A DNA stretch of 10,084 nucleotides from Nanopusillaceae archaeon. Its GTDB lineage: Archaea; Nanobdellota; Nanobdellia; Nanobdellales; Nanobdellaceae. This document shows, piece by piece, positions 1 through 10,084 of this stretch. The notes under the pieces are model-generated. The model was not told where the DNA came from. It ran no database searches and saw only the letters and a program-made list of their open reading frames with translations. The translations under genes were made by a program, and so were the position numbers. The stretch covers positions 1 to 10,084 of the forward strand of contig JBMFJD010000016.1 of assembly GCA_049974095.1 (NCBI GenBank), read 5' to 3'. Within the stretch, counting starts at the first letter, position 1, and each line of letters starts with the position of its first letter.

Positions 1-2
1 GT

Positions 3-551
3 GGTACAGGATTTAGATTAGAAATAAGAGGAGAATTTACACCAATAGAAGATATATATTATAGAACATTATTAGAAGATGATCCTTTTAGATTAAGATT
101 TGCTTTAAGAAGGTATCTCGGTACTGGAGAAATAGATCTTCTAGATATATCATTTGATGAGAAAGAGCAATTAGGAGGATATTATGGAAGGATCGTAGAG
201 GTTGATATAAAGGATATTATTGATGATATTATGCTAACTGAAATAAAGAAGAGATCTTATATAGTAGAAAATATATACAAAGTAATAGAAGAGAGACTAT
301 TGAAATATGTTAAGAAGATAACATTATGGACAATTGTTATACCTGCACAGAAAGAATATATAGATATCATAAGAGATAACTTTAGGAAATATAGAATATT
401 AAAAGATCCATATTACGATGATAGAGTAATATTCTATAAAGTATCAAATGAGAATTTAGTAGAAAAATTTGAAGAATTAGGTATACCAGTTATAACATAT
501 AAAACAAAAGAAATAACTACAAAAAACGTAGATTTATCTGAGGAATTTTAA
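3..551 (+). CDS. C-terminal part of a charged (K/E/D/R-rich) cytoplasmic protein of unknown function; the 5' end lies upstream of the window
   Basis: Hand translation shows frame 3 is open from nt 3 (GTGFRLEIRGEFTPIEDIYYRTLLEDDPFRLRFALRRYLGTGEIDLL...) straight into the Met at 231 given in the ORF track. Stop TAA is at 549-551. The listed 106-aa ORF is therefore probably only the tail of a longer gene. No motif recognised. Confidence 0.7.
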   Translation, partial: GTGFRLEIRGEFTPIEDIYYRTLLEDDPFRLRFALRRYLGTGEIDLLDISFDEKEQLGGYYGRIVEVDIKDIIDDIMLTEIKKRSYIVENIYKVIEERLLKYVKKITLWTIVIPAQKEYIDIIRDNFRKYRILKDPYYDDRVIFYKVSNENLVEKFEELGIPVITYKTKEITTKNVDLSEEF

Positions 552-3260
552 CTATTTCTTTATTTGCTTGATTATTTCTTTTATTGATTCGGCAGATTGT
601 TTCCATGCCTCAAACATCCATATAAGTCCTTTAATTATATATGGTCCAAAGAATATAAATAGTACAAGCATTATTATACCACTTACTCCAACTGCTGTTA
701 TCACTTTTTCAAAGAATTGATCTATAGCTGTAAATATACCAATTGTTATTGTTGGACCTGTATATACTTTATTATTATTTATAGATATTGTAAAGTAATA
801 CTTACCATCACTTAATGATACAGGACATGATGCAGATGCTGTTCCATATGCTGGTATATTAACAACATCTGAACATGATTGTAATACTTGTGAACCTAAT
901 CCTAAGAATCCTCCTGAACTTACTATGTCTATTTTGACAACCAATCCACTAGCTGGTACGTCTAATGTATTAGCCAATGTTGCGTTTACATAATAAGTAC
1001 CTGGTGACCATACACCTCCTGTTATTTCATATCCATTAGAAGTATACCATGCTGCATTAGATACTACAACTTTAGTAGTAGCTACTTGTTGTTGAGTTAT
1101 AACACCAGGTCCTTGCCTGTTTGGTGGGAATGTACCTAAGTTCTGTCCATTAGCAGATACTACAAGGTAGAACATTTCTTGATGCAATAGCGAGTTCTGA
1201 TCTGGAGTAAATGATGCACATACTGTTACATTTTGATTTGGTTGTATAGTTACAGTAGTAGTATTAGATCCATATTCATTATTTGCAATGCCACCTTGTA
1301 ATCCTAAGACATTATATCCATATACAGTTACAGTAACTGTTGCTGTTGTTGGATATGGAGATGTTAATATAGCACATCCTTCTGCTGGTATTCCTTCAAC
1401 TAATTGATTTACATATGTTTGATTTCCTTGAGCAAAGTAATATCCTTCTACAGATATTATTGATGTAGGTTGTTGTACTACATTCAATTGTGGTCCTGCA
1501 TAATCAGTTCCTGGTATACCGAATATTTGTCCTACATCTGATGCTACATATTTATAATTAATATATGGTGATTGATAATATACATCGAAGTGATAATTAC
1601 CTGATGATGCAAAGGTAACGGGTAATGATACTTGTTGAGATCCTCCTGATGGTATATTAATATTAAATGATTGTGATGTAATTGCCTGATCTGGAGATAA
1701 TGGTATATTCTTTCTAACTGTTATAGTTACCTGTCCTACATATGTACAGTTCCTTGAATTCACAAAGTATGCTACTGCATCTACTTGTTGTCCTATTTGT
1801 ATTGATGTTATATACGTACCATTTATCTCCCATGCAGTGTATGCTAATGGTGGAGCATCAGTACAATATCCAGCTGTTGTTTGTCCACTTTGTACAGTAA
1901 ATGCTCCAAGTAGAGATTCTGGACCTAAGTTTTCATCTGGTAAATATTGTAGGTCATATTTTGGTAATGCATATACATAATATGCACCTGGTTGTTGGGG
2001 TACAAATGTTATAGTAATATTATAGAATCTTTGAACATTATATGGTTGTGGCGAGAAGTAATAGTTTGCAGACATATCTGTAGTTACTCCTTGATCTCCG
2101 ATTCTATATGATGCTACAGTATTACCATTAACATCTTTAATATATACATATAGAGCCGGACCATATGCACCTCCAGATATAACTGTTAAGTATAGAGGTA
2201 TATTTATAGTAACTGATTGCTCAACCAATGGGTTTTGTGGAGATATTTTTACTTGTCCTATTTGTACAGATACCTGTGGACTTGTAGATACTGTAGTTGC
2301 ATTTTGTGGTGGAGATGAGGCTGGACTTACAGATATAGAACCTACTAATGTCTTAGATCCAATTGTTGAATCTGACCAGTATTGTATTGAATATTTAGGT
2401 TCTATATAAACATAGTATGTTCCTTGAGTTGGAGGTATAAACCATACAGATATATTATAGTATCTCCATGTGTTTGTAGGAGTATAACTAAAGTAATAGT
2501 TTGTAGAAGAATCTGTAGTTATACCTTGTTGTCCAACTCTAAAGTATTGTATTACATTACCAGATGAATCTTGTATATATACATTAAGGTAAGGACCATA
2601 TGGACCTCCAGATATAACATCTAATGCTATTGGTATATATATCGTAACATTCTCACCTGCATGTGGAGATGATGGTACTACAGTTATTGGTCCATTAACA
2701 TTTATTTTAACATCTGGAGATGTAGATAATGATTGATTTGTAGTTGTTGGGGTAGGTGAAGGAGTAGGTGAAGGTGATGGAGTAATACTAGGAACAGTAA
2801 TTGTATATGTTTGTGTACCTAATGTAGTATCTGAACCATCTGCAATATCAACTGCCATTTGTACCTGAACTTGATATGTTCCAGGTTGTAGATTAAGGTT
2901 TACGTAATCGGTTCCAGATATAGGTTGACCATTAAATGAATATGGAATATCACATGATGTAGATGTTAATGAACAAACAGAACCATTAGTACCAGTTCTT
3001 ATTGCATCTATTTGTTGACCTTGGGTATTGTATACAAATACTCTAAAAAATAATCCTCTTCCACATGGAGATATTAATGGTATACAATAACTATTAACAC
3101 CAGAATAAGAATATGATATAATTAGATATGGATTTTGAAATGTAGCATTAAATGAATAAGAATTAGTTGTTTCTGCAGAGTGAATACTATGAGAAAATAA
3201 ACTAATTGAAAATATAATTATTATTACTCCTAGAAATTTCTTCAAAAAAGATAATTTCAT
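552..3260 (-). CDS. Large exported surface protein (902 aa) with a C-terminal membrane anchor and multiple beta-sandwich (Ig/CARDB-like) modules; likely N-glycosylated
   Basis: ATG at 3258-3260. N-terminal signal peptide MKLSFLKKFLGVIIIIFSISLFSHSIHSA/E (nt 3174-3260). PSPSPTPSPTPTTT linker (nt 2715-2786). C-terminal hydrophobic helix AVGVSGIIMLVLFIFFGPYII (nt 633-695) followed by the basic tail KQSAESIKEIIKQIKK. I count 13 N-x-S/T sequons by hand. There are 10 Cys in even-numbered groups. Module signatures such as P-x-x-P-x-x-GE-x-VTI ... G-x-Y-x-[FV] resemble CARDB/Ig-like domains (pattern recognition only). Confidence 0.85.
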   Translation of the reverse strand: MKLSFLKKFLGVIIIIFSISLFSHSIHSAETTNSYSFNATFQNPYLIISYSYSGVNSYCIPLISPCGRGLFFRVFVYNTQGQQIDAIRTGTNGSVCSLTSTSCDIPYSFNGQPISGTDYVNLNLQPGTYQVQVQMAVDIADGSDTTLGTQTYTITVPSITPSPSPTPSPTPTTTNQSLSTSPDVKINVNGPITVVPSSPHAGENVTIYIPIALDVISGGPYGPYLNVYIQDSSGNVIQYFRVGQQGITTDSSTNYYFSYTPTNTWRYYNISVWFIPPTQGTYYVYIEPKYSIQYWSDSTIGSKTLVGSISVSPASSPPQNATTVSTSPQVSVQIGQVKISPQNPLVEQSVTINIPLYLTVISGGAYGPALYVYIKDVNGNTVASYRIGDQGVTTDMSANYYFSPQPYNVQRFYNITITFVPQQPGAYYVYALPKYDLQYLPDENLGPESLLGAFTVQSGQTTAGYCTDAPPLAYTAWEINGTYITSIQIGQQVDAVAYFVNSRNCTYVGQVTITVRKNIPLSPDQAITSQSFNINIPSGGSQQVSLPVTFASSGNYHFDVYYQSPYINYKYVASDVGQIFGIPGTDYAGPQLNVVQQPTSIISVEGYYFAQGNQTYVNQLVEGIPAEGCAILTSPYPTTATVTVTVYGYNVLGLQGGIANNEYGSNTTTVTIQPNQNVTVCASFTPDQNSLLHQEMFYLVVSANGQNLGTFPPNRQGPGVITQQQVATTKVVVSNAAWYTSNGYEITGGVWSPGTYYVNATLANTLDVPASGLVVKIDIVSSGGFLGLGSQVLQSCSDVVNIPAYGTASASCPVSLSDGKYYFTISINNNKVYTGPTITIGIFTAIDQFFEKVITAVGVSGIIMLVLFIFFGPYIIKGLIWMFEAWKQSAESIKEIIKQIKK
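1890..2729 (-). repeat. In-frame tandem duplication of a Cys-free module of about 130-135 aa inside the 902-aa gene (copy 1 nt 2325-2729, copy 2 nt 1890-2288; period 145 aa = 435 nt)
   Basis: Copy 1 (aa 178-312): ...GENVTIYIPIALDVISGGPYGPYLNVYIQDSSGNVIQYFRVGQQGITTDSSTNYYF...YYNISVWFIPPTQGTYYVYIEPKY. Copy 2 (aa 325-457): ...EQSVTINIPLYLTVISGGAYGPALYVYIKDVNGNTVASYRIGDQGVTTDMSANYYF...FYNITITFVPQQPGAYYVYALPKY. The DNA-level echo ggaccatatgGacctccagatataac (from 2593) and ggaccatatgCacctccagatataac (from 2158) is offset by exactly 435 nt. Confidence 0.85.
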
Positions 3261-3262
3261 GA

Positions 3263-3859
3263 TTAGCTATAACAGCTTGGCGCATTCGTAGCTTCACATG
3301 CACTAGCCAATTGTGATATAGTTGATGTCATAAATAAGTATTCTCCATTATATTGACAGAATGTTACATTTTCTCCACCAACATTTACTAATACCACATT
3401 ACCAGGACATACTGCATAATTAATATATGTTGGAGATACTTCAAATATATAGTGTCCAATTTGTACCAATGGTAAAGTTGTATATGCTGGATTTTGTGCT
3501 TGAACTTGTTGTAGCATTGCTTGTCCTTGAGAAGTATCTACATTAATACCAATTGGATTAATTCCATATTGTTGTAATATCTGTCCTACATAATTAGCTT
3601 CCTGTTGTTGGTATGTATAGAAGTATATCTTACCAGTTAATTGTAATGATCCTCCTACTACTTGAGAATTAACTTGTGGTGTATTTACTGGTTGTACATA
3701 TGGTTGTTGTACAGCTACATTATTTACATAAAATAGGGTACTGCCCTGTGTCGTAATATATGCTAACCCTGCTATACCTGCAAGAACTAATAACATAGCT
3801 AATAACTTTTCATCCATAATACTTATATTATATTTAGTATATTTATATTTTCGCTTCAA
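3263..3859 (-). CDS. Signal-anchored, Gln-rich extracytoplasmic protein with a possible degenerate thioredoxin/glutaredoxin-like fold and a C-terminal 4-Cys domain
   Basis: The start listed in the ORF track is TTG (plus-strand caa at 3857-3859), overlapping the upstream stop as TTGA. An alternative ATG at 3815-3817 gives MDEKLLAMLLVLAGIAGLAYI. Single TM helix LLAMLLVLAGIAGLAYI. 22 Gln in 198 aa by hand count. Stop TAA 3263-3265 lies 2 nt before the next gene's ATG. Confidence 0.75.
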   Translation of the reverse strand: MKRKYKYTKYNISIMDEKLLAMLLVLAGIAGLAYITTQGSTLFYVNNVAVQQPYVQPVNTPQVNSQVVGGSLQLTGKIYFYTYQQQEANYVGQILQQYGINPIGINVDTSQGQAMLQQVQAQNPAYTTLPLVQIGHYIFEVSPTYINYAVCPGNVVLVNVGGENVTFCQYNGEYLFMTSTISQLASACEATNAPSCYS

Positions 3860-4371
3860 GATTTTTGAGGTGTGCTATTATCCTTGAATTTTGATAATAA
3901 TTGATCAACATTAGATAATACTTTCAAAAGTTCTTTTCTTTCATCTTCAGAAAGCATATCATATAACTTACAATAACCAGGTTGTAAGGTCTTTTGATTA
4001 ACATAAGGACATTCTTTTGCAAAAGGACAATTAAAAACTCTTAAACCAACCAAAGGAGCCTCGCCATTATTCGCAACCATATAAGGAACTATAACTGTAC
4101 CTGTTTTGGTACATGTAATTCCTGATGGTACTAATCTTTTGACTTTTATTCTTCTAGTATACTTAGTATCCTTATAATTAACTTCAATATTTTTTTCATC
4201 AATATATATAGCTATAACATTCATTTCCTTTAACTGCTTTATTAGGACAGATATTGTAGACATTGGTAAATTGAATTTCTTTGCAAGTTCAGAAATTGTA
4301 ATACCTGGCTGTGAATATATCGCTTGCAGAATTTCGATTAATGTTTTAGTAGAGTCTATCCTACTGATCAT
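3856..4371 (-). CDS. Winged helix-turn-helix (MarR/ArsR-like) DNA-binding regulator with a C-terminal 4-Cys domain
   Basis: The N-terminus TKTLIEILQAIYSQPGITISELAKKFNLPMSTISVLIKQLKEMNVIAI (nt 4204-4344) fits the wHTH pattern I-L-x-x-L-x(3-5)-G-x-T-x-x-E-L-A-x-x-x-x-x-x-x-S-T-[IV]-S-x-x-[IL]-x-x-L. The C-terminal part has C87, C115, C121, C134 (NCPFAKECPY...GYC) and a K/E-rich helix. ATG 4369-4371 overlaps the upstream stop as ATGA. No TM segment. Confidence 0.8.
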   Translation of the reverse strand: MISRIDSTKTLIEILQAIYSQPGITISELAKKFNLPMSTISVLIKQLKEMNVIAIYIDEKNIEVNYKDTKYTRRIKVKRLVPSGITCTKTGTVIVPYMVANNGEAPLVGLRVFNCPFAKECPYVNQKTLQPGYCKLYDMLSEDERKELLKVLSNVDQLLSKFKDNSTPQKS

Positions 4372-4646
4372 GTTACATTAACAATATTATATACCTGTAC
4401 ACAAGATGTATCCCCACATATTAGGGTATTCTTTGCAACTAAACACTGCTCTCCACTAATGTTTTGTGTACATGCATATAAATTGCCATATACATTATAT
4501 ACGTATATATTAAAGCTGCCTATTTGATATGTGCCTACAAGATTTATCTTATGGAAATACTGCTCTCCAATAAAAACCACTATAGAAATAATGAGGAGTA
4601 TTGCTATTAAGATAACCAACAAAGTTTGCTTATTGATTTTCACCAT
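4368..4646 (-). CDS. Small signal-anchored protein with an extracytoplasmic 4-Cys beta-rich domain; first gene of the minus-strand operon
   Basis: ATG 4644-4646. MVKINKQ followed by the TM helix TLLVILIAILLIISIVVFI. The ectodomain carries YGNLYACTQNISGEQC...CGDTSC. Stop TGA 4368-4370 overlaps the next ATG. Confidence 0.7.
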   Translation of the reverse strand: MVKINKQTLLVILIAILLIISIVVFIGEQYFHKINLVGTYQIGSFNIYVYNVYGNLYACTQNISGEQCLVAKNTLICGDTSCVQVYNIVNVT

Positions 4647-4656
4647 AATATAATAT

Positions 4657-4666
4657 TTTAAATAAC
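4657..4666 (+). promoter_or_regulatory. Candidate TATA box (TTTTAAATAA) for the MCM-like gene; implies a leaderless mRNA
   Basis: Centre is about 24 nt upstream of the ATG at 4685, matching the usual archaeal TATA-to-TSS distance if transcription starts at or near the ATG. No SD-like motif lies between. The background is AT-rich, so specificity is limited. Confidence 0.4.
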
Positions 4667-4676
4667 AAATATAAAT
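4667..4676 (-). promoter_or_regulatory. Candidate TATA box (minus strand ATTTATATTT) for the 92aa-171aa-198aa-902aa operon; implies a leaderless mRNA
   Basis: Centre is about 25-26 nt upstream of the ATG at 4646 on the minus strand. It directly abuts the candidate plus-strand TATA box inside a 38-bp divergent intergenic region. Confidence 0.4.
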
Positions 4677-4684
4677 ATTTATTT

Positions 4685-5860
4685 ATGGAAAATGAAACAA
4701 GATTGAAGAACCTGTCTTCAAAAATTTTGAAGTTATTAGATCTATTAGAAAACTATGAGTATGAATATTTAAGATATATAAATAGTATTAATATACCGAT
4801 ATATTCTGATCTAGTAATATTCAAGGAAGATGCTTTAAGTATCTTGGGAGTAGATGACTATAAGTATTTATTAGAAAATGGAATAATTAGAGAGAATATA
4901 TTTAATCCAAGAATTGTAGAAATAGTTAATATAAATAAATTATTGGATATGATCAGTTTGTACAAAGAGATGAAGAAATATTCATTATCAAAAGAAATAC
5001 TACAATCTGATAGGCCATTTTATGAATTATTACCATTAGTATCACCAAATGTAAAGAATACGGATATAATAGAGGTTGTAAAGAAAGTAATGTTATTACA
5101 ACTATTTTCTGGAGACGATAGAGGTTTTAGAACAAGAATACATATAGCTCTAATTGGAGATCCTGGTACTGGTAAAACTTTATTATTACAATGGCAGAGT
5201 GATATAAGTGGAGGATTATATTTATCATTAAGAACTACATCTGCAGGTCTATCTGGCAGCCTAGATCCAGCACAATTTTATAACAATTCACCACCATTAA
5301 TGGCTGCAAATGGAAAAATATTATGTATAGATGAAGCAGATAAGATATCTACATCAGATTTAGATCCATTATTAACTGCAATGGAAGAAGGAAAAGTTGT
5401 TCTAGCTGGTGCAGGATTACATTATGAGTATGAAGCTAAAGTTAGAATTATGTTATCATCTAACAGAAAGAAGTTCAGACCAGAACTAATGGATAGATTT
5501 GATTTAGTTGCATTATTTAGAAAACCATCAAAAAAAGAAACTGCAGACATTGTAGGACATATTATTGAATTTACAAGTGAAGAAAATCAAAGAATTCTAG
5601 AAGAAAGTAAAACAACAATAAATAATTATATGAAGTATGTAGAAAAGTTCTATCCAAAAATCATGGATAATGATGCTGTTAAGGAGGCAATAGCAGATAT
5701 AATAGAAAAGACTGGAGAATCTAGTGTTAGACATACATTAAAATGGTTAAGATTTGCTTATGCATATGCTAAAATAAATAGAGTAAATATAACACCAGAA
5801 ATAGTAAAAGAATTATATGATATGCTAAAAATACAAAGAATAAATCTTACTCAAGAGTAA
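4685..5860 (+). CDS. mcm: Truncated (mini) MCM-family AAA+ ATPase/helicase lacking the canonical MCM N-terminal domain
   Basis: Motif-by-motif match to the MCM catalytic core. LLQLFSG (MCM LLLQLFGG). RIHIALIGDPGTGKT, Walker A, nt 5156-5179 (MCM INILLVGDPGTAKS). TSAGLSGSL (MCM SAAGLTAAV). ILCIDEADK, Walker B, nt 5321-5341 (MCM CCIDEFDKM). LLTAMEEGKVVLAGAGL (MCM IHEAMEQQTISIAKAGI). Sensor-1 SSN at aa 258-260. Arg finger MDRFDL with R271 at nt 5495-5497 (MCM LSRFDL). Sensor-2/lid SSVRHTLKWLRFAYAYAKINRVNITPEIV (MCM TVRQLESLIRLSEAHAKMRLS). Only about 120 aa precede the core, whereas cellular MCMs have about 250-300 aa carrying the OB-fold and Zn finger. Confidence 0.85.
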   Translation: MENETRLKNLSSKILKLLDLLENYEYEYLRYINSINIPIYSDLVIFKEDALSILGVDDYKYLLENGIIRENIFNPRIVEIVNINKLLDMISLYKEMKKYSLSKEILQSDRPFYELLPLVSPNVKNTDIIEVVKKVMLLQLFSGDDRGFRTRIHIALIGDPGTGKTLLLQWQSDISGGLYLSLRTTSAGLSGSLDPAQFYNNSPPLMAANGKILCIDEADKISTSDLDPLLTAMEEGKVVLAGAGLHYEYEAKVRIMLSSNRKKFRPELMDRFDLVALFRKPSKKETADIVGHIIEFTSEENQRILEESKTTINNYMKYVEKFYPKIMDNDAVKEAIADIIEKTGESSVRHTLKWLRFAYAYAKINRVNITPEIVKELYDMLKIQRINLTQE

Positions 5861-6119
5861 TTATTCTCATTATCCCCCAACCAATTAGATATCCAGACAT
5901 ATAAAATATAAACCAATCAAAACCTGTACCAATTATAAACAAAGGATTTAATTGGAACATCAAGAAGGATACAAAAGCAGAGGAGTATATAATTAATAGT
6001 GCAGCATGAATTTTATCTAATATATCCGAAGCTTTTGATAACCATCCACCAACATATATACCTACACCTAATAATATTAGATCAATAATTACAGAAATTT
6101 GAAAAAATATAATGTTCAT
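5847..6119 (-). CDS. Small integral membrane protein with three predicted TM helices
   Basis: ATG 6117-6119 overlaps the upstream stop as ATGA. Hydrophobic segments are IIFFQISVIIDLILLGVGIYVGGW, AALLIIYSSAFVSFLMF and FIFYMSGYLIGWGIM. The 3' end overlaps the convergent MCM-like gene by 14 nt. A purine-rich tract GAGGAAGAGCAGGAAGA lies immediately upstream of the ATG (weakly SD-like). Confidence 0.65.
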   Translation of the reverse strand: MNIIFFQISVIIDLILLGVGIYVGGWLSKASDILDKIHAALLIIYSSAFVSFLMFQLNPLFIIGTGFDWFIFYMSGYLIGWGIMRIITLE

Positions 6120-6445
6120 TCTTCCTGCTCTTCCTCTGAATTACCTTGTACTAATGATAATTTACTAATCGCTTTCTGTACGGAAGATATATTTAATCCT
6201 ACATTAGATGATCTCTTTACTATTTCAGATAAGTTATCTAACAGTACATAACATAATCTTTCTCCTCCTTTTCCTGTAAATGAGAATTGTGGTTCACCAT
6301 CACCAAATACTATTTCACATCTTCTTTTTGCTTGCGATGGATCTTCTGATCCTATTGGCAATGTACTTAGATCATATGCGTAGCAAACTAGCCTATCTCC
6401 TACTTTCTTACATCCTATAGAAATTTTATCGTCGTATAGCGCCAT
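6116..6445 (-). CDS. Soluble 109-aa protein of unknown function with 4 Cys and an acidic C-terminal tail (SEEEQEE)
   Basis: ATG 6443-6445 with a TATA-like box about 26 nt upstream. No TM segment. Cys at positions 12, 21, 43 and 65. Translationally coupled (ATGA) to the downstream 3-TM gene. Confidence 0.7.
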   Translation of the reverse strand: MALYDDKISIGCKKVGDRLVCYAYDLSTLPIGSEDPSQAKRRCEIVFGDGEPQFSFTGKGGERLCYVLLDNLSEIVKRSSNVGLNISSVQKAISKLSLVQGNSEEEQEE

Positions 6446-6467
6446 ATAATATATTTATTATTATGTA

Positions 6468-6474
6468 TTATAAA
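6468..6474 (-). promoter_or_regulatory. Candidate TATA box (minus strand TTTATAA, preceded by the purine/A-rich ACAAAAG as a possible BRE) for the 109aa-90aa unit
   Basis: Lies in the 52-bp intergenic region 6446-6497. Its centre is about 26 nt upstream of the ATG at 6445, which implies a leaderless transcript. Confidence 0.45.
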
Positions 6475-6497
6475 CTTTTGTTATCATGAACAATGGT

Positions 6498-7205
6498 CTA
6501 TACATAGATATATTTAATTTCAAATGATAATGGTATATTGCCTTGTGTTGCTATTGAGTATAGCTCATACATAAAGTCTATGGATACTTTATAGACGTAT
6601 AGAAATATACCAATTGGTGGAGGTATAACATATGCTATCTTTCCAGATACATCTTGCACAGGAACTACTTCTGTAGAGTTATCATAGACCCTTAATAGTA
6701 TAACATCCGTTCCATTATATTCTATATACTTATGACAAATATATGATTGCTCACCATATACATTCTGAGTATGACATAATACATTACCATAGTATGCCGG
6801 AGAATAGAATAGTATAGATAATGCAAAGAATATGGTACCTAGAAAGAATGATATTATACTATATAATAGATATTTCTCTTCTTGTAATGTTAATAATACT
6901 ACTCCAGAGATTGTTAGGGCTACTGCTACCGATAAAAAGAAATATGCTAAACCATATAAAAAATTAAACATTGGAGGATTAGTACCCAAATAAAACATAG
7001 GAGATAAAGAATTAACAGTAACTATCATAGAACCAGGTAATATCAAAGAATATTTTGTATTAACATAAGGAAATGTATAATTATAACTTAAGGATATACT
7101 AAATGAAGGAGCTACAGTTACAAATTTATAGATAAATGCAACTAAAAATATATTTAGAAATATAAACAAAAATATAAATAAAATAAAAAAATACGAAAGT
7201 TTCAT
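6498..7205 (-). CDS. Polytopic membrane protein (3 predicted TM helices) with an extracytoplasmic C-terminal domain of about 100 aa carrying a Cys motif
   Basis: ATG 7203-7205. TM segments are FFILFIFLFIFLNIFLVAFIY, FLYGLAYFFLSVAVALTISGVVLLTL and LLYSIISFFLGTIFFALSILFY, with the short cytoplasmic loop QEEKY between TM2 and TM3. The C-terminal domain contains YGNVLCHTQNVYGEQSYIC (nt 6735-6791). Confidence 0.7.
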   Translation of the reverse strand: MKLSYFFILFIFLFIFLNIFLVAFIYKFVTVAPSFSISLSYNYTFPYVNTKYSLILPGSMIVTVNSLSPMFYLGTNPPMFNFLYGLAYFFLSVAVALTISGVVLLTLQEEKYLLYSIISFFLGTIFFALSILFYSPAYYGNVLCHTQNVYGEQSYICHKYIEYNGTDVILLRVYDNSTEVVPVQDVSGKIAYVIPPPIGIFLYVYKVSIDFMYELYSIATQGNIPLSFEIKYIYV

Positions 7206-7209
7206 TAAG

Positions 7210-7641
7210 CTATAGTAATGCTCCTAATATTGCTCCAACACCAAAAACTCCACCTACAAATAATCCAGTAATTCCTTGATTTACTGCATTACCGAATAAT
7301 GTTGCTACATTAGAGAATGATATTGTTATTGGCCCTGTAATTGCGTATGGTGTTTGTACTGATATTAAAAATGGTGATACAAATCCTATTACACCAAATA
7401 TTGCTGCCAATAAAAATATTCCATATAATGGATGTGTATGCAGATAGTCACTAATTGTTGGTATATACCTTTTAACCAAAAATCCTGTTACTAAACCTGC
7501 TAATATTATTGTCATCCATGCTGCTATAGATGTTAGATGCAATATTGCCAATACTATATCTACTACTATTACTGAGGCTATTGCAAATAACAAAAAAGTT
7601 ACAAATTGGCTCGATGTTATTCTATCTAATATTGTTGCCAT
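7210..7641 (-). CDS. Integral membrane protein (about 4 TM helices) ending in a glycine-zipper helix
   Basis: ATG 7639-7641 with a TATA-like box about 25 nt upstream. Hydrophobic segments are FVTFLLFAIASVIVVDIVLAIL, IAAWMTIILAGLVTGFLV, LYGIFLLAAIFGVIGFVSPFLI and the C-terminal GITGLFVGGVFGVGAILGALL (nt 7213-7281). Stop TAG at 7210-7212 is 4 nt before the next ATG. Confidence 0.7.
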   Translation of the reverse strand: MATILDRITSSQFVTFLLFAIASVIVVDIVLAILHLTSIAAWMTIILAGLVTGFLVKRYIPTISDYLHTHPLYGIFLLAAIFGVIGFVSPFLISVQTPYAITGPITISFSNVATLFGNAVNQGITGLFVGGVFGVGAILGALL

Positions 7642-7660
7642 ATTATATATATTAAAAACC

Positions 7661-7672
7661 TTTATTAAAAAA
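7661..7672 (-). promoter_or_regulatory. Candidate TATA box (minus strand TTTTTTAATAAA) for the 143aa-235aa unit
   Basis: Lies in the 52-bp intergenic region 7642-7693. Its centre is about 25 nt upstream of the ATG at 7641. Confidence 0.4.
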
Positions 7673-7679
7673 GTAAAGT

Positions 7680-7690
7680 TTTAAAAAATT
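7680..7690 (-). terminator. Oligo-T tract (T6 on the minus strand, plus-strand A6 at 7683-7688) right after the stop of the large Cys-rich gene; archaeal-type intrinsic terminator candidate
   Basis: The minus strand reads TAG-TTCAATTTTTTAAAAC. The T6 run begins 5 nt after the stop codon. Archaeal RNA polymerase terminates at oligo-T stretches. Confidence 0.4.
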
Positions 7691-7693
7691 GAA

Positions 7694-10084
7694 CTATAGG
7701 GCTCTTCTTTTATATAAGTAGTATCCAACACCTGCGGCTGCTAATATAGCTAAGAATGCTAATGCTATTGGTAATGGTGCTTGTACTCCAATTGCTGCAG
7801 CTGTAGGAGAAACTGGAGCTGATGGAACAGATGGAACAATTGGAGATGGAGCTGGACCTACAGGAACTACAGTAATGCTAGTAGATGAAACAGTAACTTG
7901 GTATTGATATGAACTAGATAATCCGGATGGATCTTCTGCAGTAATTGTTAATGTACCAGATTCTTGTGGTATGTTCAATCCTACATTTACTGTTTGTCCT
8001 GAATATACTACACCAGAATATATATCTTGAGTACTAGATGATGTTTGATATGTTATAGTTACATATACTGTCTTATATGGACTATATACTGTAAATGTTA
8101 CTGGGAATGGACTTGTATAATTGCTTGGTACTATTATAGATAGTAGTTGTGGTGGTTGCAATGCAATTTGAGATGTTGTGAAACATAGACCTGCAACACA
8201 TGTACCAGAACATGATTGTATATCATTCAATTGATAATATATTCTACCAGTAGAATTATCATATACTATTTGATATTCCGCTATACTTCCATTTGGTGTA
8301 CATACAGGTATTATCATTCCGTTAAATGAGGATAATTGTGATTGATTAGCTGCATTACCTATTACACATCTAAATGGAGCTACTTGTAATAGATACATAG
8401 ATGATGTAGTTCCAGATGTTGTTGGTGTTAATGCATATTGATATACAGATACAGCATCTGGACCACATTCATTAGCAAATAATAATGATGGTACACTTAC
8501 TTGATTCTCATTATATAACGATCCTGCGAAACAGTATTGTCCTGGCATTGCTGGGAATTCCTGAGTAATATTATATACACATTGTCCATTTACTACAGAG
8601 TAATTAACAACCGCTGCTAATGTACTAGATAAACATACATATGGAATACCACATTCGTTTGATACTTGTGGTATATATCCTGTTTGTACAGTAAATGTTA
8701 TAGTTGTTGAATTTGTAGTATTAGCTACATCACTACATGTTATTACCAATGTATTTGTTCCAGGTTGGATTGATACTGGGATAGTATATGGTGTACTTAC
8801 ATTGAATATTTGTTGTAATATTATATTGTTATTATATACTAAGGTACATGAAACTTGTGATTGAACAGTATCATTTACACTAAATGATACATTTACTGAT
8901 CCTCCAACAGTTCTAACAGTTTGTCCTTGTTTTGGATATGTTACATTTATTAATAATTGTGGAGATATTGGTGCAGTTACACATTGTCCGTATGAACAGA
9001 ATGTTCCTGATGGACAGGTTGTTGTACTTACTATTGTTTGATTTACTGTACCTAATGATGTAGGATCTATTGGAGGTACATTTACAGTACAGTAATATTG
9101 TACATATGCTAATGTTGTTGAATTCAAACATATATATCCTGGTGGAGGTACATCGTTATTATTTACACATTGTCCAGATGGTATTGGTACTAATGAACAT
9201 GTTGATGAGTTAAAGTATGTAGCATTTGGATATCCAGTAACCATAGATGGTACTGCTTGTCCTGCAATTAATCCACAACATGTACCTACTCCAGGATATC
9301 CACCCAATGCTTTACAGTATAGATTACATGATGATGCATTATATGCATAAAATATAGATTGTGATGTAATTAATGATAAATTACCAACAATACATGATAA
9401 TTGTACATTGTATACTCCTTGAGTTAATCCTGCTAAGTTTAATGGTACTTGTCCATTATATATTGGTCCCTCATATGTAAATGTTACAGAATTAGATGTA
9501 GATGTAGCTCCTGTAGTAGGACCACATGAGGACATTAAATTAGCAGTTGCAGTACAGGTAACTTGTGTTGGAGTACCAATATAGCCAGATAATGTAAAGT
9601 ATACTGTCGCACTACTACTACTTATTATTGGATATCCAACAGAATATGGTACAGTTGTTGTTGGCTGTATTGATGTAATTTGTAATGATGGAGGAACAAC
9701 TATATTTACGTTTATAGATGAACTTGTTTCATTTACACAGTTATTAGAGTATTGATAAACTACAAGTACTGTAATGTTATATGATCCTGGAGATAGTATT
9801 GTAACATTAAATGGTATTGATTGACCTGCAACAGATGGTGCAAATATACCATTAATATATAATTGTCCATTTAGGTATACTCCAATTGCAATTGTAGATA
9901 GGTTTAATCCTAATTGTGCAAGATTATTTTGTACTTTTAAAGTAAATGTTTGTCCAGCATAGAAGGTAGACCCGTTTGCTGGAGATAATATATTAACAAT
10001 TGGTGCATAACATGCTGTAGTTATTGTATAATTAGATACATTTTGTTGGGGAATTGGTGCTGTTGCTGTAGATAAATTATATGG
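7694..10084 (-). CDS. Very large Cys-rich, sequon-rich surface protein (at least 796 aa in the window) with a C-terminal membrane anchor; the 5' end lies beyond the window
   Basis: The ORF track starts at the Met at 9535. I translated 9536-10084 by hand in the same frame and found 183 further sense codons with no in-phase TTA/CTA/TCA on the plus strand (...APIVNILSPANGSTFYAGQTFTLKVQ...VVPPSLQITSIQPTTTVPYSV...QVTCTATANL-MSSCGPTT). The C-terminus has the S/P-rich stalk PVGPAPSPIVPSVPSAPVSPT (nt 7802-7870), the TM helix APLPIALAFLAILAAAGVGYYL (nt 7715-7780) and then KRRAL. There are 18 N-x-S/T sequons in the last 613 aa by hand count. Confidence 0.85.
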   Translation of the reverse strand, partial: PYNLSTATAPIPQQNVSNYTITTACYAPIVNILSPANGSTFYAGQTFTLKVQNNLAQLGLNLSTIAIGVYLNGQLYINGIFAPSVAGQSIPFNVTILSPGSYNITVLVVYQYSNNCVNETSSSINVNIVVPPSLQITSIQPTTTVPYSVGYPIISSSSATVYFTLSGYIGTPTQVTCTATANLMSSCGPTTGATSTSNSVTFTYEGPIYNGQVPLNLAGLTQGVYNVQLSCIVGNLSLITSQSIFYAYNASSCNLYCKALGGYPGVGTCCGLIAGQAVPSMVTGYPNATYFNSSTCSLVPIPSGQCVNNNDVPPPGYICLNSTTLAYVQYYCTVNVPPIDPTSLGTVNQTIVSTTTCPSGTFCSYGQCVTAPISPQLLINVTYPKQGQTVRTVGGSVNVSFSVNDTVQSQVSCTLVYNNNIILQQIFNVSTPYTIPVSIQPGTNTLVITCSDVANTTNSTTITFTVQTGYIPQVSNECGIPYVCLSSTLAAVVNYSVVNGQCVYNITQEFPAMPGQYCFAGSLYNENQVSVPSLLFANECGPDAVSVYQYALTPTTSGTTSSMYLLQVAPFRCVIGNAANQSQLSSFNGMIIPVCTPNGSIAEYQIVYDNSTGRIYYQLNDIQSCSGTCVAGLCFTTSQIALQPPQLLSIIVPSNYTSPFPVTFTVYSPYKTVYVTITYQTSSSTQDIYSGVVYSGQTVNVGLNIPQESGTLTITAEDPSGLSSSYQYQVTVSSTSITVVPVGPAPSPIVPSVPSAPVSPTAAAIGVQAPLPIALAFLAILAAAGVGYYLYKRRAL

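Follow-up and report, generated by a model that had tools for sequence, protein, structure and literature searches.

A putative cell-envelope or host-contact gene island with an embedded MCM-derived ATPase in an uncultivated Nanopusillaceae archaeon

Genes of the window

The stretch of DNA analysed here, called the window in the following, is one entire contig of 10,084 bp from the metagenome-assembled genome (MAG) of a Nanopusillaceae archaeon from a hot spring, and its proteins are identical to entries of this MAG that carry the name Nanopusillaceae archaeon (locus tags ACP5GJ_04330 to _04370). The gene map places 10 genes between positions 552 and 10084 and an additional partial gene at 1-551, such that g01 and g11 are both cut by the contig ends. 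The features are as follows:

1-551, plus strand: g01, the C-terminal 183 codons of a soluble protein of 228-241 aa; runs off the left contig end
552-3260, minus strand: g02, exported protein of 902 aa with a Sec-type signal peptide and a C-terminal transmembrane (TM) anchor
3263-3817, minus strand: g03, about 184 aa, one N-terminal TM segment, Q-rich, 4 Cys
3856-4371, minus strand: g04, MarR/HTH_24 winged-helix regulator, C-terminal extension with 4 Cys
4368-4646, minus strand: g05, 92 aa, N-terminal TM segment, 4 Cys; the g05-g04-g03-g02 run begins here
4647-4684, no strand: A+T-rich spacer of 38 bp that separates the start codons of the divergently oriented g05 and g06 (mini-MCM)
4685-5860, plus strand: g06 (mini-MCM), 391 aa, MCM-type AAA+ core and lid
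5847-6119, minus strand: g07, membrane protein of 90 aa with 2-3 TM segments
6116-6445, minus strand: g08, soluble protein of 109 aa, 4 Cys
6498-7205, minus strand: g09, 235 aa, 3 TM segments and a C-terminal extracytoplasmic part
7210-7641, minus strand: g10, polytopic membrane protein of 143 aa with about 4 TM segments
7694-10084, minus strand: g11, the C-terminal 796 aa of an exported protein of 959 aa; runs off the right contig end

For g03, the mechanical ORF reaches 3859 from a TTG, and the homologues begin at an internal ATG. All window ORFs have dN/dS values of 0.05-0.5 against two relatives, and we therefore take them all to be real genes under purifying selection. Values of 0.05-0.09 are found for g01 (0.05), the MarR gene g04 (0.08-0.09), the mini-MCM g06 (0.07-0.08) and g07, and values of 0.17-0.5 for the surface proteins, with g02 at 0.17-0.25.

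RNA and Pfam searches of the window found neither a tRNA nor an Rfam RNA nor any housekeeping gene, and the sole enzyme-like Pfam match is that of the ORF at 4685-5860. For g08 there was no database match, and the component models of PADLOC, which cover defence systems, gave only generic matches at the wHTH or AAA level, with E values of 1e-5 or weaker. An earlier note on this DNA had described a truncated MCM-type AAA+ ATPase as the only recognisable enzyme, a winged-helix regulator embedded among the other genes and an absence of housekeeping genes, and all of this is borne out. Its count of signal or TM segments in eight of the eleven genes was too high by one, since g08 has none and such hydrophobic segments are found in g02, g03, g05, g07, g09, g10 and g11.

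The note's description of two giant proteins as anchored and rich in both Cys and sequons stands for the anchors, because g02 and g11 each have a C-terminal TM segment; the compositional part applies to g11 and not to g02. In g11, there are 28 Cys (3.5%) and 26 sequons, twice the expectation from shuffled sequences (12.5 +/- 3.0), as compared to 10 Cys (1.1%) and 13 sequons (10.5 +/- 2.9 in shuffles) in g02. Furthermore, g11 has a Pro-rich stalk, a KRRAL tail and only 1.3% Lys plus Arg (K+R). Its family has 24 invariant Cys that have been kept over deep divergence, g11 is not hypervariable, and Ig-like domains of the Big_7 and PKD types are present in a distant homologue. In g02, which has 3.5% K+R, a domain of about 145 aa with weak Ig-like matches is repeated internally (435-nt period).

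Full-length relatives of g01 share the motifs hhhDxD, SGxG and hhDhsF, with D25, D27, S55, G58 and D103 invariant in the alignment. These strings are reminiscent of a palm or AEP-like domain, a putative assignment for which our searches gave no support: g01 has no Pfam, PHROG, PDB-sequence, phage or plasmid match, the His of AEP motif II is replaced by Arg or Gln in its family, hhalign against a PriS-PriL primase gave a probability of 0.2%, and the AlphaFold2 model of the g01 fragment is of very low confidence (pLDDT 41).

The MCM-type ATPase

By its P-loop domain and its ATP-site motifs, g06 can be assigned to the MCM family within the AAA+ clade. Residues 106-295 match the Pfam MCM P-loop domain PF00493 above the cut-off (E 1.6e-24), the top PDB matches by sequence as well as by fold are all MCM subunits, and the best Foldseek match of the AlphaFold model (pLDDT 85) is the AAA+ tier of MCM subunits (E 4e-17). 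Walker A (GDPGTGKT), Walker B (DEADK), sensor 1 (N260), the Arg finger (R271) and sensor 2 (R349) are invariant in 15 members of the mini-MCM family. At the same time, g06 lacks the canonical architecture of a replicative MCM, both in its N-terminal tier and in a lysine of the pre-sensor-1 (PS1) hairpin. Pfam gives no match to MCM_N or MCM_OB, the OB/Zn tier is absent, as is a C-terminal WH domain, and the NCBIfam model of full-length MCM scores 61 bits against a cut-off of 940. In the model, the N-terminal ~100 aa fold into helices with three short strands, giving a helical domain that resembles a winged helix.

In the MCM of S. solfataricus, K430, the lysine at the tip of the PS1 beta-hairpin, drives DNA translocation. 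The hairpin itself is retained in the g06 model (strands E237-242 and E245-250), but the position of the lysine is taken by G242, which is invariant in the family and which a profile alignment places opposite the Lys in the 'IAKAG' of Mcm6. Since the OB/Zn tier is exchanged and the PS1 lysine lost, we read g06 as a ring ATPase paralogous to the replicative helicase and not as that helicase itself. It is a cytoplasmic AAA+ protein of MCM descent in which a small winged-helix-like domain has taken the place of the OB/Zn DNA-binding tier, and it may have an accessory role while bound to DNA. If it is an accessory replication or repair factor, this would be a further case of MCM paralogues becoming specialised, here in a minimal genome.

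The archaeal replicative MCM, as known from Saccharolobus solfataricus (PDB 3F9V/4R7Y), resembles g06 in its AAA+ core and lid, Walker A and B, sensor 1, SRFD-type Arg finger and sensor 2. However, it has about 650-700 aa as compared to 391 aa, the two are only 27-36% identical, and the helix-2-insert region of g06, shorter by 4 residues, shows no hairpin in the model. Additional ATPases of the MCM family that do not belong to the core replisome are also encoded by plasmids, viruses and proviruses (Thermococcus nautili pTN3, a 4.7-kb plasmid of Methanocaldococcus vulcanius, haloarchaeal tailed viruses, an Altiarchaeum virus, and BcMCM of a Bacillus provirus), and in some of them the N-terminal region is reduced or replaced, as it is in g06. 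Nevertheless, the plasmid and virus proteins in INPHARED and PLSDB are 22-37%, mostly 22-33%, identical to g06 and thus no closer to it than cellular MCMs, a library of viral structures matches it less well than cellular MCMs do, and no hallmark gene of mobile elements lies beside it.

In a search of 1.84 billion proteins, the nearest outgroups of the mini-MCM family were not canonical MCMs, but short stand-alone MCM-like AAA+ proteins of 280-460 aa on metagenome contigs. These match positions ~100-377 of the mini-MCM profile, that is, only the AAA+ core and lid, and lack the N-terminal domain of the mini-MCM. The full-length family itself is tiny, with 4 clusters at 50% identity and 15 at 90%.

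The earlier note had considered that the MCM-like gene might turn out to be the sole replicative MCM of its organism. This is not so in the one lineage checked, type E, because a second MCM, full-length, Zn-finger-bearing and very divergent, is encoded 8 kb from the mini-MCM (locus L005). As a side observation, this full-length protein is further from standard MCMs than the mini-MCM is.

Conservation and surroundings of the gene cluster

All 11 genes are collinear on related metagenome contigs in which the mini-MCM is 96% (L001), 83% (L002) and 53-55% (L003/L026) identical to that of the window, and per-gene identity is 35-67% in the most distant collinear set. The cluster sits in an island of at least 28-31 kb that consists mostly of genes for giant exported, anchored proteins, with at least five more of them outside the window besides g02 and g11. 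These large proteins have signal peptides, C-terminal anchors, a K+R content of 0.8-2.5% and many sequons. The recognisable soluble proteins of the island are related to DNA: the MCM-like ATPase, the MarR regulator, an Mrr/Hjc-like nuclease, a ParB_N protein and a Zn ribbon. A family of proteins of 68-84 aa with 19-27% K+R, common to locus types A, B, D and E, is present in 3-4 copies per island.

Two more distant arrangements are of particular interest. The type-D locus L041 retains the order g10-g09-g08-g07, mini-MCM, g05-MarR-73-aa protein, and genes for a GT4 glycosyltransferase, a cysteine-synthase-like PLP enzyme, a PEP-utilizer-domain protein, a UpsA-like type IV pilin and a radical SAM/SPASM maturase are interleaved with it. 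The type-E locus L005 contains the mini-MCM and a homologue of g11, together with homologues of two island genes that are situated outside the window (B09, a giant protein of 722 aa, and B07/B08, TM proteins of 198/220 aa), beside a fused PriS-PriL primase and the full-length MCM. Such a fusion has otherwise been reported only in Nanoarchaeum equitans, plasmid pTN2 and a Bacillus provirus (PMC3973330). Types A, B and E all have g01 beside the cluster.

The distribution of the locus is patchy. In a collection of 5.8 billion proteins, the mini-MCM, g02 and g11 families have no member on a contig longer than 60 kb, with g02 homologues confined to contigs of 31 kb or less, and a pattern scan of the GTDB species representatives, in which some reference stretches were masked, revealed no mini-MCM. 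The locus therefore seems to be absent from the complete genomes of cultured Nanoarchaeota, and the universal presence in related chromosomes that the earlier note had named as a refuting observation finds no support. No empty site was seen. Three versions of the cluster occur in one MAG, and the coverage of types A and B differs about 2.2- to 2.6-fold in two assemblies, which points either to a mixed bin or to elements with a copy number of their own.

A probable surface island and its alternatives

We consider the locus to be a chromosomal island for the cell envelope or for host contact, with an embedded paralogous ATPase of MCM origin, in an uncultivated member of the Nanopusillaceae, and we give this reading a probability of about 0.65. 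The window would be a fragment of a conserved, vertically inherited island in a thermophilic Nanopusillaceae genome (Nanoarchaeota, DPANN), and most of the island's coding capacity serves large Sec-exported, C-terminally anchored, Lys/Arg-poor proteins of Ig-like domains, which in the window are g02 and g11. Together with the small membrane proteins g03, g05, g07, g09 and g10, these most likely form the cell envelope, or the surface by which an ectosymbiont contacts its host. As its competing reading, the earlier note had named a cell-cell adhesion island in a host-dependent (DPANN-like) archaeon, and this fits better than that note's headline, given the Nanopusillaceae MAG, the collinearity down to 53-55% identity and the interleaving with cellular genes. 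The location of g06 amid envelope genes would then reflect long-standing co-inheritance, and a coupling between the ATPase and these genes does not form part of this proposal.

The surfaces of Nanoarchaeota are glycosylated, and their hypothetical external proteins evolve fast (PMC4935971, PMC6142677). The window locus can be likened to surface-protein islands of DPANN archaea and to the cell-wall 'metagenomic islands', namely those with nanohaloarchaeal giant SPEARE-type proteins, the cell-wall island of Haloquadratum walsbyi and the 'hypothetical external' proteins of Yellowstone Nanoarchaeota (PMC10266531, PMC4535781, PMC6142677). They, too, are clusters of very large exported, membrane-anchored proteins with an ATPase gene among them, in which glycosylated proteins of a host-dependent archaeon evolve faster than cytoplasmic genes. 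However, we found no sequence similarity between the window proteins and these islands, and the ATPase of the window locus is MCM-derived and soluble, whereas the nanohaloarchaeal one is of the VirB4/TraG type. The proteins proposed to recognise and hold the hosts of Nanoarchaeota are unannotated 'hypothetical external' proteins, and the locus defines a conserved gene set of this kind for comparison between lineages, one product of which is the giant protein with its 24 invariant cysteines. Through deep divergence, these genes have been accompanied by a well-conserved ATPase of MCM origin whose DNA-binding tier has been replaced.

The headline of the earlier note had been an undescribed archaeal mobile element or virus, and we regard it as unlikely that the island, together with its relatives of 96% to about 40% identity, is, or belongs to, a plasmid, integrated element or enveloped virus of Nanoarchaeota. 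In such an element, the mini-MCM, perhaps with a palm- or primase-like g01, would carry out replication, the small K-rich helical proteins would coat the DNA, and the giant glycoproteins would serve as envelope and for host attachment or would reshape the surface of the tiny host. The possibility keeps some weight because the family is patchy and missing from contigs above 60 kb and because several divergent versions, with differing A/B coverage, occur in one MAG. Also in line with it are the A- and B-type contigs of 28-31 kb, which are transcribed almost wholly in one direction, consist nearly all of ORFans and hold no unambiguous housekeeping gene; the DNA-related nature of the soluble proteins; the repeated K+R-rich family; the DxD...SGxG...D pattern of g01; and the precedent of archaeal plasmids and viruses that carry MCM genes. 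Moreover, two close relatives (~83% DNA identity) diverge completely just beyond the 764/1015-aa gene, where a nuclease cassette in one is exchanged for a ParB_N cassette in the other, the ParB_N gene being found in one relative only. Against this, about 150 kb of related loci contain no integrase, tRNA, att site, ITR or other terminal repeat, or circular junction, neither the window nor five long related loci contain a tRNA gene, and flanking repeats and overlaps of contig ends were likewise not seen, with the island ends reached on some contigs only. Capsid, terminase or packaging, and conjugation genes had no Pfam or PHROG match in the window and 31 island genes, but such profile searches frequently miss the capsid proteins of crenarchaeal-type viruses. 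Among the 2.9 million contigs of IMG/VR, there are no relatives of g01, g02 or g11 and no member of the mini-MCM family, with a single distant MCM at 28% identity; INPHARED holds distant MCMs only, and PLSDB gave no DNA match, no g01 match and only MCMs of 24-33% identity. The 28-kb contigs break within a 1289-aa gene and not at termini, one mini-MCM copy of the source MAG lies on a contig of 59.9 kb, which is longer than the island, and the core genes of type D are mixed with cell-type genes, those of type E with a full-length MCM and a primase of the Nanoarchaeum type. Thus, the mobile-element headline received no positive support, and a lone MCM amid membrane ORFans is not sufficient to call an archaeal virus where the host is a DPANN episymbiont. 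Were the island mobile after all, it would be among the very few candidate viruses or plasmids of hot-spring DPANN archaea.

Integrated elements have repeatedly brought MCM helicases into archaeal genomes, including the extra copies of Thermococcus kodakarensis. These copies are reported to be non-essential (PMC3239210). By this precedent, the island might be chromosomal now and yet be the domesticated remnant of an ancient integrated element, with the mini-MCM, g01, MarR and nuclease/ParB genes as relics of replication and partition and the surface genes accreted or kept as cargo. The mini-MCM is indeed a divergent paralogue beside a separate full-length MCM, its nearest outgroups are the short MCM-like proteins, and it clusters with small DNA-related genes. 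We nevertheless hold this to be distinctly unlikely, since neither an integrase pseudogene nor an att scar was seen, and strong purifying selection and the invariant ATP site indicate that the function of the mini-MCM is maintained and not decaying. Less probable still is a mechanical coupling to the envelope genes, in which the mini-MCM would be a membrane-docked ring ATPase that powers surface assembly or moves nucleic acid derived from the host. It adjoins g07-g10 or g11-type genes in types A, B, D and E, down to 42-48% identity, and in types A and B its 3' end overlaps that of the convergent g07 (by 14 nt in the window). By analogy, VirB4/TraG-like ATPases are encoded with or beside the giant surface proteins of nanohaloarchaea (PMC10266531), and Nanoarchaeota rely on their hosts for nucleotides (PMC4935971). 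Yet g06 has no TM segment or membrane-binding motif and lies on the strand opposite to every envelope gene, a glycosyltransferase gene intervenes before g07 in type D, g07-g10 are missing in type E, and its steadiest neighbour is the MarR regulator.

The MarR-type gene g04, which locus types A, B, D and E all keep near the mini-MCM, lies inside the g05-g04-g03-g02 run, and this run may be regulated together with g06 from the region between them. The 38-bp spacer is identical in the window and L001, near-identical in L002, the third type-A relative, and similar in type B; from its sequence and position, it is likely to be a shared bidirectional promoter of the g05 run and g06.

Gene content and relatives of the window

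The window has a G+C content of approximately 30%, and its genes are tightly packed.

Genes of the window
g01: 1-551, plus strand, cut by the window end
g02: 552-3260, minus strand, 902 aa, first gene of the minus-strand run g02-g05
g03: 3263-3817, minus strand, run g02-g05
g04: 3856-4371, minus strand, run g02-g05, MarR/HTH_24 winged-helix protein (Pfam)
g05: 4368-4646, minus strand, run g02-g05
g06: 4685-5860, plus strand, 391 aa, sole complete plus-strand gene, MCM P-loop domain (Pfam); the mini-MCM
g07: 5847-6119, minus strand, second minus-strand run g07-g11
g08: 6116-6445, minus strand, second run
g09: 6498-7205, minus strand, second run
g10: 7210-7641, minus strand, second run
g11: 7694-10084, minus strand, second run, cut by the window end

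Only two products, those of g06 and g04, were recognized by Pfam, which bears out the truncated MCM-type ATPase and the winged-helix regulator that the earlier note had read from the sequence. In g06, residues 106-295 match the MCM P-loop domain (E = 1.6e-24), and neither MCM_N nor MCM_OB was matched. Signal or transmembrane (TM) segments, which had been claimed for eight of the eleven genes, were found by a hydropathy scan in seven products (g02, g03, g05, g07, g09, g10 and g11); small counts of this kind excepted, the initial observation was correct. The window contains no tRNA or Rfam RNA, a scan for bacterial promoters and terminators gave nothing relevant, and a repeat search found the remainder at chance level beyond an internal domain repeat in g02. 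At its 3' end, the mini-MCM gene shares 14 nt (5847-5860) with the 3' end of the convergent g07, and this overlap is kept in a type-B contig.

The mini-MCM of the window is deposited as MGC9133602.1, 'AAA family ATPase [Nanopusillaceae archaeon]', and g11 and g02 are 100% identical to ACP5GJ_04370 and ACP5GJ_04330, hypothetical proteins of a Nanopusillaceae archaeon MAG. The window makes up one entire contig of this metagenome-assembled nanoarchaeon, a host-dependent DPANN archaeon and the type of organism that the earlier note had invoked in its competing reading, a cell-cell adhesion island.

The gene order of the window is repeated gene for gene in related contigs of type A (L001, L002) and type B (L003/L025/L039 and L026/L040), where per-gene identity between the window and the type-B copies ranges from 35% (g10) to 67% (g01). 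Compared to L001 and L002, dN/dS is 0.05-0.09 for g01, g04, g06 and g07 and 0.17-0.51 for the exported and membrane proteins, which implies that every ORF is a maintained gene. The fastest-evolving products in this comparison are the surface proteins, a pattern that has also been described for the 'hypothetical external' proteins of Yellowstone Nanoarchaeota (PMC6142677). The possibility that g09 is a pseudogene in the relatives was rejected, because the reading frames are intact and the gene calls alone differ.

The g01 family is kept beside the mini-MCM from type A through type E, and its full-length members have 228-241 aa (e.g., L001:1892-2605 and, in a type-E locus, L005:7422-8147). They contain the motif-like strings hhhDxD, SGxG and hhDhsF, with an invariant DxD, S..G and D in a beta-alpha-beta-beta pattern, which might resemble a palm or AEP primase-polymerase domain. 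Support for a primase-polymerase came neither from the family profile (PDB sequences, Pfam, PHROGs) nor from tblastn against phages and plasmids or hhalign against a PriS-PriL primase. The AF2 model of the partial g01 of the window has a pLDDT of 41.

The mini-MCM and its family

The mini-MCM family is small. It comprises 15 clusters at 90% identity and, among 1.84 billion representatives, 4 clusters at 50%, beyond which the scores fall from 325 to 188 bits and the next proteins are short MCM-like ones that match the AAA+ core only.

Types of mini-MCM and their members
Type A: window, P0001-3
Type B: P0005, P0006, P0009, P0010
Type C: P0004, P0007, P0008
Type D: P0012, P0014
Type E: P0013, P0015

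Mutual identity among types A, B and C is approximately 53-55%, and types D and E share 38-48% identity with type A. Dozens of stand-alone MCM-like metagenome proteins of 280-460 aa (P0057-P0202) outscore canonical MCMs against this family. A literature search for a truncated MCM in Nanoarchaeota or DPANN gave nothing specific.

In the 15-member alignment, Walker A (G158-T165, GDPGTGKT), Walker B (D216 and E217), sensor 1 (N260), the arginine finger (R271 in DRFD) and sensor 2 (R349) are all invariant. From this invariance and a dN/dS of 0.07 we conclude that the mini-MCM should be an active ATPase. Its AlphaFold model (pLDDT 85, pTM 0.76) has a winged-helix-like N-terminal domain of approximately 100 aa (long helix, strand, helix, two strands, helix), which is followed by a standard AAA+ core and lid. 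Foldseek aligns the model with the ATPase tier of MCM subunits from yeast, human and archaea (E approximately 1e-17 to 1e-15; TM 0.55-0.63 over the query). However, the OB/Zn N-terminal tier of canonical MCMs is wholly absent, the lysine at the tip of their pre-sensor-1 hairpin is aligned with an invariant glycine (Gly242), and the helix-2-insert region is shorter by four residues and forms no hairpin in the model. Furthermore, there is no C-terminal winged helix, because the chain stops just past the lid. We infer that the mini-MCM does not serve as the replicative helicase and consider an accessory ring ATPase that meets DNA via its N-terminal domain more likely.

The run with the MarR gene is headed by g05, and an A+T-rich spacer of 38 bp separates the g05 start codon from that of the mini-MCM. 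L001 has exactly the spacer of the window, L002 has a near-identical one, and the type-B spacer is recognizably similar. Given this conservation, it is plausible that the mini-MCM and the g05 run are co-regulated from a shared bidirectional promoter in the spacer.

Surface proteins and the larger island

The two giant exported proteins, g02 and g11, had been described as anchored, Cys-rich and sequon-rich. A C-terminal TM anchor is indeed present in both, but the richness in cysteines and sequons holds for g11 only. It has 3.5% Cys and 26 N-X-S/T sequons, where 12.5 +/- 3.0 are expected and none of 1000 shuffles reached 26, whereas g02 has 13 against 10.5 +/- 2.9 expected from its composition. 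g02 contains two copies of a domain of approximately 145 aa with weak Ig-like matches. The best-conserved giant protein is g11: in the family alignment from type A to type E, 24 cysteines are invariant and a long central motif is kept. On this evidence it resembles a fixed structural component more than a hypervariable adhesin. With a K+R content of 1.3%, it is reminiscent of the Nanopusillus S-layer protein, which was missed by tryptic proteomics because it lacks cleavage sites (PMC4935971). Since g11 has no sequence similarity to solved structures, we do not term it an S-layer protein.

The larger island was reconstructed from loci joined from one 31-kb contig. It has approximately 31 genes, almost all on the same strand, and encodes seven large proteins of 475-1289 aa, g02 and g11 among them, with signal peptides, numerous sequons, a K+R content of 0.8-2.5% and, in most, a C-terminal anchor. 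The genes between the giants encode small TM proteins and a Zn-ribbon protein. In this context, a nanohaloarchaeal giant anchored protein itself carries a VirB4/TraG-like ATPase domain, with a second ATPase gene immediately downstream (PMC10266531); the proximity of the island giants to the mini-MCM would be comparable by analogy only. Two families of small proteins recur in the island.

Small-protein families of the island
L026:13550-14284: K-rich small proteins, three tandem genes
L040:2469-2723: K-rich small protein
L001:1163-1384: K-rich small protein
L005:10362-10589 and 3241-3444: K-rich small proteins
L041:8242-8463: K-rich small protein (type-D locus)
L026:15919-16326, 17381-17773 and 21372-21749: soluble proteins of approximately 130 aa

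The K-rich paralogues (67-84 aa) occur in 3-4 copies per island in types A, B, D and E, contain 19-27% Lys+Arg in the four type-B copies examined, and gave no match in the databases. They look helical from sequence. That they bind DNA is a guess. The soluble, Cys-containing proteins of approximately 130 aa are located after giant exported-protein genes, and two of the three in L026, with 43% identity, are clearly paralogous. A giant gene and its small partner may therefore form a repeated unit.

Between relatives of approximately 83% DNA identity, a cassette of ParB_N and a 130-aa protein (L026:16675-17830) replaces one of a Mrr/Hjc-like nuclease and three small genes (L025:16680-18190), and past the next giant gene L025 and L026 are without any similarity. 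The similar 28-kb sizes of two contigs were considered as genome termini, which was rejected, because both break inside a homologue of the 1289-aa gene that is read through by a third contig.

Mobile element or chromosomal island

The earlier note had proposed a mobile element or virus, and several observations would fit a currently mobile element. In the mini-MCM, g02 and g11 families, every member found lies on a contig of at most 60 kb, so complete genomes of cultured Nanoarchaeota seem to lack them. A scan of GTDB representatives returned no mini-MCM either; its hits were distant canonical MCMs from other DPANN and from some bacteria. The A- and B-type contigs have no clear housekeeping gene. 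Furthermore, three mini-MCM versions are found in the same MAG, on contigs of 10.1, 28.7 and 59.9 kb (the last carrying P0005, type B). A pattern scan of metagenomes added only short contigs, whose names give a coverage of 6.1-6.8x for type B and 2.3-3.1x for type A in two ENA assemblies. This difference of approximately 2.2- to 2.6-fold in each assembly led us to reject the three copies as paralogues of one genome. Types A and B represent different populations, which are either species binned together or elements of independent abundance; the bin is probably a mixture of two or three related populations. The accession numbers of the three versions lie within approximately 325 of each other in a MAG of at least 874 loci.

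Against mobility stands the absence of any integrase, transposase, capsid, terminase or conjugation domain from the window and approximately 60 neighbouring genes (Pfam, PHROGs, NCBIfam). The five long related loci lack tRNAs, PADLOC found no known defence system, and the related loci retrieved have no detectable end-to-end overlap or inverted terminal repeat. The whole window has no DNA match in INPHARED phages or PLSDB plasmids (megablast); in IMG/VR, g01, g02 and g11 have no relative and the mini-MCM only one, a distant MCM of 28% identity. The MCMs of archaeal viruses and plasmids (22-37% identity, mostly 22-33%) are no closer to the mini-MCM than cellular DPANN MCMs (27-36%), and the viral structure library matched its model more poorly than cellular MCMs did. 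The proposal of a virus or mobile element is not positively supported.

The distant versions tip the balance. In profile searches of L041 (type D), homologues of g10-g09-g08-g07 stand in window order; the mini-MCM comes next, on the other strand, and after it g05, the MarR gene and a 73-aa K-rich protein. Interleaved are cell-type genes: a GT4 glycosyltransferase directly convergent with the mini-MCM, a cysteine-synthase-like PLP enzyme, a PEP-utilizer-domain protein, an UpsA-like type IV pilin (L041:7610-8104) and a radical SAM/SPASM maturase. The maturase, closest in similarity to anaerobic sulfatase and peptide maturases, recurs with a conserved neighbour of 212-224 aa in both distant loci (L041:290-1555, L005:1384-2607), 7-9 kb from the mini-MCM. 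In L005 (type E), the mini-MCM, a g11 homologue containing Ig-like domains (Big_7 and PKD), and homologues of the island's 722-aa giant B09 and TM proteins B07/B08 adjoin a fused PriS-PriL primase and a full-length MCM (16193-17500, 18031-20370). Reports of such a fusion are otherwise limited to Nanoarchaeum equitans, plasmid pTN2 and a Bacillus provirus (PMC3973330). The full-length MCM (891 aa, Zn-finger motif) is just 24-26% identical to other DPANN MCMs and has a lower Pfam MCM score (39 bits) than the mini-MCM (87 bits); the suspicion that it is not a real MCM was nevertheless rejected, as its N-terminal Zn-finger region aligns too.

What the types share is a stable backbone whose membership shifts by insertion and loss, common to metabolic and envelope genes. 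A pattern of this kind is expected from vertical descent in a cellular genome and is difficult to square with a compact 30-kb virus. With the backbone of the D and E loci interleaved with metabolic, envelope and replication genes, a surface-protein island of a DPANN episymbiont accounts better for the data, and we give a chromosomal island of this kind a probability of approximately 0.65. We consider a currently mobile element unlikely, and a domesticated remnant of one somewhat less probable still. An MCM paralogue with a replaced N-terminus is embedded in this probable island. The A-type island is flanked by a weak PLP-enzyme gene that is truncated or missing in close relatives, a picture that resembles the ordinary decay of genes in a reduced chromosome.

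Follow-up and report, generated by a model that had tools for sequence, protein, structure and literature searches.

A short MCM-like AAA+ protein lacking the OB-fold/Zn N-terminal domain, encoded on a probable mobile element associated with Nanopusillaceae

MCM proteins are the replication motors of archaea and eukaryotes, and a central part in forming the ring, loading double hexamers and handling DNA is ascribed to their N-terminal collar. The window analyzed here is the entire 10,084-bp contig of a metagenome-assembled Nanopusillaceae genome, for which the host assignment comes from metagenomic binning only. It carries a gene for a 391-aa protein, already on record in identical form as MGC9133602.1 (P0184; 'AAA family ATPase', Nanopusillaceae archaeon, 10,084-bp contig), in which the motifs of an MCM motor are found without that collar. 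The locus raises the question of whether this protein is an MCM at all and, if so, what a motor of this kind may do for the DNA that encodes it.

Family assignment and conservation of the 391-aa protein

A first-pass annotation, made from the sequence alone, had described the protein as an MCM core and had named the Mg-chelatase, MoxR and Lon-like groups as the assignments to be set against this. The protein is an MCM-clade AAA+ ATPase and does not belong to those groups. The MCM P-loop family of Pfam (PF00493) scored 86.7 bits (cut-off 23.3), compared with 31.9 bits for AAA, the next best family, and 25.1 bits for Mg_chelatase, the latter over residues 207-260 only. In each of the 15 members of the query's family, MCM ranked first among the Pfam families (best E=9.8e-25, versus 1.5e-09 for Mg_chelatase) and was ahead by more than 50 bits. 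Secondary matches in Pfam and NCBIfam were weak (BchI, 27.7 bits; YifB, 17.4 bits; Sigma54_activat), and the NCBIfam model NF040949 matched residues 132-331 at 61.1 bits, below its curated cut-off of 940. A phmmer search of the PDB found 70 different sequences with E<=0.01, and the 60 top-ranked ones were all MCMs (top E=2.1e-16).

The predicted structure points the same way. With a whole-protein pLDDT of 84.9, the model returned MCM chains as all 50 of the best matches listed by Foldseek against the PDB (E 4e-17 to 5e-15), and Mg-chelatase, MoxR and YifB were absent among those 50, just as none of their profiles scored better than MCM. Two AAA-only MCM chains (6sko_6 and 8q6p_5) reached a TM-score of 0.71 to the predicted structure with the lid included, although the model may itself be biased towards MCM. 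The Orc1/Cdc6 family did not appear in Pfam, in NCBIfam or among the PDB and Foldseek matches listed; the winged-helix-like unit of the query is N-terminal. A role in anti-phage defence was considered and dropped, as the PADLOC defence-system models gave only 14-bit partial matches.

Every motif listed in the first-pass annotation was located by exact string position in the reading frame (Table 1). The full catalytic set of Lys164, Asp216/Glu217, Asn260, Arg271 (of DRFD) and Arg349 is invariant in 15 homologues. The invariant residues of the family further include G158, P160, G161, T162, G163 and T165 in Walker A, and D219 and K220 in the Walker B region. The start position and the length (385-410 aa) are also kept across the 15 homologues, and dN/dS was 0.07-0.09 for N-domain and core alike when compared with the orthologues in two syntenic contigs (L001 and L002). 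The gene is thus a real one under strong purifying selection.

Table 1. Coordinates of the MCM-like gene, its protein features and the adjoining genes in the 10,084-bp window
Feature	Position	Strand	Residues	Remarks
Winged-HTH protein gene (MarR/HTH_24-type)	3856..4371	-	171 aa	Cys-rich C-terminal half; PF13412 E=6.3e-09, PF01047 E=1.6e-07
Single-pass membrane protein gene, divergent	4368..4646	-	92 aa	Syntenic 93-96-aa genes in L001-L004
Putative AT-rich divergent promoter region, 38 nt	4647..4684	.		TATA-like box ~25 nt upstream of both opposed starts, inferred from sequence
Short MCM-like AAA+ protein gene	4685..5860	+	391 aa	ATG start; stop codon included (ORF list)
N-terminal domain	4685..4984	+	1-100	Acidic; predicted winged-helix-like fold (AF2)
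P-loop (AAA+) domain, MCM-type	5000..5569	+	106-295	PF00493 E=1.6e-24
MCM-specific block LLQLFSG			137-143	Exact string position
Walker A, GDPGTGKT	5156..5179	+	158-165	Lys164; exact string match
Walker B, CIDEAD	5324..5341	+	214-219	Asp216/Glu217; exact string match
MCM-specific block AMEEGKV			232-238	Exact string position
Pre-sensor-1 hairpin segment VLAGAGL			239-245	Exact string position
Pre-sensor-1 beta-hairpin	5393..5434	+	237-250	Tip AGAG; invariant Gly242; model strands 237-242, 245-250
Sensor 1 SSN, short spacer, Arg finger DRFD	5456..5503	+	258-260; 270-273	Asn260; Arg271
Helical lid	5570..5827	+	296-381	Model helices 299-318, 329-343, 347-365, 371-381
Sensor 2, SVRH	5723..5734	+	347-350	V348 and R349 invariant

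Departures from canonical MCMs and the short-spacer clade

The OB-fold/Zn domain of MCMs (MCM_N/MCM_OB; PF14551 and PF17207) had no Pfam match in any of the 15 family members, and the first 100 residues of the query are predicted as another fold, in line with the absence noted at first pass. That annotation had counted about 120 residues unrelated to MCM ahead of the core; the N-terminus is unique, but MCM homology sets in at residue ~100-106, so that the segment is closer to 100 aa. A missing N-domain could in principle have been supplied by an upstream exon or across a frameshift. This was rejected, since the putative promoter region directly upstream is itself preceded by a conserved minus-strand gene, the start is conserved in homologues, and no plus-strand ORF of at least 50 aa is present within 4368-4646 in the ORF list.

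What takes the place of the collar is predicted with confidence as a winged-helix-like domain (AF2 model of residues 1-108, pLDDT 87.2). In the model it comprises a long helix (2-34), a strand (43-46), a helix (47-64), a wing hairpin (68-70/77-80) and a further helix (83-106). Foldseek returned weak matches only, mostly to HTH or winged-helix proteins (SarA at E=0.04, BigR, MarR, cullin WH-B and RTP), and none below E=0.04 in either the PDB or BFVD. The domain had no Pfam match, and the sole result of a PDB profile search, snRNP E at E=0.04, was treated as noise. A 'GW..D...L..GII...Y.L' pattern is common to this domain and the N-regions of other short MCMs; homology between them was not supported, with an hhalign probability of only 7.5%. 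The query domain has a net charge of -3 and a pI of 4.97, without a Cys or His cluster. Net acidity was found in 13 of the 15 family members (-5 to +1), and the winged-helix core is acidic in all of them (-1 to -6). Because both are acidic, partner binding or oligomerisation is the more likely purpose of the domain, rather than origin DNA binding, and no obvious origin-recognition surface is therefore seen in the protein. Of the origin- or partner-binding role suggested for this segment at first pass, the partner side is accordingly the better candidate.

Within the motor, several segments differ from those of canonical MCMs. The helix-2-insert (h2i) segment is 25 residues long versus 29 in canonical MCMs, and the external hairpin segment 11 versus 17; neither was modelled as a hairpin, though an aromatic residue is kept in the h2i of the query and its subgroup at the canonical Trp/Phe position. 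From the sensor-1 Asn to the Arg finger, inclusive, the query has 12 residues against a canonical median of 26. The MCM_lid family (PF17855) had no Pfam match in any of the 15 family members, and the C-terminal winged helix is absent, because the protein stops 10 residues past the last lid helix.

The pre-sensor-1 hairpin is of equal length to that of SsoMCM (3f9v) in a HMMER alignment, in which VVLAGAGL of the query lies opposite VSIAKAGI. The hairpin Lys was followed in a core alignment of 208 sequences, from which 164 representatives were retained at <=85% identity. Lys occupies this column in 41 of 42 canonical MCMs and in 35 of 82 other short MCMs (~43%), whereas Gly, at position 242 of the query, is found in 12 of 12 representatives of the query's family, confirming the replacement noticed at first pass. 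The Lys-to-Gly change is the sole odd feature specific to the query's family, the others being clade-wide. Four positions past the lost Lys a basic residue (H, K or R) is found in the subgroup that includes the window, and Asp in the subgroup typified by another element, L021. In SsoMCM the hairpin Lys is reportedly required for unwinding, as seen with the K430A substitution.

The clade in question is defined here by a length of ~240-610 aa, a distance of 57-61 residues from Walker B to the Arg finger (58 in the query) and clustering with the other short-spacer sequences when AAA+ cores are placed in a tree. It comprises ~94 cluster representatives of 244-613 aa, which grouped together in all 49 bootstraps. 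In the unrooted neighbor-joining tree, 93 of the 94 short-spacer representatives, the query family included, fall in one clade apart from cellular MCMs; the candidate outgroups, two ClpX-like proteins (L019, L020) and an AAA+ ATPase (L018), were too distant for rooting. The query family is itself monophyletic in 47 of 49 bootstraps and far from the cellular MCMs. Members of the clade have in common that the spacer between sensor 1 and the Arg finger is short, that h2i and the external hairpin are reduced in length and that the N-domain is lacking. Thus the short spacer described at first pass is real but not peculiar to this protein, and the loss of the N-domain, presented there as an oddity of one protein, is common to a large group. 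Close relatives were absent from the 185,579 species-representative genomes of GTDB, which gave only cellular-type MCMs at 27-36% identity in partial matches, and a scan of IMG/VR produced a single distant locus.

These relationships allow a wider, if rather doubtful, speculation. The short-spacer proteins might represent an old, separate branch of MCM and not truncated cellular MCMs: a minimal ring motor without the OB/Zn collar and with reduced DNA-contacting loops, of which the nanoarchaeal Gly family would be the most derived. Such proteins might either load by a different route, for instance as monomers assembling on DNA with a small winged-helix-like adaptor, or serve as initiators that recruit a true MCM.

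Genomic context of the MCM-like gene

The window is syntenic with four contigs of 20.6, 28.0, 28.7 and 31.1 kb. Nearly all of the genes on the syntenic contigs are ORFans, accompanied by Hjc, ParB_N, a wHTH gene and a PALP-domain gene (L001 and L002); the ORFs of L001 are ORFans, and L003 encodes a 361-aa protein that has no relation to the primase of element L021 described below. Neither tRNAs nor housekeeping genes were found on the window or within the ~21 kb seen of each of the four syntenic contigs. The window is probably a fragment of a virus or plasmid, most likely a virus, represented by the syntenic contigs of 20-31 kb, and the suggestion at first pass that the gene is borne by an element is in keeping with this. 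When the window was searched by megablast in a set of 50,697 records of phages and archaeal viruses, nothing was returned, so identity with a known virus among these records was rejected, and tblastn of a neighboring 902-aa protein was equally empty.

Beyond the MCM-like gene, no replication gene was found on the window or within the ~21 kb seen of each syntenic contig, and this holds for a second MCM or a primase within the same ~21 kb of window-type elements. Convincing origin-like direct or inverted repeats were lacking near the gene in the window. The 171-aa wHTH gene is syntenic with the MCM-like gene in L001, L002, L003, L004 and L024, and its product is a candidate regulator or DNA-recognition partner of the MCM-like protein. 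Two relatives have different surroundings. P0013, a distant family member at 45-48% identity, is encoded in element L021, which also has genes for a primase that fuses PriS and PriL and for a full-length, divergent MCM containing a Zn motif, while P0038, a relative from the short clade, lies among the chromosomal genes FeoB, TruB and Lhr.

Possible function and comparison with known systems

With a confidence only a little better than even, we favor the reading that the 391-aa protein is a replication protein, either initiator or helicase, that serves as the minimal MCM of a Nanopusillaceae-associated mobile element, most likely a virus, and recruits the host replisome. AAA+ contacts alone would join the subunits in a ring, the ATP sites lying where two subunits meet and Arg271 acting in trans. 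We infer a hexamer and also its helicase activity and polarity; the ring would melt and/or unwind the DNA of the element and would then pass the fork to the primase, polymerase and clamp of the host, a hand-off suggested by the finding of no other replication gene on the element. The N-domain would not bind DNA by sequence but would mediate oligomerisation or contact with a partner, be it a host factor or the neighboring wHTH protein. The activity of BcMCM (see below), the basic residue near the lost Lys and the aromatic residue of h2i speak for this reading, whereas the replaced hairpin Lys, the shortened h2i and external hairpin segments, the acidic N-domain and the lack of origin-like repeats in the window weigh against it. 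The first-pass annotation had gone so far as to propose an element-specific replicative helicase. The gene is indeed borne by an element, whereas helicase activity should be regarded as presumptive. A Gly that never varies in the family where canonical MCMs have the hairpin Lys, together with the full-length MCM and primase of L021, leaves room for a non-helicase role.

Such a role is the subject of the strongest competing explanation, which we consider possible but unlikely. Here the protein would not be a helicase but would use ATP to act in replication as an initiator, a loader or a recruiter: a full or partial MCM-type ring would bind element DNA or the wHTH protein and bring in a true MCM, either the host's or, in P0013-type elements, the element's own. 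It would be Orc1/Cdc6-like in function without being homologous to that family, and no link to Orc1/Cdc6 was seen in the Pfam, PDB or Foldseek matches, a silence that counts against the idea. The replacement of a DNA-contacting Lys by an invariant Gly, the shortening of all three MCM-specific insertions and an acidic N-domain suited to protein-protein contact would each fit an initiator. The same is true of L021, where Asp stands four residues past the lost Lys; as this element has its own full-length MCM and primase, its short protein need not be a helicase. In the parts of window-type elements that were seen, however, there was no full-length MCM, the hairpin Lys is kept by ~43% of the other short-clade members, and DNA unwinding is known for MCM-AAA cores that lack MCM-N (PMC2715239).

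It is improbable that the protein is instead a non-replicative AAA+ machine of the helix-2-insert/pre-sensor-2-insert group, i.e. a MoxR- or chelatase-like chaperone or remodeller acting in virion assembly or transcription control. The sensor-1 to Arg-finger segment 'RPELMDRFD' is short in the manner typical of non-MCM relatives, the weak Mg_chelatase, BchI and Sigma54_activat matches are of that kind, and no DNA-binding surface could be demonstrated. Yet MCM leads in every family member, the chelatase match is confined to part of the motor, the top structural neighbors are all MCMs, no defence-system family matched, and the MCM blocks LLQLFS, AMEEG and the SRFD-type DRFD with its hydrophobic residue are conserved. 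Finally, it is very improbable that the gene is an ordinary chromosomal one of Nanopusillaceae, or a copy of the cellular MCM gene that has lost its N-terminal part and is decaying: the NCBI assignment of the contig to a Nanopusillaceae MAG and the chromosomal neighbors of P0038 would agree with the former, but the contigs are free of tRNAs and housekeeping genes, the GTDB genomes hold no close relative (best 36%, partial), the family is monophyletic and far from cellular MCMs, and the low dN/dS and conserved length speak against decay.

The 391-aa protein is best seen as a real variant within a large and unstudied group of short MCMs, membership of which means that it is not a one-off, and is as such moderately interesting. 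It does not establish a new principle, as MCM cores that lack MCM-N have been documented on mobile elements before (PMC2715239). The family is nevertheless widespread and natural, consisting of the motor only, with all three MCM-specific loops trimmed and, in the lineage of the query, the hairpin Lys dropped; it therefore offers a ready-made test of the AAA+ tier acting alone. To our knowledge, the viruses and plasmids of Nanoarchaeota are almost unknown. As the only recognisable replication gene on an element attributed to this group, the gene encodes a protein whose partners would reveal how the element gains control of the replisome in a host whose genome is very small.

Compared with cellular MCMs, both archaeal (SsoMCM, 3F9V) and eukaryotic (MCM2-7), the query is 21-27% identical over ~300-335 aligned columns. 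It resembles them in the P-loop, Walker A and B, sensor 1, the SRFD-type Arg finger, sensor 2 and, in the predicted structure, perhaps an MCM-like packing of the lid. It differs in having ~6 residues fewer in the external hairpin, ~4 fewer in h2i and ~14 fewer between sensor 1 and the Arg finger. In addition, the OB-fold/Zn domain, the MCM_lid Pfam signal and the C-terminal winged helix are missing, and the hairpin Lys is a Gly. Among mobile elements, a Bacillus cereus prophage encodes BcMCM, a protein without MCM-N that actively unwinds DNA as a 3'->5' helicase and has an ssDNA-stimulated ATPase; nor is MCM-N strictly required for unwinding by archaeal MCMs (PMC2715239). Both BcMCM and the query are mobile-element MCM-AAA cores in which an unrelated segment replaces the typical MCM N-terminus. 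However, this segment in BcMCM resembles a primase, contains a Zn atom and is able to bind ssDNA (PMC2715239), whereas that of the query is a ~100-aa acidic domain predicted to be winged-helix-like, and the host of BcMCM is bacterial while that of the query is archaeal.

Many archaeal viruses and plasmids have an MCM as their sole replication protein, which is presumed to recruit the host replisome (PMC6563490, PMC4889955, PMC6972569). The query, an MCM-family protein that would likewise be the main or only replication protein of its element, is 22-33% identical to the MCMs of the viruses TPV1, BJ1, HFTV1, HATV-3, MFTV1 and an Altiarchaeum virus and of Methanocaldococcus and haloarchaeal plasmids. 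The two virus MCMs that were examined are much longer, the gene of the Altiarchaeum virus measuring 2,334 nt and that of TPV1 being split into an N-terminal part and a C-terminal part of 1,665 nt. Archaeal virus and plasmid MCMs were recruited from host MCMs (PMC6563490, PMC6972569), unlike which the query falls in the separate short-spacer clade. More distant MCM relatives serving as replication proteins of mobile elements are the Cch-type 'MCM-like' helicases (of SCCmec, thaumarchaeotal iMGEs and the pT26-2 plasmids of Methanococcales) and the DUF3987 phage helicases (PMC6563490, PMC4889955). In profile searches the query differs from these, matching PF00493 directly, whereas families of the Cch or DUF3987 type were absent at E<=0.1.

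SV40 large T antigen and papillomavirus E1 are superfamily-3 helicases with basic origin-binding domains, which start replication, unwind DNA and recruit the host replisome. The query shares with them a small N-terminal accessory domain followed by an AAA+ motor, hexameric in those proteins, with a pre-sensor-1 hairpin. The analogy is one of function only, as the query is an MCM-clade (SF6) ATPase and its N-domain, unlike theirs, is acidic.

An MCM-type AAA+ protein from an intact gene

The 391-aa protein encoded by the short MCM-like gene (P0184, NCBI MGC9133602.1, from a Nanopusillaceae archaeon MAG) is named by PGAP only as 'AAA family ATPase'. Every motif string that the first-pass annotation had quoted for an MCM core was located in the protein (see table). 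The Pfam MCM P-loop domain matches residues 106-295 (E=1.6e-24; 86.7 bits against a cut-off of 23.3), while the runner-up families AAA (31.9 bits), AAA_5 (31.0), Mg_chelatase (25.1) and Sigma54_activat (17.5) score far lower, placing the protein closer to MCM than to AAA+ proteins of the Mg-chelatase type. NCBIfam gave 61 bits for MCM versus 27.7 for BchI. A phmmer search of PDB sequences returned 70 distinct sequences, of which the best 60 were all MCM2-9 or archaeal MCMs (MCM6, E=2.1e-16; SsoMCM 3F9V, E=2.2e-15). The protein is an AAA+ ATPase of the MCM clade but falls outside the family of full-length replicative MCMs: it has neither the N-domain, nor the C-terminal winged helix, nor the hairpin Lys, and its NCBIfam score is far under the 940-bit cut-off for full-length MCM.

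Features of the window and of the related contig L021
Feature	Position	Strand	Remarks
Terminal ORF	231-551	+	106 aa; tail of a protein of about 237 aa
902-aa protein	552-3260	-	S/T/N/Q/Y-rich; N-terminal signal or membrane segment, C-terminal membrane anchor
Winged-HTH gene	3856-4371	-	171 aa; follows the 92-aa membrane-protein gene
92-aa membrane-protein gene	4368-4646	-	beyond the 38-nt gap upstream of the MCM-like gene
TATA-like box TTTTAAATA	4656-4664		in the 38-nt gap
TATA-like box TATAAATA	4670-4677	-	in the 38-nt gap; read on the minus strand
Short MCM-like gene	4685-5860	+	ORF with ATG start, 391 aa
LLQLFSG	residues 137-143		string position
GDPGTGKT	residues 158-165		string position
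CIDEAD	residues 214-219		string position
AMEEGKV	residues 232-238		string position
VLAGAGL	residues 239-245		string position
SSN	residues 258-260		string position
DRFD	residues 270-273		string position
SVRH	residues 347-350		string position
143-aa protein	7210-7641	-	very hydrophobic, Gly/Ala/Ile-rich; 143-146 aa in related contigs L001, L002, L003, L024
Terminal ORF	7694-10084	-	613 aa, no stop before window edge; counterpart is a 959-aa protein in L001
Primase and divergent MCM	L021:16193-20367		435-aa fused PriS-PriL primase; MCM of at least 778 aa

An AlphaFold2 model built from the alignment of the 15 homologues had a mean pLDDT of 84.9 and a pTM of 0.76. Each of its best 50 Foldseek matches in the PDB was an MCM chain (E 3.7e-17 to 5e-15), and the TM-score was 0.71 when normalised to the AAA-only chains 6sko_6 and 8q6p_5. 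The model indicates an MCM-like packing of the P-loop domain and lid, although the predictor may have a bias towards MCM. In the model, strands 237-242 and 245-250 form the pre-sensor-1 hairpin, and the regions of the helix-2 insert and external hairpin are coil or short helices. Only 10 residues follow the last lid helix, which leaves no C-terminal winged helix.

As first noted, the OB-fold/Zn N-terminal domain is absent: MCM_N, MCM_OB and MCM_lid matched none of the 15 homologues (385-410 aa), which all share the same start position. Nor can an upstream exon or a frameshift supply it, since the ORF is preceded by 38 AT-rich nucleotides (4647-4684) and then by minus-strand genes, an order of MCM-like, membrane-protein and winged-HTH genes also present in related contigs. 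The dN/dS of the gene was 0.068 against the L001 orthologue (94% nucleotide identity) and 0.085 against that of L002 (82%), with 0.07-0.11 for the N-domain and 0.07-0.08 for the core. The gene is intact and under selection, not a truncated remnant. Two TATA-like boxes face in opposite directions within the gap (4647-4684) that separates the divergent genes. Each is some 25 nt from a start codon, a spacing suggestive of leaderless divergent transcripts.

The N-terminal domain

The sequence preceding the core is indeed unrelated to MCM, but the earlier figure of about 120 residues has to be reduced to about 100, because MCM homology begins at residue 100-106. Modelled alone, residues 1-108 reached a pLDDT of 87.2 and form a long helix (2-34), a strand (43-46), a helix (47-64), a beta-hairpin (68-70/77-80) and a helix (83-106). 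Foldseek found no significant match to this model in the PDB or BFVD. The weak matches were mostly winged-helix or HTH proteins, comprising SarA (E=0.04), BigR, MarR-family proteins, cullin WH-B, RTP, TubR and LexA in the PDB and phage HTH proteins (E of at least 0.065) in BFVD. Because these matches are weak and a profile search of PDB sequences with the domain gave only noise, we call the predicted fold winged-helix-like and nothing more specific.

The domain has a net charge of -3 and a pI of 4.97. Across the 15 homologues its charge ranges from -5 to +1 and is negative in 13, while the strand-helix-wing core is at -1 to -6 in every one. The invariant polar residues of the alignment are E22, D42 (90%), R69 (90%) and E79. 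Acidity and these residues argue against classical recognition-helix DNA binding and favour a role in protein contact or oligomerisation. Of the proposed origin- or partner-binding function, partner binding fits such an acidic domain better and origin binding less well.

A clade of short-spacer MCMs

Among 1.84 billion cluster representatives, a profile search gave 6,026 matches at E<=1e-3. The best 150 were mostly proteins of 240-550 aa, which outscored canonical MCMs of about 650-700 aa, and MCM was the top Pfam family in all ten of these that were scanned. Walker B and the Arg finger are 57-61 residues apart in the short proteins versus 71-74 in canonical MCMs. In a neighbour-joining tree of the AAA+ core (164 representatives at <=85% identity, 240 columns), 93 of 94 short-spacer sequences fell in one clade with at most two long-spacer sequences. 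A clade of such composition recurred in 49/49 bootstrap replicates (92-93 short-spacer and 1-3 long-spacer sequences, with 11 long-spacer sequences in a single exception), and the query family, nested within it, was monophyletic in 47/49.

Median lengths in the query family, other short MCMs and canonical MCMs are 25, 23 and 29 for the helix-2 insert, 11, 12 and 17 for the external hairpin, and 12, 13 and 26 from sensor 1 to the Arg finger, bearing out the short spacer reported earlier. The noted replacement of the hairpin Lys also holds: the residue is Gly in 12/12 query-family members, Lys in 41/42 canonical MCMs and Lys in 35/82 short proteins outside the family. With the short proteins grouped in one clade and sharing short segments, lack of the N-domain and shortening of the spacer are, unlike the state of the hairpin Lys position, traits of the clade. 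We found no description of this clade in the searchable literature.

Of two other members viewed in their gene neighbourhood, P0199 lies among mobile-element genes (DUF3987 helicase, DNA methylase, MazG, TnpB), and P0038, together with two small ORFans, is flanked by chromosomal genes. A 357-aa AAA+ protein (L017:7761-8834), on a contig assigned by binning to the bacterial Dehalococcoidales, has a Cys-rich Zn-ribbon-like start followed by the winged-helix-like pattern 'W..D...L..G.V...S..Y.L' common to many short MCMs. A second group of about 400 aa (P0016, P0017, P0018, P0027, P0113, P0116, P0183) also has no MCM-N, yet retains the long spacer, the hairpin Lys and an MCM_lid signal; its Arg finger reads 'SRFHL'. 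In this group MCM-N seems to have been lost or replaced independently, and its loss would then have occurred more than once.

The surrounding element and the role of the protein

The window spans the full 10,084 bp of the contig that carries P0184. Terminal ORFs are open at both contig ends, so the window is a fragment of something larger. Four contigs of 20.6, 28.0, 28.7 and 31.1 kb carry query orthologues (83-96% or 53-58% identity) and are syntenic with it. They encode large S/T/N-rich membrane-anchored proteins (850-960 aa), several small membrane proteins and the winged-HTH protein, with an Hjc, ParB_N or PALP-domain gene on some, and the remaining genes are ORFans. The stretch read from each contig, roughly 21 kb, showed no tRNA, integrase, polymerase, primase or second helicase. 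Deposited phage and archaeal-virus genomes gave no nucleotide or protein match to the window except distant MCMs, and IMG/VR and 185,579 species-representative genomes held no close relative. The window is most simply read as part of an extrachromosomal element, probably viral, binned with a MAG of Nanopusillaceae (a family within Nanoarchaeales), the host link coming from binning alone; that the query is instead a chromosomal gene is very improbable. The same MAG contains a second short MCM, P0005 (MGC9133277.1), which shares 58% identity with the query; its contig of 59.9 kb may represent either another related element of the bin or an integrated copy.

The 902-aa protein is probably a glycosylated surface or virion protein; Pfam, PHROG and phage searches gave it no significant match, and one Ig-like Pfam match was sub-threshold. 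An internal duplication (2056-2213 versus 2491-2648, 73% nucleotide identity) gives it two similar Ig-like modules. The 143-aa protein had no family match and is possibly a membrane or virion structural protein. The 171-aa protein combines an N-terminal MarR/HTH_24 winged helix with a Cys-rich C-terminal half (CTKTG...CPFAKECP...C), and in window-type elements its gene always adjoins that of the short MCM. We regard the protein as a candidate for a regulator or a DNA-recognition partner.

A more distant element, contig L021 (45.7 kb, ENA k141_576568), carries a short MCM of the P0013 type, 45-48% identical to the query, together with a very divergent MCM in which a Cys/His Zn-type motif and GAPQTGKS occur and ITRIDF stands instead of SRFD; the element thus has two MCM-family proteins. 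Four residues past the lost hairpin Lys, its subgroup (P0012-15) has Asp and the window subgroup His, Lys or Arg, a suggestive correlation across only two lineages. An 853-aa protein (L001:12626-15187, minus strand) and a 683-aa protein (L021:13380-15431, minus strand) are alike over their C-terminal 70 or so residues (...DVR.F..N.YG.DY.Q.NGLTYA...IYMY.G), which may mark a structural-gene module common to both element types and adjoining the short-MCM gene.

None of the residues required to bind ATP, hydrolyse it or sense across subunits varies among the homologues, from which an active, oligomeric AAA+ ATPase can safely be inferred. We lean modestly towards the element's initiator/helicase. 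The short MCM is the sole recognisable replication gene on the element; archaeal viruses and plasmids often have an MCM as their only replication protein, with host-replisome recruitment presumed (PMC6563490; PMC4889955; PMC6972569); and 3'->5' helicase activity is proven for a prophage MCM-AAA core that lacks MCM-N, a domain reported to stimulate unwinding by archaeal MCMs without being essential for it (PMC2715239). Together these favour a replication protein, and an AAA+ protein with a non-replicative role is improbable. The invariant hairpin Gly, the trimmed loops, the acidic N-domain and the primase and second MCM accompanying the P0013-type protein speak against a simple helicase; an initiator or recruiter that does not unwind DNA, though rather unlikely, is the strongest alternative to an initiator/helicase.

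In architecture, the closest documented analogues are BcMCM, the MCM-like helicase of a Bacillus cereus prophage, and other mobile-element MCM-like helicases. Unlike these, the query has a small acidic winged-helix-like N-domain and reduced loops, and is placed in the distinct short-spacer clade.

Follow-up and report, generated by a model that had tools for sequence, protein, structure and literature searches.

The window, a 10,084-nucleotide stretch of contig JBMFJD010000016.1 from a Nanopusillaceae archaeon, carries on its minus strand a frame that runs uninterrupted from a TAG stop at 7694-7696 up to the window edge at 10084, as the preliminary description had reported. By sequence and structure prediction, the gene product is a secreted type I membrane protein of about 959 aa. 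The window holds the C-terminal 796 residues of this putative surface protein of ~960 aa, since a contig 94% identical to the window carries the gene at its full length of 959 aa, with an N-terminal signal peptide, implying that only 163 aa are missing and that the Met annotated as the start is internal. The orthologue in L009 is 959 aa long and 91% identical; it begins MDRKVLIILGILSIPVLAISA, and its positions 164-959 align with aa 1-796 of the window. The window copy therefore lacks the first 163 aa, signal peptide included, and the gene leaves the window. Signal peptides were found in the full-length orthologues, and full-length homologues measure 946-969 aa, so the protein is not the "giant" it had been taken for. 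From the N to the C terminus, the order is signal peptide, a variable head of about 165 aa that lies beyond the window, two Ig-like modules, the Cys-rich module CysA, a third Ig-like module, the Cys-rich module CysB with three hairpin units, a fourth Ig-like module, a stalk, a transmembrane (TM) helix, and KRR. The features within the window are as follows (aa numbering of the window protein).

10010..10084, minus strand: end of the N-terminal head region with the linker, 25 residues (frame open at the window edge; alignment with the L009 orthologue)
9698..10009, minus strand: Ig-like beta-sandwich module 1, aa 26-129, Cys pair C25/C116 (AF2 strands 29-129, pLDDT about 80-90)
9335..9697, minus strand: Ig-like beta-sandwich module 2, aa 130-250, with M184, C177/C231 and C187 (AF2 strands 133-246)
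9176..9334, minus strand: N-terminal (CCG) subdomain of CysA, aa 251-303, four conserved Cys plus C253 (family alignment; AF2 pLDDT 42-54)
8975..9175, minus strand: Cys unit A, aa 304-370, six of eight Cys, ending in CPSGTFCSYGQC (C6-C7-C8) (unit HMM aa 305-369, 49.5 bits)
8675..8974, minus strand: Ig-like beta-sandwich module 3, aa 371-470, pair C413/C450 (AF2 strands 377-466)
8510..8674, minus strand: Cys unit B1, aa 471-525, four of eight Cys: C478, C484, C502, C518 (unit HMM aa 477-522, 26.0 bits; hhalign)
8330..8509, minus strand: Cys unit B2, aa 526-585, strongly degenerate, with C540/C573 (the C3-C7 pair) only (family alignment only; AF2 pLDDT 28-41)
8165..8329, minus strand: Cys unit B3, aa 586-640, C595, C625, C629, C634, ending in CSGTCVAGLC (unit HMM aa 594-635, 14.4 bits)
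7859..8164, minus strand: Ig-like beta-sandwich module 4, aa 641-742, without Cys (AF2 strands 646-741)
7775..7858, minus strand: Pro/Ser/Ala-rich stalk with the conserved motif P-T-A-A-A-I (AF2 pLDDT <50 for aa 745-775)
7694..7774, minus strand: C-terminal transmembrane helix, basic tail KRRAL and stop codon (AF2 helix 771-795)

Structure prediction and family alignments both bear out the architecture proposed earlier, an anchored protein in which Cys-rich modules alternate with Ig-like ones. AF2 gives discrete modules, namely four beta-sandwiches and two Cys-rich hairpin modules, together with a Pro-rich stalk and a TM helix. In 15 of 15 family members a hydrophobic C-terminal stretch precedes R/K, and the stalk motif P-T-A-A-A-I is kept even in members with 23% identity. 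The segments APIVNILSP, VPPSLQITSI, ISPQLLINV, and QPPQLLSII form the first strands of the four predicted sandwiches (aa 28-129, 133-246, 377-466, and 646-741), each of which has 6-7 strands with pLDDT mostly 75-90 and shows a beta-sandwich fold of the Big_7/PKD type. The two additional Ig-like modules claimed upstream of the annotated Met are thus real in the model, but that Met is not the start, because it is M184, within the second of them. Module 1 of the window protein scores 22.1 bits against Big_7 (Pfam cutoff, 24.1), and equivalent modules of relatives rise above the cutoff, with 57.7 bits in P0015 (equivalent of module 1), 40.9 in P0014, and 29.5 in P0011. The equivalent of module 3 matches Big_7 at aa 517-590 of P0011, that of module 4 matches both Big_7 and PKD in P0014 and P0015, and a PKD match in P0015 reaches 34.3 bits; three of the four sandwich modules pass the Big_7 or PKD threshold in at least one family member. 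The protein resembles prokaryotic Big_7/PKD adhesins (PF17957, PF00801) in having beta-sandwich modules in a secreted, rod-like, anchored protein, whereas those families have no interleaved Cys-rich hairpin repeat. Within the sandwiches, C177 and C231 of module 2 are present in 14/14 sequences, C187 and C253 occur together, in 8 sequences, and C413 and C450 of module 3 are conserved in 14/14 and 15/15 sequences, respectively. The latter pair had been likened to a classical Ig B-F disulfide, a geometry that is not supported given that the two residues are 37 positions apart and lie on predicted strands 3 and 6.

Distant relatives at 23-24% identity allowed us to resolve the Cys modules. The Cys counts given earlier (11 in module A and 10 in module B, at the coordinates claimed) are correct, and what repeats is not a pair of Cys-knot and Ig-like module but a ~55-aa eight-Cys hairpin unit, C-x2-D-x-DC-x4-W-x-C-x9-Y-x-C-x2-G-x-C-x9-C-x2-G-x2-C-x2-G-x-C, present in 1 + 3 copies. 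CysB consists of three tandem copies, whereas CysA combines one copy with a CCG subdomain of pattern LYC..GGY...CCG...YPN.TY...TCS, in which C257, C269, C270, and C296 are found in 14/14 family members. Since CysA holds one unit and CysB three, no significant alignment spans the full length of the two modules (hhalign E 0.17); significance is confined to CysA aa 65-118 against CysB aa 10-53, that is, unit A against B1 (probability 86%, E 5e-6). As for the closing motif said to be shared by the two modules, both closings are Cys6-7-8 of the unit, but the expression proposed for it fits only CPSGTFCSYGQC, CSGTCVAGLC having C-x(1)-GT. GQCV does occur three times, as noted before, yet at nonequivalent unit positions (C1, C8, and C5).

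An HMM of the unit built from the distant relatives only scores 81 bits on the window protein, in which it detects three units at 49.5, 26.0, and 14.4 bits, and has no match in 500 shuffles of that protein, in other families among 201 neighbouring ORFs, or in 16 Ig-only hits. Unit B2 is missed by this HMM; distant members carry a full eight-Cys unit in the B2 columns of the family alignment (A4). In the AF2 models the unit begins with a short strand, continues as a long beta-hairpin, and is closed by a second, short hairpin, with hairpin 316-332, strand 345-356, and short hairpin 362-369 in unit A and hairpin 600-624 and short hairpin 628-635 in unit B3, while AF2 confidence is low for unit B2 and for the CCG subdomain. 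The canonical three-unit region of the relative P0014 is modelled at pLDDT 85 as three identical, superimposable strand/hairpin/short-hairpin repeats.

All module Cys are invariant in eight homologues, down to 34% identity. The number of Cys is even per module in every full-length sequence, the hairpin units carrying 2, 4, 6, or 8, and the window fragment has 28 Cys, all of which can be placed in 14 pairs. Moreover, Cys columns vanish in pairs, at unit positions that correspond, and the two columns of a pair are present in the same sequences: unit A has V312/V347 in place of C2/C5 (alignment columns 560 and 600, lost together), and unit B1 lacks the C1/C4 and C6/C8 column pairs. These paired losses point to the connectivity C1-C4, C2-C5, C3-C7, C6-C8, and we infer that the apparent ancestral unit was stapled by these four disulfides, of which the window's lineage would retain part, with 6, 4, 2, and 4 Cys kept in the four units. 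Because the losses track clades, each pair is supported by one or a few evolutionary events, in alignments of 8-15 sequences from a family of about 20 sequence clusters. Zinc binding by the Cys was considered and rejected, given that the protein is secreted and without CxxC pairs and that the Cys counts are strictly even and vary pairwise.

The earlier remark that the Cys module was not recognised as any described family is borne out by negative searches of Pfam, NCBIfam, PDB sequences, PDB folds, and BFVD folds. Against Pfam at E<=1, five canonical eight-Cys relatives gave only noise (Defensin_3, 0.017; Nodulin_late, 0.66; Dickkopf_N, 0.75), and the CysA, CysB, and canonical-unit profiles retrieved nothing, or noise at E>0.5, from PDB sequences. 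With the pLDDT-85 three-unit model, the best Foldseek matches had E 0.046 and TM 0.18 in the PDB (WD40 blades) and E 0.011 in BFVD, a negative that is no strong exclusion because Foldseek is weak for small disulfide-rich domains; the whole model retrieved from the PDB only generic multi-Ig/MG chains (C3, A2M) at TM about 0.12, which is uninformative on the Cys modules. A Phlebovirus_G1 match of 16.1 bits (cutoff 25) was dismissed as Cys-pattern noise. No similarity was found between the protein and a neighbouring 902-aa anchored protein, and a search of the literature on Cys-rich surface proteins of DPANN archaea returned nothing relevant. The eight-Cys hairpin unit thus apparently is a compact extracellular repeat without description so far. 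It recalls eukaryotic TNFR cysteine-rich domains, furin-like/GCC2_GCC3 repeats, and laminin-type EGF domains, small disulfide-held beta-hairpins stacked in tandem into a rigid rod, and its closing motif C-x2-G-x2-C-x2-G-x-C resembles EGF; however, the unit is longer (~55 aa, eight Cys), has its own pattern, and matches none of them in Pfam or Foldseek.

The gene belongs to a conserved module rich in genes of unknown function, in which a wHTH regulator and a short MCM-like ATPase are also encoded. Contigs of 20-31 kb with this synteny contain essentially two clear Pfam matches, the short MCM-like ATPase and the MarR-type wHTH; L006 and L009 have in addition a PALP accessory gene, and one context protein shows weak Ig-like matches. 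A six-gene order is kept (179-aa protein, upstream partner, target, MCM-like protein, 230-aa protein, wHTH) and holds even at a locus where the target is 24% and the MCM-like protein 48% identical. The conserved upstream partner is a DUF2341-like membrane protein of ~700-850 aa, and small multi-TM proteins are encoded downstream of the target. In four loci, no housekeeping gene occurs over 20-23 kb. Neither PHROGs nor Pfam recognised capsid, packaging ATPase, integrase, or conjugation genes in the ~23 kb of the element seen on these incomplete contigs, and both were uninformative on 10 further element proteins. Pattern scans of 185,579 GTDB representative genomes recovered neither the target nor the MCM-like gene, the target scan reaching only relatives that keep ECGIPYVC or LYCxAxxGY. 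The target had no relatives in IMG/VR and a phage collection, so the label "virus" stays putative. An alignment of the MCM-like protein retrieved no relatives from IMG/VR and GTDB either; for this protein the phage collection gave only remote viral MCM matches (22-31% identity), and GTDB a single remote one from Methanosarcinales.

Apart from Nanoarchaeota virus 1 (NAV1), no virus of hot-spring Nanoarchaeota is known to have been described; its circular genome is reportedly ~35.6 kb long, with genes mostly of unknown function. NAV1 would thus resemble the present element in genome scale, near that of the 28-31-kb contigs found here, WOZZ01055038 (31.1 kb), Ga0453806_37478 (28.7 kb), and Ga0395593_050736 (28.0 kb), and in its preponderance of genes of unknown function. 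The sequence collections searched yielded no NAV1 sequence, and literature searches brought up no account of its genes. NAV1 was described by Munson-McGee et al. (2020, J Virol 94:e01213-19), a paper cited in PMC8407392 and PMC10384203.

N-x-S/T sequons number 26 in the protein, a count reached in 0 of 2000 shuffles (expectation, 12.4 +/- 3.0), and the neighbouring proteins show no sequon enrichment; the surface protein is probably heavily glycosylated. Mean pairwise identity is 35% in the N-terminal region versus about 60% in the Cys modules, making the predicted membrane-distal head the most variable part of the protein and the Cys modules the most conserved. Our working hypothesis places the gene in the core of a ~30-kb mobile element, virus or plasmid, associated with Nanopusillaceae, which are tiny archaea of hot springs, and with related DPANN archaea. 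The modules would build a stiff, glycan-coated, disulfide-bonded rod at the surface that keeps a fast-evolving head off the membrane, the head would recognise a partner surface, and the protein, paired with the upstream membrane protein of ~700-850 aa, would act as the spike or adhesin of the element on an enveloped virion or on a carrier cell. We consider the odds roughly even for this reading, in which a virus- or plasmid-like element encodes an adhesin or attachment spike whose N-terminal head is variable. A role as adhesin or receptor-binding protein is consistent with the anatomy (signal peptide, TM anchor, twice the expected sequons, variable head), from which we infer the binding. A bolder version, in which the element stands for a family, undescribed so far, of enveloped viruses or virus-like elements whose hosts are Nanopusillaceae and other DPANN archaea related to them, the protein is its receptor-binding spike, and the unit is a new extracellular fold that shed its disulfides pairwise (8 to 6, 4, or 2) in a hot, acidic lineage, is tentative and, in our judgment, somewhat improbable.

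The protein might instead be a chromosomal nanoarchaeal surface protein, an S-layer-like or host-attachment adhesin for a Sulfolobales or Acidilobus host, encoded in a variable genomic island, which we consider unlikely. A size of about 950 aa, a signal peptide, a C-terminal anchor, and dense sequons are typical of archaeal S-layer and adhesin glycoproteins, and the resemblance to the Haloferax S-layer glycoprotein, Sulfolobales SlaB, and Staphylothermus tetrabrachion extends to the large ectodomain with predicted glycosylation, the Pro/Thr-rich stalk, the single C-terminal TM, and the basic tail. Against this, the window protein and five relatives matched no S-layer family in Pfam or NCBIfam, and PDB sequences gave none either, a match that the preliminary description had named as one that would speak against its proposal; nor was there an archaeosortase/PGF-CTERM signal (no NCBIfam CTERM match at E<=1), a different motif, P-T-A-A-A-I, standing ahead of the TM. 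A coiled coil is also missing, and the context is mobile element-like. The NCBI MAG ACP5GJ, labelled "Nanopusillaceae archaeon", contains two annotated homologues with neighbouring MCM-like genes, one of them on a contig of 59.9 kb, longer than the others, and the binning of these two contigs makes a chromosomal island possible; yet two divergent copies within one Nanopusillaceae MAG, each about 45% identical to the window protein, the lack of housekeeping genes in four loci, and the absence of the target and its linked MCM-like gene from GTDB species representatives in pattern scans fit a chromosomal gene poorly. At L007 the module adjoins a full-length MCM and a primase, which favours the chromosomal reading, but the primase overlaps the first gene shared with the element, so both may be element genes themselves.

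Still less probable, in our view, is an envelope protein of the element that serves mainly membrane fusion or entry, or superinfection exclusion, the Cys/Ig rod being purely structural and without a specific receptor-binding head. The conservation of this core gene with its upstream membrane partner and the downstream small multi-TM proteins, the fact that the Cys modules are its most conserved part, and the very weak Phlebovirus_G1 match would suit such a function. That match, however, is subthreshold and covers ~50 residues of Cys pattern, the AF2 ectodomain is all-beta and rod-like with no helical-bundle or fusion-loop module predicted, Foldseek found only generic multi-Ig chains, and the steep gradient of variability toward the N-terminal head fits recognition better. 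Finally, the Cys "modules" could have arisen by chance from the biased composition of the ORF, without any true repeated domain: 49% of the window protein is S, T, V, P, or N, and a simple BLAST self-comparison finds no internal repeat. This idea is refuted by the invariance of the module Cys across homologues, by the score of an HMM made from independent sequences compared with nothing in the shuffles, and by the superimposable repeats predicted in P0014.

Very few mobile elements of DPANN archaea or Nanoarchaeota are known, and for none is a characterised attachment protein known. The disulfide map of the unit is readable from paired Cys losses, and within the family a single fold occurs naturally with 8, 6, 4, or 2 Cys, a series useful for studying the loss of disulfide dependence. 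With its variable head and conserved rod, the family is a concrete candidate for the study of how an element may recognise an ultra-small ectosymbiotic archaeon.

The target gene occupies 7694-10084 on the minus strand, where an open frame of 796 codons runs from 10084 to a TAG stop at 7694-7696; the window is itself one complete 10,084-bp contig. A related contig, L009, is 94% identical to the entire window, and its orthologue is 959 aa long with a protein identity of 91%, the window's fragment corresponding to its residues 164-959. With 946-969 aa in eight homologous clusters, the protein is not "giant," as it had been called in the preliminary description, and the annotated Met to which that text referred is M184 of the frame, inside the second Ig module. 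In full-length members the N terminus is a Sec-type signal peptide (MDRKVLIILGILSIPVLAISA), and all members of the family carry a C-terminal hydrophobic helix followed by R/K residues. The target contains 26 N-glycosylation sequons versus 12.4 ± 3.0 in composition-preserving shuffles, none of 2,000 of which reached 26, and the same comparison revealed no sequon enrichment in the window's other proteins.

An AlphaFold2 model of the window protein, computed from an 8-sequence alignment (mean pLDDT, 68), predicts the architecture listed below (numbering along the fragment).

aa 28-129, 133-246, 377-466 and 646-741: four beta-sandwiches (Ig-like modules 1 to 4)
about aa 250-370 and 475-640: two all-beta, Cys-rich hairpin regions (CysA and CysB)
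between the last sandwich and the membrane segment: disordered Pro-rich stalk
aa 771-795: transmembrane helix

The Cys counts (11 in module A and 10 in module B) and the three occurrences of GQCV proposed earlier were recovered. Searched exhaustively with a profile, 1.84 billion representative proteins contained about eight real relatives in addition to the members of the profile itself; all other matches were to Ig modules alone. Five of the real relatives (P0011, P0012, P0014, P0015, and the fragment P0016) are only 23 to 24% identical to the window protein and contain much more Cys, and in them the construction of the modules is plain. Comparison with these distant relatives showed that CysB consists of three tandem copies (B1, B2, and B3) of a unit of ∼55 aa with the pattern C-x2-D-x-DC-x4-W-x-C-x9-Y-x-C-x2-G-x-C-x9-C-x2-G-x2-C-x2-G-x-C, and that in CysA one such unit (A) comes after an N-terminal subdomain of a different kind (YC..GG.W...CCGDDPGE...TCS). 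The closing motif of the preliminary description corresponds to Cys6-Cys7-Cys8 of the unit; its regular expression fits CPSGTFCSYGQC but not CSGTCVAGLC, in which a single residue separates the first Cys from GT. An HMM built solely from the distant proteins matched the window protein at three units (aa 305-369, 49.5 bits; aa 477-522, 26.0 bits; aa 594-635, 14.4 bits), and it matched nothing in 16 Ig-only hits, in the other protein families among 201 neighboring ORFs, or in 500 shuffles of the window protein; the pattern is not due to chance. Unit B2 (aa 526-585) has degenerated too far for the HMM to pick it up and was recognized through the family alignment only. Since CysA is a subdomain plus one unit and CysB is three units, the two modules align locally (hhalign, CysA aa 65-118 with CysB aa 10-53; probability, 86%; E 5e-6) and not significantly from end to end (E 0.17). 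In an AlphaFold2 model of the canonical three-unit region of P0014 (pLDDT, 85), three identical repeats are seen, each made of a short strand, a long hairpin, and a short hairpin.

The number of Cys residues is even in every module of every full-length sequence, with 2, 4, 6, or 8 in the hairpin units, and in the family alignment the Cys columns are lost in pairs with identical patterns of presence and absence. C2/C5 are missing from units A and B3, C1/C4 and C6/C8 from B1, and all but C3/C7 from B2. These losses are consistent with the connectivity C1-C4, C2-C5, C3-C7, and C6-C8, the single arrangement that would fit them all. The four units of the window's lineage retain 6, 4, 2, and 4 Cys, and in the distant group the 8-Cys pattern is common to units A, B1, and B2, which are paralogous; most simply, therefore, the 8-Cys state would be ancestral, and the window's lineage would have lost disulfides, an inferred polarity. 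The eight sequences that have C187 in sandwich 2 are also those that have C253, where CysA begins, a co-occurrence suggestive of an intermodule bridge; given this putative bridge, all 28 Cys of the fragment fit 14 pairs.

The preliminary description did not recognize the Cys module as a described family, and the searches agree. The unit, canonical or degenerate, gave nothing at E≤1 apart from noise in Pfam and NCBIfam, and it matched no PDB sequence, no PDB structure (best E, 0.046; TM, 0.18; WD40 blades), and no BFVD viral model (best E, 0.011). The Cys-rich element is apparently an undescribed ∼55-aa, four-disulfide hairpin repeat, present here as 1 + 3 partly decayed copies.

Among the Ig-like modules, sandwich 1 matches Big_7 near threshold, the modules of relatives that correspond to sandwiches 1, 3, and 4 match Big_7 or PKD above threshold, and a Foldseek search with the whole model returned generic multi-Ig chains only. 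All four of the P-x-Q-L-L-type stretches are present. The Cys pair described as spaced like a classical B-F disulfide is indeed conserved in sandwich 3 (C413/C450), but its members are 37 residues apart and belong to predicted strands 3 and 6, so that B-F geometry is not demonstrated; in sandwich 2, C177/C231 occupy the same strand positions. A motif, P-[TS]-[AG]-A-A-[IV] (window 7790-7810, minus strand; fragment aa 759-765), lies 6 to 18 residues ahead of the transmembrane helix and is kept family-wide despite the variable stalk around it. It could be a candidate processing or sorting site, and it matched none of the NCBIfam C-terminal sorting models.

Genes surrounding the target, in the window and at related loci:

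window 5847-7641, minus strand: four small genes (143, 235, 109, and 90 aa), downstream of the target on the same strand
window 4685-5860, plus strand (divergent): short MCM-like AAA+ ATPase, 391 aa
window 3856-4371, minus strand: MarR/HTH_24 winged-helix protein, 171 aa
window 552-3260, minus strand: second anchored protein, 902 aa, with signal peptide and C-terminal anchor
L009 12626-15187, minus strand, and L007 (a much more distant locus) 7948-9999, plus strand: upstream partner of the target, 683-853 aa, with N-terminal anchor, just past the window's right edge
L006 (a related contig) 20489-21373, minus strand, and L009 622-1149, plus strand: PALP-family (pyridoxal-phosphate enzyme) gene, 294 aa (full length) and 175 aa only, respectively
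L007 2673-7186: full-length MCM (891 aa) and a 435-aa protein matching small and large primase subunits, directly preceding the shared module

The four small genes, which follow one another with overlapping or nearly abutting stop and start codons, are all kept in L001, L002, L006, and L009 without a family assignment for any, and three encode predicted multi-transmembrane proteins. The MCM-like ATPase is the best-conserved gene (42 to 96% identity, 15 clusters); its Pfam MCM P-loop match (86.7 bits) covers aa 106-295 only, and elsewhere only remote matches were obtained (22 to 31% identity), to viral MCMs (haloarchaeal, Methanocaldococcus, and Altiarchaeum viruses). The MarR/HTH_24 protein, kept in L007 at 28% identity, has a C-terminal extension with four Cys (C..C...C....C) that may be a metal-binding or sensing domain. 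The 902-aa protein contains a tandem duplication of ∼132 aa (about 2325-2720 and 1890-2282; 48% identity; E 8e-44), and has neither similarity to the target nor sequon enrichment. In L001, L002, L006, and L009 the gene of the upstream partner extends into the start codon of the target, and in L007 it stops 2 nt short of that codon. The C terminus of the L007 partner scores 22.8 bits against Pfam DUF2341 (threshold, 23.4); the pair is retained even at 24% target identity.

The same gene order recurs on contigs of 20.6, 28.0, 28.7, and 31.1 kb, which contain no tRNA or housekeeping genes and whose clear Pfam matches are essentially limited to the MCM-like and winged-helix genes, beside which there are the PALP gene in L006/L009 and weak Ig-like matches in one protein. 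The PALP gene sits between conserved genes in the window's own subgroup and looks like an acquired accessory gene. Six genes persist in L007/L008 (those for a 179-aa protein, the target and its upstream partner, the MCM-like ATPase, a ∼230-aa protein, and the winged-helix protein), with identities of 48% for the MCM-like protein and only 24% for the target. Because the L007 primase gene overlaps the first shared gene, the L007 MCM and primase may be components of a larger form of the element, not of a chromosome. In pattern scans, neither the target nor the MCM-like gene turned up in 185,579 GTDB representative genomes; both are absent from IMG/VR, and the target is absent from the phage collection, where the MCM-like protein has remote matches only. 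In one NCBI MAG (Nanopusillaceae archaeon) each of the two genes is present twice, in divergent copies carried by contigs of 28.7 and 59.9 kb. Taken together, these features point to a ∼30-kb mobile element, virus or plasmid, of Nanopusillaceae and related DPANN archaea.

Modular, anchored surface glycoproteins with Ig-like domains are familiar, and the target is of that overall kind. The main rival to an element-encoded role is that the gene is chromosomal and encodes an adhesin or S-layer-like protein of the nanoarchaeon, which we consider rather unlikely. A role in fusion or exclusion, with no receptor-binding head, seems less likely still. Across the family, the N-terminal region, outside the window, varies most (35% mean identity) and the Cys modules vary least (about 60%). 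Our working hypothesis, to which we give an even chance, is that the target is a rigid surface spike, since its type I topology, dense sequons, stapled rod, and core-gene status in a mobile element fit such a role. The stapled Cys and Ig modules would form the rigid rod, and the distal variable head would recognize a partner surface.
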